Shown here in pieces: positions 1 to 64,000 of a stretch of 64,000 nucleotides of DNA; position 1 is the stretch's first letter; every line of letters begins with the position of its first letter. A program made the position numbers and the translations under genes. Source of the stretch: Clostridia bacterium (GTDB lineage Bacteria; Bacillota; Clostridia; Christensenellales; QALW01); the NCBI GenBank assembly GCA_017502165.1, contig JAFVVO010000012.1, forward strand, positions 6,174 through 70,173, in the 5' to 3' direction. A model generated the notes under the pieces. That model did not search any database, had not been told where the DNA came from, and saw nothing but the letters and a program-made list of their open reading frames with translations.

Positions 1-155
1 AATTCCAATGCGCGTACAAGAGCATACGCATCAAGCGGTGCTGAACTCATATATGCATTATAATTGTACACGTCAAGCCCAAAGCTTACCACAAACCCCA
101 CTGCCAATAACGCCGATATAATATACGCTATCTTATAGATACTTGCCTTTTTCAT
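1..155 (-). CDS. small hydrophobic protein, 3' end cut by the window edge
   Basis: ATG at 155 reads leftwards as MKKASIYKIAYIISALLAVGFVVSFGLDVYNYNAYMSSAPLDAYALVRALE... and stays open to position 1. It has one TM-like segment and no recognised family. Confidence 0.35.
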   Translation of the reverse strand, partial: MKKASIYKIAYIISALLAVGFVVSFGLDVYNYNAYMSSAPLDAYALVRALE

Positions 156-249
156 ATAATGCCCTTCCCCATAAATCTTATTGTTCTCACAAGCTTATTA
201 TATCAAAAAACTTATTGTAAATCAAGTTATAACGCTTTGAAATAAGAAA

Positions 250-269
250 ACTCGGTTTTTAAGCCGAGT
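250..269 (-). terminator. rho-independent terminator downstream of sigH
   Basis: Hairpin ACTCGG-N8-CCGAGT, followed on the minus strand by TTTTCTTATTT, a few nt after the sigH stop. Confidence 0.6.
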
Positions 270-275
270 TTTATA

Positions 276-875
276 TTATTTTACCCCAACAATCCTTGCT
301 AACTTTCCTCTTATTCTCTGCATAGCATTATCAACGCTTTTTCTCGTTATGCCAAAGCTCTGGGCAATTTCATCGTAAGATTTTTCCTGAAGATACTCAA
401 TAAGAATTTTTTTCTCAAGCGGTGAAAGTGATTTTTCAAGTCGCATTTGAGTGCTTCTTCTTTTTTCCTTGGAAATAAAGAGCATTTCAGGGTTCGTATC
501 AGAATTTTCAAGCACGTCCCCCAAGGTAGTGTCATCATCGTCTTTAACGGGCTTATTAAGGGAAATATATGTGTTCAAGGGAATATTCTTTTTTCTTACC
601 GCGCTTTTAAGCGCAGAGATTATTCTCCTTTTTATGCACATGGAAGCAAACGCCCCAAAGGAATCGTTTTTCTCAAGACTAAAGCTCATAATAGCGCGGT
701 ATAAGCCTATCATCCCCTCTTGAATAACGTCCTCCGTTGACGCTCCCGCCATATAAAACCTACGGCTTTTTGCAATAACCAACGGCTTATATTTATCTAA
801 AAGCAGCTCTGCCGCGCGCTTGTCACCCATTTGCGCAAGGATCGCAAGCTTTTCGTCAGAAACGTTTATCTTCAA
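276..875 (-). CDS. sigH: RNA polymerase sporulation sigma factor SigH
   Basis: 199 aa. It resembles B. subtilis SigH along its full length (DVIQEGMIGLYRAI, C-terminal HTH SYDEIAQSFGITRKSVDNAMQRIRGKL). The mrnC-rlmB-sigH order is conserved. Confidence 0.85.
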   Translation of the reverse strand: MKINVSDEKLAILAQMGDKRAAELLLDKYKPLVIAKSRRFYMAGASTEDVIQEGMIGLYRAIMSFSLEKNDSFGAFASMCIKRRIISALKSAVRKKNIPLNTYISLNKPVKDDDDTTLGDVLENSDTNPEMLFISKEKRRSTQMRLEKSLSPLEKKILIEYLQEKSYDEIAQSFGITRKSVDNAMQRIRGKLARIVGVK

Positions 876-1876
876 TTCTTTTCACCCTTTTGACGTAAAC
901 AGTCATAAATTAAAATTCCTGCCGCAACGGAAGCATTAAGGGAATCGATTTTTCCAAGCTGCGGAAGCGATACAAGACAATCGCAGGAGCGCTTAACCAG
1001 GTTAGAAAGTCCTTCTCCCTCTGCGCCGATAACAAGAGCAACCGCCCCGGTTAAATTAACCTTAGAATAGCTTTTGCCCTCCATTGAAGCTCCGTAAACC
1101 CAAACGTTTTCCTTTTTAAGCTTTTCAATGGTCTGTGAAATGTTGGTAACCTTGGCAATGCGCATATATTCAATAGCGCCTGCCGAGCATTTTGCAACTA
1201 CGGGTGTAAGCCCTACTGCCCTGCGAGACGGAATAATAACACCGTGAACGCCTGCACACTCACTGCTACGGATAATCGCTCCAAGATTTTGGGGATCGCA
1301 AATGCCGTCAAGAATAACGATAAAGGGATCCTCACCCTTTTCGCGTGCATAATCTAAAATATCCTCAACCGTGCAATACTCTTTAACTGCAACGTAGGCA
1401 ATAATGCCTTGGTGTGCGCCGGTAATTGAAATTCTGTCTAAGCGCGCCCTTTCAACCTCTTGAATAATTGCACCGTTAACCTTTGCGTCATAAACAATTT
1501 CCTTAACAGAGCCTTGAATTTCACCTTCAGCAACAAGCAAGCGCTCAATCTGTCTGCCTGCCTTAAGGGCCTCGCGAATGGGATTTCTTCCCTCTAAAAT
1601 ATTTTCGCAAACCTCTTGAGTTTCAGGAGCAGCTTTTGTAAAGTTCTTGTCCTCATCAAAATTCTTTTCAAATTTTCTGCCCTTATCGAAAGGCTTTGCA
1701 CCTTTATCGGAGAATTTTCTATCCCCGTACCCCTTTGAGTCTCTGTCAGAAAATTTTCTGTCTCTGTCCGAAAAATTCTTTTTTCCTTCAAAGCCTGAAC
1801 GCTTATCAAAGCGGCCGCCCTTTTTATCTTCAAATCGGTTTTTGTTGCCCTTGTATCCGTTATCAAACTGTTTCAT
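872..1876 (-). CDS. rlmB: 23S rRNA (guanosine-2'-O)-methyltransferase RlmB with an N-terminal low-complexity basic extension
   Basis: 334 aa. The C-terminal ~240 aa are a SpoU/TrmH fold (EGRNPIREAL, LDGICDPQNLGAIIRS, ALVIGAEGEGLS). The first ~95 aa are K/R/D/F-rich repeats. A GGAGAA RBS precedes the start. Confidence 0.85.
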   Translation of the reverse strand: MKQFDNGYKGNKNRFEDKKGGRFDKRSGFEGKKNFSDRDRKFSDRDSKGYGDRKFSDKGAKPFDKGRKFEKNFDEDKNFTKAAPETQEVCENILEGRNPIREALKAGRQIERLLVAEGEIQGSVKEIVYDAKVNGAIIQEVERARLDRISITGAHQGIIAYVAVKEYCTVEDILDYAREKGEDPFIVILDGICDPQNLGAIIRSSECAGVHGVIIPSRRAVGLTPVVAKCSAGAIEYMRIAKVTNISQTIEKLKKENVWVYGASMEGKSYSKVNLTGAVALVIGAEGEGLSNLVKRSCDCLVSLPQLGKIDSLNASVAAGILIYDCLRQKGEKN

Positions 1877-2306
1877 TTTCGTTCTCCAATATAGTTTTGA
1901 TCAAAAAATTTATTCTTTCGCCTCTGCCTAAAATATAAAGATATCCAAATAAAGCCTCGCAGGCCGTAGCCACACGATAATCGTGCATATCGGCATTTTT
2001 AGGAATTGTTCCCGGATGAGAATTTCGTCCCCGTTTGGCAATATATTGCTCATTTTCATCTAAAAGAGGCTCAATAATCTCAAATGCCCTGCGCTGAGCC
2101 GCGGCACACACAAGCTTAGCCGCACACAGATGAAGCTTATGAGGATTCAAATCGTGGGTTGCAACAATATGTGTCCGCACGTTAAGACTGTACACCGCAT
2201 CGCCCACCGACGCCAAAATCAACGGATTTAATTGGCGCACCGCATTTTCATCATTTCCAAACTTTCTTTGAAGCTCATCAAAAATAAAGTTTTCTATCTT
2301 TATCAT
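1863..2306 (-). CDS. mrnC: Mini-ribonuclease 3
   Basis: 147 aa with the Mini-III signature (LASVGDAVYSLNVR; ATACEALFGYLYILG). It overlaps the rlmB start by 14 nt, as in the Bacillus operon. Confidence 0.85.
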   Translation of the reverse strand: MIKIENFIFDELQRKFGNDENAVRQLNPLILASVGDAVYSLNVRTHIVATHDLNPHKLHLCAAKLVCAAAQRRAFEIIEPLLDENEQYIAKRGRNSHPGTIPKNADMHDYRVATACEALFGYLYILGRGERINFLIKTILENENETV

Positions 2307-2379
2307 TCCTTTTGTAATAGTTCAACTCATTATATCAAATTTTTTATAAAATGTATAGTTCTTTGCAAATATTTAGAAA

Positions 2380-2919
2380 TTATTTATATTCACGCAAAGA
2401 AAATATATCGTTTCCGCAAGCATCAATAGCCACTATCAACGGCATTTTTTCCACCTTAAGCTTATGTATTGCTTCCGAAAGCAGCTCATCAAAGGCGACT
2501 ACCGTACATTCCTTAACGCAATCGGCAAGTAAAGCCCCTGCTCCCCCTGCCGCCGCAAGATACACAGCCTTATTGCGCTTACAAGCGTCTATTACCGCTT
2601 GATTACGCTCCCCCTTGCCAATCATAACCGCTTGTCCGCAATCAAGCAAAAGAGGCGCATAAGCGTCCATTCTTCCGCTTGTGGTAGGTCCGCAAGAGCC
2701 AATAGGTCTGCCCTTGGGTGCAGGACACGGTCCGGTATAATAAACAGCAATATCCTTTAATGATATTGGAAGCTCTTTTCCGCTCTCAATTAACGCAACC
2801 AGCCTTTTGTGTGCCGCATCACGTGCAGTATAAATTTCACCGTTTAAGAGCACTCTGTCACCTATTTTAAGCTTTTCAAGCTCTTTTCTGTCCGCAATAG
2901 GAAAGGTAATCTCTATCAT
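2380..2919 (-). CDS. class I fumarate hydratase (Fe-S hydro-lyase), beta subunit
   Basis: 179 aa with the tartrate/fumarate hydro-lyase beta-type domain (GEIYTARDAAHKRL, GPTTSGRMD). Confidence 0.85.
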   Translation of the reverse strand: MIEITFPIADRKELEKLKIGDRVLLNGEIYTARDAAHKRLVALIESGKELPISLKDIAVYYTGPCPAPKGRPIGSCGPTTSGRMDAYAPLLLDCGQAVMIGKGERNQAVIDACKRNKAVYLAAAGGAGALLADCVKECTVVAFDELLSEAIHKLKVEKMPLIVAIDACGNDIFSLREYK

Positions 2920-3743
2920 AATACCACCTCACCGTGTCTGGCACAATGGCACTGAATATTCACCGCAACGGGAAGTCCCGCAATATGGGTTGGATACGTT
3001 TCAACGTATACCGCAAGAGCCGTATTTACTCCTCCCATACCCTGAGGGCCGATTCCCAGCCGATTTATTTTTTCCAAAAGCTCCTCCTCAAGCTTAGCAA
3101 TAGCCTCGTCCTTCGCAGGAACCGAAACGGCAACAGCGTGCTTTGCCATAATAGCCGCCTTTTCCATCGTACCGCCGATACCAACGCCGACAACCACGGG
3201 CGGACAAGGATTTGCGCCGGCATTTTTTACCGTCTCAATAACGAAATTCTTAATGCCTTCAATGCTATCCGAGGGCTTAAGCATTTTAAGCGCGCTCATA
3301 TTTTCACTGCCGAAGCCCTTAGGCGCAACGGTAAGAGCAATTTTATCTCCCTTGCAAAGAGAAACGTGCACAACCGCAGGAGTATTATCCTTAGTGTTTA
3401 CTCTGTCGATAGGCGTAAGCACGCTTTTACGGAAATCCTTATACGCTCTTCTGACTCCTTCGTTTACCGCATCCTCAAACAAGCCGCCCACAATATGCAC
3501 GTCCTGACCGATTTCAGCGAAAACAACCACCATTCCGGTATCCTGGCAAATAGGCATATTATTCTCTCTTGCCACACGGGAATTTTCTATTGCAATTTCA
3601 AGATTTGCCTTGCCAAATTCGGTTTTTTCGGTATTTAAGGCGTTTTCAAGCAGTTGAACTGTTTTTTCGTTAAGCTGAATGCAAACGTCCTTGCACAGTT
3701 TTTCAATTGCATCAGAAATTACTTCAACGCTGATTTCACGCAT
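2916..3743 (-). CDS. class I fumarate hydratase (Fe-S hydro-lyase), alpha subunit
   Basis: 275 aa alpha-type domain ([22 protein letters not shown]). It overlaps the beta gene by 4 nt. Confidence 0.85.
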
Positions 3744-3880
3744 AAAAAATCTCCTTATTTTTTTAATAAGAAGATTATAATATATTTATTTAATTTTTGC
3801 AATTACATATTACTCAAATCGCCGCTTTCCCGATTACGTACTGCATTACGCCTCTATTTTCCCAAAGATAACTCTTATTT

Positions 3881-4594
3881 TTAAGTGTTTTCAGGCGTTC
3901 TTATTTGCGAAATATAATTACACGTGCCGTCAAAAATAGCGTAAGCAAGCTTTTCCTGATGATTTTGGTCAAGCAATAACGCCTCTTCCTCAGGGCAAGA
4001 CAAAAAACCGCACTCAATCATAACGGAAGTAGAATTACCGTGGCGAAGCATAAAAAAATTCTCGCTCTTAATTTGACGCTTGTTTTGCTCGTCAACGTTT
4101 TTGCTTAAGCTTTCCTGAATAGTTTCCGCAAGCCTTTGCCCCGTTTCCGAGCCGGGATAATAAAAGGTCTGTGCCCCCTTAACACTTTTATTCTGAGGAA
4201 AACTGTTACAATGAATGCTTATAACGATATACGGTGAAACCGATTCAATAATTCGAGCTCTCGCGCTCATATCCTCCATTTTGTCGAAATCGCCTTTGCA
4301 CAGAGCGTCATCGTCCTCTCTCGTTAGGACCACCGTAGCGCCGCAGCTTTCAAACAACCCCTTCAGTTTTTTTGTGATGCTTAGGTTTACGTCCTTTTCT
4401 CTTGTTAAGGTCTTTATTCCTATTGCTCCGCCGTCCTGACCGCCGTGTCCCGCATCAAGAACAATCACAAAATTCAAAAGCGGATATTCATTATAACAAG
4501 CTTCTGCTCTGCTAACAGACATATTAACCAAATGTAAAACAAAGCACGCACAAAGCAAAACCGAACAAATTATTTTTAAGGCTTTTTCAAACAT
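3881..4594 (-). CDS. cwlD: N-acetylmuramoyl-L-alanine amidase, CwlD-like (spore cortex)
   Basis: 237 aa. An N-terminal anchor is followed by an Amidase_3 domain (VLDAGHGGQDGGAIG, SIHCNSF). Size and architecture match CwlD. Confidence 0.75.
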   Translation of the reverse strand: MFEKALKIICSVLLCACFVLHLVNMSVSRAEACYNEYPLLNFVIVLDAGHGGQDGGAIGIKTLTREKDVNLSITKKLKGLFESCGATVVLTREDDDALCKGDFDKMEDMSARARIIESVSPYIVISIHCNSFPQNKSVKGAQTFYYPGSETGQRLAETIQESLSKNVDEQNKRQIKSENFFMLRHGNSTSVMIECGFLSCPEEEALLLDQNHQEKLAYAIFDGTCNYISQIRTPENT

Positions 4595-4692
4595 ATTGTT
4601 ACTCCTTTTCTACAACAATATATTTTAAAAACTATAAAAATATGCTTCAACAACCTTTTGCGTGCTATAAATTTTAATTATTTTTTAATCTG

Positions 4693-6057
4693 TTATGCTT
4701 TTTTAAGAGAATCTAATATATCTTTGCCTTCTTTAACAATAAGCTCCGCAACTCCCGCTTTATAAGGAGAAGTTCTCGCTTCATATCCACCTTCATCATA
4801 AGCAGATTTTACGGGGAAATATCCTTCGTCACCGTTAGCAAGTGAGCAAGGCATAATCATTCCCCATCCCGAAGTTTCTTTAATACCCATACCAATATCT
4901 GTAAAAGGCTCTCCGGGAATACCTAAAAGCACAACGGGGCCAATTTGAACTGCAACAAGTTCAAGAGCAAATTCCTTTGGACCAAACTCCATTCTGCACA
5001 TGCGCAGAGCCTCCGCAACAACAGTTGTAAGTTCCATTGCTGTGTAAGGAATTAAATCATCGCGTCCTTCATCATGGAGTTCCTTATATTTGTGGGCCGT
5101 AGGCATATCCTCAGGCTCAGGGCAGTTTGCAGGAGCGTAGATCATCTTTCGAAGAATCTTAACGTTATCAACGTCTTCGTAATTAACCTTATCAAACACC
5201 TGCAAAACCGTGCCCGCAACAGCTCGTCCTACAAATCGTGACATTCCGGGGCTCTTCATTTCATTATCAAAGCTTATTTCCGTATCGTTCATATCTGACT
5301 TCGTGGGATGAACATTTGTGCTTCCTACGTCTCCTTCAGCACCGTTGAAGAAAATACTCTTTGTTCCGTCAAGAGCGTTTTCAATAGTCTTATACATCCA
5401 TGCAGGCCAATCCCCCGAAAGCATTTCACCGTTAACTGTATCAGCGTGCAAACCGTAATTTACTAAAACGACACTTTCCGCGCCTTCCCGGTCAAAGCGA
5501 ACAACATTTATTCTTTGGTCAAGTTCTCCAATAGGATAATCAATATTAGGATCATTAATAGGCGGACACGTCATAGTAGAGCCGTCTTTCATTTTATATC
5601 GTCTTATATATGCTATTCTATCTGGAGCCTTGCCTACTGCATATCCCATTTTTGCAGGCTTTAAGTCTTTAAATGCTTCAACTGCCCCCTCCGTAATTCT
5701 TTCTTTAACTATGGCAGAATACTCTTCAATAAGCTTTTCGTCAGCCTTAAACATATCTGTTTTAACTAGCAAACCTCCGGTATGAGTATGTGTAGCAGAA
5801 ACAAAAACGTTTTCCTTTGGCACACCCGTTGCTTTTTCAATAAGCCGTCCATATTCAAGCACAAGACCTCTGTCAACACCACAAACAGGAACACTTATTA
5901 AAAATATTACGTTGCCGTTTAAAGACAAAGCAAGAGCGCGCACGTCAAGTTCATCTAACACGCCCTTTGCAAACCTTGGAACGTAATAACCGCCAATACC
6001 GATATTCATCGGGGGCGTTACGTTAACAGCAGAAAATCCCACCTTAAAATCACTCAT
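4693..6057 (-). CDS. hypothetical hydrolase resembling the bacterial neutral/alkaline ceramidase N-terminal-domain family
   Basis: 454 aa counted from ATG 6057, which has a GAGGTG RBS; the ORF track starts 12 nt earlier at a TTG. The family call is from memory of the motifs only. Confidence 0.5.
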   Translation of the reverse strand: MSDFKVGFSAVNVTPPMNIGIGGYYVPRFAKGVLDELDVRALALSLNGNVIFLISVPVCGVDRGLVLEYGRLIEKATGVPKENVFVSATHTHTGGLLVKTDMFKADEKLIEEYSAIVKERITEGAVEAFKDLKPAKMGYAVGKAPDRIAYIRRYKMKDGSTMTCPPINDPNIDYPIGELDQRINVVRFDREGAESVVLVNYGLHADTVNGEMLSGDWPAWMYKTIENALDGTKSIFFNGAEGDVGSTNVHPTKSDMNDTEISFDNEMKSPGMSRFVGRAVAGTVLQVFDKVNYEDVDNVKILRKMIYAPANCPEPEDMPTAHKYKELHDEGRDDLIPYTAMELTTVVAEALRMCRMEFGPKEFALELVAVQIGPVVLLGIPGEPFTDIGMGIKETSGWGMIMPCSLANGDEGYFPVKSAYDEGGYEARTSPYKAGVAELIVKEGKDILDSLKKA

Positions 6058-6083
6058 ATTACACCTCAAAATTATTTTAACAC

Positions 6084-7220
6084 TTAAATCATTTTGCCTT
6101 CAGCGATAACGCGCAACACGTTAAACTTATCATCAACAAAAACAATATCCGCCTTTTTACCTACAGCTATTGAACCAATTTCATCATCTAAACCAATTAC
6201 CTTTGCAGGATTAAGCGAAGCCATTACAAAGGCCTGGGCAATTCCACAGTTGGTATGTGCCATAACGTTACGGCAAGCCAAGTTCATGGTAAGCCTGCTG
6301 CCTGAAATACCGCCACGCTCATCAAAGTTAAGGTCTTTAATGTGCTCTAACTCCTTAGGTGCAGGAAGCTCAGAATCCGTACAATCGGTAATAAGCACAA
6401 CTTTCGAAACACCTTTAACAGAAATCAATAATCTCTGCATATCAGGTAAAACATGAATTCCACAAGAATCTGAAATCATTTCAGTATAAATTTCAGGTTC
6501 GAGCAAGCCATACTCATCAGGCCCTACACCTCGAATTCCCTTTGGCACGCTTACTCTTCCCGTAGCATCTCCAAAGTGAGTCTGAAGTCTTGGCTTCAAA
6601 ACGCCAAGAGCACGAATTTGCTCAGGCGTAGCCTCACTGTGTCCAACAGAAAACACAACGCCAGGATTAGCTTTTTTTGCATCCTTCATAAAATCTTTTA
6701 TACCTTCAACTTCAGGTGCAACAGTCCATATTTTAATAAACTCTCCACCTTCGGCAACAATGGGAGCATATTCATCCTTCTTAGGTATAGGTTGTCCGTC
6801 TAACAAAAATACGCCCGCTCCATATTTAATATTGATATATGGACCTTCCATATTAATTCCTTTAATGCTGGAAGAATGTTTTGCAACCTCTTTTATATGC
6901 TTTATTTTCTCAAGCAATTCCGAAAAAGAAAAAGTATATCCTAACGTGGGCAAAAAACTTGTAGTACCATGTGCAAGAAAATATTCTACTGTGTCTTCAA
7001 TCGTAACGTCAATGCCACTTTTCGTTCCGCGATGAACGTGAATATCTACAAATCCGGGACCAACGTATGCCCCCTGCGCATCGATAATCTCATATCCTTC
7101 AGCAGAAATTTCATCTTTCGTGCCAACGTTAAGGATTCTATCATTCTCTATTAAAACAACACCGTCAAATATAATTCCGTTTTCAAGTACAACGTTAGCG
7201 TTTATTATTGCTTTTTTCAT
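6084..7220 (-). CDS. nagA: N-acetylglucosamine-6-phosphate deacetylase-like amidohydrolase
   Basis: 378 aa with NagA-type motifs GFVDIHVH, NMEGPYI, VGHSEAT and LITDC. Confidence 0.7.
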   Translation of the reverse strand: MKKAIINANVVLENGIIFDGVVLIENDRILNVGTKDEISAEGYEIIDAQGAYVGPGFVDIHVHRGTKSGIDVTIEDTVEYFLAHGTTSFLPTLGYTFSFSELLEKIKHIKEVAKHSSSIKGINMEGPYINIKYGAGVFLLDGQPIPKKDEYAPIVAEGGEFIKIWTVAPEVEGIKDFMKDAKKANPGVVFSVGHSEATPEQIRALGVLKPRLQTHFGDATGRVSVPKGIRGVGPDEYGLLEPEIYTEMISDSCGIHVLPDMQRLLISVKGVSKVVLITDCTDSELPAPKELEHIKDLNFDERGGISGSRLTMNLACRNVMAHTNCGIAQAFVMASLNPAKVIGLDDEIGSIAVGKKADIVFVDDKFNVLRVIAEGKMI

Positions 7221-7507
7221 TTTTTTACCACTTCCGCAGCCATTATCTGATTGTCATTTATATAACAAAATTTTCTGTTTAAAATACTAACACGCCAACA
7301 ATGCATTTGCAATATTTTTTTCTTAAAATGCAACAAAAAAGCACAAAATTGCTATGTTTACATATAAAAAAGCCCTTATTTCCTAAGGCTTACCGAAATT
7401 TAAAAAAATGTATATCGTATACATTTTAATTTTTTGTAAATTTTAATAAAAAAACTATCAAAACGCTCCTTTTGTAATATATTTTTAACAATTTTCAGCA
7501 AAAAAAG

Positions 7508-7665
7508 TTCTCCACAGCTTTTTTCCCAAAAACACTGGATTTTTTTGGTATGTTGTGGATAACTTAATTTTTCGCCAAAAAGTTATCCACAGTTAATATC
7601 CCCATTTTCCTGCACATATGTTTTTATCCACAGATAAAAGAAAAGTTATCCACAACTGTTGATAA
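7508..7665. promoter_or_regulatory. DnaA-box cluster (4 perfect and 2 one-mismatch boxes)
   Basis: Perfect TTATCCACA at 7583-7591(+), 7624-7632(+), 7646-7654(+) and 7554-7562(-). TTcTCCACA at 7508-7516(+) and TTATCaACA at 7657-7665(-). The cluster sits in a 556-bp AT-rich intergenic region. Confidence 0.7.
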
Positions 7666-7776
7666 CTTTATTTTTTTCGTTTTTTTCATTTAAGAAAAAC
7701 CTTGTCAAGTGTTTTTTGCAAATTTATTTGTAAATTTTTCGTATTTTTATTCACTTTTCTGTATATTTTTTGTATA

Positions 7777-8229
7777 TCATTTTCTAAATTTTTCCACTAA
7801 TTCCTTAACCCATTCCTTTTCGGGACTTTCAACCGTGGCAAGAGGCGCGCCGTTTGAAAGCGGAGTATCGGTTTTGAACATATAAAGCTTAATTTCTCTG
7901 TTCTGCCCCTCTTTTATCTGGGCAAAAAACAAAGCGTAATCATTATATCCCTCTTTATATCCAAGCACCGAAAATGTCCCGTAATTTTGCGCAATAGGAT
8001 ATCTTTTATCCTTAATAACCTCTATCTCCGCCCGCTCGCTTCTTCCGTCCGAGCCCGTCTCAAGCACGCAATCATTTTCAGGCAGAACTATTTTCACGTT
8101 TTCTATCGGAAGACCGCTCAACCCGTCAAGCGCATAAAACGTTACGTATCCCTTTGGCGCCTCCTCCTTGGGTGTGCAGGCACAAAAGCAAACTAAAATC
8201 AGAAATAAACCGCAAATTTTCTTTATCAT
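7777..8229 (-). CDS. lipoprotein with a carboxypeptidase-regulatory-like beta-sandwich segment
   Basis: 150 aa from ATG 8229 (GGGGTG RBS). It has the lipobox LVCFCAC and the segment YVTFYALDGLSGLPIENVKIVL. Confidence 0.55.
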   Translation of the reverse strand: MIKKICGLFLILVCFCACTPKEEAPKGYVTFYALDGLSGLPIENVKIVLPENDCVLETGSDGRSERAEIEVIKDKRYPIAQNYGTFSVLGYKEGYNDYALFFAQIKEGQNREIKLYMFKTDTPLSNGAPLATVESPEKEWVKELVEKFRK

Positions 8230-8359
8230 CTCATTCACCCCTTTTCTTTCTTAACTTAATAATATTTTCTCCCGTTAAAATTATGACTAATATTTAATTG
8301 ACTTGCATCTGTCTGATACTGTATAATAATATTAACAAAAAAATAAAGGAATGTTGTTT

Positions 8360-9196
8360 ATGAAAAAATTTCTCTCTTGTCTTTTTATTTTGGCAACCGT
8401 AGCCGTCTTCTGTGCTTGTTCAACAAACACCTCCGGCTCCATTCCAACCGCAGCAATAACCCCCTCCCCAACTCCCGACGTTATTACAACTCCATCCCCA
8501 ACCCCCGTTCCCGAATTATATAAGGCAGAGGTCAAGGTCAGCAGCGTCCTCAATGTGCGCGAAAACCCTTCAACCGACGCTAAGATAGTCTCTGCGCTTC
8601 CCAACAAAACAGAGGTCAGCGTTTTCAGCGAGGAAAACGGTTGGTGCTATATTGAAGCCGTGGTTGTAAAAGACGGCGTTCAATCCGTTGTCAAAGGCTA
8701 CTGTTCACGCAACTTTTTATTCAGAACAACTGCAACTCCCACAGCAACGAATCCCACCTTTGCAACAAATCCCCCAAGTGCCGACGCCACGCCGGATAAC
8801 TTCAATTTTGGCTACACAAATCTTCCAACGCCCTATCCCAAGGACGCCACCACCACTGCCGAAATGTTAGAAAGCGCCGATGCTGACATTGCCATTTGCA
8901 AGGCAAAGCTTGCTCAGCTTGTTTCAAAAGTAAAAGCTTACGCTCAGCAGCACCCCAACGATCAGGAAATTCAAACCGCCAAGGACAAAATTGTTGCTTC
9001 CCAAGCTCATTGGGAGGAGCACGCCCTGATAGAATTGGAATACAAGTGGGAAATCTACGCAAATATCGAAAGCTGGGGCACAAACTTCAGCTTAGCAAAG
9101 AGCAGCGACATATTAAGCACATATGAAGCCCGCCTTGCCTATATGGAAGAGACATATAAAATCTATATTGGCGCCGCCTCATACTTTAAGGGCTAA
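8360..9196 (+). CDS. lipoprotein with an SH3b-like domain and a helical C-terminal domain
   Basis: 278 aa from ATG 8360 (AAAGGA RBS). It has the signal/lipobox LATVAVFCACS, a P/T linker and an SH3b-like segment VLNVRENPSTDAKIVSALPNKTEVSVFSEENGWCYIE. Confidence 0.6.
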   Translation: MKKFLSCLFILATVAVFCACSTNTSGSIPTAAITPSPTPDVITTPSPTPVPELYKAEVKVSSVLNVRENPSTDAKIVSALPNKTEVSVFSEENGWCYIEAVVVKDGVQSVVKGYCSRNFLFRTTATPTATNPTFATNPPSADATPDNFNFGYTNLPTPYPKDATTTAEMLESADADIAICKAKLAQLVSKVKAYAQQHPNDQEIQTAKDKIVASQAHWEEHALIELEYKWEIYANIESWGTNFSLAKSSDILSTYEARLAYMEETYKIYIGAASYFKG

Positions 9197-9213
9197 GCGG
9201 AACCAAAAAAGCA

Positions 9214-9238
9214 AAAACGCATCACTTCGATGCGTTTT
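9214..9238. terminator. bidirectional rho-independent terminator between convergent genes
   Basis: Stem AAAACGCATC / GATGCGTTTT with loop ACTTC. It is flanked by A-runs upstream and T-runs downstream. Confidence 0.7.
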
Positions 9239-9243
9239 ATTTT

Positions 9244-10146
9244 TTAATGATGGTGGTGGTGATGGTGATGATGTCCGCTGTTTATATCGCTAATGGGACG
9301 CCTGCACTCATGCTCTCCGCAAGCCTCCCCAACCTGCTCAATTTCAATAGTCACGTGGGATATCCCGTGCTCTGAAAGCTCTTGTCGCATCAGCCTCTTA
9401 ATTTCTTTAGTATCCCCGTCAACAACTGCGTGGAGCGTTGCATAGGTGTTACTTCCGTCCCAGCTCCAAAGATGCACGTGGTGAACCTCTTTAACGCCCT
9501 CAAGCTCTGAAATATGCTCCTTTATTTCTTTAACGCTGAGGTTTTCAGGCGTTTTTGCAAGGAACAACGAGCCTATTTCCTTAAAATTCTTCAGCGCGTT
9601 AATCAGAATAAACAAAGCAACGCCAATAGACATAAGCGGATCAATAATTTTTATATCCGTAAAATACATAATTACCGCACCAACGAGCACAACCGCATAA
9701 CCGAGAGCGTCCTCCAGCATATGCAAATTTACCGCCCGTTGATTTAGTGAATTTTTCTCTCTCGTAAAGAAAGCCGCCAAGAAATTAACAATGACGCCTA
9801 TAATCGCAAAAATAAGCATTCCCTGATAATTGATAGACTTCGGATGAATAATTCTGTCAATACCGCTTAAAATTACGAATACCGAGCCCACAACAAGCAC
9901 CGTAGTTGTAATCAGTCCGCCTAAAACCGAATATCTGCCGTATCCGTAGGTATACCGTTCGTCAGGCTCCCTCTCGCTTTTTTTCTCGCAAAAATAGGAA
10001 ATTCCTATGCTTACGGCATCGGCAAAATCGTGGAAAGCGTCGGCAAAAATCGCCACACTTCCCGTAAATACACCGCCTAAAAGCTCAAAAACCGAAAACC
10101 CTAAATTAAGCAAAAATGCAATTAAAATATTTCTTTTCGTACTCAT
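9244..10146 (-). CDS. cation diffusion facilitator (Zn/Co/Cd efflux) with a C-terminal His9 tail
   Basis: 300 aa from ATG 10146. It has a six-TM CDF core (FADAFHDFADAVSI, HMLEDALGY), a C-terminal cytoplasmic domain and the tail SGHHHHHHHHH. Confidence 0.85.
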   Translation of the reverse strand: MSTKRNILIAFLLNLGFSVFELLGGVFTGSVAIFADAFHDFADAVSIGISYFCEKKSEREPDERYTYGYGRYSVLGGLITTTVLVVGSVFVILSGIDRIIHPKSINYQGMLIFAIIGVIVNFLAAFFTREKNSLNQRAVNLHMLEDALGYAVVLVGAVIMYFTDIKIIDPLMSIGVALFILINALKNFKEIGSLFLAKTPENLSVKEIKEHISELEGVKEVHHVHLWSWDGSNTYATLHAVVDGDTKEIKRLMRQELSEHGISHVTIEIEQVGEACGEHECRRPISDINSGHHHHHHHHH

Positions 10147-10189
10147 ATTACACCTTGACACTCTCTCAAATTTGCTATACAATATATTT

Positions 10190-10214
10190 GTTACCGAACT
10201 ATTTGTTCGATAAC
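10190..10214. promoter_or_regulatory. candidate TetR operator in the divergent CDF/TetR intergenic region
   Basis: Inverted repeat GTTACCGAAC-N5-GTTCGATAAC with 9 of 10 arm positions complementary. Confidence 0.4.
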
Positions 10215-10303
10215 ATAATATTATTTTTCCTGATTTTTCGCAACACACAATAATCAGAAAATGTTTGCTACCATACTTTTTTGTAAATTTGTTCGGAGGT
10301 TTT

Positions 10304-10858
10304 ATGGATAGACGTCAACGAAAATCACGAGAAGCCATTTTAGGTGCTTTTACCAATCTATTAGGAGAAAAGAATTTTAACCAAATCACCGTTGAAGAAA
10401 TCATATCACGTGCCGACGTAGGCAGAGCCACCTTTTATGCTCATTTTGAAACGAAAGATTTTCTTCTTAAAGAACTGTGCCGAGAACTGTTTTGCCATAT
10501 TTTTGATTCCGTAAGCGGAGAGCACGGGCATCATCACATTTTCTCCTGCGACGCGCCCGACTCAATCTTTATTCACCTTTTTCAGCATCTGAAGCACAAC
10601 GACAATCAGATTACACAACTGCTCTGCAGTCAGAATAACCAGCTTTTTATGTCCTATTTCAAGCAAGAGCTTCTTTCTCTGTTTGAAAATCAATTTTCCG
10701 TCTTCTACCCCACCGAGCCAAAAATAGAGAAGTCCTTTCTCGTAAATCACCTTGCGTCAACCTTTGTGGAAACGGTTTCCTGGTGGAGCAAAAACGGAAT
10801 GCTTCTTTCTGTTGAAGAAATAAACAAATATTTTATTTTTGCCGTCAAAGGCGAATAG
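10304..10858 (+). CDS. TetR/AcrR family transcriptional regulator
   Basis: 184 aa from ATG 10304 (GGAGG RBS) with an N-terminal TetR HTH (FNQITVEEIISRADVGRATFYAHFETKDFL). Confidence 0.8.
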   Translation: MDRRQRKSREAILGAFTNLLGEKNFNQITVEEIISRADVGRATFYAHFETKDFLLKELCRELFCHIFDSVSGEHGHHHIFSCDAPDSIFIHLFQHLKHNDNQITQLLCSQNNQLFMSYFKQELLSLFENQFSVFYPTEPKIEKSFLVNHLASTFVETVSWWSKNGMLLSVEEINKYFIFAVKGE

Positions 10859-10876
10859 CTTTACAAATTACAAAAA

Positions 10877-10912
10877 AATCCCCCTTTGCATTTATTTTGC
10901 ATCAGGGGGATT
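10877..10912. terminator. bidirectional terminator hairpin
   Basis: Stem AATCCCCCT ... AGGGGGATT, flanked by A-runs and T-runs, between convergent genes. Confidence 0.55.
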
Positions 10913-10957
10913 TTATTTTAGCATCTGTTTTCAGTACACAGTCACAATTTTGGTGCT

Positions 10958-11818
10958 TTAATACCAATTTATATTTGTCGAAGTTGCACTTGCAGGAACT
11001 GATTCAACCTTTTCAAATGAATAATATAACAGTCTGAAGCCCGAATTCTTTTCTTCGGCATTATATTTTACTCTTGCCTTCCAGAACGAGAAATCATAAA
11101 AGCCTGCAGAATCGGGATTTGAATCCCAAGCGCCGTACTTAATATAGATAATATATTCGTCGTTTCCTAAGGTTTCGTATGCGTTAACGTAGGTGTTGTG
11201 CACAGAGTTTGAATAGAACTCGCCCGACAAAATATACGAATCCGTTGCCGCATCATAATGCTTGCTTGCCTTTAACGTGTTTATCATTTTATCGTCCATT
11301 ACAAAGCACTTTCTTGCGTAAGCGTAGAATTCTTCAGCAGGCATCTTTGCACCCCAATCATAGCCTTCTTTAGCGTTAATATCCGTCAAAAAGAAAGGAA
11401 TAATCTGATCGGGAGTAAGCTCGGAAGTATTCTGATAATTGGTTACAAGATACTGGCTTAAATATGATACATCATTTAGCGTTTCCCCAATGGGACGTGG
11501 TGCAGGTGTGGGCTTAGCAGTTGCCGTGGGCTTTGCAGTTGCCGTGGGCTTAGCCGTAGGTGTTGCAGCAGCGTCAGGCGTTGCGTTTGCATCAGGCGTA
11601 GCGGTAGGTGTTGCGTTTGCGCCTCCATCTGCCGTAGCATCAGGCGTAGGATTTTCTGTGCCCTGCTCATTTTCGGGAGTGCTTGTGGCAGAATTACCGT
11701 CAACAATAGGCGTTCCATCAGGTGTAGGCGTTGCATCACCGCTTGCATCTTCACTTCCGCAAGCAACGAATGCAAAAGCCAACATTACCGCCAATAAAAT
11801 AGCTAAAAACCTTTTCAT
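10958..11818 (-). CDS. lipoprotein with a T/P/A-rich repeat linker
   Basis: 286 aa with the lipobox LAFAFVACGS, the low-complexity repeat (KPTATA)x3 and a C-terminal globular domain of no recognised family. Confidence 0.6.
   Translation of the reverse strand: MKRFLAILLAVMLAFAFVACGSEDASGDATPTPDGTPIVDGNSATSTPENEQGTENPTPDATADGGANATPTATPDANATPDAAATPTAKPTATAKPTATAKPTPAPRPIGETLNDVSYLSQYLVTNYQNTSELTPDQIIPFFLTDINAKEGYDWGAKMPAEEFYAYARKCFVMDDKMINTLKASKHYDAATDSYILSGEFYSNSVHNTYVNAYETLGNDEYIIYIKYGAWDSNPDSAGFYDFSFWKARVKYNAEEKNSGFRLLYYSFEKVESVPASATSTNINWY
11508..11561. repeat. 3 x 18-bp tandem repeat inside the lipoprotein gene
   Basis: GTGGGCTTAGCAGTTGCC / GTGGGCTTTGCAGTTGCC / GTGGGCTTAGCCGTAGGT. These encode KPTATA repeats on the minus strand. 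Confidence 0.8.
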
Positions 11819-11921
11819 TATTTTTCTCCTTTGTTCATTTGGAATTACTAACCTATTGTATCACAAATCCCAAATTCTGAAAAGTATAAAAAGATGCTCC
11901 GCTTTTGCAGAGCATCTGTTG

Positions 11922-12902
11922 TTAATTTAATACTTCAATTATTATGTCACCAGTGTCGGTAATTACAACGCAGTTTCCTCCTATCTGCCAGCTATCCGGC
12001 AGAACAATCTTTCCCGTATTCGTTTTGGTCGAAAAGATTTTATCCACCAACAAACTGCAAGAAACGTCACCGGTAGTTGTTTGAATAAGAATATCTTCGT
12101 TAGCATCACTGGAAACAAGGGTAACGTCACCGGTGCTTCTTTTTATTGTAATGTCATCGTAAGCAATTACGGAATTCAACGTAATATCCCCGGTTGAGCC
12201 TTCAGAAACAAGTTTTTCACATTTAACGTTTGATAATATATTTTCTCCCGTTGACGTAGATAACGTTATTTTACGCTCGCAAACAACGTCATTCATCATT
12301 ATTTTACCGGTAGAGGTACGCAAATCAATATCAATAGCAGATACATTTTCTACCGTGATATCTCCTGTGCTCGTCGTAAATATCAATTCTTCTCCGAAAG
12401 CATAATTTTTAACGTTTCCCGTATCAGTCATTATTTCAATATAATTGAACTTCAAATCAGCAGGAATAGTAATATCACCCGTATTCGTCTTTATTGCAAC
12501 ATCAAAATACTCGTTTTGAGGAATATATACCGTAATTTTTGTTTGTTGACATAAAAAGCCTATATGCTCGTACCAATTCCTTTCATCATTAAAGCGTATA
12601 TCAAGAGTATTTCCCGTGTCATTTCCCCTTACGTTTACATCGTATTTTACTTTTTCATTGTCGAAGCAAACAACCTTAGTTGCATCTGAATCCGTCAAAA
12701 TCAGTTCCACATCAGACATATCTGCTTCTATCATAATATGTTTATAGTCTTTGTTGATTTCATATTCATTCGTTTCATATTTTGCTGTTGATAATTCAGA
12801 AAAATCCCAGTTAAGCTTCATCATAGCAAAGCTGAAAACCGCGCAACCGAGCAAAATAAGAGAAAACGATACAATAAGTGCTACTTTTAAATTTTTCTTC
12901 AT
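11922..12902 (-). CDS. DUF4097-type putative adhesin / beta-helix membrane-anchored protein
   Basis: 326 aa with an N-terminal TM and many reiterated (S/T)TGDI(T/S) motifs. Confidence 0.65.
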   Translation of the reverse strand: MKKNLKVALIVSFSLILLGCAVFSFAMMKLNWDFSELSTAKYETNEYEINKDYKHIMIEADMSDVELILTDSDATKVVCFDNEKVKYDVNVRGNDTGNTLDIRFNDERNWYEHIGFLCQQTKITVYIPQNEYFDVAIKTNTGDITIPADLKFNYIEIMTDTGNVKNYAFGEELIFTTSTGDITVENVSAIDIDLRTSTGKIMMNDVVCERKITLSTSTGENILSNVKCEKLVSEGSTGDITLNSVIAYDDITIKRSTGDVTLVSSDANEDILIQTTTGDVSCSLLVDKIFSTKTNTGKIVLPDSWQIGGNCVVITDTGDIIIEVLN

Positions 12903-13501
12903 TACGCTTCCTCCTTTTTAGTTAAACGGTTCTTAATAAAAAATACTATTTTCTTCGTTAAGATTACTACTCCGTCTGTTGCGGCTTTGCAACCTAAGAA
13001 TAACAATATAGACAAGCCTGCACAGACAATTCCTATGCCTAACAGTGCAATTCCTGCCATTTTATTAGGGGTAAACACAATACCCGCGCCTGCAACAATG
13101 CCGCTAAGGGCGCAACTTACAACGGAAGCAAAAACTGCCCACAAGGAAATAATAATGGACCACAAAGAAACGTAAAGAGCAAGAATTACCGCAAAAAACG
13201 CAATCGTCAAAGGTATCCATAAAGGTGCGCCTGCTATAAGCAACACAATTTCCCAAGTTTTTAAGCGTCTTTTTGTCTTTATTTTTTCTATAGCAATTTT
13301 CGTAAGGGGAATATCCTTAATAATATGTTTGGCTATCTCATCAACAGTCCCAACTGCCGCAACGGCTTCTTCTTCCGAAAGCCCGTCTTCAATACGGTCT
13401 TCAATCATTTCCGCATAAAAATTAAGTCTTTCCTCGACCTCCTGCTTAGGCAAATCGGAAAGCTTATCATTTAACGCCAAAATAAAATTAAGCTTTGTCA
13501 T
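12902..13501 (-). CDS. DUF1700 membrane protein
   Basis: 199 aa. An N-terminal cytoplasmic DUF1700-like helix bundle (LNDKLSDLPKQEVEERLNFYAEMIED) is followed by several TM helices. It overlaps both neighbours (1 nt and 4 nt). Confidence 0.65.
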   Translation of the reverse strand: MTKLNFILALNDKLSDLPKQEVEERLNFYAEMIEDRIEDGLSEEEAVAAVGTVDEIAKHIIKDIPLTKIAIEKIKTKRRLKTWEIVLLIAGAPLWIPLTIAFFAVILALYVSLWSIIISLWAVFASVVSCALSGIVAGAGIVFTPNKMAGIALLGIGIVCAGLSILLFLGCKAATDGVVILTKKIVFFIKNRLTKKEEA

Positions 13502-13812
13502 TCTTCATCCTCCTTGGTAACAAATCGGTATATGGACATAATCTCTTTCCATTCATTCTTAAACTCTTCAATACGCTTAATGCCCCGGTCGGTTATTCGG
13601 TAATACTTCCGAAGCCTTCCCCCATGCTCAACAGTTCGAACAGTAAGCATATTTGCAATTTCTAACCGCTTAAGAATCGTATACAAAGTAGATTCAGAAA
13701 GCTCGATATAGGGCTTCATATCCTTTATAATCTTATATCCGTAAGAATCTTCATTCTTAATTGCCGCCAACACGCAAACGTCTAACAGTCCACGTTTTAA
13801 CTGAATATCCAT
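13498..13812 (-). CDS. PadR family transcriptional regulator
   Basis: 104 aa with a winged-helix PadR signature (DVCVLAAIKNEDSYGYKIIKDM ... TLYTILKRLE). Confidence 0.85.
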   Translation of the reverse strand: MDIQLKRGLLDVCVLAAIKNEDSYGYKIIKDMKPYIELSESTLYTILKRLEIANMLTVRTVEHGGRLRKYYRITDRGIKRIEEFKNEWKEIMSIYRFVTKEDEE

Positions 13813-13828
13813 ACAATACCTCCCTTTG

Positions 13829-13865
13829 CGTGATACATCATATCACGAAGTATTGTATTTGTCAA
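13829..13865 (-). promoter_or_regulatory. sigma-A promoter of the PadR operon with an overlapping palindromic operator
   Basis: On the minus strand TTGACA (13860-13865), 17 nt, TATGAT (13837-13842). The palindrome CGTGATA-N5-TATCACG (13829-13847) overlaps the -10. Confidence 0.55.
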
Positions 13866-13944
13866 TAGTGAAAACAAAAAAATTCTTCAAAACACAAGAA
13901 ATTTATGATATAATTATTGCGTAGAAGAAAAAAGCAGGTTAAAT

Positions 13945-14447
13945 ATGAAGAAAATTATTGTTATCGGTTGCCCCGGAAGCGGCAAAAGCACCTTTGCTAA
14001 AAACTAAATAAAATCACAGGTATAGAGTTGTTTCATCTCGATTTGTTATTCTGGAACTCAGACAAAACCACCGTCGAAAAATCTGTTTTTCTTGAAAGAC
14101 TATCGAATGCACTACAAAAAAGTCAATGGATTATTGACGGTAATTACGCTTCAACCTTAGAAATGCGCCTGCAAGCCTGCGATACCGTTATTTTTTTAGA
14201 TTACGACACGCAAACCTGCCTGCAGGGAATCGTCGCCCGCCGAGGAAAACCGCGAAGTGATATGCCCTGGACTGAAACTGAACCCGACGAAGAATTTATT
14301 TCTTTTATTAAAAATTACAACAACCAAACCCGTCCCAAAGTAATTGAATTATTAGAGAAGTATTCCGATAAAAATATTTTTGTTTTTACCTCCCGAAAAG
14401 AAGAAAACGAATTTTTACTGCAAATAGATAAGAAAAAACACGGCTGA
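13945..14447 (+). pseudogene. frameshifted P-loop NTPase (adenylate-kinase-like / topology-modulation FlaR-like)
   Basis: MKKIIVIGCPGSGKSTFAKN* stops at 14005. One extra A in the A5 run 13999-14003 would give ...AKKLNKITGIELFHLDLLFW..., joining the 14028..14447 ORF. Confidence 0.7.
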
Positions 14448-14456
14448 CCGCCGTGT
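14438..14456 (+). terminator. terminator of the P-loop (pseudo)gene
   Basis: ACACGGC-TGACC-GCCGTGT followed by TTTTTG. The stop codon lies in the loop. Confidence 0.6.
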
Positions 14457-14460
14457 TTTT

Positions 14461-14745
14461 GTTGTCAAAAGTGTCGTCAAAATTAAAACCTTTTTCATAT
14501 CAAGCATACAAAAAGCGGCTTGAAATCTTGTGTTTCAAGCCACTTAAATGATGCATTATATCTTTCCCACTTTTTTCGTGATTCTTTTTTAACTTATTTA
14601 TACCCTAAACAGTATCCCAAACAGTTATTTTGAACCCTCTTTTCTGCTCAATTTTTCATTTATCAATTTTTTTGTTGCAGAAAGTGTTGCAAAATCGGTT
14701 GTGGGATGGTGCCGAGTACCTGTGAAGTTGTTATAAAAAACCGCA
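14461..14745 (-). repeat. inter-cassette repeat copy A (most diverged)
   Basis: Aligns by eye with copy B over ~285 bp: GTTGTCAAAAGTGTCGTCAA motif, hairpin 14517-14541, a relic ...TTTCCCACTTTTTTCG..., and the R2 segment. 14628-14727 versus 17421-17520 is 77/100 identical and ungapped (hand count). Confidence 0.6.
14517..14541 (-). terminator. terminator hairpin within repeat A (probable end of the ABC/LytTR operon transcript)
   Basis: GGCTTGAAA-N7-TTTCAAGCC, followed on the minus strand by GCTTTTTGT. Confidence 0.5.
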
Positions 14746-14760
14746 GGTTTATATACCGTA

Positions 14761-15216
14761 TTACCCGTTTGATAAATCTTCTTTTATGCTTTGTTGCTTT
14801 TGTTTTAGCATTTTATTGAGCTTCGCCGTATTCCTTTTGATTATGGAATATATGATTGCCCAAATCACTATATAACCCACAACAAAAATTGCCGAGAACA
14901 CCACGATCGGCAATACACCGAAATCCAACCAATCGTTAAGCAGATAGGTTCCGAGGTAGATGATATATAAAACGCCGCCGTGAACCAGAATTGCCAACAT
15001 CAAGGGCAAGCGTTCGATTTGATAAATGGCATTCATGCCGCCCGAAACAAACGCAAGTGCGGACAGCGAAAATATACCGATACATACTTGATTGACTGTC
15101 AAGGCATCTATGACGGCAGACTGCTTCAAAATCAGATACACTATTGCCAAAACAATCGGGCCAATACCGGAAGCAATCAAGCCACGGCGCAAAAATTCCA
15201 AAACAAACTTTTTCAT
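14761..15216 (-). CDS. DUF3021-type membrane protein (putative membrane partner/inhibitor of the LytTR regulator)
   Basis: 151 aa from ATG 15216, which overlaps the LytTR stop as ATGA. It has four TM helices. Confidence 0.7.
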   Translation of the reverse strand: MKKFVLEFLRRGLIASGIGPIVLAIVYLILKQSAVIDALTVNQVCIGIFSLSALAFVSGGMNAIYQIERLPLMLAILVHGGVLYIIYLGTYLLNDWLDFGVLPIVVFSAIFVVGYIVIWAIIYSIIKRNTAKLNKMLKQKQQSIKEDLSNG

Positions 15217-15656
15217 ATTCCTTCGTACCTCCTTCTGATTTCCGCAAAGCAACGTCTTGAAACGTATTCTTTATACCCGCAATAAAACACGGCATCTACA
15301 CCTCCGCTGAAAACCGCATCAAATCTCTGAATACGGTGTTCATTGGCAAGTGTTGATTTGTTGATACGAATGAAATAAGAAGGTAAAACCTCCTCCAAAT
15401 CTCGAAGTCTATCTTGAATACGGTAGCGACTGCCTTTGGTATCAATAGCAATCACTTTTCTGTCAATGATGGTAATACATTCGATTTCCGAAAACTTCAG
15501 CTTCCGCATCTCATCATCTTTGTATCCCATAATACTGTCCGCACCGGAATATCCGCAGACGAGATCTTCTATCCGCTGTGTCAAAGAGGAGGGCGCATGA
15601 ACGATTGCTATGATTTCCTCGTCTGCGTTTTTGTCGATAATAATTTTGTATTTCAT
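15213..15656 (-). CDS. stand-alone LytTR-domain DNA-binding protein (no receiver domain)
   Basis: 147 aa with a LytTR fold signature (IECITIIDRKVIAIDTKGSRYRIQDRLRDLEEVLPSYFIRINKSTLAN). Confidence 0.8.
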   Translation of the reverse strand: MKYKIIIDKNADEEIIAIVHAPSSLTQRIEDLVCGYSGADSIMGYKDDEMRKLKFSEIECITIIDRKVIAIDTKGSRYRIQDRLRDLEEVLPSYFIRINKSTLANEHRIQRFDAVFSGGVDAVFYCGYKEYVSRRCFAEIRRRYEGI

Positions 15657-15668
15657 CGCCAGGGCTCC

Positions 15669-16400
15669 TTACTGTTTTTTCATTTGCCTGAGGAAACAGA
15701 ACACGGCCGCCGCCGTTATCAGTACACTATACAGAATAATCGGCAGGATATGTGAAACTGCGCCCTCAAAATTTCCGTTAAATAACGCTTTTTCCAGTTC
15801 TGCTGCGTGAACAAACGGAAGCGCATTTGCTATTTTCTTGAAAGTGCCTCCCACAAGATTCAAATCAAACCAAACACCGGAAAACCATGCGGAAAGATTG
15901 GTAAGCAGTGCTCCGCAAATACCGCCAACCTGTTTCACTCCCAAAATACTGCCACACAAAAGTCCGAGTGCAATATTAAAAATTGCCATTGGGACAATGC
16001 CAATAATTGCATAAATAATGTTTATGCTAATCTCCAATCCCAAGGGAATCGCAAAGAAATAGCAAATCACGGTCTGCCCGATTGCGATGGGCAGAATCGG
16101 GAGCATATAGCCCATAATGAAATCAAATCCCGTAAGGGGTGTTGTGTACAATCTCTGCAAAAGGGCGCTTTCTCGGTCTTTGGCGATCAGAGTTGCTGAA
16201 AAAAGTGTCATAAACGACAATCCGAATACGGTAATACCCGGAGTAAGTGTGTTAATCTCAAACAAGTTCACCGGAATATTCGCTTGAATAGCGCTTAAAA
16301 GCACCAATAAGACCAAGGGGAATCCCAGACCGAAGCCGAGGTTGAGCGGATCTCGCAAAATCTCTTTGGCGCATCTTGCGGCAAAAGTCATCATTCTCAT
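15669..16400 (-). CDS. ABC-2 type transporter permease
   Basis: 243 aa with six TM helices and an ABC-2 family layout. Its start overlaps the ATPase stop by 1 nt. Confidence 0.8.
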   Translation of the reverse strand: MRMMTFAARCAKEILRDPLNLGFGLGFPLVLLVLLSAIQANIPVNLFEINTLTPGITVFGLSFMTLFSATLIAKDRESALLQRLYTTPLTGFDFIMGYMLPILPIAIGQTVICYFFAIPLGLEISINIIYAIIGIVPMAIFNIALGLLCGSILGVKQVGGICGALLTNLSAWFSGVWFDLNLVGGTFKKIANALPFVHAAELEKALFNGNFEGAVSHILPIILYSVLITAAAVFCFLRQMKKQ

Positions 16401-17125
16401 TACGCACCCTCCTTTACAATAGAAACGAAGGCTGTTTCAAAATCGTTTGTTCCAACCGCTGCGTTTAATTCTTCTACTGTTCCAACTGCAAGAAGTCTAC
16501 CGCTTTTCATAATGCCGATGCGGTCAGAGAGCGCTTCTGCTTCTTCCATATAATGCGTAGTCAGAATGATTGTGATCTTGCCTTTCAAAGAGCGAATCAC
16601 TTCCCAAAGATCGTGCCTTGCAAGGACATCCAAGCCCAGAGTTGGCTCGTCTAAAAAGAGAATTTTAGGTTCGCTGATCAGTGCCATAGCAATGCTGACA
16701 CGCCGCTTAAAGCCGCCGGATAATTTACCTGCTTTCCTCAAAAGAACACTGTCCAGAGAAAACTGCTTGGACAGTTCCTGTATCTTTGCTTTTGTTTTTT
16801 CTTTTGAAAAACCGTGGATACCACAGATTAACTCTAAATTTTCTTTTACGGAAAGGTTAGGTGCAATGGCGGTTTCTTGCGGAGATACGCCAATCAGCCG
16901 CTTTACTTGTTCGGGTTCCTTTGTAATGCTGTATCCGCCTACAATAGCATCTCCACTCGTAGGTTTTGTCAGGCAGGAAAGCATTTTAATAGCCGTAGTC
17001 TTTCCGGCACCGTTTACTCCAAGCAGAGAAAACAATTCACCTTGCTGAATTTCTAAACCCAGCTTGTCTACAGCAGTCAGATTCTTATACTGCTTGACAA
17101 GCTGGGTAGTCTTTATTTCTTGCAT
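16400..17125 (-). CDS. ABC transporter ATP-binding protein (DrrA/CcmA-like)
   Basis: Walker A GVNGAGKTT, signature LSGGFKRR, Walker B ILFLDEPT. I prefer ATG 17125 because it lies 9 nt after GGAGG, whereas ATG 17134 abuts the RBS. Confidence 0.9.
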   Translation of the reverse strand: MQEIKTTQLVKQYKNLTAVDKLGLEIQQGELFSLLGVNGAGKTTAIKMLSCLTKPTSGDAIVGGYSITKEPEQVKRLIGVSPQETAIAPNLSVKENLELICGIHGFSKEKTKAKIQELSKQFSLDSVLLRKAGKLSGGFKRRVSIAMALISEPKILFLDEPTLGLDVLARHDLWEVIRSLKGKITIILTTHYMEEAEALSDRIGIMKSGRLLAVGTVEELNAAVGTNDFETAFVSIVKEGA

Positions 17126-17191
17126 AAATGTCATCCTCCTTTTTCACTTGCTATATCATAATAGCATATAAAAAAGAAGAAATGTTGTTTT

Positions 17192-17219
17192 TTGTCTCTT
17201 CGGTCGCTTTTAGTGTCTC
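17192..17219 (-). promoter_or_regulatory. candidate LytTR box: direct repeats GAGACA(C/A) with a 21-bp period upstream of the ABC operon
   Basis: On the minus strand GAGACAC (17213-17219) and GAGACAA (17192-17198), with starts 21 nt apart. They lie ~30 nt upstream of an extended -10, TGCTATTAT (17158-17166). Confidence 0.3.
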
Positions 17220-17298
17220 ATCGGCAACTATCTTTTTGCAAATTTAACATTGCGCGTTGCAAAAGTGTTGCAGAAGCATTTTCCTAAATTGCATAAAT

Positions 17299-17333
17299 GC
17301 CCGAAAGCCCTATGTTTCCACGGGTTTTCGGGC
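17299..17333 (-). terminator. duplicate of the guaA terminator hairpin inside repeat B
   Basis: GCCCGAAAGCCC...GGGTTTTCGGGC, followed on the minus strand by ATTTATGCAATTT. It lies ~190 nt downstream of the GNAT-fusion stop. Confidence 0.6.
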
Positions 17334-17352
17334 ACTTGTTAGCCAGTTAGGA

Positions 17353-17397
17353 TTATTCCCACTCTTTTTCGGGAATCTTCTTTGGCGTATTTATGCC
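17353..17397 (-). pseudogene. fossil of the GMP synthase C-terminal codons
   Basis: The minus-strand frame reads GINTPKKIPEKEWE* and is preceded by an in-frame TAG. Compare the live GuaA end EGINRVLLDLTPKPVGTIEWE*. Confidence 0.6.
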
Positions 17398-17520
17398 CTA
17401 AATATTATTCTAAATGGCAATTTTGAACCCGTTTTTCTATCCATTATTTCGTTTATCAAAATTTTTGTTGCAGAAAATGTTGCAAAATTGCCTGCGAAAT
17501 GGTGTCGAGTGGTTGTGGGG

Positions 17521-18822
17521 TTACGGCTTCGCCATTCGAATAGTATGCTCGGTTTGTTCTGTTTTTACCAGCCCAAGTTTATCGCAAATATGAAGTAATT
17601 CCTTGCTTGATACAGGAACATCAGTATAAGCTTCTTTTTCACTTATTGATAGAACATACTCAAGAAGACGAGTGCCAAAACCATTACGTTGATACTGTCC
17701 TTCAATATAAAGATTATCTATGTGTCCGTTATGTACTGTAACGATTCCAACTTCTTTGCCAAAAGATATGCTATACAGTTTCCCTCCGCTTGAAACGACT
17801 TTGTTAATTCTTTCTGCAATGATATTTTCTTCCGTGATATATCTTGCCTCGTTTTCTTCTCGGGACAAACTGTAATCAAATCTTCCATAACGATTTGCAT
17901 ATCGGCAGATATGCTCAACTTGTTCGGTAGTGCCTGAAAACTCTTTGCATATAATTTGGTTTCCTATAGCAGCCACAATCTGCGAGTCGGGATTTGACCA
18001 AGGTTTATTAATTCCCCAGAAGATTGAATTGTTGGTGTTTGTATTTAAACCTGAGAGCAGATCTTTGCGATTACACATCACTTTGTAATTTCTGCGCTTG
18101 AAATAAAACATATTGCTTTCGCAGGTAAAGATGGAACTTATCTTTTGTCCTTGATGTATCAATGCGTCTTTCAACGACAGCAAATCTGCATCATTCGGAA
18201 CGGTGTCATAAATACCGTCAAACAAACGGAAACAAGCCCAATAATCCTTAACTTCCGGTACAATACATGATGTCCAACTTGCATAACAATTCACCAATTG
18301 CATCAACACATATTTCCCGTCAAAATTATGAAAATCTTCTTCAGAAATCGATTTAGATTCTTGTTCTGTATATGTTTTTCCTACTGTCTGCAACTGAACA
18401 GCAATGATATCTCCATCATCAAAAATCCGTTCCGTGTGTACATTCGGCTTGATTTTCTTCCTTGACGGCTGCGGTGATAATAGTTTTTCTTTGAACTCGG
18501 CAAGTTTCTTTTTTCGGGAATCCAAAGTTTTCTGACCGGCTTCTGCCCACAACTCCAAACCGAATCCGCTATCAATCAGTTCAATAGCTTTATTGCGTAT
18601 CGAATCTGTCAATATGCCTTTCTTCCACATAAAATCAGCGAGCGAATAAATATAGTTGCACCATTCTTCTTCGTCTGATTCATCAAACATTTCTGTCCTA
18701 ATATATTTATCAATCCGCTTTAACGCTTCTTCTACATCAAACTTGTAAAAGGCGGCTGTGTATTCAATATATAAATCTTTTGCAGTATCATTTCCTGTGA
18801 TACTGGTATTCCAAATTCCCAT
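17521..18822 (-). CDS. multidomain protein: DUF4259-like N-terminus + unknown middle + short C-terminal GNAT acetyltransferase domain
   Basis: 433 aa. The N-terminus MGIWNTSITGNDTAKDLY resembles the DUF4259 start (MGAWG..FDND.A.D). The C-terminus has GNAT motif A, QYQRNGFGTRLLEYVL. Confidence 0.6.
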   Translation of the reverse strand: MGIWNTSITGNDTAKDLYIEYTAAFYKFDVEEALKRIDKYIRTEMFDESDEEEWCNYIYSLADFMWKKGILTDSIRNKAIELIDSGFGLELWAEAGQKTLDSRKKKLAEFKEKLLSPQPSRKKIKPNVHTERIFDDGDIIAVQLQTVGKTYTEQESKSISEEDFHNFDGKYVLMQLVNCYASWTSCIVPEVKDYWACFRLFDGIYDTVPNDADLLSLKDALIHQGQKISSIFTCESNMFYFKRRNYKVMCNRKDLLSGLNTNTNNSIFWGINKPWSNPDSQIVAAIGNQIICKEFSGTTEQVEHICRYANRYGRFDYSLSREENEARYITEENIIAERINKVVSSGGKLYSISFGKEVGIVTVHNGHIDNLYIEGQYQRNGFGTRLLEYVLSISEKEAYTDVPVSSKELLHICDKLGLVKTEQTEHTIRMAKP

Positions 18823-18853
18823 ACGTTACCTCCTATTTACTTAAAAGCCACTT

Positions 18854-18993
18854 GCAACTATTCCTTTTGCAATTTTTACATTGCGTGTTGCAAAAGTGTT
18901 GCAGAAGCATTTTTATCAAAACATAAAATGCCCGAAAGCCCTGTATTTCCAAGGGTTTTCGGGCACTTGTTAGCCAATAGGTATTATTCCCAT
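18854..18993 (-). repeat. repeat copy C (R1) fused to the live guaA 3' end
   Basis: It contains the last guaA codons, the terminator hairpin and the GTTGCAAAAGTGTTGCAG motif (18887-18904), and ends just before the RBS of the GNAT-fusion gene. Confidence 0.75.
18930..18964 (-). terminator. guaA rho-independent terminator
   Basis: GCCCGAAAACCCTTGGAAATACAGGGCTTTCGGGC on the minus strand, followed by ATTTTATGTTTT. Confidence 0.7.
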
Positions 18994-19964
18994 TCAATCG
19001 TTCCAACGGGTTTAGGCGTAAGGTCTAAAAGCACACGGTTGATGCCCTCTACCTCGCTGGTAATACGGTTGGTAATGGTGTGAAGAAGCTCATAAGGAAT
19101 TTCCTCAATAGTAGCGGTCATAGCGTCGGTAGTATTGACAGCGCGGATAATTGCAGGCCAGCCTTCATAACGCTTAGAATCGCGCACGCCTACGCTCTTA
19201 AAGTCGGGAACTGCAATAAAGTACTGCCAAACCTTAGTGTTAAGACCGTTTTTGTCAAATTCTTCACGAAGAATTGCATCAGCCTCACGAAGCGCCTCAA
19301 GTCTGTCACGGGTAATTGCGCCAAGGCAACGAACGCCAAGACCGGGACCGGGGAAAGGCTGACGGTCAACCATTGAAGCAGGAAGACCTAACGCTTTACC
19401 AACTACGCGAACTTCGTCTTTATAAAGAAGCTTAACGGGTTCAACAAGCTCAAACTGCATATCTTCAGGAAGACCGCCAACGTTATGGTGAGCTTTAACA
19501 CCGTCGCTCTCTAAAATATCAGGATAAATGGTGCCTTGTGCAAGGAAAGAAATACCTTCAAGCTTGCTTGCTTCCTCATCAAACACCTTAATAAATTCGC
19601 CACCGATAATCTTGCGCTTCTTTTCGGGTTCTGCCACGTCTTTAAGAAGGTCAAGGAAACGGTCAGTAGCGTCAATATAAATAAGATTTGCGTCAAGCTG
19701 GTTTCTGAAAACCTCGATTACCTGCTCACTTTCGCCCTTACGCATAAGACCGTGGTTAACGTGAACGCATACAAGCTGTTTTCCGATTGCCTTAATAAGC
19801 AATGCCGCAACAACAGAAGAATCAACACCGCCTGAAAGAGCAAGTAAAACCTTTTTATCTCCAACCTGAGATCTGACCTCGTTAATCTGTTCATCAATAA
19901 ATTTATCGGCAAGCTCTTTTGTTGTGATTCTTACCATTTCTTCAGGGCGCCTAACCAAATCCAT
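18984..19964 (-). CDS. guaA: GMP synthase, ATP-pyrophosphatase + dimerisation domains only (GuaA subunit-B-like; no GATase domain)
   Basis: 326 aa, collinear with E. coli GuaA from about residue 200 to the end ([13 protein letters not shown]-loop, KAHHNVGGLP, PFPGPGLGVR, ...TIEWE*). It has its own RBS and promoter, and a terminator lies upstream. Confidence 0.85.
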   Translation of the reverse strand: MDLVRRPEEMVRITTKELADKFIDEQINEVRSQVGDKKVLLALSGGVDSSVVAALLIKAIGKQLVCVHVNHGLMRKGESEQVIEVFRNQLDANLIYIDATDRFLDLLKDVAEPEKKRKIIGGEFIKVFDEEASKLEGISFLAQGTIYPDILESDGVKAHHNVGGLPEDMQFELVEPVKLLYKDEVRVVGKALGLPASMVDRQPFPGPGLGVRCLGAITRDRLEALREADAILREEFDKNGLNTKVWQYFIAVPDFKSVGVRDSKRYEGWPAIIRAVNTTDAMTATIEEIPYELLHTITNRITSEVEGINRVLLDLTPKPVGTIEWE

Positions 19965-20004
19965 AATATTTCCTCCGTAATTTTATTTGTTTTTGATGAC
20001 AATT

Positions 20005-20033
20005 ATTATACACGAATTTCTTTTTTTACGCAA
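20005..20033 (-). promoter_or_regulatory. sigma-A promoter of guaA
   Basis: On the minus strand TTGCGT (20028-20033), 17 nt, TATAAT (20005-20010). The leader is ~40 nt and has no purine-riboswitch-like sequence. Confidence 0.5.
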
Positions 20034-20090
20034 TTATTTATAGAACATTTTTTGATATTTTTTTGTAAAAATTCTATTTAGAAACTAAAA

Positions 20091-20113
20091 ACGGACAGTC
20101 CGAGACTGTCCGT
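20091..20113 (-). terminator. terminator after the rhamnose-mutarotase-like gene
   Basis: ACGGACAGTC-CGA-GACTGTCCGT followed by a T-run on the minus strand. Confidence 0.7.
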
Positions 20114-20116
20114 TTT

Positions 20117-20434
20117 TTAATCTAATCTGAAAACCTCTTCAAGCTTGGGCTGTGCGCCTGTTTCGGGGTCCATTTCCATAATCATAACGTCCTTCATATA
20201 CTCGTTCCACTTGTCAACGATAGGACTGTCTGCCTGAGTTTTTGCGGCAAAATCGACACCCTTTTCGCACTCATAATATCCGAACAATTCGTTACCAACG
20301 TTCCAGATACTGTAATTGCAAATACCTGCTTCCTTCAATAAATCTACAAGCTCAGGCCAAATTTCGTCGTGTCTGCGAACGTACTCAGCCTTGCAGCCCT
20401 CTTTAATTACTGCCTTCCAAGCGTATCTTTCCAT
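20117..20434 (-). CDS. rhaM: L-rhamnose mutarotase family protein
   Basis: 105 aa with a RhaM/YiiL-like sequence (YAWKAVIKEGCKAEYVRRHDEIWPEL...NYSIW). Confidence 0.75.
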   Translation of the reverse strand: MERYAWKAVIKEGCKAEYVRRHDEIWPELVDLLKEAGICNYSIWNVGNELFGYYECEKGVDFAAKTQADSPIVDKWNEYMKDVMIMEMDPETGAQPKLEEVFRLD

Positions 20435-20449
20435 AATAACAAATCTCCT

Positions 20450-20704
20450 TTATTTATTTTCTTCATAGGCCTTGCGAACTGCCTGAGAAAGCTGGTCCGA
20501 ACAGCTTGTTCCCTTAAATCCGCAGGTTATGCCTTTAAGCTTTTTTTCAATATCCTCTACCGTCATTCCCTCAACGAGTGAAGAAATAGCCTTAAGATTT
20601 CCGTTGCAACCGCCTGTAAACTTAACGTTTGAAACAACGTTTTCGTCAATATCGAATTCAATTACCGAAGAGCAAGTGCCGCGTGTTCTGTAACTGTATC
20701 TCAT
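20450..20704 (-). CDS. TSCPD-domain small protein (TIGR03905-like)
   Basis: 84 aa with a four-Cys pattern (GTCSS...GGCNGN...CGFKGTSC). Confidence 0.7.
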   Translation of the reverse strand: MRYSYRTRGTCSSVIEFDIDENVVSNVKFTGGCNGNLKAISSLVEGMTVEDIEKKLKGITCGFKGTSCSDQLSQAVRKAYEENK

Positions 20705-20714
20705 AATAAGCTCC

Positions 20715-21722
20715 TTATAAAATGGTTATACCGTTCTCACGGCAGATTTTTTTGGTTTCCTCATCCCAAACTGAAACTTGCACCTGACCAATATGTGCTT
20801 TTTGAAGGATAAGCATACAAAGCCTTGACTGACCGATACCACCGCCGATTGTAAGAGGAAGCTCTCCCGCAAGAAGCATTCTGTGGAATGGCATTACTCT
20901 GCGGTAATTACAGTCAGTTTTATTAAGCTGCTCGTCTAAGGATTTTTCGTCAACGCGAATACCCATTGAAGAGATTTCAAGAGCGCAGCCCATAACCTCA
21001 TTCCAAATAAGAATATCACCGTTAAGCTTCCAATCGTCGTAGTCGGGCGCTCTTCCGTCGTGAGGAACACCGGAAGCAAGCTTATCGCCTATCTGCATCA
21101 AGAACACCGTGCCAAATTCCTTAGTTATGGCATTTTCTCTCTCTTTTGCATTTTTATCAGGATACAAATCTTCAAGCTCCGGAGTAGTTATAAACTTAAC
21201 GTCTCTCGTAATGCTGACGTCAATGGTCGGAAACTCCTTCTTAATCATTTCCGCGCAATCAACAATAACGTTTACAATATCGCGAACAACCTGCTCAAGA
21301 TATTCCCTATTTCTATCCCCGCGGGTAATAACCTTTTCCCAGTCCCACTGATCAACGTAAATTGAGTGGAAGTTATCAAGGTCTTCATCTCTGCGGATAG
21401 CATTCATATCTGTATAAAGGCCGCAGCCCTCAGAAAACTTATACTCATGCAAAGCCATACGCTTCCATTTAGCAAGCGAATGAACAACCTGCACCGATTT
21501 TCCCGTAGCCTTAACGTCAAAGGAAACTGCTCTCTCAACACCGCTTAAATCGTCATTCAAGCCCGTTTCAGGCTGAACGAAAAGAGGTGCCGTCACACGC
21601 TTTAAGTTAAGCTTTGCGGCAAGAGCCTGCTGAAATTTTTGTTTTAATAAGCCTATAGCAAGCTGAGTCTGATAAATATCCAGCTTCTCAACGTATTTTT
21701 CAGGCAAAATTACTTTATTCAT
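20715..21722 (-). CDS. asnA: aspartate--ammonia ligase (asparagine synthetase A)
   Basis: 335 aa from ATG 21722 (AGAGGT RBS), with AsnA-like sequence throughout (LDIYQTQLAIGLLKQKF..., RVTAPLFV). Confidence 0.9.
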   Translation of the reverse strand: MNKVILPEKYVEKLDIYQTQLAIGLLKQKFQQALAAKLNLKRVTAPLFVQPETGLNDDLSGVERAVSFDVKATGKSVQVVHSLAKWKRMALHEYKFSEGCGLYTDMNAIRRDEDLDNFHSIYVDQWDWEKVITRGDRNREYLEQVVRDIVNVIVDCAEMIKKEFPTIDVSITRDVKFITTPELEDLYPDKNAKERENAITKEFGTVFLMQIGDKLASGVPHDGRAPDYDDWKLNGDILIWNEVMGCALEISSMGIRVDEKSLDEQLNKTDCNYRRVMPFHRMLLAGELPLTIGGGIGQSRLCMLILQKAHIGQVQVSVWDEETKKICRENGITIL

Positions 21723-21757
21723 CAAAAGTACCTCTAAAGGAGTATTTACATTTTAAG

Positions 21758-21798
21758 AGTATAACATTTAACAACAAAAAAGTCAACGTATATTGACA
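21758..21798 (-). promoter_or_regulatory. asnA promoter with an overlapping palindrome
   Basis: On the minus strand TTGACT (21781-21786), 17 nt, TATACT (21758-21763). The inverted repeat GTCAA-CGTATA-TTGAC (21783-21798) covers the -35. Confidence 0.45.
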
Positions 21799-21883
21799 AA
21801 TTGCAGAAACTTTTATTCATTTTTTACTTTGTATATTTTTGCAAAAAACATAATATTTTTCCACGAATTTTCTCACTTTTTAC

Positions 21884-21912
21884 TCGACAAACACTGTTAA
21901 CTATGCTATACT
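21884..21912 (+). promoter_or_regulatory. candidate sigma-A promoter of the plus-strand aryl-acid operon
   Basis: TCGACA (21884-21889), 17 nt, TATACT (21907-21912), ~58 nt before ATG 21970. Confidence 0.45.
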
Positions 21913-21969
21913 TTAATTTATATTATATATTACGTAATTACATTGCACTTTTTGAAAGGAAACCAAAAA

Positions 21970-23613
21970 ATGCCTATTACAGATTTTTTAGAGAGAAACG
22001 CTAAAATTTATCCCAACGACACTGCTATCGTGGAAATCAATCCCGAAAAACAGCCTAACAAGGATATGACCTGGCGTGAATTCAATCTTATTGAAACGGC
22101 TTCTCAATCCGACAAATACCGCAGAGAGATTTCTTGGCGAGAATTCGATATTAAAGCCAACCGTTTTGCCAACCTGCTTTTCACCCGTGGCATTAAAAAG
22201 GGTGATAAGGTCGCAATTCTCTTAATGAACTGCCTTGAGTGGCTTCCCATCTACTTTGGCGTATTAAAAACAGGCGCCTTGGTCGTTCCCATGAACTACC
22301 GCTATTCTGCCGATGAAATCAAATACTGTCTCGATCTTGCCGACGTTCGTATGCTTGTTTTCGGCCCCGAATTTATTGAAAGAATAAACTCCATTTCCGA
22401 TGAAATTCCCGCCGTTGACAACTTATTCTTCGTTGGCGAAAAGGAAGATACACCTTGCTATGCCGACAACTATGCGGAGATGACCTATTACTGCTCAACA
22501 ACTGTTCCCCCCGTTGAGTTAAAGGATTCCGACGATGCCGCCATCTATTTTTCTTCCGGCACAACGGGCTTTCCAAAGGCAATTCTGCACTGTCACGAAG
22601 CCTTGGTTTCCTCCTGTAAAACCGAGCAGAATCACCACTCGCAAACTAAAGACGACGTTTTCCTTTGCATTCCTCCCCTTTATCACACGGGCGCAAAAAT
22701 GCATTGGTTCGGCTCTCTTTTAACCGGCGGAAAATCCGTTTTACTTCGCGGTGTTAAGCCCGAATGGGTTTTGCAGACCGTTTCCGACGAAAAAGCGACT
22801 ATCGTTTGGCTCTTAGTTCCCTGGGTGCAGGACATTTTGGACAGCATCGACCGCGGTGAACTTAAATTAGACGAATTCACCCTTTCCCAATGGCGCTTAA
22901 TGCACGTGGGAGCACAGCCCGTTCCCCCATCCTTGATTATGCGTTGGAAGGAGCAATTCCCTTCTCACGATTACGACACCAACTACGGCTTATCCGAATC
23001 CATCGGCCCCGGTTGCGTGCACCTTGGCGTTGAGAATATTCACAAGGTTGGCGCCATCGGTAAAGCAGGCTACCTTTGGGAAACAAAAATCGTTGACGAA
23101 AACTGCGTTCCCGTTAAAGACGGTGAGGTTGGCGAGCTTGCCGTTAAAGGCGCAGGCGTTATGAAATGCTATTATAAAAACCCCAAGGCAACCGACGAAA
23201 TTCTTAAAGACGGCTGGCTCTTAACGGGAGATATGGCAAAGGTCGATTCGGACGGCTTCATTTACCTTGTTGACCGCAAAAAAGACGTTATCATCAGCGG
23301 CGGTGAAAACCTCTATCCCGTACAGATTGAAGACCATCTCCGCGCATTTAACAAAATTAAGGACGTGGCAGTAATCGGTCTTCCCGATAAGCGTCTGGGC
23401 GAAATAGCCGCGGCAATTATTGAAATTAAGGAAGGCTTTACCTGCACAGAGGACGAAATCAACGAATTTTGTCTTACACTCCCCAAATATAAGCGTCCCA
23501 AGAAAATTATCTTTGCTTCCGTTCCCCGTAACCCCACGGGCAAAATCGAAAAACCCCGCCTGAGAGAAATGTACTGCGGCAGAAGTCTTGTTGAAGCTCA
23601 GATTAAAAGCTGA
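21970..23613 (+). CDS. AMP-forming acyl-CoA synthetase/ligase
   Basis: 547 aa from ATG 21970 (AAAGGA RBS) with the AMP-binding motifs YFSSGTTGFPKAI, YGLSE and GWLLTGDMA. Confidence 0.8.
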   Translation: MPITDFLERNAKIYPNDTAIVEINPEKQPNKDMTWREFNLIETASQSDKYRREISWREFDIKANRFANLLFTRGIKKGDKVAILLMNCLEWLPIYFGVLKTGALVVPMNYRYSADEIKYCLDLADVRMLVFGPEFIERINSISDEIPAVDNLFFVGEKEDTPCYADNYAEMTYYCSTTVPPVELKDSDDAAIYFSSGTTGFPKAILHCHEALVSSCKTEQNHHSQTKDDVFLCIPPLYHTGAKMHWFGSLLTGGKSVLLRGVKPEWVLQTVSDEKATIVWLLVPWVQDILDSIDRGELKLDEFTLSQWRLMHVGAQPVPPSLIMRWKEQFPSHDYDTNYGLSESIGPGCVHLGVENIHKVGAIGKAGYLWETKIVDENCVPVKDGEVGELAVKGAGVMKCYYKNPKATDEILKDGWLLTGDMAKVDSDGFIYLVDRKKDVIISGGENLYPVQIEDHLRAFNKIKDVAVIGLPDKRLGEIAAAIIEIKEGFTCTEDEINEFCLTLPKYKRPKKIIFASVPRNPTGKIEKPRLREMYCGRSLVEAQIKS

Positions 23614-23761
23614 TTGCTCCGTTTTTGATTTTTTGCTCTCAGCAAGGACGCTTCATAGATTATTTTCACTTCATCAAACAGAATTATAAACACTTCTTAA
23701 TTCACTACGCAAATCACTTTGTAATCAACTACACTATACACTTTTTACAGAGGTAACAATT

Positions 23762-25327
23762 ATGGAAGGTACTATTTTTACAGCAGCTTTAGTTATTTGC
23801 TTTTTTGCCCTTATGATAGGTGTAGGTCTGTACTGCCGTAAGCACGCAACAAATGTTGACGGCTTCGTTCTTGGCGGTCGCTCCGTTGGTCCCTGGCTTA
23901 CCGCCTTTGCATACGGCACGTCTTACTTCTCTGCCGTTATTTTCGTAGGCTACGCAGGTCAGTTCGGCTGGAACTTCGGCATTGCATCAACCTGGATAGG
24001 CTTAGGCAACGCATTTATCGGCTCGCTTTTGGCGTGGGTAATTCTCGGCAGACGCACCCGCGTTATGACACAGCACCTTAACTCAAAAACTATGCCTGAC
24101 TTTTTTCAGAAGCGCTTTAACTCCTCTGCCCTTAAAATAGCCGCTTCCGTAATAGTTTTCGTGTTTCTCATCCCCTACACCGCATCACTTTATAACGGTC
24201 TTTCAAGCCTGTTTGGTATCGCCTTTGACGTTCCCTATTACGTTTGCATCATCGTTATGGCACTTTTAACCGGTCTTTACGTTATCTTCGGCGGATATAT
24301 GGCAACCGCAATCAACGATTTCATTCAAGGCGCTATAATGCTTGTGGGAATCGTTGCCGTAATAGTGGCAACCCTGAACGTAAACGGTGGCTTTACCGAA
24401 TCCATTGAGCTTTTGGCAACAAGCCGGAACGGCGGATGGGAATATACCTCCTTCTTCGGTCCCACCCCAATGTTTCTTATTACGGTAGTGCTTCTTACCT
24501 CTCTTGGCACTTGGGGACTTCCTCAGATGGTAGGTAAATTCTACGCCATTTCCAACGAAAACGCCATTCGCAAGGGCACCCTTATTTCAACTATATTTGC
24601 CATCATCGTTGCAGGCGGATGTTACTTCCTCAGCGGCTTCGGAAGAATCTTCGTTTCGCCTGAGCAGGTTGCCGAAAAGGGCTTTGACGTTATTGTGCCT
24701 CAAATGCTTTCAAACCTTTCCCCATACATTGTAGGAATAGTAATAGTTCTGGTGCTTTCCGCATCAATGTCAACACTTTCCTCTCTGGTTCTTACTTCTT
24801 CCTCTACCCTTTTCCTTGACGTTATTATTCCTGCTATGAAGAAAGAGCCTACAGAAAAGAGAAAGCTTACTATTATGCAGATTTTCATCGTATTCTTTAT
24901 CGTGCTTTCTGCCTTAATAGCAATTTTGAAGGATTCAATTTGGTCCGACTTCGTATTTATCGCACAGATGATGGGCGTCTCCTGGGGTGCTTTGGCAGGC
25001 TCCTTCCTTGCTCCCTTCCTCTACGGCTTATACTGGAAGAAAACAACCCGTCCTGCCGTGTGGGCATCCTTTGCCTTCGGTGTAGGAATAATGGTAATTC
25101 AGCTGTTAGTTTCACTTAAGGTGTTTACCTTTACCGACTTGATTTTAGGCACTATATTCAAGAACTCATTGTATTCCGGTGTGTTTGCTATGGTAGGCGG
25201 ACTTATTATTGTTCCCATTGTCAGCCTGCTTACTAAAAAGCACTCTCCCGAAAACGTTGACGATATGTTTGCTTGCTACGACGCACAAACAGTAGTTCCC
25301 GCAAGCAAATCCTTAACCGAAAAATAA
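23762..25327 (+). CDS. sodium:solute symporter family transporter
   Basis: 521 aa with ~13 TM helices and SSF-type organisation (PutP/PanF-like). Confidence 0.8.
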   Translation: MEGTIFTAALVICFFALMIGVGLYCRKHATNVDGFVLGGRSVGPWLTAFAYGTSYFSAVIFVGYAGQFGWNFGIASTWIGLGNAFIGSLLAWVILGRRTRVMTQHLNSKTMPDFFQKRFNSSALKIAASVIVFVFLIPYTASLYNGLSSLFGIAFDVPYYVCIIVMALLTGLYVIFGGYMATAINDFIQGAIMLVGIVAVIVATLNVNGGFTESIELLATSRNGGWEYTSFFGPTPMFLITVVLLTSLGTWGLPQMVGKFYAISNENAIRKGTLISTIFAIIVAGGCYFLSGFGRIFVSPEQVAEKGFDVIVPQMLSNLSPYIVGIVIVLVLSASMSTLSSLVLTSSSTLFLDVIIPAMKKEPTEKRKLTIMQIFIVFFIVLSALIAILKDSIWSDFVFIAQMMGVSWGALAGSFLAPFLYGLYWKKTTRPAVWASFAFGVGIMVIQLLVSLKVFTFTDLILGTIFKNSLYSGVFAMVGGLIIVPIVSLLTKKHSPENVDDMFACYDAQTVVPASKSLTEK

Positions 25328-25346
25328 TTTTACAGGTGGTAAAAAT

Positions 25347-27077
25347 ATGAAAAAACTTATGCTTGGCAACGAAGCAGTTGCCCGTGGCTTATTGGAAGCA
25401 GGTTGCTCGGTAGTTTCCAGCTATCCCGGAACACCTTCAACCGAAATAACCGAATACGCCGCAAAATACGACGAAATTTACTGCGAATGGGCTCCTAACG
25501 AAAAGGTAGCCTGCGAGGTTGCCTTCGGTGCCTCACTTGCAGGCGCAAGAAGTGCCTGCTGTATGAAGCATGTTGGTCTTAACGTCGCCGCAGACCCCTT
25601 ATTTACAATGTCCTACACAGGCGTAAACGGCGGTCTCGTTATCTGCGTGGCAGACGACCCCGGTATGCACTCATCACAAAACGAGCAGGATTCAAGGCAT
25701 TATGCAATAGCCTCAAAAATCCCTATGCTCGAGCCTGCAGATTCTCAGGAAGCAAAGGATTTTACAAAAACAGCCTTTGAGCTTTCCGAGCAGTTTGACA
25801 CTCCCGTGCTTCTGAGAATGTGCACCCGTATTGCCCATTCACAGTGCAGCGTGGAAATGCTTGAGCCTGCAAAAGCAGTAAAAAAGGAATACGTAAAGAA
25901 TCCTCAGAAGTTTATTATGGCTCCTGCAAACGCTATCCGCCGTCACCCCGTTGTTGAAAAACGCACGGCAGATTTAATTGCCTTTGCAGAAACCTCTCCC
26001 CTTAACAGAATTGAAGAAGGCACCGATAAATCCTTAGGTATTATCACCTCAGGCACCTGCTACGATTACGTTAAGGAGGTTTTCGGTGATACCGTTTCGG
26101 TATTCAAATTAGGTCTTGTTAATCCCCTGCCCGTTGAGAAAATCAAGACTTTTGCCGCATCTGTAGAAAGAGTTGTGGTAATCGAAGAGCTTGACCCGGT
26201 TATTGAAACTCATTGTAAAGCTCTCGGCATCAAGGTTGACGGCAAAAATATTTTCTCCATCTGCGGTGAATTTTCTCAAAAGATCATTGCCGACGCTTTC
26301 GGTATCAAAACTAATTCCTTTACCGAAAATTCCGCACCTATCCCCGTTCGTCCTCCCGTTATGTGCGCAGGTTGCCCCCACAGAGGCTTATTCTACGTAC
26401 TTTCAAAGAATAAATACACCGTTTTAGGTGATATCGGTTGCTACACCCTCGGCTCTGCCGCTCCCCTTAACGCTATTGACTCCGTTCTTTGTATGGGAGC
26501 ATCAGTTTCAGGGCTTCACGGCTTTAACAAGGCAAATCAAACTGAAAACAAAACCGTATGCGTTATCGGTGACTCCACCTTTATGCACTCGGGTATGACG
26601 GGGCTTGCCAACATTGCCTATAACGGCACCAATTCCACAGTAATTATCGTTGACAACTCCATTACCGGTATGACCGGCCATCAGCAAAATCCCACCACCG
26701 GATATAACATCAAGGGCGATCCTGCCACAAAAATTGATTTGGAAGCGCTTTGCAAGGCATTGGGCATCAACCGTGTTCGCGTTGTTGATCCCTATGACCT
26801 TAAGGAAACGGAAAAGGTTATTAAAGAAGAAACTGCTGTTTCCGAGCCCTCCGTTATTATCTCCCGCCGTCCCTGCGCTTTGCTGAAAAGCGTAAAAGCA
26901 AAGCCGGCCCTTATAATCGATCCCGATAAATGCCGCAGCTGTAAAGCGTGTATGAGAATCGGTTGCCCCGCAATAAGTATGAAAAATTCCAAAGCCGTAA
27001 TTGACTCTACTCTGTGCGTTGGTTGCGGAGTTTGCGAACAGTTATGCGCATTTTCTGCCATCGGAGGTACAAAATGA
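25347..27077 (+). CDS. iorA: indolepyruvate ferredoxin oxidoreductase, alpha subunit
   Basis: 576 aa with TPP-binding domains and a C-terminal 2x[4Fe-4S] motif (CRSCKACMRIGCP ... CVGCGVCEQLC). Confidence 0.9.
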   Translation: MKKLMLGNEAVARGLLEAGCSVVSSYPGTPSTEITEYAAKYDEIYCEWAPNEKVACEVAFGASLAGARSACCMKHVGLNVAADPLFTMSYTGVNGGLVICVADDPGMHSSQNEQDSRHYAIASKIPMLEPADSQEAKDFTKTAFELSEQFDTPVLLRMCTRIAHSQCSVEMLEPAKAVKKEYVKNPQKFIMAPANAIRRHPVVEKRTADLIAFAETSPLNRIEEGTDKSLGIITSGTCYDYVKEVFGDTVSVFKLGLVNPLPVEKIKTFAASVERVVVIEELDPVIETHCKALGIKVDGKNIFSICGEFSQKIIADAFGIKTNSFTENSAPIPVRPPVMCAGCPHRGLFYVLSKNKYTVLGDIGCYTLGSAAPLNAIDSVLCMGASVSGLHGFNKANQTENKTVCVIGDSTFMHSGMTGLANIAYNGTNSTVIIVDNSITGMTGHQQNPTTGYNIKGDPATKIDLEALCKALGINRVRVVDPYDLKETEKVIKEETAVSEPSVIISRRPCALLKSVKAKPALIIDPDKCRSCKACMRIGCPAISMKNSKAVIDSTLCVGCGVCEQLCAFSAIGGTK

Positions 27078-27646
27078 AGTTAAATATTATGATCGTCGGT
27101 GTGGGCGGACAAGGCTCACTCCTTGCAAGTAAGCTTTTGGGCAGACTTTTAATCAACGAAGGAAAAGACGTTAAGGTTTCCGAGGTTCACGGTATGAGCC
27201 AGAGAGGCGGAAGCGTTGTAACGTACGTTCGTTCGGGAGAAAAGGTATACTCCCCCATTATTGACAAGGGCGAAGCAGATTTTATCGTTTCCTTTGAAAA
27301 GCTTGAGGCCGCCAGATACGTTGATTATCTTAAGCCCAACGGCAAAATCATCGTTAATTCTCAGGAAATTGATCCTATGCCCGTTATTTGCGGAACTTGC
27401 GAATATCCTAAAAGCATTTTGGACGAATTAAGCGCCAAGGGTGTAGATATTGACTGTATCGACGCTCTTTCTCCCGCCATCGAGGCAGGAAGCGCCAAGG
27501 CAGTTAACATCGTTTTAATGGGTAAGCTTTCCAATTATCTTTCAATCGAGAAGGAAAAATGGCTTGAAGCCATCGAACAATCCGTTGCTCCCAAATTTGT
27601 AGAAATGAACAAAAAGGCTTTTGAGTTCGGAAGAGCTTATAAATAA
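27074..27646 (+). CDS. iorB: indolepyruvate ferredoxin oxidoreductase, beta subunit
   Basis: 190 aa from ATG 27074, which overlaps the iorA stop as ATGA. It begins IVGVGGQGSLLAS. Confidence 0.85.
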   Translation: MKLNIMIVGVGGQGSLLASKLLGRLLINEGKDVKVSEVHGMSQRGGSVVTYVRSGEKVYSPIIDKGEADFIVSFEKLEAARYVDYLKPNGKIIVNSQEIDPMPVICGTCEYPKSILDELSAKGVDIDCIDALSPAIEAGSAKAVNIVLMGKLSNYLSIEKEKWLEAIEQSVAPKFVEMNKKAFEFGRAYK

Positions 27647-27666
27647 AAAGAAAGGTCGTTATTAAA

Positions 27667-28980
27667 ATGGAAAACCGCAAATACTATCAACCGGAATTCG
27701 AAACCATGCCCGTTGAAGACATTAAGAAGCTTCAATCGGAAAAACTCATTAAGCAGGTAAAACACGTTTACGAAAACGTTCCCTTTTACCGTGCCAGAAT
27801 GGACGAAAAGGGCGTAAAACCCGAAGACATCAAGGGTATCGAAGATTTGTACAAGCTCCCCTTCGTCGAAAAATCAGACCTTCGTGATAACTACCCCTAT
27901 GGAATGCTCGCAAAGCCCCTTGCTGACTGCGTACGTATTCAGTCAACCTCAGGTACAACGGGCAAGCGTGTTATTGCCTATTACACCCAGTACGATATTG
28001 ACCTTTGGGAGGATTGCTGTGCCCGTGCATTAGTTGCCGCAGGCGCAGATAAGGAAGACGTTGTTCAGGTAAGCTACGGCTACGGCTTATTTACCGGCGG
28101 CCCCGGTCTTAACGGCGGCTCCCATAAGGTAGGCTGCCTTACGTTGCCTATGTCCTCAGGTAACACCGAACGTCAGCTTCAGTTTATGACGGACCTTAAG
28201 GCAACAGTTCTTTGCTGCACTCCTTCCTACGCAGCTTATTTAGGCGAATCCCTTAAGGAAATGGGCTACACTCCCGAAACTATTCCTCTTAAGGCAGGTA
28301 TTTTCGGTGCAGAGCCCTGGACAAGTGAGAACAGAAGACAGCTTGAAGCCACCTTAGGCATTAAGGCTTACGATATTTACGGATTAACAGAAATTTCAGG
28401 CCCCGGCGTTTCCTTTGAATGTGCCGAGCAGGGCGGTATGCACATTAACGAAGACCATTTCGTTGCAGAAATCATCAATCCCGAAACCGGTGAGCCTCTT
28501 CCTGAAGGCGAAAAGGGCGAGCTTGTATTTACCTGCTTAGATAAGGAAGCCTTCCCTATGCTTCGTTACCGCACAAGAGACATCTGCGTTTTAAGCCGTA
28601 AACCCTGCTCCTGCGGAAGAACCTTTATCCGTATGAGTAAGCCTATGGGCAGAAGTGACGATATGATGATTATCCGCGGTGTAAACGTATTCCCCTCTCA
28701 GATTGAGGCAGTTTTACTTAAGGAAGGCTACACCCCCAACTATCAGATCAAGCTTTCAAGAGTTAATAACAACGACACCTTTGACGTATTCGTTGAATTA
28801 CCCCCTGAGCAGTTTGACGATTCCGTTAAGAGCATTTCCGCAAAGGAAGCATCTCTTCGCGACGCTATGCGTAATATGTTAGGTATCGGCCCTGCAATCC
28901 ATCTTGTACCCCCCAAGACCATTACCCGCAGTGAAGGTAAAGCCGTTCGTATTATTGACGAGCGTAAGCTTCACGACTAA
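27667..28980 (+). CDS. paaK: phenylacetate--CoA ligase family protein
   Basis: 437 aa with PaaK-type motifs (QSTSGTTGKR, YGLTE, RYRTRD). Confidence 0.85.
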   Translation: MENRKYYQPEFETMPVEDIKKLQSEKLIKQVKHVYENVPFYRARMDEKGVKPEDIKGIEDLYKLPFVEKSDLRDNYPYGMLAKPLADCVRIQSTSGTTGKRVIAYYTQYDIDLWEDCCARALVAAGADKEDVVQVSYGYGLFTGGPGLNGGSHKVGCLTLPMSSGNTERQLQFMTDLKATVLCCTPSYAAYLGESLKEMGYTPETIPLKAGIFGAEPWTSENRRQLEATLGIKAYDIYGLTEISGPGVSFECAEQGGMHINEDHFVAEIINPETGEPLPEGEKGELVFTCLDKEAFPMLRYRTRDICVLSRKPCSCGRTFIRMSKPMGRSDDMMIIRGVNVFPSQIEAVLLKEGYTPNYQIKLSRVNNNDTFDVFVELPPEQFDDSVKSISAKEASLRDAMRNMLGIGPAIHLVPPKTITRSEGKAVRIIDERKLHD

Positions 28981-28998
28981 TTATAGGAGGAATTTATT

Positions 28999-29421
28999 AT
29001 GGCTATCAGACAACTTTCTGTTTTTCTCGAAAACAAAAAAGGCTCTTTGAGTGAAATCACAAATCTTCTTGCTGAAGCAAAGGTTGACCTTCGTTCAATG
29101 TGTATTGCAGAAACAAGCAATTACGGCATCGTTCGTATTATCGCCAATGACCCTGCAAAAGCTCTTGAAATTTTAATTGCATCAGGTTTTGCCGCACAAA
29201 TACGTCCCGTTACCGCTTTTGCAGTACCCGACCAACCGGGCGGTCTTGCACAAGTTCTTGAAATCTTAGAAGAAAATGGCATCAATATTGAATATATGTA
29301 CGCTTTAGTTACCACCATTGCCGATAAAGCATACGCAGTTATGCGCACAGACGATGAAGAAAAAACTGAAGCAGTTTTAGCTAAAAACAATATTGAATTA
29401 CTCGATGAGAAAAACGTTTAA
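28999..29421 (+). CDS. ACT-domain protein
   Basis: 140 aa with two ACT-like halves. This is the usual partner of iorAB-paaK clusters. Confidence 0.8.
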   Translation: MAIRQLSVFLENKKGSLSEITNLLAEAKVDLRSMCIAETSNYGIVRIIANDPAKALEILIASGFAAQIRPVTAFAVPDQPGGLAQVLEILEENGINIEYMYALVTTIADKAYAVMRTDDEEKTEAVLAKNNIELLDEKNV

Positions 29422-29440
29422 TTCTTAATACTATTATTTA

Positions 29441-29463
29441 ACACGGCACGAAAAGTGCCGTGT
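29441..29463 (+). terminator. operon terminator
   Basis: ACACGGCAC-GAAAA-GTGCCGTGT followed by TTTCTTA. Confidence 0.75.
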
Positions 29464-29498
29464 TTTCTTATCCTTTTATCAAATTTTCACAAACTATT

Positions 29499-29555
29499 TG
29501 TTGACATTTCAACAAATTACGGATATAATCTACGTGTAAAAGTTGAAATTTCAAC
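29499..29555 (+). promoter_or_regulatory. consensus sigma-A promoter of degV flanked by two related palindromic operators
   Basis: TTGACA (29501-29506), 17 nt, TATAAT (29524-29529). The palindromes are TGTTGA-CATT-TCAACA (29499-29514) and GTTGAAATTTCAAC (29542-29555). Confidence 0.6.
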
Positions 29556-29577
29556 AATTAGATAAAGGACATTATTT

Positions 29578-30417
29578 ATGATAAAAATTTTTGTAGATTC
29601 AGGCAGCAGCATTAAACAAAACGAAAAGGAAAAATACGGTGTAGAGATTTTTCCCTTAAAAATCAATTTAGGCGGCAAGGAATATTCCGACGGAATTGAC
29701 TTATCACTTGATACCTTCTACCACGCACTTATTCAAGGCGGCTTATTTCCCCAAACCTCCCTTCCCAACCTTGACGAAGCGCAGGCTAAGGTTAAAGAAT
29801 GTGTTGCCGGCGGTGACCAAGTCCTTATAATCTGTATTTCATCAGGTATTTCAGGCACCTTCAGCACCTTCAAGATGCTTTTTGAATCCGAGCCTAACGT
29901 TCGGGTTATTGACTCTAAAACCGCAGTTGGCGGAATTAAAATCCTCGTAAACGAAGCGAATAAATATCTTTCCGAAAGTCTTGATTTCGTCGAAGAAAAG
30001 CTGAGCACCCTGATTCCTCGCATAAAGGTTATAGCAATTCCCGAAACCTTGGACTATCTCCATAAGGGAGGCAGATTAAGCAGCGCCGCCTGGATTGCGG
30101 GAAGCGTTGCCCACGTCAAGCCCCTTATATCTCTTAACAGCATAACCGGCCGTGTTGAAGTTGCAGGGAAAGCCCTCGGCACCAAGCGCGCCATTTCCGC
30201 CCTCGTCGCATACTTAGAAAAGCACGGTTGCGACCAAAATCACAAAATCATCCCCTCCTACACCTATTGCGAAGAAAATCTTTACCGTCTCATTACTGCA
30301 ACCGACCAACAATACTTAACCAATATGGACGATTTCGATAACCTTGACCCCGCCATTGCTTGCCATTGGGGACCGAATGCATACGGCTATATTTTCGTAT
30401 CAAAAGAAGAAAACTAA
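29578..30417 (+). CDS. DegV family fatty-acid-binding protein
   Basis: 279 aa with a DegV-like sequence (IFVDSGSSIKQ..., SSGISGTF). Confidence 0.85.
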   Translation: MIKIFVDSGSSIKQNEKEKYGVEIFPLKINLGGKEYSDGIDLSLDTFYHALIQGGLFPQTSLPNLDEAQAKVKECVAGGDQVLIICISSGISGTFSTFKMLFESEPNVRVIDSKTAVGGIKILVNEANKYLSESLDFVEEKLSTLIPRIKVIAIPETLDYLHKGGRLSSAAWIAGSVAHVKPLISLNSITGRVEVAGKALGTKRAISALVAYLEKHGCDQNHKIIPSYTYCEENLYRLITATDQQYLTNMDDFDNLDPAIACHWGPNAYGYIFVSKEEN

Positions 30418-30494
30418 TTTTATAGCACTGCCAACGCTTATATTTACTTCTTGCAATCCACGCATCCACAGACGAATAAATCCTTCCAAATAAA

Positions 30495-30539
30495 AAACGC
30501 CCTTAAGAATCAGGAGCTTTTCCTGTCCTTTGGGCGTTT
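30495..30539. terminator. bidirectional terminator-like hairpin
   Basis: Outer stem AAACGCCC / GGGCGTTT with inner stem CAGGA / TCCTG, between convergent genes. Confidence 0.45.
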
Positions 30540-30542
30540 TTA

Positions 30543-30989
30543 TTATTTTTCTATCTTTTCAAGCAGGCATTTACAGCCATAAGTTATCTGATTAAACACC
30601 TTCTCGAAATTTCCCGAATACCAAGGGTCCTCTATATCCCCCGGTTTATCGGTAAAATCAAGCAAACGGTAAACCTTTTTATCGTAATCAGAGCCGATTA
30701 TGCGGTTAAGCCTTGGCAGATTATATTCTTCCATAACTACGATGTAATCGAACTTATCATAATCCTCTGCAGTCATTTTCGTTGCTCTGTGGTCGTTAAA
30801 AGGAATTTTTTTCTCCCTTAGAATTGCCCTTGCGGGAGGATAAATAGGATTGCCTATTTCTTCCGAAGACACCGCCTTTGATTCAACGTAAAACTCCTCT
30901 TCTCTCCCCTTAATTAAATCCTTAAAAACGAACTCCGCAATAGGAGAACGGCAAATGTTGCCGTGGCACAAAAATAAAACTTTAGTCAT
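30543..30989 (-). CDS. low-molecular-weight protein-tyrosine phosphatase
   Basis: 148 aa from ATG 30989 (GGGGGAAG RBS) with the active site CHGNICRSP and the Asp loop DPWY. Confidence 0.85.
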   Translation of the reverse strand: MTKVLFLCHGNICRSPIAEFVFKDLIKGREEEFYVESKAVSSEEIGNPIYPPARAILREKKIPFNDHRATKMTAEDYDKFDYIVVMEEYNLPRLNRIIGSDYDKKVYRLLDFTDKPGDIEDPWYSGNFEKVFNQITYGCKCLLEKIEK

Positions 30990-31000
30990 AGCTTCCCCCG

Positions 31001-31531
31001 TTATCTTTGATACAATTCTACGCACTGATCTCCGTCAAACTCATCAGTTAAAACCTTTATAAGCTCATCTAAGCTTGTAGGAACGTTTTTGCCAACGTAA
31101 TCCGCTCTGATAGGCAGCTCCCTGTGTCCTCTGTCCACAAGCACTGCAAGACGGATACATTGGGGCCGTCCCATATCCATAATGCAATCAATAGCGGCGC
31201 GGACAGTTCTTCCGGTAAAAATAACGTCATCAACAAGAATAACCGTCTTGCCGTCAACTGCAAAGAACTGCTTATTTGCTTCCTGCAAAATTTCCGTTTT
31301 CTTTACGTCGTCACGGTAGAAGGTAACGTCAAGCTCGGCATATTCCGGCGTAATATCTTCAAACTGAGCAATCTTATCTCTCAGCATTTTGGCCAAAGAA
31401 ATTCCCCTGCGCTTTATTCCTACTATTATCAGGTTTTTTGCACCGCTGTTACGCTCGGTTATCTCGTGCGAAATACGTGTTACCGCTCTGTTAACCGCAT
31501 CTCTATCCATTATTTCAGCTTTTTTTACCAT
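31001..31531 (-). CDS. pyrR: bifunctional pyrimidine operon regulator / uracil phosphoribosyltransferase PyrR
   Basis: 176 aa. The N-terminus parallels B. subtilis PyrR (AEIMDRDAVNRAVTRISHEI) and the PRPP motif is VILVDDVIFTGRT. Confidence 0.9.
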   Translation of the reverse strand: MVKKAEIMDRDAVNRAVTRISHEITERNSGAKNLIIVGIKRRGISLAKMLRDKIAQFEDITPEYAELDVTFYRDDVKKTEILQEANKQFFAVDGKTVILVDDVIFTGRTVRAAIDCIMDMGRPQCIRLAVLVDRGHRELPIRADYVGKNVPTSLDELIKVLTDEFDGDQCVELYQR

Positions 31532-33212
31532 TCTTTTTTCTCTTTTCTATCAGAATTTTTATTACGCTTGCGCAAATAATCACAACAACCGATACAACTA
31601 AGCCGATAACAAATTTATCGGGCTCGTTAACCCTTTCAACGTCACCAAAATCATCACTGCCGCTTGGCGTAGGCAAAGCAGTCGGTTCATTTGTCACGTT
31701 TGGCGAAGGAGTTACCTCTATGGTAGGCGGCACAGTCTGTTCGCTTGCAGAATCGCTTGCCGCAGGCGTCACCTGAGCATCTGTACTCGGCGCCGTACCC
31801 GACGTCACTTTAATGCTGACGCTCTTGTTTCCGCCTAACTGGGCATTCAAGAACTCCGCCAAATCGGTGTTAAGCAAATACCTTCCGTTTTCATAAAGAA
31901 CGTTTCCAAACGCATCAGCTTTATAGCTTGGTACAATATTTGTAAACGAATCATAGGAATTCCACGAATCAATCAAAACGCAGTTCGTCTTATTCTTTGC
32001 AAATGCAACGGCGCTTGAAAGGTGCGCTTTTATTTTATCTCTGTTCTTTCCTTCTCCGTCAAAGGCAGTTACAACGGGAATTATGTTGTGCTTTGAGGAA
32101 TTATTCCACAAACGCTTTTCGAAATCAAAATATTCCTCCGAATCCGTCTTAACGGCTACCATGTCAGCAATATCAGCCTGCGCCGCCTTTGACGAAATAA
32201 CCGTAACAAGCGCTTCCCTTGATACCGCAGATGCGGCACTTTTGATCTGCCCTATCTTGCTCACCAAATTCTCAAGCACGAAAACAACGGCCTTACCGTC
32301 AACAGAAAGATATTTTGAATCCTTCAAATACGCGCCAATTTTTGAAATTTGGTCACTTTGGTCAATAATCAAACAAAATTTTACCTTGCTTGAGCTTTTT
32401 GAATGTAACCCGATAGTATCTCCGCAGCAAGAAGCGTAATACGCAAAGAAATCAATACCCATATATTCTGCGTATTTCAAATCGTTATCTACCGTCTCCG
32501 CAACAGTTAAAAACTGCTTTGTTCCTAAATCATAATTAAACGGCAAATATCTGTTATATCTTTCAAGAGAAAGTTTCTTAATATTTTCCTGCGCCTGCAG
32601 GTTTCCTTCAAACCAAATATCCTTCTTAATGGCACCAACAGTCAATTCCGAAAACTCAATCTCAGCTTCCTCTTCAATAATTTCTTCGGACAGCCTCTGA
32701 ATTCTTATGTCATCAATGAATAGGTCACCCTGCTCGGAAACCGACTTATTTGCAATAAAGAAAACTGCGCTTTCAAGGTTACCCTCCCAGGAAATAATCG
32801 TCTCATCCTCGCACTTGGTAAAACGCTCGTTAACAATTTGCGTGATTTCCGTCTTAAACTCCGTAACGCCCTTATCCGTGGTAATTCTGATTCCCGCATA
32901 AAATCTTGAAAACTCGTAAATATCATCGTCCAGCTTAAGCGCAACCGAAAACAGATACGTTCCCTTTGTTATAAACTCGGTTACGTCAACCCAGAGCGCC
33001 ACCTCCTGCTTTGTACGCTTCGATACGTGCGCGCTGAATTTGCCGTCCGCCGACGTCTCATCGGATATTATCACCTTTTGCTTGGAATCCGTTGTTATTT
33101 TGGAATGAAATCCATTTTCGAAGCTTTCATAAAACGTATCATTTGCAGAAGCAAAAACGGTTGCAGAAAACAAGACAGAAAGAATAATTATCAATGACAG
33201 TATTCTCTTCAT
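31515..33212 (-). CDS. secreted, C-terminally membrane-anchored protein with an N-terminal CBM-like beta-sandwich
   Basis: 565 aa with a signal peptide, a CBM4/9-like segment (FYESFENGF...LFIDDIRIQ), a P/T/S linker and a C-terminal TM followed by a KKNGKKS tail. Confidence 0.55.
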   Translation of the reverse strand: MKRILSLIIILSVLFSATVFASANDTFYESFENGFHSKITTDSKQKVIISDETSADGKFSAHVSKRTKQEVALWVDVTEFITKGTYLFSVALKLDDDIYEFSRFYAGIRITTDKGVTEFKTEITQIVNERFTKCEDETIISWEGNLESAVFFIANKSVSEQGDLFIDDIRIQRLSEEIIEEEAEIEFSELTVGAIKKDIWFEGNLQAQENIKKLSLERYNRYLPFNYDLGTKQFLTVAETVDNDLKYAEYMGIDFFAYYASCCGDTIGLHSKSSSKVKFCLIIDQSDQISKIGAYLKDSKYLSVDGKAVVFVLENLVSKIGQIKSAASAVSREALVTVISSKAAQADIADMVAVKTDSEEYFDFEKRLWNNSSKHNIIPVVTAFDGEGKNRDKIKAHLSSAVAFAKNKTNCVLIDSWNSYDSFTNIVPSYKADAFGNVLYENGRYLLNTDLAEFLNAQLGGNKSVSIKVTSGTAPSTDAQVTPAASDSASEQTVPPTIEVTPSPNVTNEPTALPTPSGSDDFGDVERVNEPDKFVIGLVVSVVVIICASVIKILIEKRKKNGKKS

Positions 33213-33353
33213 TTCTACCTCCCCTTTTCTTCGGCGCGTTATAAAAGCATATCAAATATATTGTAACATTTTGTCGAACACAAGTCAATTAGGGTTTACT
33301 AAAAACGGCAAAAATGATATACTAAATAAAACAAACGTAACAAGGAGGGCAAA

Positions 33354-35624
33354 ATGGAAAATAATAAATTTTTCGTCATTTCCGCAGGTGACCTGGCAGA
33401 CCATTGTTTTCCCCAAGGCTCTCTCAGTGTTCTCCCCTCGGTTGAACGGATGTTCCAAGGCACCTCCGCCCACAAAAAGCTTCAAAACGTCTACAGTGAA
33501 AACGAAAGCATCACCTATAAGCGCGAGGTCCCCCTTGAAACAGTTTTTCAGTACGAAAATTTTTCTCTTAAAATTCAAGGACGGGCAGACGGCATAATTT
33601 TTGATAAGGAAAAATATTCCATTCATGAAATAAAATCCACCTACACCTCCGCCTCTGCCATCGAAAAGCCTCTTAAAGCGTCACACAAGGCGCAAATGAT
33701 GATTTACGCATATATCCTTGCCGAAGCCCATTCCTTAAGCCGAATTAACGGCCGTTTAAGCTATTTTTGCTTGTCTGACGACACAATTATCGACCTGGAC
33801 TATTCCTTTGAATTTGAATCCCTTAAAGCCGTTGTCAAGCAAATGGCAGATAGCTACGCTTCCCTGCTTACAATGCGCCTCAGCTACCGCCAAGCCTTAG
33901 TCACCACCGCTTCCGCCCTTGCCTTCCCTTTTGAATCCTTCCGCCAAGGTCAGCGCGAAGGCGCCAAGCAGATTTTTACCGCATTAAAGCAAAATAAAAA
34001 CTTATTTTTGCAGGCACCAACGGGAACGGGTAAAACAGTTATGGCGCTTTTTCCCGCAATAAAATATTTAGAGCAGGACGACGCAAAAATTTTCTGCTTA
34101 AGCGCAAAGAATCAGACTATGTCTTCCTACGAAAGCACTCTCGCTCTTATGCGCAAGAAGGGGTTGAAAATCAAAAGCTGTACCATTTGCGCAAAATCAA
34201 AGTACTGTTTTTATGATGTTCAGGATTGCTCAGGTGAAAACTGTCCCTATTCTTTAGACTTTTACCCCAAGCTTCATGCCGCGCTTCCCGAAATGCTCTT
34301 GCAGGACAATTTTGATTTCGACACTATCCGTTCTTTTGCCGAAAAATATCAGCTTTGCCCCTATGAGCTTGCGCTGGAGCTTTCCTTAGAATCCAACGTA
34401 ATAATCTGCGATTACAATTATCTCTTTGATCCCATAGTTTATCTGCGCCGATATTTTGATGAAGACGGCAAATATATTTTCCTTATCGACGAGGCTCACA
34501 ATCTTGTGGAACGAGGCCGCGATATGCTCTCAGCAGACATTTGTCGAGCCGACCTGCAGAAAATAAAAAAGCAATTTTCCAAAGAGCACGTCCTTTATAA
34601 GCAGTTCGGCAAAATTTTAACGCAGTTAAACAAAATTTTGAAATCCGAAGAGCCTCTTTCCCGTGATTCCCTGAAAGCATTAGACGAAAGCATCTTCAGG
34701 GCAAATCAGGAAATATTTGAATACTCACAAAAGGCCGCCGTGCCCAATGAATCCCTTTTACTTTTGAAGGAGCTGGTCCGCTTTTCAACGCTATTAGGGC
34801 TTTATAACGAGGAGGACTTCATTCTCTATCACTCAACCGCCACCTTGTTCCTGCAATGCATTGACCCGTCGAAGAACTTAGAAAGCGGCATCAAAAAAGG
34901 GCAATCCGCCATTCTGTTCTCCGCTACCCTTCAGCCGTACGAATTTTACAAAAACTGCATTTTGCCCGATTCCGAATCCTTTGGCTTCTCCGTAGATTAC
35001 CCATTCAATAAGGACAATCTTACGGTTTTGGCAGATTACAGTGTTGACACGCGTTTTACCTTAAGAGAAAACTTTTTTGAAATAATCGCAAGAAAAATCG
35101 AATTATACCGCCAAAGCGTAAAGGGCAATTTCATTGTATTCTTCCCATCCTTTAAGTTTATGGAATCCGTTGCCGAATTCTGCTCTGTCCCTTTGCTTAT
35201 TCAGACATCCGACAGTAATAAGGAAGCACGGGAAAATTATCTTAAGGAATTGCGTGAAGGCTCCCTGGTTACCGCCTTTGCCGTTATGGGAAGTCACTTC
35301 AGCGAAGGAATTGACTTAAACGGTCTCGCAGGCATCGTAATCGTTGGAGTTGCCCTGCCAAAATTTGATTTATCCCGAACTAAAATTCAAGAGCATTTTG
35401 AGAAAAAATACAAAAAAGGCTTTGAATACGCCTACGTTTATCCGGGAATTAACAAGGTTTCTCAGGCAGCGGGGCGCCTCATCCGCAGTGAAGATGACAA
35501 AGGCTTCTTAATTTTAATGGATAGTCGTTTCCAAAGATACAAAAGCCTTCTTCCGCCCCATTGGAACGTTCTTCCTCTGTTTTCCGATTCTAAAGCGCAG
35601 GAAATCTTATCCTCGTTAGAATAA
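33354..35624 (+). CDS. PD-(D/E)xK nuclease-domain / XPD-DinG family Fe-S DEAH helicase fusion
   Basis: 756 aa (AAGGAGG RBS). The N-terminus has GRADGI...IHEIKS...QMMIYAYIL (D, ExK and QxxxY motifs). The helicase has motif I QAPTGTGKT, the Cys cluster CTIC..C......C....C and motif II DEAH. Confidence 0.8.
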   Translation: MENNKFFVISAGDLADHCFPQGSLSVLPSVERMFQGTSAHKKLQNVYSENESITYKREVPLETVFQYENFSLKIQGRADGIIFDKEKYSIHEIKSTYTSASAIEKPLKASHKAQMMIYAYILAEAHSLSRINGRLSYFCLSDDTIIDLDYSFEFESLKAVVKQMADSYASLLTMRLSYRQALVTTASALAFPFESFRQGQREGAKQIFTALKQNKNLFLQAPTGTGKTVMALFPAIKYLEQDDAKIFCLSAKNQTMSSYESTLALMRKKGLKIKSCTICAKSKYCFYDVQDCSGENCPYSLDFYPKLHAALPEMLLQDNFDFDTIRSFAEKYQLCPYELALELSLESNVIICDYNYLFDPIVYLRRYFDEDGKYIFLIDEAHNLVERGRDMLSADICRADLQKIKKQFSKEHVLYKQFGKILTQLNKILKSEEPLSRDSLKALDESIFRANQEIFEYSQKAAVPNESLLLLKELVRFSTLLGLYNEEDFILYHSTATLFLQCIDPSKNLESGIKKGQSAILFSATLQPYEFYKNCILPDSESFGFSVDYPFNKDNLTVLADYSVDTRFTLRENFFEIIARKIELYRQSVKGNFIVFFPSFKFMESVAEFCSVPLLIQTSDSNKEARENYLKELREGSLVTAFAVMGSHFSEGIDLNGLAGIVIVGVALPKFDLSRTKIQEHFEKKYKKGFEYAYVYPGINKVSQAAGRLIRSEDDKGFLILMDSRFQRYKSLLPPHWNVLPLFSDSKAQEILSSLE

Positions 35625-35636
35625 TTCAATAAAAAA

Positions 35637-35663
35637 ATAATCCTTTGAGTATCAAAGGATTAT
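35637..35663. terminator. bidirectional terminator
   Basis: ATAATCCTTTGA-GTA-TCAAAGGATTAT, flanked by A7 and T7 runs. Confidence 0.7.
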
Positions 35664-35711
35664 TTTTTTAATGTCTGTTCAAAGTTAAATCAGCGTCAAT
35701 TTAATATAATA

Positions 35712-36782
35712 TTAATTCTCTATTGAATCTATAATTCCGCCGCCAAGGCAAACTTCATCTTGGTATAAAACCACCGATTGACCGGGTGTAACTGCCCTCT
35801 GCTTTTCGGCGTGTGTAATATACATTCTGTCTCCGTCTATCTCCACGTGTACCCTCTGGTCAGGCTGACGGTATCTGAATTTTGCCGTACAATCAAAGCA
35901 TTTTGAAGGAGCCTCACCGCCTATAAAGGTAAGCTGTGACGCTACCGACGCCTTGGAATAGAGCTTTGGATGCTCCCCCTGCGCCGCATAAATAATATTA
36001 TTTTTTACGTCCTTATCAATAACAAACCAAGGCTCACCGCTGCCGGAATTGCTTCCGCCAATACCTAAACCGTGGCGTTGACCTAACGTATAATACATAG
36101 CGCCGTCGTGAGTGCCGATTTTTTTACCGTCAAGGGATAAAATATCACCCTTGCCTGCAGGCAAAAACGTACTTAAGAACTCTCTGAAGCGTCTTTCACC
36201 TATAAAGCAAATACCCGTTGAATCCTTCTTTTTCCATGTCTCAAGTCCTGCCTTTTGGGCAATTTCGCGCAATTCGGGCTTTTGCAAATGACCTATGGGA
36301 AATATTACGGGAGAAAGCTGCTTTTGATTAAGCGCATACAGAAAATACGTCTGATCCTTATTTGAATCCGCCGCCCGCATAAGCGTCATCAATCCGTCGC
36401 GCTTCTCAAGTCTGGCATAATGTCCCGTGGCTATCCCTTGAGCGTTAACAGAAAGAGCAAAATTCAAAAACGCATCGAATTTTATTTCTTTATTGCATAA
36501 AATATCCGGATTGGGAGTTCTTCCTGCGGAATATTCCTCAAGGAATATCTTAAACACCTTATCCCAATATTCCTTTGAAAAATTGACCGAATAGTAAGGA
36601 ATCCCGATTTTGTCGCATACTGCGCGCACGTCATCATAATCCTGCTGCGCAGTACACTGGCCGTTATCCTCTTCCTCCCAATTCTTCATAAAAATGCCAA
36701 CACAGTCGTATCCCTGCTGCTTTAATAAATAAGCCGCAACAGAGGAATCAACGCCGCCCGACATACCAATAACTATACGCAT
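35712..36782 (-). CDS. mnmA: tRNA-specific 2-thiouridylase
   Basis: 356 aa with the PP-loop [10 protein letters not shown] and MnmA-like sequence over the full length. Confidence 0.95.
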
Positions 36783-36798
36783 AAAATCCTCGTAAAAA

Positions 36799-36818
36799 AG
36801 CCCCGAAATTTCGGGGCT
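36799..36818 (-). terminator. terminator of the upstream membrane-protein gene
   Basis: Perfect palindrome AGCCCCGAAATTTCGGGGCT followed by a T-run on the minus strand. Confidence 0.7.
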
Positions 36819-36824
36819 CTTAAA

Positions 36825-37994
36825 TTAATTTTCTTCTTTTTTAACCTTTTTCTTCTTGAATACGTCTTCACCGTAAATGCGGATCTGTTCTTTTCTGTAT
36901 TCATCACGACATCTGATGAAATTGAATACTGCAGCAAGAATAATCACAACGCCCAAAGCCATAAGAATATATACGCCGGGCTCAATCAAGAAGTTATACT
37001 TTGTGTAGAAGCCCAAATCAAGCACTGGAACAACTGCAAGCGCAACACCTAAAACTGATGCAATGCCAAGCTCAACTGCCTGGAACTTGTTGGGAACGAT
37101 AAGTGCAAGCAAGGTGCTTATTGCAGCTGCAACCATGAAGGAAATAATACCCGTATCCTCAGAAGCAATCTTGAACTCCCCTGCTTCCTTTGTCTTTGCT
37201 TCAGACAAGATACCGCCGCCTACCTCACCAACGGTGGGAAGAGTACGTCTGGTATCGTCACGGTAAATATACAAGGTATAACCGTCAAGAGCATAATAAA
37301 CAACCTTAGGCTCCTGACCTTCAGCAGCAGGATTCTTAGGATCGTCTTCAGACTTTAAGGTAATTGCAACGTAATATGCCAAGCTTTCGCCCTGCTTAAT
37401 GGGAAGGCTCGTAACCTCCTTTGTGTCGTCTCTCGTATTAAAGGGCTGGAAATAGGGGTTATCGTAACGAGCCCAAGCCTTACGGGAGTCAATAACACGG
37501 GTAAAGTCAAAGGTAGTTGCATTGGGAACACGAATATCAATAGTACCTTCCTTATTGTCACGTGTAACTAAAGCGGGAGAATTGTTCTTCGTATCCTTCG
37601 TTAAGGTCAAGGTATATTTTCTGAGCATAACGTGCTCAAGCTCAGTTCCGCCGTTATCCACATCGTAAGCATAAGCATATGTAACGAAATAATATACGTT
37701 TTCCTTATCAGGCACGGGAATTTTTTCAATATCAACGGTTTTGGTAAGCTCCGCATCGGAAAAAACATTGAAAACAGGTGCGCCTATTGCGGTATAGGTG
37801 GAAATCATATTAAATGTTTCCTGCTCCTTACCGATATTCTTGTCAAAAATTTTATCCTTAATGCTAACGTCCTGCTTAGTCTCAACAGCGGGAATCTTCG
37901 TATAAGGAATGAAAACGCAAATTATAACTGCGAAGGAAAGAACAGCCAAGATTATTTTAGTAAAAAGGCTATTCATATGTAAGAACTTGTTCAT
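36825..37994 (-). CDS. hypothetical membrane protein (N-terminal TM, extracellular domain, C-terminal TM bundle)
   Basis: 389 aa with a GGAGG RBS 6 nt before the ATG. No family recognised. Confidence 0.55.
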   Translation of the reverse strand: MNKFLHMNSLFTKIILAVLSFAVIICVFIPYTKIPAVETKQDVSIKDKIFDKNIGKEQETFNMISTYTAIGAPVFNVFSDAELTKTVDIEKIPVPDKENVYYFVTYAYAYDVDNGGTELEHVMLRKYTLTLTKDTKNNSPALVTRDNKEGTIDIRVPNATTFDFTRVIDSRKAWARYDNPYFQPFNTRDDTKEVTSLPIKQGESLAYYVAITLKSEDDPKNPAAEGQEPKVVYYALDGYTLYIYRDDTRRTLPTVGEVGGGILSEAKTKEAGEFKIASEDTGIISFMVAAAISTLLALIVPNKFQAVELGIASVLGVALAVVPVLDLGFYTKYNFLIEPGVYILMALGVVIILAAVFNFIRCRDEYRKEQIRIYGEDVFKKKKVKKEEN

Positions 37995-38125
37995 AAGAAT
38001 CCTCCTTATAATGTAACATATAAATTATACTCTTTTTGACGCCAATAGTCAATACCAAAGTTAAAAATAACCTTGATTTTTGGAACAAAAAGCTAATAAT
38101 TTACAATTTAGCAAAAAATAAAAAA

Positions 38126-38146
38126 GCGTATGACTTAATCACACGC
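38126..38146 (-). terminator. rplS terminator
   Basis: GCGTGTGA-TTAAG-TCATACGC (one mismatch) followed by TTTTTTATTTTTT on the minus strand. Confidence 0.6.
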
Positions 38147-38158
38147 CTTTTCTTTTGC

Positions 38159-38500
38159 TTATTGAAGTTCCTTAACTTTAGCAGCCTTACCAACACGGTC
38201 ACGCAAATAATAAAGCTTTGCTCTGCGAACACGACCGCGACGAACTACAGTAATGCTACCGATTCTGGGTGAATGTACGGGGAATGTACGCTCAACACCT
38301 ACGCCGTAAGCAACACGACGTACGGTAAAGGTTTCATTTGAGCTGCCGTTTTTACGAGCAATTACAGTGCCTTCAAAAGCCTGTAATCTTTCACGGTTAC
38401 CTTCAACAACCTTAACCATTACCTTTACAGTATCACCGATATTAAAATCAGGGATATCTGTGCGAAGCTGTTCAGCTTCAATTGCTCTAATAAGTTCCAT
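38159..38500 (-). CDS. rplS: 50S ribosomal protein L19
   Basis: 113 aa from ATG 38500 (GGAG RBS), beginning [27 protein letters not shown]. Confidence 0.95.
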
Positions 38501-38614
38501 ATTTTTTCTCCTTAACATAGATGTTCATTGACGCGAATTTACGGTCAAGCGGACCACCCGAATTTATCAAGCTTAATAAATATACCATAAAACAAGGTTT
38601 TAAGCAAGCGTTTT

Positions 38615-39337
38615 TTACTCTTTTTTTATTTTTTCAAGAATTTTTACGTCTTCATCGCTTAATTGCGCCGTTTTCAGCAAATCGGGACGCTTCTTCAGAG
38701 TTGTTCTGAGCTGCATTTCCCTCTGCCAGAGAGTTATTTTAGCGTGGTTTCCGCTAAGCAACACCTCAGGCACCTTTAACCCGTTATAATCTGCAGGACG
38801 GGTATATTGGGGAGCCTCAAGCAAGCCGTCAGAAAAGCTGTCCTCATAGGCGCTGTCAACGCTTCCTAAAACACCGTCAACAAAACGCGAAACTGCATCC
38901 ACAACCACCAACGCCGCCAGCTCACCGCCGGTCAAAACGTAATCACCGATGGAAATCTCTCTGTCAATGGCGTTATCAAGCACTCTTTGGTCAACACCCT
39001 CGTAATGTCCGCACAAAATAACAAGATGCTCGTTTGTTGAAAGCTCCTTTGCAATTTCGGGGGTAAGCGTTTGTCCCTGGGGCGACATATAAATGCTGAC
39101 GCACCCATTCGTTTTAACGCTTTCGAGCGCAGAAAATATCGGTTGCGGCATCATAAGCATACCAACTCCCCCGCCAAAGGGATAATCGTCGGTATTCTTA
39201 TGCTTTGAATCGCTGAAATCACGAATATTTACGATTTCGATTTCTAAAATTCCTTTTTTAACAGCCCTGCCGAGAATAGAGCATTCCACCATAGGCTGTA
39301 TCATTTCAGGAAAAATAGTTAAAATACTAATTTTCAT
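38615..39337 (-). CDS. trmD: tRNA (guanine37-N1)-methyltransferase
   Basis: 240 aa from ATG 39337, beginning MKISILTIFPEM; also GGGVGMLM. Confidence 0.95.
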   Translation of the reverse strand: MKISILTIFPEMIQPMVECSILGRAVKKGILEIEIVNIRDFSDSKHKNTDDYPFGGGVGMLMMPQPIFSALESVKTNGCVSIYMSPQGQTLTPEIAKELSTNEHLVILCGHYEGVDQRVLDNAIDREISIGDYVLTGGELAALVVVDAVSRFVDGVLGSVDSAYEDSFSDGLLEAPQYTRPADYNGLKVPEVLLSGNHAKITLWQREMQLRTTLKKRPDLLKTAQLSDEDVKILEKIKKE

Positions 39338-39845
39338 ATACCACAACTTCCTGAAGCATACTTCCCTTAACGGTTATAAGCTTTTTCTCAATATCAATAT
39401 CAAGCACAAAGCTTTTAACCGCAGGAATTAAAATTTCTTCCTTGCCCTTTTTAACAACGTAAACGTCGTTGGCTCCGGGCTGCATAACCTCATTAACAAC
39501 CCCTAAGTCCTGCCCGTCGTCAGTTACAACCGAGCACCCCTCAAGGTCGAAAATGAAATATCTGCCCTCGGGAAGCTTAATAGCGTTTTCCCTGTCAACG
39601 CAAACGTATTTGTTCCGCAAGGTCTCCGCTTCATCACGGGTATAGATTTTTTCAAGGAATAAAAAGGCACACCCATCTCCTAAACGGGTGCCTTTTACGT
39701 TATACCTTGTGTAATTTCCCTTATCCTCGATAAAAACGTATTTCAATTCAAGAAATCTGTCCAATCTGTCGGAAAGGGAATTTACTTTAATTTCGCCACG
39801 AATACCTTGTGGCTTTGCAATAAGACCGATTCTTATATAGTCCAT
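39327..39845 (-). CDS. rimM: 16S rRNA processing protein RimM
   Basis: 172 aa from ATG 39845, with IGLIAKPQGIRGEIKV. Confidence 0.9.
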   Translation of the reverse strand: MDYIRIGLIAKPQGIRGEIKVNSLSDRLDRFLELKYVFIEDKGNYTRYNVKGTRLGDGCAFLFLEKIYTRDEAETLRNKYVCVDRENAIKLPEGRYFIFDLEGCSVVTDDGQDLGVVNEVMQPGANDVYVVKKGKEEILIPAVKSFVLDIDIEKKLITVKGSMLQEVVVYEN

Positions 39846-39846
39846 A

Positions 39847-40083
39847 TTAAATAATATCAACTATAACGCGTTTTTCTTCTTTAGAAGAAGCCGCTTTAAC
39901 AACGGTACGAATTGCACGGGCAATTTTACCCTGCTTGCCGATGATTTTGCCCATATCCTCGGGGCAAACACGCACCTCGATAACTACGGCATCATCACGT
40001 TCAACACGGGTAACGTTTACCTGGTCCTTTTGCGAAACCAGTTCGCGTACAATAAACTCAACTAAAGTTTCCACAACAATCAC
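39847..40083 (-). CDS. khpA: KH-domain RNA-binding protein (YlqC/KhpA)
   Basis: 78 aa with the KH motif MGKIIGKQGKIARAIRTV. Confidence 0.85.
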   Translation of the reverse strand: MIVVETLVEFIVRELVSQKDQVNVTRVERDDAVVIEVRVCPEDMGKIIGKQGKIARAIRTVVKAASSKEEKRVIVDII

Positions 40084-40087
40084 CTAA

Positions 40088-40327
40088 TTATTCAAGACCT
40101 GCAATCTTGAGCAACTTCTTAACTGTTTCGGAAGGCTGAGCGCCCTTTGAAATCCAATCCTTAGCTGCTTCAACGTCAATTTTGATGTCAGCGGGCTCAG
40201 TCATGGGGTTGTAGTAACCGATGTTAGCGATTGATTTACCGCCACGAGCGTTTCTGCTCTCGGAAACAACTACACGATAGAAGGGAGCCTTTTTAGCACC
40301 GAGTCTCTTAAGTCTGATCTTTACCAT
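40088..40327 (-). CDS. rpsP: 30S ribosomal protein S16
   Basis: 79 aa, beginning [21 protein letters not shown]. Confidence 0.95.
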
Positions 40328-40423
40328 TTTGAAAATCCTCCAATAAAATAAAATTATATATTAAGCTTTTAACTTATCAAAAATTATACGTGCCCTGCAA
40401 GAATTATCGAGCACTTAGAAAAA

Positions 40424-41755
40424 TTATCTGAACCTTGGGAAACCGCCCTTTTTCGAAAGCGCTCCAAAGCGTTTCATCATTGTTTTCGTCTGTTCAAACT
40501 GTCGGATAAGCTGATTGACCTCCTGAACGGAAGTTCCGCTTCCTGCGGCAATTCTGCGTCTTCTCGAAGCGTTGAGCACGTCGGGATTTCTTCTTTCCTT
40601 TTTGGTCATTGAAAGAATAATTGCCTCAATTCTGTCTATACGCTTTTCGTCGATTTCCGCCTCTGAAAGCTTGCTTGTATCCACGCCCGGCATCTGCGGA
40701 AGTGATTTCACAATATCCTTCATTGAGCCCATCTTACGCATTTGCTTGAACTGGTCAAGGAAATCCTGCAAATCGAATTTATTTTGCTTAATTCTGTCTG
40801 CAAGCTTTTGAGTATCCTCACCGTCAAAGGCCTCCTGAGCCTTTTCTATCAGCGAAAGCACGTCTCCCATGCCAAGAATTCTTGACGCCATTCTATCGGG
40901 GTGGAACGGTTCAATATCCGTCAGCTTTTCACCAATACCTGCAAACTTGATAGGCTTACCGCAAACCGCCTTAACGCTCATTGCGGCACCGCCTCTTGCA
41001 TCACCGTCAAGCTTCGTTAAAATAACCCCGTCAATACCAAGCTTTTCGTTAAAGCTTTGGGCAACGTTAACCGCATCCTGACCGGTCATAGCATCAACGG
41101 TAAGCAAAATTTCTGTAGGACGAACTGTTTTCTTAACTTCAACAAGCTCTTGCATCAGCTCCTCGTCGATATGCAATCTACCGGCAGTATCGAGAATCAC
41201 CGTATCAAACAAATAGCTTTTTGCGTACTTAATTGCTTCCTGCGCCGTTACGCTGGGTGCCTGAGTCCCCTTTTCAAAAACGGGAATATCAAGCTGCTGC
41301 CCTAAAACCTTAAGCTGCTCAATAGCGGCAGGACGGTAAATGTCGCAAGCAACAAGCAAAGGCTTTTTCCCCTGCTTACGAAGAAGACCTGCAAGCTTTG
41401 CACACATAGTGGTTTTACCTGCGCCCTGAAGACCGCAAAGCATATAAACGCTTGGCGGAGCCGAGGAAACCGTAAGCTTAGAATGGGTTGAGCCCATCAA
41501 AGCAATAAGCTCCTCATTAACTATTTTAATAACTGCCTGGCCGGGAGTAAGGCTTGTTAAAACCGTTTCCCCTACCGCCTTCTCAGTTACGCCTTTAACG
41601 AAATCTCTTGCAACTGCAAAGTTAACGTCAGCTTCAAGAAGTGCCATACGCACCTCGCGCATAGCCTCCTTAACGTCACTTTCGGAAAGCTTTCCGCGAC
41701 TTTTAAGGCCCTTAAATACTTTTTGAAGTTTTTCAGTTAATCCCTCAAAAGCCAT
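40424..41755 (-). CDS. ffh: signal recognition particle protein Ffh
   Basis: 443 aa with an NG domain (GLQGAGKTT, DTAGR, TKLDGD) and an M domain. Confidence 0.95.
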   Translation of the reverse strand: MAFEGLTEKLQKVFKGLKSRGKLSESDVKEAMREVRMALLEADVNFAVARDFVKGVTEKAVGETVLTSLTPGQAVIKIVNEELIALMGSTHSKLTVSSAPPSVYMLCGLQGAGKTTMCAKLAGLLRKQGKKPLLVACDIYRPAAIEQLKVLGQQLDIPVFEKGTQAPSVTAQEAIKYAKSYLFDTVILDTAGRLHIDEELMQELVEVKKTVRPTEILLTVDAMTGQDAVNVAQSFNEKLGIDGVILTKLDGDARGGAAMSVKAVCGKPIKFAGIGEKLTDIEPFHPDRMASRILGMGDVLSLIEKAQEAFDGEDTQKLADRIKQNKFDLQDFLDQFKQMRKMGSMKDIVKSLPQMPGVDTSKLSEAEIDEKRIDRIEAIILSMTKKERRNPDVLNASRRRRIAAGSGTSVQEVNQLIRQFEQTKTMMKRFGALSKKGGFPRFR

Positions 41756-42069
41756 TACTGCTCCTCCATAACGTTTTTAAGCATTTTACCGTATTCAGAA
41801 CAATTTTCATTCTGCTCAAGCTCCTGCGCAATCTGCAGAATTTTTCGTTCCTTGCTGACTATTTTCAGCGCATTTTCGTAAAACATAAGCTTTTGCTCGC
41901 CCTTAATAATGGCATCTCTTGCCGCCTGGCGCGACACCGAGCAAATTTCACCTATTTCGCCCAAGGACAGATCCTCATCAAAGCGCATACGCAAAATTTT
42001 TGCTTGCGTTTCTGTTAATAGCTTTTCGTACGTATCAAGCAGAATGGTAAACTCGATGTTTTCTTCCAT
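41755..42069 (-). CDS. ylxM: UPF0122 / YlxM putative HTH protein
   Basis: 104 aa in the conserved position upstream of ffh, with a sigma-70 region-4-like HTH (LSLGEIGEICSVSRQAARDAI). Confidence 0.85.
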   Translation of the reverse strand: MEENIEFTILLDTYEKLLTETQAKILRMRFDEDLSLGEIGEICSVSRQAARDAIIKGEQKLMFYENALKIVSKERKILQIAQELEQNENCSEYGKMLKNVMEEQ

Positions 42070-42090
42070 TTTGCACCTCCGAAAAGCAAA

Positions 42091-42151
42091 GGACTGTAAA
42101 GCAAATTTGTTTTACAGTCCATATAATATAACTATTACTTAATTTTGTCAA
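42091..42151 (-). promoter_or_regulatory. candidate ylxM-ffh promoter followed immediately by a 10-bp-stem 5' hairpin
   Basis: On the minus strand TTGACA (42146-42151), 17 nt, TATTAT (42123-42128), then GGACTGTAAA-N10-TTTACAGTCC (42091-42120) followed by TTTGCTTTT. Confidence 0.4.
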
Positions 42152-42170
42152 GCAATTTTGCAAACTTTTA

Positions 42171-43091
42171 TTAAATAATGTTTGCAACGAAATCCTCAGC
42201 ATCAAAGGGACGCAAATCGTCAATACCTTCCCCAACGCCGATATAGCAGATAGGAATATTCATTTCCTTTGCAATTGCCACCGCTACTCCGCCCTTTGCG
42301 GTGCCGTCAAGCTTATTGAGAATGATTCCGTCAATTCCAACCGCATCAGAAAAGCCCTTTGCCTGCATAAGTGCATTTTGTCCCGTTGTAGCGTCAAGCA
42401 CAAGCATATTCTGTCTGTTTGCTTCGGGATATTCACGTGTAATAATTCTGCCTATTTTGGCAAGCTCATCCATAAGATTTTTCTTATTATGAAGTCTGCC
42501 TGCAGTATCACAGATAAGCACGTCGATTTTCTTTGCCTTTGCACTTGCAATAGCATCAAACACAACTGAAGAGGGGTCTGCCCCGTCTGCGCCGCGAATA
42601 ATAAGCGCACCGCTTCTCTTTGCCCAAAGGTCAAGCTGTTCAACCGCCGCAGCTCTGAAGGTATCTGCCGCCGCAACCATTACTGTTTTGCCGTTTTGAG
42701 CATAGAAATTAGCAAGTTTTCCGATGGCGGTGGTTTTGCCAACGCCGTTTACACCCGTAACGAGAAACAGAAGCGGATAAGTATCCTCCTGCTCATTCTG
42801 GGCAGAAACAAGAACTTCCTTAATGCTTTCACGCAAAAGACCGTAAATACGCTCACTGTCGCCTATTTTCTCACTCTTTACCTTTTCCTTAAGGCTTGCA
42901 AGAATATCCTCCGTAGCATTTACGCCGATATCTGCCGAAACAAGTATCATTTCAAGCTCTTCAAAGAATTCGTCGTCTATTTCCTTGTAATACTTTACAA
43001 GCTCTTCAATTCTGCTTGAAATATTCTCTTTTGTTTTAGATAATCCGCCGGCAAGCTTTTTAAGCCAACCGTCTTTATTAAATAAACCCAT
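42171..43091 (-). CDS. ftsY: signal recognition particle receptor FtsY
   Basis: 306 aa with an NG domain (GVNGVGKTT, DTAGR, NKLDG). Confidence 0.95.
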   Translation of the reverse strand: MGLFNKDGWLKKLAGGLSKTKENISSRIEELVKYYKEIDDEFFEELEMILVSADIGVNATEDILASLKEKVKSEKIGDSERIYGLLRESIKEVLVSAQNEQEDTYPLLFLVTGVNGVGKTTAIGKLANFYAQNGKTVMVAAADTFRAAAVEQLDLWAKRSGALIIRGADGADPSSVVFDAIASAKAKKIDVLICDTAGRLHNKKNLMDELAKIGRIITREYPEANRQNMLVLDATTGQNALMQAKGFSDAVGIDGIILNKLDGTAKGGVAVAIAKEMNIPICYIGVGEGIDDLRPFDAEDFVANII

Positions 43092-43101
43092 TAAAAACTC
43101 C

Positions 43102-46100
43102 TTATGTAAGCTTTACGGAAACGATTTTAGAAATACCCTTTTCCTCCATAGCCACGCCGTAAAGACTGTCCGCCTCTTCCATTGTGGGCTTGCGGTGAGT
43201 AATAACAACGAACTGCGTATCCTTTGAGAACTTACGCAAATACGTTGCAAAGTTACCAACGTTTGCTTCGTCAAGAGCCGCCTCAATTTCGTCTAAAATA
43301 CAGAATGGCGTGGGCTTAAGCTTAAGCATAGCAAACAGTATTGCAATAGCCGTAAGAGCTCTTTCGCCACCTGAAAGCAAGCTTAAAAGCTGAAGATTCT
43401 TTCCCGGAGGCTGTGCAACGATTTCAATATCTGCATCAAGGGAATTTTCGCCGTTCTGAAGCTTAAGCTCTGCTTTACCTCCGCCGAAAAGCTCGCTGAA
43501 GGTCTTGGTAAAGTGCTTATTAATAAGCTCAAACTGTTCCTTAAACTGCTTATCCATTTTCTTGATAAGCTCGTCGATTATGCCGCGAAGGTCACTTTCC
43601 GCCTTCTGAAGATCGTCTCTTTGGCTTGAAAGCGAATCAAATCTCTCCTTAGTTTCAACGTATTCCTCAATAGCGTTTACGTTTACGTTGCCGAGAGCAT
43701 TGATAGCCTTTTTAAGTCTGTTGATTTCCGTCTGCGCACCCGTCTGCTTAAAGTTAGGATCTCTGAACTCCTCAGCAGTAGCCTGAGTAAGCTCATATTC
43801 CTCCCAGATTCTGTTTTCAAGATATTGCAGGTCGTTGTCAACCTTTGCAACTGCAAGCTCAACCTTATGACGCTTTTCACCCGCATCGTAAATTTCCTGC
43901 TCAAAGCGTCTGCGCTTCTCTTCGTTTTCCTTAAGTAAGCCGTTAAGACTTTCTCTGATATTCTCCTGCGCTTTTTCAAGCTCGGACTGCTGAACAAGAG
44001 TTTCCTGCATATTGCCCGATTGAGCAATGCTTTCCTCTTTTTCCCTCTTAGCCTCTTCAAGCTGCTTTTGAAGCTTAACTCCCTCAGCCAGAAGAGCCAC
44101 CTTTGCCACTTCAAGATTTTCTATAAGCTCGCCCATACGCTGAGCGTTATTAACGATAGCGTCAAGCTCCTTTTCAAGTCCTGCGCACTCAATACGGGCA
44201 TCAGTAAGCTTTTGAACGAGCTTTTCCTTCTCAAGCTGCTTCTTATTATACTCAAACTGACGGGCGCTTATGCTTGATTGTGCCGTCGTGTTGGAGCTTT
44301 CAACCTCGCCCTGAGCCTTGTTGATGCGTTCAAGCTCTGCATCAATTTCCTTTAATGTGTCGTCAAGCTGCTCATTTTCAAGACGAAGCTCGTTTTCAGC
44401 ATCGAGATTACCCTGAAGGTCTGCCTTAAGGGAATGCAGCTTTTCAAAATCGTGGGCGAACTTAATATCAAGCTCGTGGATTTTTACGTCAATTTCGTTT
44501 ATCGCATCCTCAAAGGCCTTGGATTTGGAATCAAACTCCTTAAGATTATTTTGTACCTGAGCAATTTTTGCTCTTGCCTGGTCAATAACACCCTTAAGAC
44601 CTTCCATCTCACGCTCTCGGCCAAGAATGCTTGTAGTCTTCTGTCTGACGCTGCCGCCGCTCATAGAACCGCCTGCGTTTACAACGTCTCCCTTAAGAGT
44701 AACGATGCGCACTGAATGTGACGTTTTGCGCGCAATAGCAATACCCGTATCAAGATTATCGGTTATAACCGTTTTGCCTAAAAGGCTCTTGATGATTTCA
44801 TTGTATTTTGCATCAAAGGTAATCAAATCACTGGCAACGCCAAAGCAACCGTTTACCTTAATAGCGGATTTTTCCTGCTCGTTAATGCTCTTACCCCTTA
44901 TTGCAGAAATAGGCAAGAAAGTTGCTCTTCCCGAATCGGTTGCGCGCAAGAACTCAATTAAAGCCTTTGCATCCTCTTCAGTAGGAGTAACAATGTTCTG
45001 CATAGCACTGCCAAGAGCAGACTCAATAGCTACCTCAAACTTTTCATCAACGGAAATAAGCTCTGCAACAACACCGCAAATATGCTTGCGGATATTAGCG
45101 TCCTGCTCGCTCTTGGTAAGTAAGCGCTTAACCGAGAAATTAAAGCCTTCAAAATCGCGCTTTAATTCTTCAAGCACCTTTAATCTGGACTGTGCCTGAT
45201 CAACGGTTGTTTGTGCCTGAGCCAAGATAACGTCGGCATTTTCCTTTTGAGCGTTAAGCTCCTGCAATCCGTTTCTTTGGGCCTGCTTTTCGCTTTCAAG
45301 CTTTTCCTTTTCTCTGTCAAAAACGTCCGTATCAGACTTTTGCTCGTTAAGTGCCGCCTCAATATTCGTTCTTTGCAGGCGCAACTGCTCAACGGCAATT
45401 TCGATTTTTTCTTTTCTTGAAGCAATACTCGTTTTCATAGCTTCGCAACGGCTTATGCCCGACTTAACGTCCGAAAGCTTATTGATATTGGCAAGCATCT
45501 GCTCCTTTAAGGTTTCAAGCTCTGCACTTTCCTTGGCAAGCTCTTCCTCCTGAATTGCCGCTTCCTTTTCCAAAACAGCAATTTCCTGCTTCTTTTCCTC
45601 AATGGACGCGCGTTTCTGCTCCTCAACGCTACTGTCACCGTTTATGGCGTCCTCCATTGATTTTTTTCTTGCCTCGTTTGATTCAAGCTCCTTTTCAATT
45701 CTTTCAAGCTGACTGTTTATATTTTGGATTCTTTCATCTAAAACGCGCATCTGACCTGAAATATTTTCAGTTCCCGCAGTAAGCTCAAGAAGCTTATTTC
45801 TGATTTCGGCAAGCTCCGCCTCTTTGGCAGAAATCTTTTCTTCAAGCTCCTGATTTTCCACAGTAATCTTAGAAACGAACTCACTCTTTTCTGCCCGCTC
45901 CTGATCAATTCCCTCAAGCTGAAGATTATAAGCATTTCTTCTCTGCTCTGCCAGCTCATTCTGAACGAGATAATAGTTAACCTCTATGGCTCTGAGCTGC
46001 TCGCGAAGGCCTAAATATTCCTTGGCCGTTTCAGCCTGCTGACCTAAAGGCTCAATGCGCTCTTCTAACGTATCAATAATATCGTTAATTCTGACAAGAT

Positions 46101-46659
46101 TATCGCAGGTATGTTGAAGCTTACGCTCCGCCTCGTTTTTACGGGTTTTGTATTTTACAATACCTGCCGCCTCTTCGAAAACAGAACGCCTTTCCTCCTG
46201 CTTACCTGACAAAATATTTTCAATTTTACCCTGACCAACTATTGAATAGCCTTCCTTACCTATACCGGTATCCTGGAACAAGGTTACAATATCCTTAAGT
46301 CTGCAGCCGGTACGGTTTATGTAATATTCACTTTCACCGCTTCTGTAAAGGCGGCGTGTAATAACTACCTCAGAATATTCAATATCAAGACCCTTGTCCT
46401 CATTATCGAAAACAAGGGAAACCTCGCAGTATGATAAAGGCTTACGGCTTTCTGTACCCTTAAAAATAACGTCCGCCATATTAGCGCCGCGAAGCTGCTT
46501 AGCGCTTTGCTCACCTAAAACCCAACGAACTGCGTCGCTTACGTTACTTTTACCGCTTCCGTTAGGGCCTACAATGGCAGTTATTCCGTTAGAAAAGCTT
46601 ATATCAAGTCTTTCTGCAAAGGACTTAAAGCCAAACACTTCTAATCGTTTAAGAAACAT
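43102..46659 (-). CDS. smc: chromosome partition protein Smc
   Basis: 1185 aa with Walker A GPNGSGKSN, long coiled coils, a hinge, and the C-terminal LSGGE/ILDEIEAALD. Confidence 0.95.
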   Translation of the reverse strand: MFLKRLEVFGFKSFAERLDISFSNGITAIVGPNGSGKSNVSDAVRWVLGEQSAKQLRGANMADVIFKGTESRKPLSYCEVSLVFDNEDKGLDIEYSEVVITRRLYRSGESEYYINRTGCRLKDIVTLFQDTGIGKEGYSIVGQGKIENILSGKQEERRSVFEEAAGIVKYKTRKNEAERKLQHTCDNLVRINDIIDTLEERIEPLGQQAETAKEYLGLREQLRAIEVNYYLVQNELAEQRRNAYNLQLEGIDQERAEKSEFVSKITVENQELEEKISAKEAELAEIRNKLLELTAGTENISGQMRVLDERIQNINSQLERIEKELESNEARKKSMEDAINGDSSVEEQKRASIEEKKQEIAVLEKEAAIQEEELAKESAELETLKEQMLANINKLSDVKSGISRCEAMKTSIASRKEKIEIAVEQLRLQRTNIEAALNEQKSDTDVFDREKEKLESEKQAQRNGLQELNAQKENADVILAQAQTTVDQAQSRLKVLEELKRDFEGFNFSVKRLLTKSEQDANIRKHICGVVAELISVDEKFEVAIESALGSAMQNIVTPTEEDAKALIEFLRATDSGRATFLPISAIRGKSINEQEKSAIKVNGCFGVASDLITFDAKYNEIIKSLLGKTVITDNLDTGIAIARKTSHSVRIVTLKGDVVNAGGSMSGGSVRQKTTSILGREREMEGLKGVIDQARAKIAQVQNNLKEFDSKSKAFEDAINEIDVKIHELDIKFAHDFEKLHSLKADLQGNLDAENELRLENEQLDDTLKEIDAELERINKAQGEVESSNTTAQSSISARQFEYNKKQLEKEKLVQKLTDARIECAGLEKELDAIVNNAQRMGELIENLEVAKVALLAEGVKLQKQLEEAKREKEESIAQSGNMQETLVQQSELEKAQENIRESLNGLLKENEEKRRRFEQEIYDAGEKRHKVELAVAKVDNDLQYLENRIWEEYELTQATAEEFRDPNFKQTGAQTEINRLKKAINALGNVNVNAIEEYVETKERFDSLSSQRDDLQKAESDLRGIIDELIKKMDKQFKEQFELINKHFTKTFSELFGGGKAELKLQNGENSLDADIEIVAQPPGKNLQLLSLLSGGERALTAIAILFAMLKLKPTPFCILDEIEAALDEANVGNFATYLRKFSKDTQFVVITHRKPTMEEADSLYGVAMEEKGISKIVSVKLT

Positions 46660-46671
46660 TTTTCCTCCAAA

Positions 46672-47337
46672 TTACTTCACCAAGGAAGTATACGCTTTTT
46701 TTGCGGCAGCCTGCTCTGCCCTCTTTTTACTTGTGCCGCTACCCTCACCAAGCAGTTCACCGTTACAGTAAACCTCAACGGTAAAAACTGAATTGTGTGA
46801 AGGTCCTACAACACTTACAGGTCTGTATTCAACGCTTACGGTCCCGTTACGGAACAAATATTCCTGCAACGCCGTCTTAAAATCCGAAGGTCTCTCATAG
46901 GCCTCCTCAATCACTTCCTTAAGCACCGTAAGGATTACCCCTTTAGCGCTTTCAAATCCGCCGTCAAGATAAACTGCGGCAAAAAGCGATTCCAAGGTGT
47001 CCGAGAGTACACTTGGCTTCCTTGCTCCTCCCGACGCCCTCTCTCCTGCTCCTAAAAGCACGAAATCGTAAAGACCTATTTGCTCAGCCGCTTCCGACAA
47101 AGGCTCCTCCGAAACGATAGACGCCCGCAGGCGTGTCAGCTTGCCCTCGTCGAAATCGGGATATTTTTCAAAAATAAACCCGCTTATTACGTTTTCAAGT
47201 ACAGCATCACCTAAAAATTCAAGACGTTGATTATTTTTAACGTTATGCTCTGCTGAATACGAACAGTGAGTAAGGGCAAGGTTCAACAGCTCTTTATTCT
47301 TGAACTTATACCCTATTCTTGATTCTAAATCCATCAT
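46672..47337 (-). CDS. rnc: ribonuclease III
   Basis: 221 aa with the signature NQRLEFLGDAVL and a C-terminal dsRBD. Confidence 0.95.
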   Translation of the reverse strand: MMDLESRIGYKFKNKELLNLALTHCSYSAEHNVKNNQRLEFLGDAVLENVISGFIFEKYPDFDEGKLTRLRASIVSEEPLSEAAEQIGLYDFVLLGAGERASGGARKPSVLSDTLESLFAAVYLDGGFESAKGVILTVLKEVIEEAYERPSDFKTALQEYLFRNGTVSVEYRPVSVVGPSHNSVFTVEVYCNGELLGEGSGTSKKRAEQAAAKKAYTSLVK

Positions 47338-47381
47338 TTATTTTCCTTTTTTGCGCGTGACGCAATCTTCAAATAATGCGT

Positions 47382-47411
47382 CTAAGCACAGGCTTATTCG
47401 CCTGTGCTTAG
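47382..47411 (-). other. perfect 12-bp-stem hairpin between acpP and rnc
   Basis: CTAAGCACAGGC-N6-GCCTGTGCTTAG. No clean U-tract follows on the minus strand. Confidence 0.5.
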
Positions 47412-47427
47412 AATATTTTGTTTGTTG

Positions 47428-47655
47428 TTAGTTTTTCTTGTTTTCTATGTAAGCAACAATGTCACCAACGGTCTTAAGACTGTCAAGGTCATCCTCGGCA
47501 ATTTCAATACCGTAGTTCTCCTCAACCTCAAGCAGCAGAGTTGCAATATCCATTGAATCTGCCTTAAGATCTGTAATAAGATTGCTCTCAGCGGTAACGA
47601 TTGCCTCGTCAACGTTAAGCATTTCAGCTATCTGGCTTTTGATTTCTTCAAACAT
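47428..47655 (-). CDS. acpP: acyl carrier protein
   Basis: 75 aa with the phosphopantetheine site LKADSMD. Confidence 0.95.
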   Translation of the reverse strand: MFEEIKSQIAEMLNVDEAIVTAESNLITDLKADSMDIATLLLEVEENYGIEIAEDDLDSLKTVGDIVAYIENKKN

Positions 47656-47685
47656 AATAATCCTCCTAAAAAATATAAAGACAAT

Positions 47686-48702
47686 TTATTCATTAACAGT
47701 CATCTTGGGAATATTTTCCTTAATAATTCCCACAACGTCTGCTTGAACTATTTTTATGGCCTGGTCAATGGTAGGACCAACCGTCTTTGCCTTTGCCGAG
47801 CCGTGTCCCTTTATAACAACGCCGTCAATTCCAAGTAAGGGAGCTCCGCCGTAAGCGTTATAGTCAATGGCCTGCTTCAACTCCTTAAGTGCAGGCTTAA
47901 GAAGCAGCGCGCCTATTTTACAACGAAGAGAAGAAGTAAAGCTCTTTTTCATCGTGGAAATTATAAACTCGCCAAAGCCTTCAAGCCCCTTCATCATAAA
48001 GTTACCTGCAAAGCCGTCGGAAACCATAACGTCAACTCTGTCAACAATATCTCTTCCCTCTGCGTTACCTAAGAAGTTAACCAGATTCTGCTCTCTGATT
48101 AGTGCCAGAGCCTCTTTCGTTACCTCATTGCCCTTGGCGTCCTCAGTGCCAACACTTGCAAGGCCAACCTTGGGATTTTCCACGCCTACTACCTTTTCCA
48201 TATAGATACTGCCCATAACCGCAAACTGAGCTAAATTATTAGGCTTACAATCCATATTGGCGCCGCAGTCAATAAGCATTACGCCCTTGTTTTTGTTAGG
48301 AAGCACAGGTGCAAGTGCAGGGCGGATAATCCCCTTTATTCTGCCCACTCTCAGCTGAGCACAGGCAAGGCACGCCCCGGTAGAGCCAAAGGTAATAAAT
48401 GCATCACCTTTTTTTTCTTTAAGTAAAAGCTGGCCGACCACCATTGAAGAATTTTTCTTTTTTCTTATGGCTTCAACGGGATGCTCGTCCATAGAAATAA
48501 CTTCGGGAGCATCAACAATTTCCACTCTGTCAGAGGGATAATCATACTTCGAAAGCTCCTCTTCAACCGCCTTAAGCTGACCGGTCAAAATAACCGAAAA
48601 GTCATCTCTTGCATTAAGACTTTCAACAACGCCCTTAACTATTTCTAAAGGTGCATTATCTCCGCCCATAGCATCAATAATAAGTTTCATTTTCTCACTC
48701 AC
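47686..48702 (-). CDS. plsX: phosphate acyltransferase PlsX
   Basis: 338 aa, beginning IIDAMGGDNAP, PlsX-like throughout. Confidence 0.95.
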   Translation of the reverse strand: MSEKMKLIIDAMGGDNAPLEIVKGVVESLNARDDFSVILTGQLKAVEEELSKYDYPSDRVEIVDAPEVISMDEHPVEAIRKKKNSSMVVGQLLLKEKKGDAFITFGSTGACLACAQLRVGRIKGIIRPALAPVLPNKNKGVMLIDCGANMDCKPNNLAQFAVMGSIYMEKVVGVENPKVGLASVGTEDAKGNEVTKEALALIREQNLVNFLGNAEGRDIVDRVDVMVSDGFAGNFMMKGLEGFGEFIISTMKKSFTSSLRCKIGALLLKPALKELKQAIDYNAYGGAPLLGIDGVVIKGHGSAKAKTVGPTIDQAIKIVQADVVGIIKENIPKMTVNE

Positions 48703-49664
48703 CTTGAAAGAATTTCTGCAATTTCGAAAAGCTCTTGGTTGATTTCTTTTTTCATATCACAGGCTTCAATAATATCCATATCAAAAAGCTGCCCGTTTTT
48801 AACGCCTACGCATCTGCCGCCGATTCCCTTAGCAACAAGCTTAATTGCATGCATTCCGAAACGGCTTGCCAATAAAATATCGCTTGCAGTAGGTGAACCT
48901 CCGCGCTGAATATAACCTAAAACCGTAACTCTGGGGTCCATTGTAGTTCTTGCTTTAATTTCCTGTGCAAGAGCCGTACCCTTTGCGCCGCCCTCAGCAG
49001 TAATAACAATGCTGGAAGCCTTGCCTAATTCTCTGCCGTGAACAAGCTTTTCACAAAGAGCCTCAACGCTCCACTGTCTTTCGGGAAGAACGATATACTC
49101 CGCACCTCCGCAAAGACCTGCGTAAAGAGCAATATCACCGCAACGGTTACCCATAACCTCAATAATACTAACACGCTCATGGCTTGCCATGGTATCACGA
49201 ATTTTTGCAACCGCCTCAATAACCGTGTTAACCGCAGTATCAAAACCGAGAGTAAAATCGGTAAACGCAAGGTCATTATCAATAGTTGCGGGAATTCCTA
49301 TTGCAGGAACGCCCCTTTCCGTCAGACTGCGGCAGCCTCTGAATGAGCCGTCACCGCCAATAACAACGATACCGCAAATGTTATTTTTCTTAATATTTTC
49401 AAGTGCCTTGTTCATACCCTCTTCAGTCTTAAACTCAAGACAACGGGCTGTTCTGAGCATTGTGCCGCCCTTGTTGATTATATTACCTACCGAACGGTTA
49501 TCAAGGGACACCATTTCGTTATCAATTAAACCGTTATAGCCTCTGATAACGCCAACCATCTCAAAACCGGCAGCAATACCGTTACGAACAACCGAACGAA
49601 TACAAGCATTCATTCCGGGAGCGTCACCGCCGCTTGTAAGCACCGCAATTCTCTTTTTTTCCAT
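48699..49664 (-). CDS. pfkA: ATP-dependent 6-phosphofructokinase
   Basis: 321 aa with RIAVLTSGGDAPGMNA, GGDGS and PATIDND. Confidence 0.95.
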   Translation of the reverse strand: MEKKRIAVLTSGGDAPGMNACIRSVVRNGIAAGFEMVGVIRGYNGLIDNEMVSLDNRSVGNIINKGGTMLRTARCLEFKTEEGMNKALENIKKNNICGIVVIGGDGSFRGCRSLTERGVPAIGIPATIDNDLAFTDFTLGFDTAVNTVIEAVAKIRDTMASHERVSIIEVMGNRCGDIALYAGLCGGAEYIVLPERQWSVEALCEKLVHGRELGKASSIVITAEGGAKGTALAQEIKARTTMDPRVTVLGYIQRGGSPTASDILLASRFGMHAIKLVAKGIGGRCVGVKNGQLFDMDIIEACDMKKEINQELFEIAEILSR

Positions 49665-49745
49665 GCAAAAATTCTCCTTAAAATCCTAAAAAATAAATAC
49701 GAAGTTATTATATCATCTTTGCGGTATTTTGACCAGTATTTTAAG

Positions 49746-52700
49746 CTATTTTTTTACGATTTTTACGTTTTCCGCGCCAAAAATTTCCTTCAGCTTGTTA
49801 AACTCTGCGCTATCAACGTCTATTTTGTTCAAAACCGTATTTTTCGACCTCTGTTTTTCAAAATAGAACACCAAACTGCCCGAGCCGTGCATATTCTCAA
49901 GCTCCTGCTTGTAGGGTTGAACGGAAGACTCGTTTTTATCGTTAATTCTCACCCACACCTCAACGGATTCCGCTTCCACGTCCTCACTTGCAGGTGTTAT
50001 GGCGTTAATCAAAACCGTAGGCTGTTCCTCATCTCGAATGCTCAGCTTACCCGAAACCGTAACGATAGCATCCTCATAGATGTACGAAGAGCATTTTGTT
50101 AAGGTAGCGGGAAAAACAAGACCGGTAATGCCCGAGAACAAATCTTCAACGGTAACAAACGCCATCATTGAACCGCTTTTCGTGGCCTTTTTACGAACGG
50201 ACGTAATAATGCCGATAAATCTGACGTCCTTATTATCCAAAGACATCATTTCGTCGGTAATAATACTCTCTCCGCCCTCGTCCGTTTCAGAAACAATCTT
50301 CGAAAGATCAAATCCGAGAGCCTTAACCTGCTCCTTATATCTTTCCAAGGGATGACCGCTTAAGTAAACGCCAAGCATTTCCTTTTCAAGTGCAAGGAAC
50401 TGAAGCCTCGGATACTCACCAGTTTCACGAATAGTCTGTACCTGAATTTCCTGCTTAACGTCATCATTATCAAACAGCGAAAGCTGACCTTCTACGGAAT
50501 TTTTATTTCTGTTTACAGCAGAATCAATTACCGCCTCAAAGCCGTTAAGCAAGCTGCGGCGGGAAAATCCCGTAAAATCGAATGCGCCTGCTTTTATAAG
50601 GCTTTCGACCATTCGCTTGTTAACGTCACCCATTAAAGCCGTACGCTCCGCAAAATCGTCTAAAGACTCAAACTTTCCGTTTGCTTCTCTTTCTTTTACG
50701 ATTGATTTTACGCCTGAAATTCCAACGTTTTTAACTGCGCTGAGGCCAAAGCGAATAGCATTTTCACCCATAGGAGAAAAGCCTGAAACACTTGAATTTA
50801 TATCCGGCGGAAGCACCTGAATATTGTTTTCGCGGCAGTAATGAATGTACCGCGCAGTTTTAGCTTCGTCACCAAGCAAGCTATTGAGCATAGCCGCCAT
50901 AAATTCAAGAGGATAATAGCATTTCAAGTACGCAGTTTGATATGCAACAACCGCATATGCCGCCGCGTGGGACTTATTAAATGCATACTGCGCGAAAACT
51001 GCAATTTTATCGAATATTTCGTTAGCGGTTTTCTCGTCAATACCGTTTCTTACTGCGCCGGGAACGGTAACCTTTCCGTCCTCAACCAAGCCGTGAATAA
51101 ATACCTGACGCTCAAATTCCATAGCTTTCTGGTCTTTTTTACTCATCGCTCTGCGCATTATATCGCTTCTGCCCAAAGAATACCCGGCAACGTCACGCAC
51201 GATCTGCATAACCTGCTCCTGATACACCATACAGCCGTAGGTAACCTCAAGAATATTCTTCATAATGGGATGCTGATATTCCACTTTTTCGGGATTTTCC
51301 TTACCGAAAATGTATTTTGGAATACTGTCCATCGGTCCCGGACGGTAAAGCGCAATACCTGCCACAATATCCTCGAAGCAGGAAGGCTTAAGCTCCTTCA
51401 TAAATGAGCGCATACCGTTACTTTCAAGCTGGAATACGCCGTCGCACTCTCCAAGACCGATAAGCTTATACACGTTAGCATCATCAAAGCTGACAGTAGA
51501 TAGATCGAGTTTTTTGCCCGTGCGCTGGAAAATAAAATCCAAGGTATCGCGAATAACTGTAAGGGTACGCAAGCCCAAAAAGTCCATTTTCAAAAGGCCT
51601 AATTGCTCAAGATACTTTGCCACGTACTGTGTTGCCACCATTTCGCCGTTTACGCAAAGAGGCACGTAGGTGTCAACGGGATTTTTAGAAATAACTACGC
51701 CTGCGGCGTGGGTAGAAGCATTTCTCGGCAGACCTTCAAGGCGTTTGGCAAAATTCATCAGCTTTTCAACCTGAGGATCCGAGCAAGCATCGCGCAACTC
51801 AGGATTTACCTCCAACGCCCTGTCAAGAGTTACGCCAAGCTCTCTTGGCACCATTTTGGCAATTTTGTCAACTGCCGCATAAGGCATATTCAGCACTCTG
51901 CCAACGTCACGGATAGCCGCGCGAGCCTTCATCGTACCGAAGGTTGCAATCTGTGCTACGTGGTCAACACCATATTTCCGTTTAACGTATTCAATAACCT
52001 CACCGCGTCTTTCATAGCAGAAATCCACGTCAAAGTCGGGCATTGATACACGCTCAGGATTTAAGAATCTCTCAAAAAGAAGATTGTATTTTAATGGGTC
52101 AATATTTGTTATTCCTATAGCGTACGCAACAAGGCTTCCCGCGCCGCTTCCTCGGCCGGGACCTACAACAATATCAACACTTTTGGCGTAATTGATGTAA
52201 TCCCACACAATAAGGTAGTACTCAACGTAGCCCATACGCTTTATCATATTAAACTCATATTCAAAACGCTCGCGTATTTCGGGAGTTATCTCGGGGTATT
52301 TCTTCTCAAGCCCCTCATAGCCTAATTTATATAAGTATTCCGCCGCAGTAAGTCCGTCAGGCACCTCATAGTACGGAATATGGATATTTCCGAATTCAAA
52401 TTCGAAATTGCATTTATCAGCAATTTCTACAGTATTAGCCAAGGCTTCAGGAACAAAATCAAATAACTCTGCCATCTCTTCGGGAGATTTTAAGTAAAAT
52501 TGCTCCGTAGAAAACCTCATTCTTGCAGGGTCATCCATAGTCTTACCCGTCTGAACACACAAGAGAACGTCGTGCATTTCGGCGTCGTCCTTATTAACGT
52601 AATGTACGTCGTTAGTTGCAACCAATGGCAACTCAAGTTCACGTGCAAGCTTGATAAGCAGGGGCAAAATCTGCTTTTGCTCTGCTATGCCGTGGTCCTG

Positions 52701-53219
52701 AATTTCAATATAAAAATCATCCTTGAAAGCATCCTTAAGCCTTTGGGCAAGCTCCTTTGCCGCTTCATAATTTCCGTTAAGAAGCAGCTGAGGAATGTCA
52801 CCTGCAAGGCAAGCTGAAAGACATATTAAGCCTTCCGTATGCTTCTCAAGTAAATCGTAATCGATCCTCGGCTTATAATAATAACCTTCGGTGTATGCCA
52901 GGGAAACAAGCTTGATCAGGTTTTCATATCCTGTTGTATCCTTTGCTAAAAGAATAAGGTGAGCGTACTCCTTATCCGTCTTTCCCTGCTTATCAAATCT
53001 ACTGCGGGGAGCAACGTAAAGCTCACACCCAATAATAGGCTTTATTCCTTGTTTTTGGGCTTCCTTAAAGAATTCCACCGCACCAAACATAACACCGTGG
53101 TCCGTAATAGCCAAAGCCTTCATACCCAAATTTTTGGCAGCAGAAATGACCTCATCAATTCGTGAGGCTCCGTCAAGCAAGCTATATTCAGTATGGGTGT
53201 GAAGATGTACAAATTCCAT
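49746..53219 (-). CDS. dnaE: DNA polymerase III alpha subunit (DnaE type)
   Basis: 1157 aa with an N-terminal PHP domain (FVHLHTHTEYSLLDG), a polymerase core and an OB fold. Confidence 0.95.
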   Translation of the reverse strand: MEFVHLHTHTEYSLLDGASRIDEVISAAKNLGMKALAITDHGVMFGAVEFFKEAQKQGIKPIIGCELYVAPRSRFDKQGKTDKEYAHLILLAKDTTGYENLIKLVSLAYTEGYYYKPRIDYDLLEKHTEGLICLSACLAGDIPQLLLNGNYEAAKELAQRLKDAFKDDFYIEIQDHGIAEQKQILPLLIKLARELELPLVATNDVHYVNKDDAEMHDVLLCVQTGKTMDDPARMRFSTEQFYLKSPEEMAELFDFVPEALANTVEIADKCNFEFEFGNIHIPYYEVPDGLTAAEYLYKLGYEGLEKKYPEITPEIRERFEYEFNMIKRMGYVEYYLIVWDYINYAKSVDIVVGPGRGSGAGSLVAYAIGITNIDPLKYNLLFERFLNPERVSMPDFDVDFCYERRGEVIEYVKRKYGVDHVAQIATFGTMKARAAIRDVGRVLNMPYAAVDKIAKMVPRELGVTLDRALEVNPELRDACSDPQVEKLMNFAKRLEGLPRNASTHAAGVVISKNPVDTYVPLCVNGEMVATQYVAKYLEQLGLLKMDFLGLRTLTVIRDTLDFIFQRTGKKLDLSTVSFDDANVYKLIGLGECDGVFQLESNGMRSFMKELKPSCFEDIVAGIALYRPGPMDSIPKYIFGKENPEKVEYQHPIMKNILEVTYGCMVYQEQVMQIVRDVAGYSLGRSDIMRRAMSKKDQKAMEFERQVFIHGLVEDGKVTVPGAVRNGIDEKTANEIFDKIAVFAQYAFNKSHAAAYAVVAYQTAYLKCYYPLEFMAAMLNSLLGDEAKTARYIHYCRENNIQVLPPDINSSVSGFSPMGENAIRFGLSAVKNVGISGVKSIVKEREANGKFESLDDFAERTALMGDVNKRMVESLIKAGAFDFTGFSRRSLLNGFEAVIDSAVNRNKNSVEGQLSLFDNDDVKQEIQVQTIRETGEYPRLQFLALEKEMLGVYLSGHPLERYKEQVKALGFDLSKIVSETDEGGESIITDEMMSLDNKDVRFIGIITSVRKKATKSGSMMAFVTVEDLFSGITGLVFPATLTKCSSYIYEDAIVTVSGKLSIRDEEQPTVLINAITPASEDVEAESVEVWVRINDKNESSVQPYKQELENMHGSGSLVFYFEKQRSKNTVLNKIDVDSAEFNKLKEIFGAENVKIVKK

Positions 53220-53461
53220 TATACTAAAAGAGTTCCTTTTATAAGTTTAATTGCGTCAGCGGCTTCCGCTCCCTCAGCAATAACAGTTAAGTTATCACCT
53301 TTTTTAAGGTTAACCGCTATCATCCCCATAACGCTGCGGGCATTAACCCTTTGATTATTCTGTTCGATATACGCTCTGCAATCAAGCTTTGAAAGCTTTT
53401 CGCAGAGATCTCCTATTTTTTCGGGAATTATCTCTTTGGTAACTGTAATATTCTCTTTCAT
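53219..53461 (-). CDS. HPr-like protein lacking the His15 site (Crh-like)
   Basis: 80 aa. The Ser46 region is conserved (RVNARSVMGMIAV) but the GLHARPA region is replaced by IPEKIGDL. It occupies the crh position after whiA. Confidence 0.7.
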   Translation of the reverse strand: MKENITVTKEIIPEKIGDLCEKLSKLDCRAYIEQNNQRVNARSVMGMIAVNLKKGDNLTVIAEGAEAADAIKLIKGTLLV

Positions 53462-53484
53462 AAAATCACTCCTGAAAATATAAA

Positions 53485-54426
53485 TTAAGATTTATCCTTT
53501 AATTCCTCACTCATTTGATGAATCTTGATAAACCGCTTATTAAGAGCCGATTTAGTAGTTCTTCCGCTTATCTGTGCAAGCTGGGAAAGGGTTGCGTCGG
53601 GATTGTTAAGCCGAAGATCGCAGGCTTGCTTAAGAGCAGGCGTAAGGAACACCTTCGCCTTAAACAACGCATTTATATCCTCTATCTGTCTTTGTGCGGC
53701 GTTAATTGCCTTGCCGGTATTTGCAAAGAAGCAGTTATCACTGCGGTTAAGGTTATTTTTTACATCCTTTTGAACCCGCACCTCTTCAAACTCCAGCATA
53801 GCGTTTGCCGCACCGATAAAAATAAGTACGTCGGAAATATTTTCCATCTGGTTAATATAAATTACGTTTCTTTCTTTACGCTTAGCTATCCTTGCCTGAA
53901 TATTATTTTCTACCAGCTTCTCAAGCAAAACTCCTGCAAACTCATCGTGAGAAAGCACGAATTCCATTCTGTAATCCTTTTGAGGATCACAAAGAACACC
54001 GCAGCCTAAAAAAGCACCGCGAAGCATCGCTTCAAAGCAGCCTTCAAAAGAAAAAATCTCTTTGTTAAGCTCTCCAAAGCTATAATCGTCTGCCGAGCCC
54101 GTAAGCAAGCCTATCTCAAAAAGCAGCTTGCCTTCAGGATTTTGAGGCATAATTTCAATTGAATAGCTTATATGCTTTTTAGGTTGATTTTTTTCTACTG
54201 CCTTGATTTCTACAAAGCAGGAATATAACCGCTTAAGCATAGCGGCAACACGCATTATAATTTCTTCGTTTTCACTTGCAAGCTCAAGAGAAAGAGCACC
54301 TCTGCCCAGCTTAATATTGCCCGAAGAAAAGCTGAAGCCGGCTAATTCCGCCAAAAGCTGTGATTCCTTACCGAATTTTACCTTTGCAAGCTCCAGACGG
54401 GTTACTGTTGAGAAAGATTTTTCCAT
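53485..54426 (-). CDS. whiA: sporulation/cell-division regulator WhiA
   Basis: 313 aa with a degenerate LAGLIDADG-like N-terminal domain and a C-terminal HTH (TLSQLAQISGRTTKSALNKRF). Confidence 0.9.
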   Translation of the reverse strand: MEKSFSTVTRLELAKVKFGKESQLLAELAGFSFSSGNIKLGRGALSLELASENEEIIMRVAAMLKRLYSCFVEIKAVEKNQPKKHISYSIEIMPQNPEGKLLFEIGLLTGSADDYSFGELNKEIFSFEGCFEAMLRGAFLGCGVLCDPQKDYRMEFVLSHDEFAGVLLEKLVENNIQARIAKRKERNVIYINQMENISDVLIFIGAANAMLEFEEVRVQKDVKNNLNRSDNCFFANTGKAINAAQRQIEDINALFKAKVFLTPALKQACDLRLNNPDATLSQLAQISGRTTKSALNKRFIKIHQMSEELKDKS

Positions 54427-55289
54427 TTTTCCCCCTCAAGCTCTAAATCTCTGTGCTCGCAAGAAACGTCAAAGCCATCCTGCGCAAGTCTTTGGGCAAC
54501 GCTTTGGGCAAGGAAAACCGAGCGGTGATATCCTCCCGTACAGCCAATAGCATAAAACAACTCGTGCTTGCCCGAATTTGAGTAAGCAGGGATGATCTCC
54601 TTAAGCTGACTGTAAACTAAATTAACCGCTCTGTTAAATTCATCAAAGTTAAGCAAATACTGCTGAACACATTCCTCCAACCCACTGTGACTGCGAAGCT
54701 CTGCAACGTTATAGGGATTCGGCAAAAATCGCGCGTCAAAGACAAAATCTGCATCAACGGGCAGTCCCCTCTTAAACCCAAAGGAAGAAATCAAGGTGCG
54801 TACCGCCGTTGAGTTATTTGTTGCATAAAGCCTCTCAAGAGCGTGCTTAATGTTCTTAGGTTGCATTTTAGTAGTATCTATCAAATAAGTAGCGTGATTC
54901 TTAATTGGCTTAAGTATTTCGTTTTCCTTTTCAATGCACTCTAAAATCGTGCCGCAGTCATCTGCCAAGGGATGCACGTGCCTCGTGAAATTGTAACGGT
55001 TAACAAGAGCGTCCTTTTCGCAATGAAGATATAATACCTCAACCGGATAGTTATTGCTCTCCATATATTCAAGCGCCGCTTCAAAATCGCGGAAGAATTT
55101 TCTGCCTCTGGCGTCGATTCCTACCGCAACCTTCGTAAACTCCGTATTAGTCTGAAAGCACAAATCTGCAAATTTAGAAAGCAGAATACTGGGAAGATTG
55201 TCAACGCAGAAAAAGCCCATGTTTTCGAGCATTTTAAGACTTGTAGTCTTACCTGCTCCCGAAAGCCCCGTTACTATTACGAACTGCAT
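54402..55289 (-). CDS. rapZ: RNase adapter / P-loop nucleotide-binding protein RapZ (YvcJ)
   Basis: 295 aa with Walker A GLSGAGKTT and the C-terminal CTGGYHRS motif. Confidence 0.9.
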   Translation of the reverse strand: MQFVIVTGLSGAGKTTSLKMLENMGFFCVDNLPSILLSKFADLCFQTNTEFTKVAVGIDARGRKFFRDFEAALEYMESNNYPVEVLYLHCEKDALVNRYNFTRHVHPLADDCGTILECIEKENEILKPIKNHATYLIDTTKMQPKNIKHALERLYATNNSTAVRTLISSFGFKRGLPVDADFVFDARFLPNPYNVAELRSHSGLEECVQQYLLNFDEFNRAVNLVYSQLKEIIPAYSNSGKHELFYAIGCTGGYHRSVFLAQSVAQRLAQDGFDVSCEHRDLELEGEKWKNLSQQ

Positions 55290-55308
55290 TTTTCTCTCCC
55301 TTTCTCTT

Positions 55309-56073
55309 TTAAGCCATACCCTCTCTTAACCGCTTGGGTATATACTCCTGATTAAGATTCAATATGTTTTTTTCGTCGATACCTGCCTCCAAAGCCAAAG
55401 CGAGCATTTGCTCAACTTGTCCAACCTTTTCAGGATGATGCGCATCTGAAGACAGTAAAAATTTTACATTTGTTTTTGCTAAAAACACAAGCTGTTCAAG
55501 TGACAGTGAGCAATGCTTATTATTAAGCTCAATGCACGTATCCGTATCTTCCGCCGCCTTAGCAATACGCTCCAAATCAAAATCAGGCATACTTGTTCCT
55601 AAATGTGAAAGCGCATCTATTCTGTAACGGTGCATAGCGTTAACAAGCGCACGTGTGTTAATCTCTTTAAGCTTTTCTCTGTCGCGAATGAATTTTCTGA
55701 ATAAATTTCGCCAAACTATTTTTATTACGTTTCGTTGCTTTGTGCCTTTTACAAAATAGTGCATTCCCACTAAAACAACGTCAAAAACGTTTTCAAACTC
55801 TTTAGGAAGGTCTATCTCTCCCTCAGGTGAAATAAGGTCAGCTTCAACTCCAAAGTACATCTTTAATTGCGGAAACGCCTTTTGTGCTTCGTCAAATTCT
55901 TGGCGCGCTTCCTTAATTTCCTTTGCGTGCAGTCCGCCCGCTATAATAAATAAGCCGTGTTCGGTGATTGCCAGGCTTTTCAAGCCCTTTTTAACGGCTT
56001 CCTTGGCATTTTCCATGGCACTGCCTTTGCCGTGGCTGAAGCTTCCGTGTGTATGAAAATCTCCTGTAATCAA
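55309..56073 (-). CDS. PHP-domain (histidinol-phosphatase-like) metal-dependent phosphoesterase
   Basis: 254 aa with DFHTHGSFSHG, ITEHG and SSDAHHP motifs. Confidence 0.7.
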   Translation of the reverse strand: MITGDFHTHGSFSHGKGSAMENAKEAVKKGLKSLAITEHGLFIIAGGLHAKEIKEARQEFDEAQKAFPQLKMYFGVEADLISPEGEIDLPKEFENVFDVVLVGMHYFVKGTKQRNVIKIVWRNLFRKFIRDREKLKEINTRALVNAMHRYRIDALSHLGTSMPDFDLERIAKAAEDTDTCIELNNKHCSLSLEQLVFLAKTNVKFLLSSDAHHPEKVGQVEQMLALALEAGIDEKNILNLNQEYIPKRLREGMA

Positions 56074-56077
56074 ATCC

Positions 56078-56986
56078 TTATTCCTCTCCGATAGTAATTA
56101 TCTCGGGCTCAAGCATTGTGCCATACTTACTGAAAACTACCTCTTGAACGTGATGTAAAAGCTTTGTTACGTCATTGGCAGTAGCGTTTTGATAATTAAT
56201 CAAAAATCCTGCATGCTTTTGTGAAATCTGAGCGCCGCCAACAGTACAGCCCTTAAGACCGCAGGAATCTATCATTGCCGCCGCAAAGCCGTCCATGGGA
56301 CGCTTAAAGGCGCTTCCTGCGCTTGGATATTCAAGTGGCTGAGTAGTTCTTCGTTTTTGAGCAAGCTCCGCTATTTTAGCTTTTATTTCGGCCTTATTGC
56401 CCTTTTCAAGACGAAGCTTTGCTTCCAGCACAAGCATATTGGTATGTGAAAAACAGCTATGCCTATATGAAAAGTCAAGCTCATCCTCGTTAAAGGTTTT
56501 AATTTCGCCGCTTTCGGTTAATGCGGTTACTGAAAAAACAACGTCCTTTAATTCTCCCTTATAGGCACCTGCATTCATAACGATGCCGCCGCCCAAGCTT
56601 CCGGGAATACCTGCCGCAAACTCAAAGCCCGATAAGCCGTTATCAGCGCAGATGCAAGCAAGCTTGCTGAGAGAAATACCGCTTTGCGCGGTGATAATTT
56701 CACCTTCAACAGTAGTCTTGGCAAAGTTAGCTCCAAACTTAATAACGATGCCTCTGATACCCTTATCGCGCACTAAAAGATTGGATCCATTTCCGATAAA
56801 AAACGTATCAATATTATTTTCTTTTGCCTTTGAAATTATTAAGGTAAGTTCTTCTATTGACCTTGGCTGAACGAGAATATCTGCCTTGCCGCCAATTTTC
56901 AAGGTAGTGTAATCGCACATAGGTGCGTCAAAAATATAATCAAAATCACCTTGGGTGATAAATTGCTTCATTGAATCAACGGACAT
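56078..56986 (-). CDS. murB: UDP-N-acetylenolpyruvoylglucosamine reductase
   Basis: 302 aa with an FAD-binding domain (FFIGNGSNLL) and the C-terminal MurB domain (PSAGSAFKRP). Confidence 0.95.
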   Translation of the reverse strand: MSVDSMKQFITQGDFDYIFDAPMCDYTTLKIGGKADILVQPRSIEELTLIISKAKENNIDTFFIGNGSNLLVRDKGIRGIVIKFGANFAKTTVEGEIITAQSGISLSKLACICADNGLSGFEFAAGIPGSLGGGIVMNAGAYKGELKDVVFSVTALTESGEIKTFNEDELDFSYRHSCFSHTNMLVLEAKLRLEKGNKAEIKAKIAELAQKRRTTQPLEYPSAGSAFKRPMDGFAAAMIDSCGLKGCTVGGAQISQKHAGFLINYQNATANDVTKLLHHVQEVVFSKYGTMLEPEIITIGEE

Positions 56987-57054
56987 ACTGCCCCTCCTAC
57001 AATATACTCTTTAACATTATATCAAAAAACGCTAAATATTTCAATGCTTTTTTG

Positions 57055-58125
57055 TTAATTAATCGGTGTTTTCAGCTTTTGCAAGGACTTTTCCCACTCT
57101 GCCTGACCTTTGGCGGTTTGAAACAACATCGTATCACTCTTAAAATTGATGGTTTTTATTTCGTTCCACCAATAGTTCATATTCTCGTTATTGTATTGCG
57201 GAAGTGCGTCAACTCGGACGGGAAATAAGCCAATGGTGCCTAATTTATTTTGCTGCTCCGGCTCCAGTAAAAATGCGATAAAATCCTGCATTGTGGCAGT
57301 TTTCTTTTCATTTTCGCACTTCAAAATTCCAATATACTGAAATAAGTCTGAATATCCTAAAAATTTGATATCACCTGCACGGGCTTTTTCTCTTGATTTT
57401 GCGGCTTCAAGGCGGTAAAAATCCCGTTGCGTGCCTACTATTCTGTTAATATTTTGGGAGTAATTATACCCTTCAAAAAGCTCCTGCGGAGAGGCCGTTT
57501 TTAATGATAATTCAGCGGAAAAATTGCCCGATAAATGCTCTAAATTTTTGGCGGAATTATAACCCTGTTTAATCGGCAAACCGACCGAAAACACTGACTT
57601 TTTAGCCTTTTTTGCGGTGATGATTTTTCCGTCTGTTCCCCACTGATTTTCATCCCCTTGACCAAACATAAAGTATGCGCCCATACACCAGGGAATTGCG
57701 TTTTCAAGAGTTATTTTTTTGACGCTGGGATGGATGTTTTCAGTTTCGATTTTTAATGCTTCGAAATCAGCGGAATTAAAGTCGCAATCGGCGCCGAAGG
57801 AAATTAAATCGGGGCGTTTTTGGCCGCTTGAAATCAGTTGCTGAGCAAGGGTTGATGAGATAGTTTCTACGTTGATAAAAACACCGTTGTTACGCCGTTC
57901 AAAGCCCGCCACGACTGACTTTAGCCAATTTGCTCTACTACCCGTGCCGCCCTCAAATGAGTCGATTTGCCAAAGGGTTATAACACCATAGAAATACTTC
58001 TCTCTCCTACGATACATTTCGTCGGTAATTTTGTCTTGATTAAGCTCACCATACAAATTTTTGGGCACAAAAATCATACAAATAACCAGTAAAATTGACG
58101 TTAAAATACGAAGAAAAAGTTTCAT
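57055..58125 (-). CDS. hypothetical membrane-anchored extracellular protein
   Basis: 356 aa with an N-terminal TM/signal and a GGAGG RBS. It bears only a weak resemblance to solute-binding-protein folds. Confidence 0.5.
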   Translation of the reverse strand: MKLFLRILTSILLVICMIFVPKNLYGELNQDKITDEMYRRREKYFYGVITLWQIDSFEGGTGSRANWLKSVVAGFERRNNGVFINVETISSTLAQQLISSGQKRPDLISFGADCDFNSADFEALKIETENIHPSVKKITLENAIPWCMGAYFMFGQGDENQWGTDGKIITAKKAKKSVFSVGLPIKQGYNSAKNLEHLSGNFSAELSLKTASPQELFEGYNYSQNINRIVGTQRDFYRLEAAKSREKARAGDIKFLGYSDLFQYIGILKCENEKKTATMQDFIAFLLEPEQQNKLGTIGLFPVRVDALPQYNNENMNYWWNEIKTINFKSDTMLFQTAKGQAEWEKSLQKLKTPIN

Positions 58126-58143
58126 TTAGCCTCCAAAAATGCG

Positions 58144-58183
58144 TTTTATAGGGTTTTATAGGGCGTTATAAAGCTTTATAGGA
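58144..58183. repeat. 4 tandem 10-bp repeats (TTTTATAGGG-like) abutting the RBS of the 57055..58125 gene
   Basis: TTTTATAGGG / TTTTATAGGG / CGTTATAAAG / CTTTATAGGA. A fifth dispersed copy, CTTATAGGG, is at 58238-58246. Confidence 0.75.
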
Positions 58184-58301
58184 ATACAAAGCGTATTAAA
58201 AAGACATAAAAGGTTAACCTGCAAGAAGTTATGGGCTCTTATAGGGATTAAAAGGGAATGAATTGTAAAAAGCTTTAATTTTATTCAAAAAAAATCATAC
58301 T

Positions 58302-58342
58302 TTTTTTAATTTTTAATCCTCATTTTTTAATTTTTAATTCCC
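58302..58342. repeat. two direct copies of TTTTTTAATTTTTAAT(C/T)CC with a 21-bp period
   Basis: Copies at 58302-58319 and 58323-58342. Confidence 0.65.
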
Positions 58343-58404
58343 TTTTTTTTAATAAATTATATGCAGCGTTTTTATTATTTTGAATGAAAAACAAAAAACA
58401 AAAA

Positions 58405-58426
58405 CTACCCCGAAAATTCGAGGTAG
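58405..58426 (-). terminator. terminator after the GH140-like gene
   Basis: CTACCTCG-AATTTT-CGGGGTAG (one mismatch) followed by TTTTTG on the minus strand. Confidence 0.55.
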
Positions 58427-58471
58427 TTTTTTGTGAAAATTTACTTGTTTCTACAGATAAAACTTTTATAA

Positions 58472-61351
58472 TCAGTTTTTAACCATATAGAATACGAAGT
58501 CGTGACCAACGGGTTTTTCGCCAATTGCGTAGGTTCCGTTAGAGACTGTTTTTGTACCAACAGAAACGAACTGACCGGTGATGGGGTTAAACCAACCAAC
58601 AGTGTAGGTACCGTTTGAAAGGCCCTTAACTGTACCGGTTACGTTAGTGTTTCTTGTGGTGGTATCAGGATTGATATACCACTCGCTACCATTAGACTGA
58701 AGATTGCCTAAGGGAAGGTTGTAGCCACCGTCACGCATAATTGAAATTTCAATCTTATCGTTATCGGAAAGTTCTGCGGCGGTTACTGCGGCATCGTGAA
58801 CGGCAAGTGACTTAGTTGTATCGAAATAAGTTTTTGCCTTTGCTGCGTTCTTATATGCAGTGCTCATAAAGCCGGTTGCACCGTAGGTGTTGTTGGTTGC
58901 GTGGTAGGTGCTGTTGTTGATGCTGCAATCACCGAAGTAAATAACAGCTGCACTATCACTTCTCATCATTGACCAAAGGAGGTCGCTTGAAGCGGCACCA
59001 AAGTAGCTTGAGTTACCCCAGGCAGGTCTGAGTGATGAAAGTGAAACACCACTTTCAGTAAAGAACTTATTGATATAACCCATCTGAACACCTGAATTGG
59101 AGTTGAGTGAGTCAATATAAGTTGCGTACTGTTTAATTTCGGTAGTAATATTACCGTTATGCTCGTCAGTGCTATGCTCATAGCAATGGTAACCATTCTT
59201 ATAGCTCCAGGTGTCATTTGCACCGAAGGCAAAACCTGCCCATCCGTTCATAAAGGCGTACCAGGAGCGATAACGCATGGTGTAGTTATTGGTCTTAAGC
59301 CACAAGTAAGCAGGCTCGTAGTTAACGGCAGGCTTGCTTGAGTTGTTGTAGTAATCCTGCGAAATAACGATGTCGCCACTGTACTGGCCGGAATAGTTAT
59401 AAGCGTTTCTATTCCACCAGCAAGGTGAAACCTGAGCACCAAAGAAGGAGTGACCCTTGATTGCAAGGAAAATTGAGTTTCCTGAATCTTTGTTGCCTTT
59501 GTAGATGCCTGCTGAATAGGTGGTTTGAGGAGTTCTTTGTGAGAACTTTTTGCCTGCATCAGATGCTAAATAATAAGCATCGGTAATGCCGCCACCGTAA
59601 ACGGATGCACCACTAGCGCCTTCCTGATGAGCAGTTAAGGGCTGTGAATAGGGATCGAATTCAGCAATGCCTTCTGCAATAAGGATATAGGGGTTGGTAA
59701 GTGAGCACCAGTTCCAAGTTTCAAGGAAGTTATAAGCGGTGCCTACTGTTTCAACGCCGTCACGGATAATTGTAACGTCTGCCTTGTCTTCACGGGTTCT
59801 GCCAAAGTAGAAGTCGTTATCGATTTCCTGACCGAGAGACCACATTGAAGGATATGCGGCATAGCGTGCTACCCAGTAACGAGCAACAGAGCGCATCTGA
59901 GCATAGAATTCGTCGTTAAAGTCATAACGAACAAGATATTCAGTCATATTATCAAAATCGTTAACGCTACCGTTAAATACAACGTAACGGTCAACGCCCA
60001 AACCAACGATAGTTTCGTGAATAATCTTTGCGTTGCTTGCATTCTGGCTTGCAATACTGTTAAAATCGCTTGCAGAAATGCGAACGGGAGTGCCGCCCAC
60101 GCCGTTAGTTACAACGGTCTTATAATAAGCAACAGGCAGAGAGGTATCCATTCCTCCGTAGTTGGGGATAAGCATCTTCATATACTGAGGGAAGATAAGC
60201 TGAGCATTTGCATTCACAAGGCCTTGGTCGGCGATGATATCAAATGCTTCATCAAGACGGGTAAAATACTTAATTGCATTATCGGTACCGGTAATGCCGG
60301 CGGTAATACCGCTTAAAAGCTGAGTGGAGCCGCCACCTGAGGGCTGGGTTTGAATAACAGTGTAGCCCTGCTTTGCACGAGTCTCAGCCATAAGCTTAGT
60401 AAGATGCACGCGTACCTTATTGGAGGTACCGGTATACTTATAGCCTGAGGGCATTGAAGCGTCTGCTTCATAGCCTGCAATAGCAACGTCTGCTTCTACG
60501 ATTTCGTCAACGATGTTCCAGTGGGTATCGGCAACGTAGTAGAAGGGAGTACCATCAGCATAGGTGAAGTACTTGCCATTTTCGGTTACGAAGCCGTGCT
60601 GATAAATAGCGTGGTCGGAGGAGGAAGCCTTTACACATTCAACGGTGCCGTTCTGAACGGTTTCAAGAGCAGTGCCACTGATGGTATAGTTCCAAACACC
60701 TGCTTCGGTAAAGGCAATGCGAACCTTATACTCGGAGCCACCGTTCCAGAAGCCGGGCTGAGTAATGGTGGTGCCGGTTACAGTATTGGTTGCGGTAATT
60801 GCTAATTCGTAATTGTTATAATTCTTTGCAGGCTTACCGATAAGGGTAAACTCTGCCATTTTCCAGGTTGTTGCTTTTTCCGGAGAAGCAAGCTTAACGT
60901 CTTTAGCGATCTCAAGGCGAACCTGGTCAACGTAAATGTTTTGAACTGCTTTACCCTTCATTAAATCAAGGCAAAGGCCAATAGATCTGCCTGCTTTTGC
61001 ATCGGCAATAGCGGCTTCATCAATATAAATTGCTTCGGTAAATCTGTTCCAAACACCGTCACCCTTATACTTGATGGTGGATAAACCAACGTATGAATCA
61101 CCTTTTGCAATGCTTTTGAAATAACCTTTGTCATTTCTTAAGCAGGCGTGAGCAATATCGGAGTTATAGGATGCATTGCCGGTGCCTTTTTTTGCGGTGG
61201 TGCAATAAGTAAGCCAATAGGTTCCGGGGCGTGAAAGACGAGCAATCTGGCTTGTTAAATCAAGCTGGAAGGATTGATAATTTTCAGCATTTGTCCAGTT
61301 AGTAGTGTCAAACTCCAACCCAATTGAGTTGGAGTTTGTTGTATATGACAC
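58472..61351 (-). CDS. large extracellular glycoside hydrolase-like protein (CBM-like + DUF5060-like + DUF4038/GH140-like + C-terminal beta-sandwich); possibly the downstream part of a frameshifted larger gene
   Basis: 959 aa from a GTG with no RBS and no signal peptide. Motifs: QPGFWNGGSEYKVRIAFTEAGVWNYTISG, YADGTPFYYVADTHWN, and the C-terminal YTVGWFNPITGQF. Confidence 0.6.
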   Translation of the reverse strand: MSYTTNSNSIGLEFDTTNWTNAENYQSFQLDLTSQIARLSRPGTYWLTYCTTAKKGTGNASYNSDIAHACLRNDKGYFKSIAKGDSYVGLSTIKYKGDGVWNRFTEAIYIDEAAIADAKAGRSIGLCLDLMKGKAVQNIYVDQVRLEIAKDVKLASPEKATTWKMAEFTLIGKPAKNYNNYELAITATNTVTGTTITQPGFWNGGSEYKVRIAFTEAGVWNYTISGTALETVQNGTVECVKASSSDHAIYQHGFVTENGKYFTYADGTPFYYVADTHWNIVDEIVEADVAIAGYEADASMPSGYKYTGTSNKVRVHLTKLMAETRAKQGYTVIQTQPSGGGSTQLLSGITAGITGTDNAIKYFTRLDEAFDIIADQGLVNANAQLIFPQYMKMLIPNYGGMDTSLPVAYYKTVVTNGVGGTPVRISASDFNSIASQNASNAKIIHETIVGLGVDRYVVFNGSVNDFDNMTEYLVRYDFNDEFYAQMRSVARYWVARYAAYPSMWSLGQEIDNDFYFGRTREDKADVTIIRDGVETVGTAYNFLETWNWCSLTNPYILIAEGIAEFDPYSQPLTAHQEGASGASVYGGGITDAYYLASDAGKKFSQRTPQTTYSAGIYKGNKDSGNSIFLAIKGHSFFGAQVSPCWWNRNAYNYSGQYSGDIVISQDYYNNSSKPAVNYEPAYLWLKTNNYTMRYRSWYAFMNGWAGFAFGANDTWSYKNGYHCYEHSTDEHNGNITTEIKQYATYIDSLNSNSGVQMGYINKFFTESGVSLSSLRPAWGNSSYFGAASSDLLWSMMRSDSAAVIYFGDCSINNSTYHATNNTYGATGFMSTAYKNAAKAKTYFDTTKSLAVHDAAVTAAELSDNDKIEISIMRDGGYNLPLGNLQSNGSEWYINPDTTTRNTNVTGTVKGLSNGTYTVGWFNPITGQFVSVGTKTVSNGTYAIGEKPVGHDFVFYMVKN

Positions 61352-61446
61352 ATCAGAGCAGGCGGTATTAACGGAAACGTTAGCACTGCCCCAGGGCTCT
61401 ACGCTACTCTGGTTGGGGGAAGAAGTCGCTGAAGCTCCGTCCCAAA

Positions 61447-64000
61447 TTAAAAATTTACGTTTTCGCCTTTAACGATGGTAATATCGTCAATGCAGAGGTC
61501 GTGTGCATTCTTGTTGAGCATATGGAAGGTAAGTGACCAATCCTGACCAACGAAGGTTTCAAGGTCTGCATCGGTAATAGTCCATGTGTAAGACAAGGTT
61601 GCCCATTCGCTTGTAGCAGCAATGTTACCTGCAACGTCACGGTAAACCTGAACGTTACCTGTTGATGCAGGATTGTTGCAGCCATTGAAGAAATCGGTCT
61701 TATAGGTGCCGGTGGTGTCGTTTGACCACTGAACACCGGTGCATAAGCTGTCTGCACCAACAAGCTTCATACCAAAATTACCAACTTCAGTTTCACCTGT
61801 GCTTACGATCTTAGCTCTTACGCTGAAGGTGTAAGTACCTGCTTCGGTGAAATAGTCTTTAAAGTTGCTAAGTGCAGGTGCTGACCAAGTATTTGAGCCA
61901 GCAGCAAATGACATTTTAAGGAACTTGTTGCCGTCTTCTTCAGCAATTTCACTTGTATATCTTTCACCGGTTGGAGCAGAAAGAATACCAAGAGCAACGA
62001 GCTGGTCTACGCTATCAACGTCATCAAAGGTTGCAAGAGCAGATTCAACCTGGTTGGGAGTAAGTTCCTTATAATTGGAAATTACGTAGTCAGCGCCGCC
62101 TTCTACCTTATAGATAGCTGCTGCGTACCAGAAGAGGTTGCTGTCTGCACTGGTCTTGGAGGCTACGAAGGTACCAACGGGGTTGGTTGCGCCTGCCCAA
62201 ACGGTGTAACGCTTGGTTCCGCCAAGAACGTCGCCTAAGCCAAGAACTGATTTTGCATCAGCTTCGCTAAGCTGTTTAAGTGAGGAAACGAGACGTAAGC
62301 CGTGCTTAACAAGAGTGGATGTGCCCATATTTCTGTTGGAAACGAGAGAGATGGACTGGTCAGCATTCTTAGTGAAGCCGGTAAGCTCGAAGTAGTCTTC
62401 CTTAACAACTTCTGCTGCATAAACTGCAGTTACATAGAGGTTGCTGGTGGGATAAACTGCTAAGATTCTGTTGTAGGAAACGATGTTTCCGTTAGCGTCT
62501 TCCCAGTATGCGAAGGGAACGCCTTCCTTAACAGCGGGAGTTGAGAAGGTTACGAGCTTAAGTTTTTCAACAGTGCTCTTTTCGCCATTAACTGAAATAA
62601 CAGTCTTATCAGTTGAATTCTTAGTGTAAACGTACTTAACTGCAATCTGCTTGGTACCTGCATCAAGGAGAGCCTGAGCTGCTGCCTGAGCTTCTTCAAG
62701 AGTTGCAACAGTTGCTGCGCCGTTTACGCTATAGCCTGCGATGGTATAGCCGAGACGGGCAGGAGCTGCGGGGATATCAGTTGCATTTTCAACGGTCTTA
62801 ATAATGGTGCCGTTACCTGCAATGATGGTGATTTCATTCTTTTCGGGAACGAAAGAAACATCCTGAGTGATAAGTTCAAGAGTAACGTCGGAGTTGGGCA
62901 TTACAAAGTCAACAACGCCGTTAACTGCGGGGATAACAGTGGTGCCGTCAGCATATTTAACGCCAACGAGAACCTTAGTCGCATCATTAAGTGCAATCTT
63001 GTAGATGTTCCCTTCAGAAGCCCGAACTGCAGATTCAGCAACGCCGTTAATGGTAACGCCGTCACCTTCAACTTCAAGAACACGCTCGTTCTGAGGAGTG
63101 GGAACGTATTTTACAACAACGTTATCAATAGAAATAACGGCATTTGTACTCACACGGTCAAAGCACAAAAGCATGTCAGATGATCCTAATAACTCGGGAG
63201 TAACGTCAAGAACCCAAGTTAAAGTATGCCAAGCGTTTGAACCAATTACGTGCTTGTAGCCATAGCCGGAAGACAAAATCTGACCTTTTGCTGTGTTTCT
63301 GAAAGAAATCTCAGTAAAGTCACGAGCAGCAGTAGTTTTGAAGTCAACAGAGATGCTAATTCTGATGGTCTTTCCTCCACCAAGAGCAGCATCAAGAGCT
63401 CTAAGCTGCTCACCTAAAGACCAACCTGCTGAACCGTAAGTTGCAGGGGCGGTATAGGTTACAACCTTGCCCTTTTCAGCGTCTTCAGTAACAGTGAAAT
63501 TGGTTGCACCGCCTACGCTACCAAGAGCTACGGTTGCACCAACTTCAAGGGCATCGAAGTTTGAAAGGTCGTCAGAAATAAAGTTCTTTTCTAAAGCGTC
63601 GAAATCAACAGTAGGAGGTACGTAGTTGGGATCAACGAACTTTGCGGTTAAAGCTTTAGCACCATAGGTGGTAATGGTAGCATCGGAAGAAACAAGTCTG
63701 CCAAGGCTATCGTACCAACCACTAAAGGCGTATCCACTATAAGCAGTTGCTTTTGCAGTGTACATACCTTCGGCATTAGCATAGTACCAAACGTTACCTC
63801 TAGCAACATCAGAGTTTACAAACAAACCGGTGTTGCCAACATTTTTCATAACTGCACGGTTAACAGCGGTTGTTAAGAACGCCTCATTTGCTGTAGACTG
63901 TGCAGGAGTAAAGTGTGTAATATCAAGAGCGAAACGCCAACCAATACCTGCGCTTGCAGTTACCATGGGTGAGGTTGCTGTGGCACTGGTCTTGTTATAA
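61447..64000 (-). CDS. large surface protein with Listeria/Bacteroides-type repeat (Flg_new-like) and CBM-like domains; 5' end outside the window
   Basis: The frame stays open to position 64000, upstream of the listed Met. It has repeats of the GY(A/T)F(S)GWY type and CBM-like ends (LCIDDITIVKGENV). Confidence 0.65.
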   Translation of the reverse strand, partial: YNKTSATATSPMVTASAGIGWRFALDITHFTPAQSTANEAFLTTAVNRAVMKNVGNTGLFVNSDVARGNVWYYANAEGMYTAKATAYSGYAFSGWYDSLGRLVSSDATITTYGAKALTAKFVDPNYVPPTVDFDALEKNFISDDLSNFDALEVGATVALGSVGGATNFTVTEDAEKGKVVTYTAPATYGSAGWSLGEQLRALDAALGGGKTIRISISVDFKTTAARDFTEISFRNTAKGQILSSGYGYKHVIGSNAWHTLTWVLDVTPELLGSSDMLLCFDRVSTNAVISIDNVVVKYVPTPQNERVLEVEGDGVTINGVAESAVRASEGNIYKIALNDATKVLVGVKYADGTTVIPAVNGVVDFVMPNSDVTLELITQDVSFVPEKNEITIIAGNGTIIKTVENATDIPAAPARLGYTIAGYSVNGAATVATLEEAQAAAQALLDAGTKQIAVKYVYTKNSTDKTVISVNGEKSTVEKLKLVTFSTPAVKEGVPFAYWEDANGNIVSYNRILAVYPTSNLYVTAVYAAEVVKEDYFELTGFTKNADQSISLVSNRNMGTSTLVKHGLRLVSSLKQLSEADAKSVLGLGDVLGGTKRYTVWAGATNPVGTFVASKTSADSNLFWYAAAIYKVEGGADYVISNYKELTPNQVESALATFDDVDSVDQLVALGILSAPTGERYTSEIAEEDGNKFLKMSFAAGSNTWSAPALSNFKDYFTEAGTYTFSVRAKIVSTGETEVGNFGMKLVGADSLCTGVQWSNDTTGTYKTDFFNGCNNPASTGNVQVYRDVAGNIAATSEWATLSYTWTITDADLETFVGQDWSLTFHMLNKNAHDLCIDDITIVKGENVNF

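Follow-up and report, generated by a model that had tools for sequence, protein, structure and literature searches.

Organization of the region downstream of guaA

In the window, that is, the whole 64-kb stretch of DNA that was analyzed, the gene guaA (18984..19964, minus strand) is followed by a tandem of two integrase-less elements that have one attP (R2-core-R1) in common. The gene is a short form of 326 aa (Pfam, NCBIfam), with only the ATP-pyrophosphatase and the C-terminal domain, and corresponds to residues 190-512 of the canonical GuaA (NCBIfam). The order is guaA, core, R1, a GNAT-fusion gene, R2, core, R1, an ABC/LytTR operon, R2, a degenerate core and the ancestral guaA terminator, R1 and R2 being two kinds of repeat that flank the cargos as arms. 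The units measure 1.6 and 2.8 kb and carry no integrase, excisionase, relaxase or conjugation genes. Both the gene order and the recombinase-free interval had been proposed in a sequence-only reading of this DNA, and they were confirmed: no integrase, relaxase or transposase domain was found at 13.5-20 kb (Pfam, all ORFs of 12.9-20.4 kb), and a phmmer search of the window found no integrase of the guaA-site family.

The first core, core C (18984..18995, minus strand; GAATGGGAATAA), comprises the final three codons of guaA (EWE) and its stop and, judging from the sequence, is the live attL-type crossover site. It belongs to R1 copy C, the left arm of cassette 1 (18846..18995, minus strand), which aligns with 14 other R1 copies and also contains a hairpin (18929-18966), the direct pair CTGCAACACTTTTGCAAC (18887-18904) and a conserved block ending in AGTTGCAAGTGGCT. 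Cargo 1 (17521..18822, minus strand) encodes a protein of 433 aa, with an N-terminal region of unknown kind and a C-terminal GNAT domain (Pfam). R2 copy B, the right arm of cassette 1 (17353..17523, minus strand; from the family R2 alignment), begins with the cargo stop codon (TAACCCCACAACCAC), carries the direct pair TTGCAACATTTTCTGCAAC (17467-17485) and has as its 3' end the core B, GAGTGGGAATAA (17353-17364). This core is also part of R1 copy B, the left arm of cassette 2 (17217..17364, minus strand), with its hairpin at 17298-17335 and its pair at 17256-17273; R2 copy B and R1 copy B together make up a putative attP-like R2-core-R1 junction.

Cargo 2 is a four-gene operon (14761..17134, minus strand) that encodes, according to Pfam, an ABC ATPase (16400-17134), an ABC-2 permease (15669-16400), a LytTR DNA-binding protein (15213-15656) and a DUF3021 membrane protein (14761-15219), all on the minus strand. 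The right arm of cassette 2, R2 copy A (14561..14732, minus strand), has the pair TTGCAACACTTTCTGCAAC (14674-14692) and ends in a degenerate core, AAGTGGGAAAGA (14561-14572). The host-side flank, X (14461..14560, minus strand), holds a pair-like TGACGACACTTTTGACAAC (14461-14479) and a hairpin (14513-14545) that was flagged as terminator-like and folds at -24 kcal/mol. The stem of this hairpin is identical to that of the guaA terminator of the relative L072, in which the site is empty and PadR comes directly after guaA; the DNA beyond copy A holds the genuine old guaA terminator. A convergent P-loop pseudogene annotated as 'DNA topology modulation protein' (13946..14447, plus strand), with its own terminator (14434-14460), is outside the cassettes, between the old guaA terminator and the promoter of PadR (13498..13812, minus strand; Pfam), the first gene of a conserved right-flank operon (PadR/HAAS/DUF4097).

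The sequence-only reading had described a single repeat unit, decaying from copy C to copy A. The similarities on which it was based are real, but they belong to two different repeats: R1 (~150 nt) is present at C and B, with 86% identity over 143 bp (17224-17364 vs 18854-18995, E 6e-41), and R2 (~170 nt) at B and A, with 78% identity over 155 bp (14564-14717 vs 17356-17510, E 1e-30). They abut at the 12-nt core, whose copies lie as direct repeats at 18984-18995, 17353-17364 and 14561-14572, the last one degenerate. R1 carries the core, a strong hairpin and a GCAAC-N6-GCAAC direct pair with an 11-nt period; the hairpins of B and C are stable (-29 and -31 kcal/mol, z ~-4.4; copy C is listed at -28.9, z -4.5), and TTATTCCCA, the hairpin and GTTGCAAAAGTGTTGCAG were seen in both copies, as had been reported. 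R2 runs from the cargo stop codon to the core, with a similar pair ~105 nt upstream of the core. An alignment of A with B over ~285 bp was not sustained, since the left ~100 nt of copy A (14461-14560) have no significant match to R1 and contain another hairpin, one that matches the native guaA terminator of L072.

The same reading took the repeat to be a displaced guaA terminus together with the guaA terminator. Only 12 nt turned out to be guaA-derived, and the R1 hairpin travels with the element. As for the supposed guaA relic, 'GINTPKKIPEKEWE', the 90 nt upstream of the core, scored without it, are no more similar to guaA than dinucleotide-shuffled sequence (374/2000 shuffles at B and 824/2000 at A reached or exceeded the real score). 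The sequence in question recurs in 20+ unrelated loci as the conserved 3' end of R2. The gradient of preservation C > B > A does not date the insertions, because B is an element-borne attP-like junction conserved across hosts. What remains of it is that core A is degenerate and that the R2 of copy A, with a mean identity to the family R2 of 71% compared with 80% for copy B, is the most diverged full-length R2 among those paired with a standard R1.

It could be argued that R1 and R2 are a generic REP/MITE, or a cis-regulatory or terminator module, that was duplicated locally and has nothing to do with mobility. The strong terminator-like hairpin of R1 would fit such a module, as would a fragment of the R2 pair motif that precedes an unrelated gene in L090. 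However, the window has only the three guaA-linked copies A, B and C, no Rfam family matched R1 or R2, and their ends are direct repeats of the core, with terminal inverted repeats absent; they are neither inverted or palindromic units nor present in the many dispersed copies typical of MITEs and REPs. Moreover, nearly all copies outside this locus form part of R1-cargo-R2 units that adjoin a core. We regard this explanation as largely refuted and exceedingly improbable.

Arms and cargos in other genomes

The two cassettes belong to a widespread family of gut Clostridia, in which 20+ loci from metagenomes and MAGs have at least 13 unrelated cargos between R1/R2 arms. A search with the R2 motif yielded 18 metagenome loci with a true R2 (nhmmer E 1e-25 to 1e-46), in most of which R1 is located 0.6-1.5 kb upstream of R2, and further loci were obtained through cargo look-ups. 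All 13 cargos are co-oriented with guaA and most of them are a single ORF. In the family alignments, the conservation of R1 starts, and that of R2 stops, sharply at the core; beyond it there are distinct guaA lineages (only 51-54% aa identity to the guaA of the window), non-guaA ORFs with a core-like end (L096, L106), host terminators or the arms of other elements, in some cases of adjoining integrase-bearing mobilizable elements. The R1 pair, which was absent from the search pattern, is near-invariant even in the most diverged copies.

Cargo 1 has 559 homologue clusters, many on cassette-sized contigs; homologues lie between R1 and R2 in L106, L119-L123 and L124-L131, and one, at 65%, is in a chromosomal, non-cassette context. 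In L097, an R2/R1 junction of the same kind as that of copy B joins two other cassettes. Near-identical copies of a T5orf172 cassette (98-100% in the arms) were found downstream of a distant, full-length guaA, with differing elements as neighbors, and adjoining a further cassette; an R1-GNAT-R2 unit occupies a non-guaA secondary site in L106. These loci show other cargos enclosed by the same arms in many genomes and bear out the earlier proposal of serially stacked integrase-less cassettes within a CIME-type or integron-like accretion frame.

Within the species of the window neither presence/absence of a cassette nor circles were seen: the polymorphism suggested as a check was not encountered, the sole other strain recovered (98.7% identity) having both cassettes with identical junctions, an outcome that the sequence-only reading had listed among those that would refute it. 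The evidence of mobility therefore comes from other species. In addition, visibly decaying or deletion-fused copies occur elsewhere (L124, L132, L061), which implies that many members of the family are remnants. The varying neighbors of a cassette could, in part, reflect other elements inserting beside it while it stayed static. A rival reading is that both cassettes of the window are inert fossils, i.e. decayed remnants of formerly larger integrase-bearing elements, fixed in this lineage and no longer moving, whose arms are conserved through recent common ancestry and not through function. The identical array of the second strain, the degenerate core and diverged R2 of copy A, the accretion-plus-deletion fusions of cassettes to integrase fragments or foreign arms (L124, L132), and a cognate integrase not found in the loci, plasmids, phages and IMG/VR searched agree with this possibility. 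Nevertheless, independent decay would not give at least 13 unrelated cargos the same R1/R2 boundaries, with the stop codon as the start of R2, nor does it accord with an R1 pair and hairpin that are near-invariant in copies only 54-58% identical overall. The T5orf172 cassette in several differing contexts and the secondary site in L106 also speak against it, and we consider it unlikely that the cassettes are nothing but fossils.

Integrases at guaA and a proposed route of insertion

The 3' end of guaA had been put forward as a hot spot of site-specific integration, and this was supported: the core GAGTGGGAATAA has been published as the att core of guaA elements of the Tn5801/Tn6647 type and of GIflu-1, and related tyrosine integrases adjoin guaA in 7 relatives. 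About a quarter of the related species have some element at this site, and in further species core-bounded direct repeats surround inserts of 0.6-8 kb that begin exactly at the core. The integrases present the Arm-binding/SAM-like/catalytic architecture of the Tn916 type, with weak matches to solved Tn1549 Int chains; they also adjoin cassettes in L095 and L119, where the cassettes are in tandem with integrase-bearing elements.

The arm architecture of hairpin plus 7-mer pair is likewise found in integrase-bearing elements at the guaA site. A perfect 7-mer pair with an 11-nt period, located 25-170 nt past the guaA stop, was detected in 15/69 relatives vs 0/161 control windows. The pair sequences form types (CGTACCA, TGATAC, TGGCAAC, TGCAAC), the same type being present on both arms, and these types track the N-terminal signatures of the integrases, in a handful of sequences and confounded by phylogeny. 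No integrase-bearing element with TGCAAC-type arms, the recombinase next to matching arms that the sequence-only reading had called for, appeared in the fetched loci, plasmids, phages or IMG/VR. The arms of the 'TGGCAAC-arm' integrase lineage have GCAAC-N6-GCAAC and are the commonest neighbors of the cassettes.

On these grounds, we think it likely that the two cassettes are minimal integrase-less integrative elements inserted in tandem by site-specific recombination at the att site of the guaA 3' end, with a tyrosine integrase most likely supplied in trans, or in cis after accretion. A circular cassette would have one attP of ~310 nt, R2-core-R1, exactly the form of junction B. A first integration would occur at attB (guaA, core, native terminator X) and a second one into one of the resulting cores, giving the order C, B, A, with strand exchange presumably inside the 12-nt core. 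The catalyst would be a heterobivalent tyrosine integrase, with Arm-DNA-binding, SAM-like and catalytic domains, for which the 7-mer pairs may be the arm-type binding sites, a suggestion drawn from a handful of phylogeny-confounded sequences. Its source would be a co-resident guaA-specific mobilizable element, acting in trans or, on the composite formed by accretion, in cis, and the best candidate for this helper would be the 'TGGCAAC-arm' lineage. The GNAT cassette could excise in this genome, since two good cores remain, but the ABC/LytTR cassette is probably fixed because its distal core is degenerate.

The arms could also have acted as simple homology arms, with the cargos swapped by RecA-dependent or Campbell-type recombination and no site-specific recombinase. 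Their length (150-170 nt) and identity (75-100%) would suffice for it, a single crossover can yield tandem direct repeats, and there are fusion products at arm motifs (L132, L061). In contrast, the homology breaks off abruptly at 12 nt of core sequence, documented as an att site of integrases, insertions are found behind guaA genes or ORFs having only the core in common with the element, and the same site is occupied by integrases of the matching family. This makes an origin by homologous recombination very improbable.

Returning to site-specific insertion, a stronger version can be entertained tentatively, although we doubt it: a genuine cassette system, an integron analogue built on a heterobivalent tyrosine integrase. 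In it, units of one ~310-nt attP plus one gene or operon, with the right arm starting from the cargo stop, would actively be acquired, stacked and exchanged downstream of guaA throughout gut Clostridia by the integrases of co-resident elements in trans, and a regular process would load new ORFs between the arms.

If the cassettes are mobilized in trans, cargo placed on ~310 nt of att DNA would borrow the integrase of guaA-specific mobilizable elements, a cheap route for single accessory genes in gut and rumen Clostridia, and the boundary between decayed CIMEs and integron cassettes would be blurred. Mobilization in trans would also explain the frequent assembly breaks just after guaA in these organisms: among the relatives, contigs end within 1 kb after guaA in 23 cases vs 6 before it (p 0.002). 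In practical terms, a core followed by a hairpin and by an 11-nt-period 7-mer pair is an annotation signature for hidden cargo, and the typed 7-mer pairs with matching integrase lineages offer a natural system for the evolution of arm-site specificity in Tn916-like integrases.

Comparison with known mobile systems

The Tn916-superfamily ICEs Tn5801 and Tn6647 and other islands at the guaA 3' end (GIsul2, ATE-1, GIflu-1) have the same guaA target and the same core, GAGTGGGAATA(A/AT). Unlike a Tn5801/Tn916-type ICE or a guaA-specific IME, neither cassette encodes a tyrosine integrase, a relaxase or a conjugation module. The array resembles those of integrons in its small, co-oriented and mostly single-ORF units, each with one recombination site from the ORF stop codon, which are in principle circularizable and rely on an integrase that they do not encode. 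However, there is no intI/attI/Pc platform, the array being headed by guaA and lying at the 3' end of this protein gene; each unit opens with a terminator-like hairpin; and instead of the folded single-stranded attC (57-141 nt imperfect palindrome) there is an attP-type site of ~310 nt with a 12-nt core, direct core repeats and putative arm sites. The pdif (XerC/D) modules of Acinetobacter plasmids and IMEX are also recombinase-less and use a tyrosine recombinase supplied in trans, as proposed here, but they depend on host Xer recombinases and 28-bp dif-like sites, whereas here a mobile-element integrase and long arm-containing att sites are likely involved.

The organization also matches that of CIMEs and tandem accretion, e.g. 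in Streptococcus thermophilus the CIMEs related to ICESt1/ICESt3 (Pavlovic 2004; Bellanger 2011; reviews PMC5704250 and PMC5357655). Like these, the cassettes are integrase-less, attL/attR-bounded by direct repeats of the core, located at the 3' end of a housekeeping gene and devoid of their own integration/excision and transfer genes; they stack in tandem by integration into a resident att site, with chimeric internal att junctions, and accretion followed by deletion shuffles modules (here L124, L132). Each of the CIMEs described has decayed individually from a parent ICE or IME that is known, whereas here a whole family keeps the same ~310-nt attP around one-gene or one-operon cargos, at least 13 of which are swapped at fixed boundaries, with no known parent having the same arms. 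In the Tycheposon islands of Prochlorococcus, repeated integration beside one conserved gene pushes older material outward (bioRxiv 10.1101/2020.12.28.424599), and, as here, partial target copies and degenerate elements are left while a variable island is built; however, Tycheposons target tRNA genes with their own integrase, and a uniform family of cargo-only cassettes is not described in that paper. The array downstream of guaA is an integron-like variant of the known CIME/accretion phenomenon, and it is the variant that is new.

Two arms and a shared core behind guaA

On the minus strand, between 13.5 and 20 kb, guaA is followed by a gene for a 433-aa GNAT fusion protein, an ABC/ABC-2/LytTR/DUF3021 operon, a convergent P-loop pseudogene and PadR. 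When the three intergenic stretches were compared by BLASTN with the whole window, two significant repeats were found and no others. One of them, the left arm R1, is present at sites C and B (17224-17364 vs 18854-18995; 86% over 143 bp, E 6e-41), and the other, the right arm R2, at B and at the most distal site A (14564-14717 vs 17356-17510; 78% over 155 bp, E 1e-30). At B both arms meet in a 12-nt core (17353-17364, GAGTGGGAATAA). At C the same 12 nt (18984-18995, GAATGGGAATAA) form the end of the live guaA, three codons plus stop, and a degenerate copy at A (14561-14572, AAGTGGGAAAGA) closes R2. In the orientation of guaA, the parts follow one another as guaA-core-R1-GNAT-R2-core-R1-ABC operon-R2-core*-X, where core* is the degenerate copy and X the host-side flank. 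This is what two elements with a shared attP (R2-core-R1), serially integrated into attB (guaA-core-X), are expected to leave behind. The repeats and the tandem of cassettes without an integrase, noticed in the sequence-only reading, are real, and its interpretation as accretion at an integration hot spot is supported.

GC content did not distinguish the cassettes from their flanks, Rfam and tRNA scans over the array region gave no match, and at the threshold of the promoter tool R1 showed no sigma-70-like site. The cargo proteins of the window showed no defence-family match in PADLOC. The domain scan covered the window ORFs from about 11 to 23 kb; some 36 other ORFs resemble housekeeping genes, as judged by eye only.

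The window guaA (18984-19964) encodes 326 aa, with the ATP-pyrophosphatase and C-terminal (dimerisation) domains only, and matches residues 190-512 of canonical GuaA. The GMP synthase appears to be split in this clade, since the short form was found in 80 of 80 related species and the glutamine amidotransferase half is not beside guaA, which has rhaM upstream.

The sequence upstream of the core

It had also been proposed that B carries a displaced, decaying guaA 3' end, within a gradient running from an intact C to a nearly erased A. The peptide GINTPKKIPEKEWE can indeed be read in B, yet the similarity beyond the core is not significant. In local alignments to guaA of the 90 nt upstream of the core, with the core excluded, scores equal to or above the real one were obtained in 374 of 2000 dinucleotide shuffles for B and in 824 of 2000 for A. 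Moreover, over 20 loci of other organisms have this stretch conserved at the 3' end of their R2. It belongs to the element and is no decaying copy of this genome's guaA, and the gradient of fossil termini is not supported.

A native remnant was observed on the other side of the array. X (14461-14560) contains a hairpin of another kind, with a stem identical to that of the guaA terminator of the relative L072, in which guaA is directly followed by the PadR promoter. It follows that X is the native terminator, displaced, and L072 presents the empty site.

The P-loop gene, annotated as a DNA topology modulation protein (13946-14447), has a premature TAA at about 14006 and is situated with the old guaA terminator on one side and the PadR promoter on the other. 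The same truncated form is present in a second strain, L111, and L072 lacks the gene. In addition, three independent Logan contigs (L112, L113 and L114) stop at the identical base, 13828, which lies 16 nt ahead of the start codon of PadR; the sequence upstream of PadR may be heterogeneous in those samples.

A family of cassettes at the guaA core

Relatives of guaA were drawn from 80 GTDB species representatives (85-92% aa identity), which are ruminant and human gut MAGs, Oscillospiraceae/Acutalibacteraceae-like. Contigs ended within 1 kb after guaA in 23 cases and within 1 kb before it in six (p 0.002). In self-comparisons of six loci (L003, L017, L024, L033, L044 and L053) the guaA end and terminator recurred 0.6-8 kb downstream, and in the two with clear alignments, L003 and L017, the similarity begins exactly at GAGTGGGAATAA. 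Further exact cores downstream of guaA, with an R2-like architecture upstream of them, were present in L028, L040, L043 and L061, and in L062 a single cassette has R1-like and R2-like arms enclosing an unrelated 232-aa ORF.

Other observations concern the same site. In L003 a 7.7-kb island (10966-18663) between exact cores encodes a Mob_Pre relaxase, an HTH regulator, an HNH/DGQHR protein and an OLD/GajA-like ATPase-nuclease, without an integrase; it is a larger, integrase-less, mobilisable member of the guaA site family. Five relatives (L033, L035, L055, L072 and L082) have a GuaA C-terminus EFE* (GAATTYGAATAA) rather than EWE*, and none of them carries a 7-mer pair of 11-nt period or an integrase behind guaA (0/5 vs about 15/64); the altered core might protect the site, with numbers too small to test. 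In L078 (6830-7010), the stretch that separates a small inserted ORF from the PadR promoter contains ATCCTTGCCAA three times in direct orientation, about 60-70 nt apart.

A scan of metagenome contigs with one exact R2 motif returned 25 stretches, 18 of which contain a true R2 (nhmmer E 1e-25 to 1e-46), with R1 mostly 0.6-1.5 kb upstream; look-ups of GNAT homologues provided further loci. The cargo, always in the same orientation as guaA, comprises the GNAT fusion, the ABC/LytTR operon, a T5orf172 protein, a SAP-domain protein, a BspA-type LRR protein, DUF4236, DUF4304, an HTH_3 protein, ORFs of 98, 202, 232 and 317 aa, and a pair of 344 and 151 aa. In the arm alignments (15 copies of R1 and 22 of R2), conservation of R1 starts sharply at the core, extends over about 150 nt and ends 20-30 nt ahead of the cargo start; within it lie a hairpin and the pair CTGCAACACTTTTGCAAC as well as a block that closes with AGTTGCAAGTGGCT. 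R2 begins at the cargo stop codon or a few nt later, the TAA often being the first three bases of TAACCCCACAACC, and its conservation ends sharply at the core.

Outside the cores we found guaA genes of differing lineages (in L104 a full-length one of 508 aa, 51% identical to that of the window), arms of other element types and host terminators, as well as non-guaA ORFs with a core-like ending (...KEWE* in L096 and AAATGGGAATGA in L106). The T5orf172 cassette, with arms 98-100% identical, was present in at least four contexts, and in L097 an R2-core-R1 junction joins two different cassettes, as at B. These cassettes form a widespread family, each a minimal unit of attP plus cargo at the guaA core.

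In many of the GNAT homologue clusters P0001-P0120 the longest contig measures 1.4-2.6 kb, about one cassette, a length compatible with assemblies breaking at the arms or, possibly, with free circles. In L090, in its R2-oriented copy (1488-1531), an R2 pair-motif fragment, TTTGCAACTTTTTCTGCAACAAAATTTTGGATAAAT, lies directly upstream of an unrelated 468-aa gene with no core nearby. In the R2-oriented copy of L095, a 260-bp near-perfect palindrome (88%; 7379-7638) directly follows the cassette, and each of its ends holds the core GAGTGGGAATAA, the two copies being inverted to each other. A head-to-head junction could explain it, or else an artefact of assembly.

Candidate integrases, decay and known elements

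For Tn6647 and Tn5801-type elements, the att site has been published as the 11-bp GAGTGGGAATA at the 3' end of guaA, and for GIflu-1, attL/attR as GAGTGGGAATAAT. The left neighbour of the L095 cassette is a mobilisable element with an AAA_25 protein, a Mob_Pre relaxase and a tyrosine integrase, which has Arm-DNA-bind_4, SAM-like and catalytic domains and matches the solved Tn1549 Int chains weakly. By phmmer, its relatives lie just after guaA in L006, L008, L012, L021, L042, L047 and L066, and none was found in the window. Another integrase-bearing mobilisable element is situated to the left of the GNAT cassette in L119.

In the elements, the guaA stop and a hairpin are followed by two 7-mers in direct orientation, with a period of exactly 11 nt. 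A perfect pair at +25 to +170 nt was found in 15 of 69 relatives, compared with none of 161 control windows, and the types observed were TGGCAAC, TGATAC, CGTACCA, TGACAGC, AGTACAC and TGCAAC. Both arms of an element type carry the same pair type. The pairs are putative arm-type integrase binding sites. Integrases tied to one pair type had common N-terminal signatures when compared by eye, in a few sequences confounded by phylogeny; covariation between arms and N-domain is only suggested. The TGCAAC pairs of the cassettes share GCAAC-N6-GCAAC with the commonest type, TGGCAAC, and on their right-hand side the cassettes usually adjoin arms of this type (L084, L094, L095, L097, L098, L100 and L132). 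A TGGCAAC-type integrase would be the most likely candidate helper. A phmmer search of all fetched loci with the L095 integrase found none with TGCAAC arms, only other arm types. The R1 and R2 patterns gave chance matches or none in IMG/VR, and the B junction had no BLAST match in plasmids and phages.

In a search for polymorphism within the species, exact-protein look-ups with guaA, PadR, GNAT and LytTR gave only this array or fragmented contigs. The array is shared by L111 (98.7% identity across 14 kb), the sole other strain recovered. No sign of a circle or an empty site was seen in this organism.

A 65% homologue of the GNAT fusion occupies a stable chromosomal context without R1, R2 or core (L135-L142; 9001-10305 in L135), between an ArsC-like gene upstream and a cation-efflux gene downstream, which suggests a possible source of this cargo.

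Behind guaA, L132 (1-10400) holds a perfect R1-DUF4304-R2 cassette, TnpV, a complete phosphate-uptake operon (pst/phoU/phoBR) and, last, a decayed GNAT cassette; the island carries metabolic operons as well.

Accretion followed by deletion has been described for streptococcal elements. This process also operates here and can shift cargo between arms, since fusions were observed in three loci: L124 has R1-GNAT and the beginning of R2 joined to the 3' part of an integrase gene and a right arm of TGATAC type; L132 has the latter half of R1 ahead of GNAT, joined to a TGGCAAC-type right arm; and L061 has an R1/R2 fusion without cargo. It would not obviously generate the uniform cargo boundaries. 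Mobilisation of the cassettes by a borrowed tyrosine integrase is likely, and within CIME/accretion biology the array is best seen as a new variant with integron-like features.
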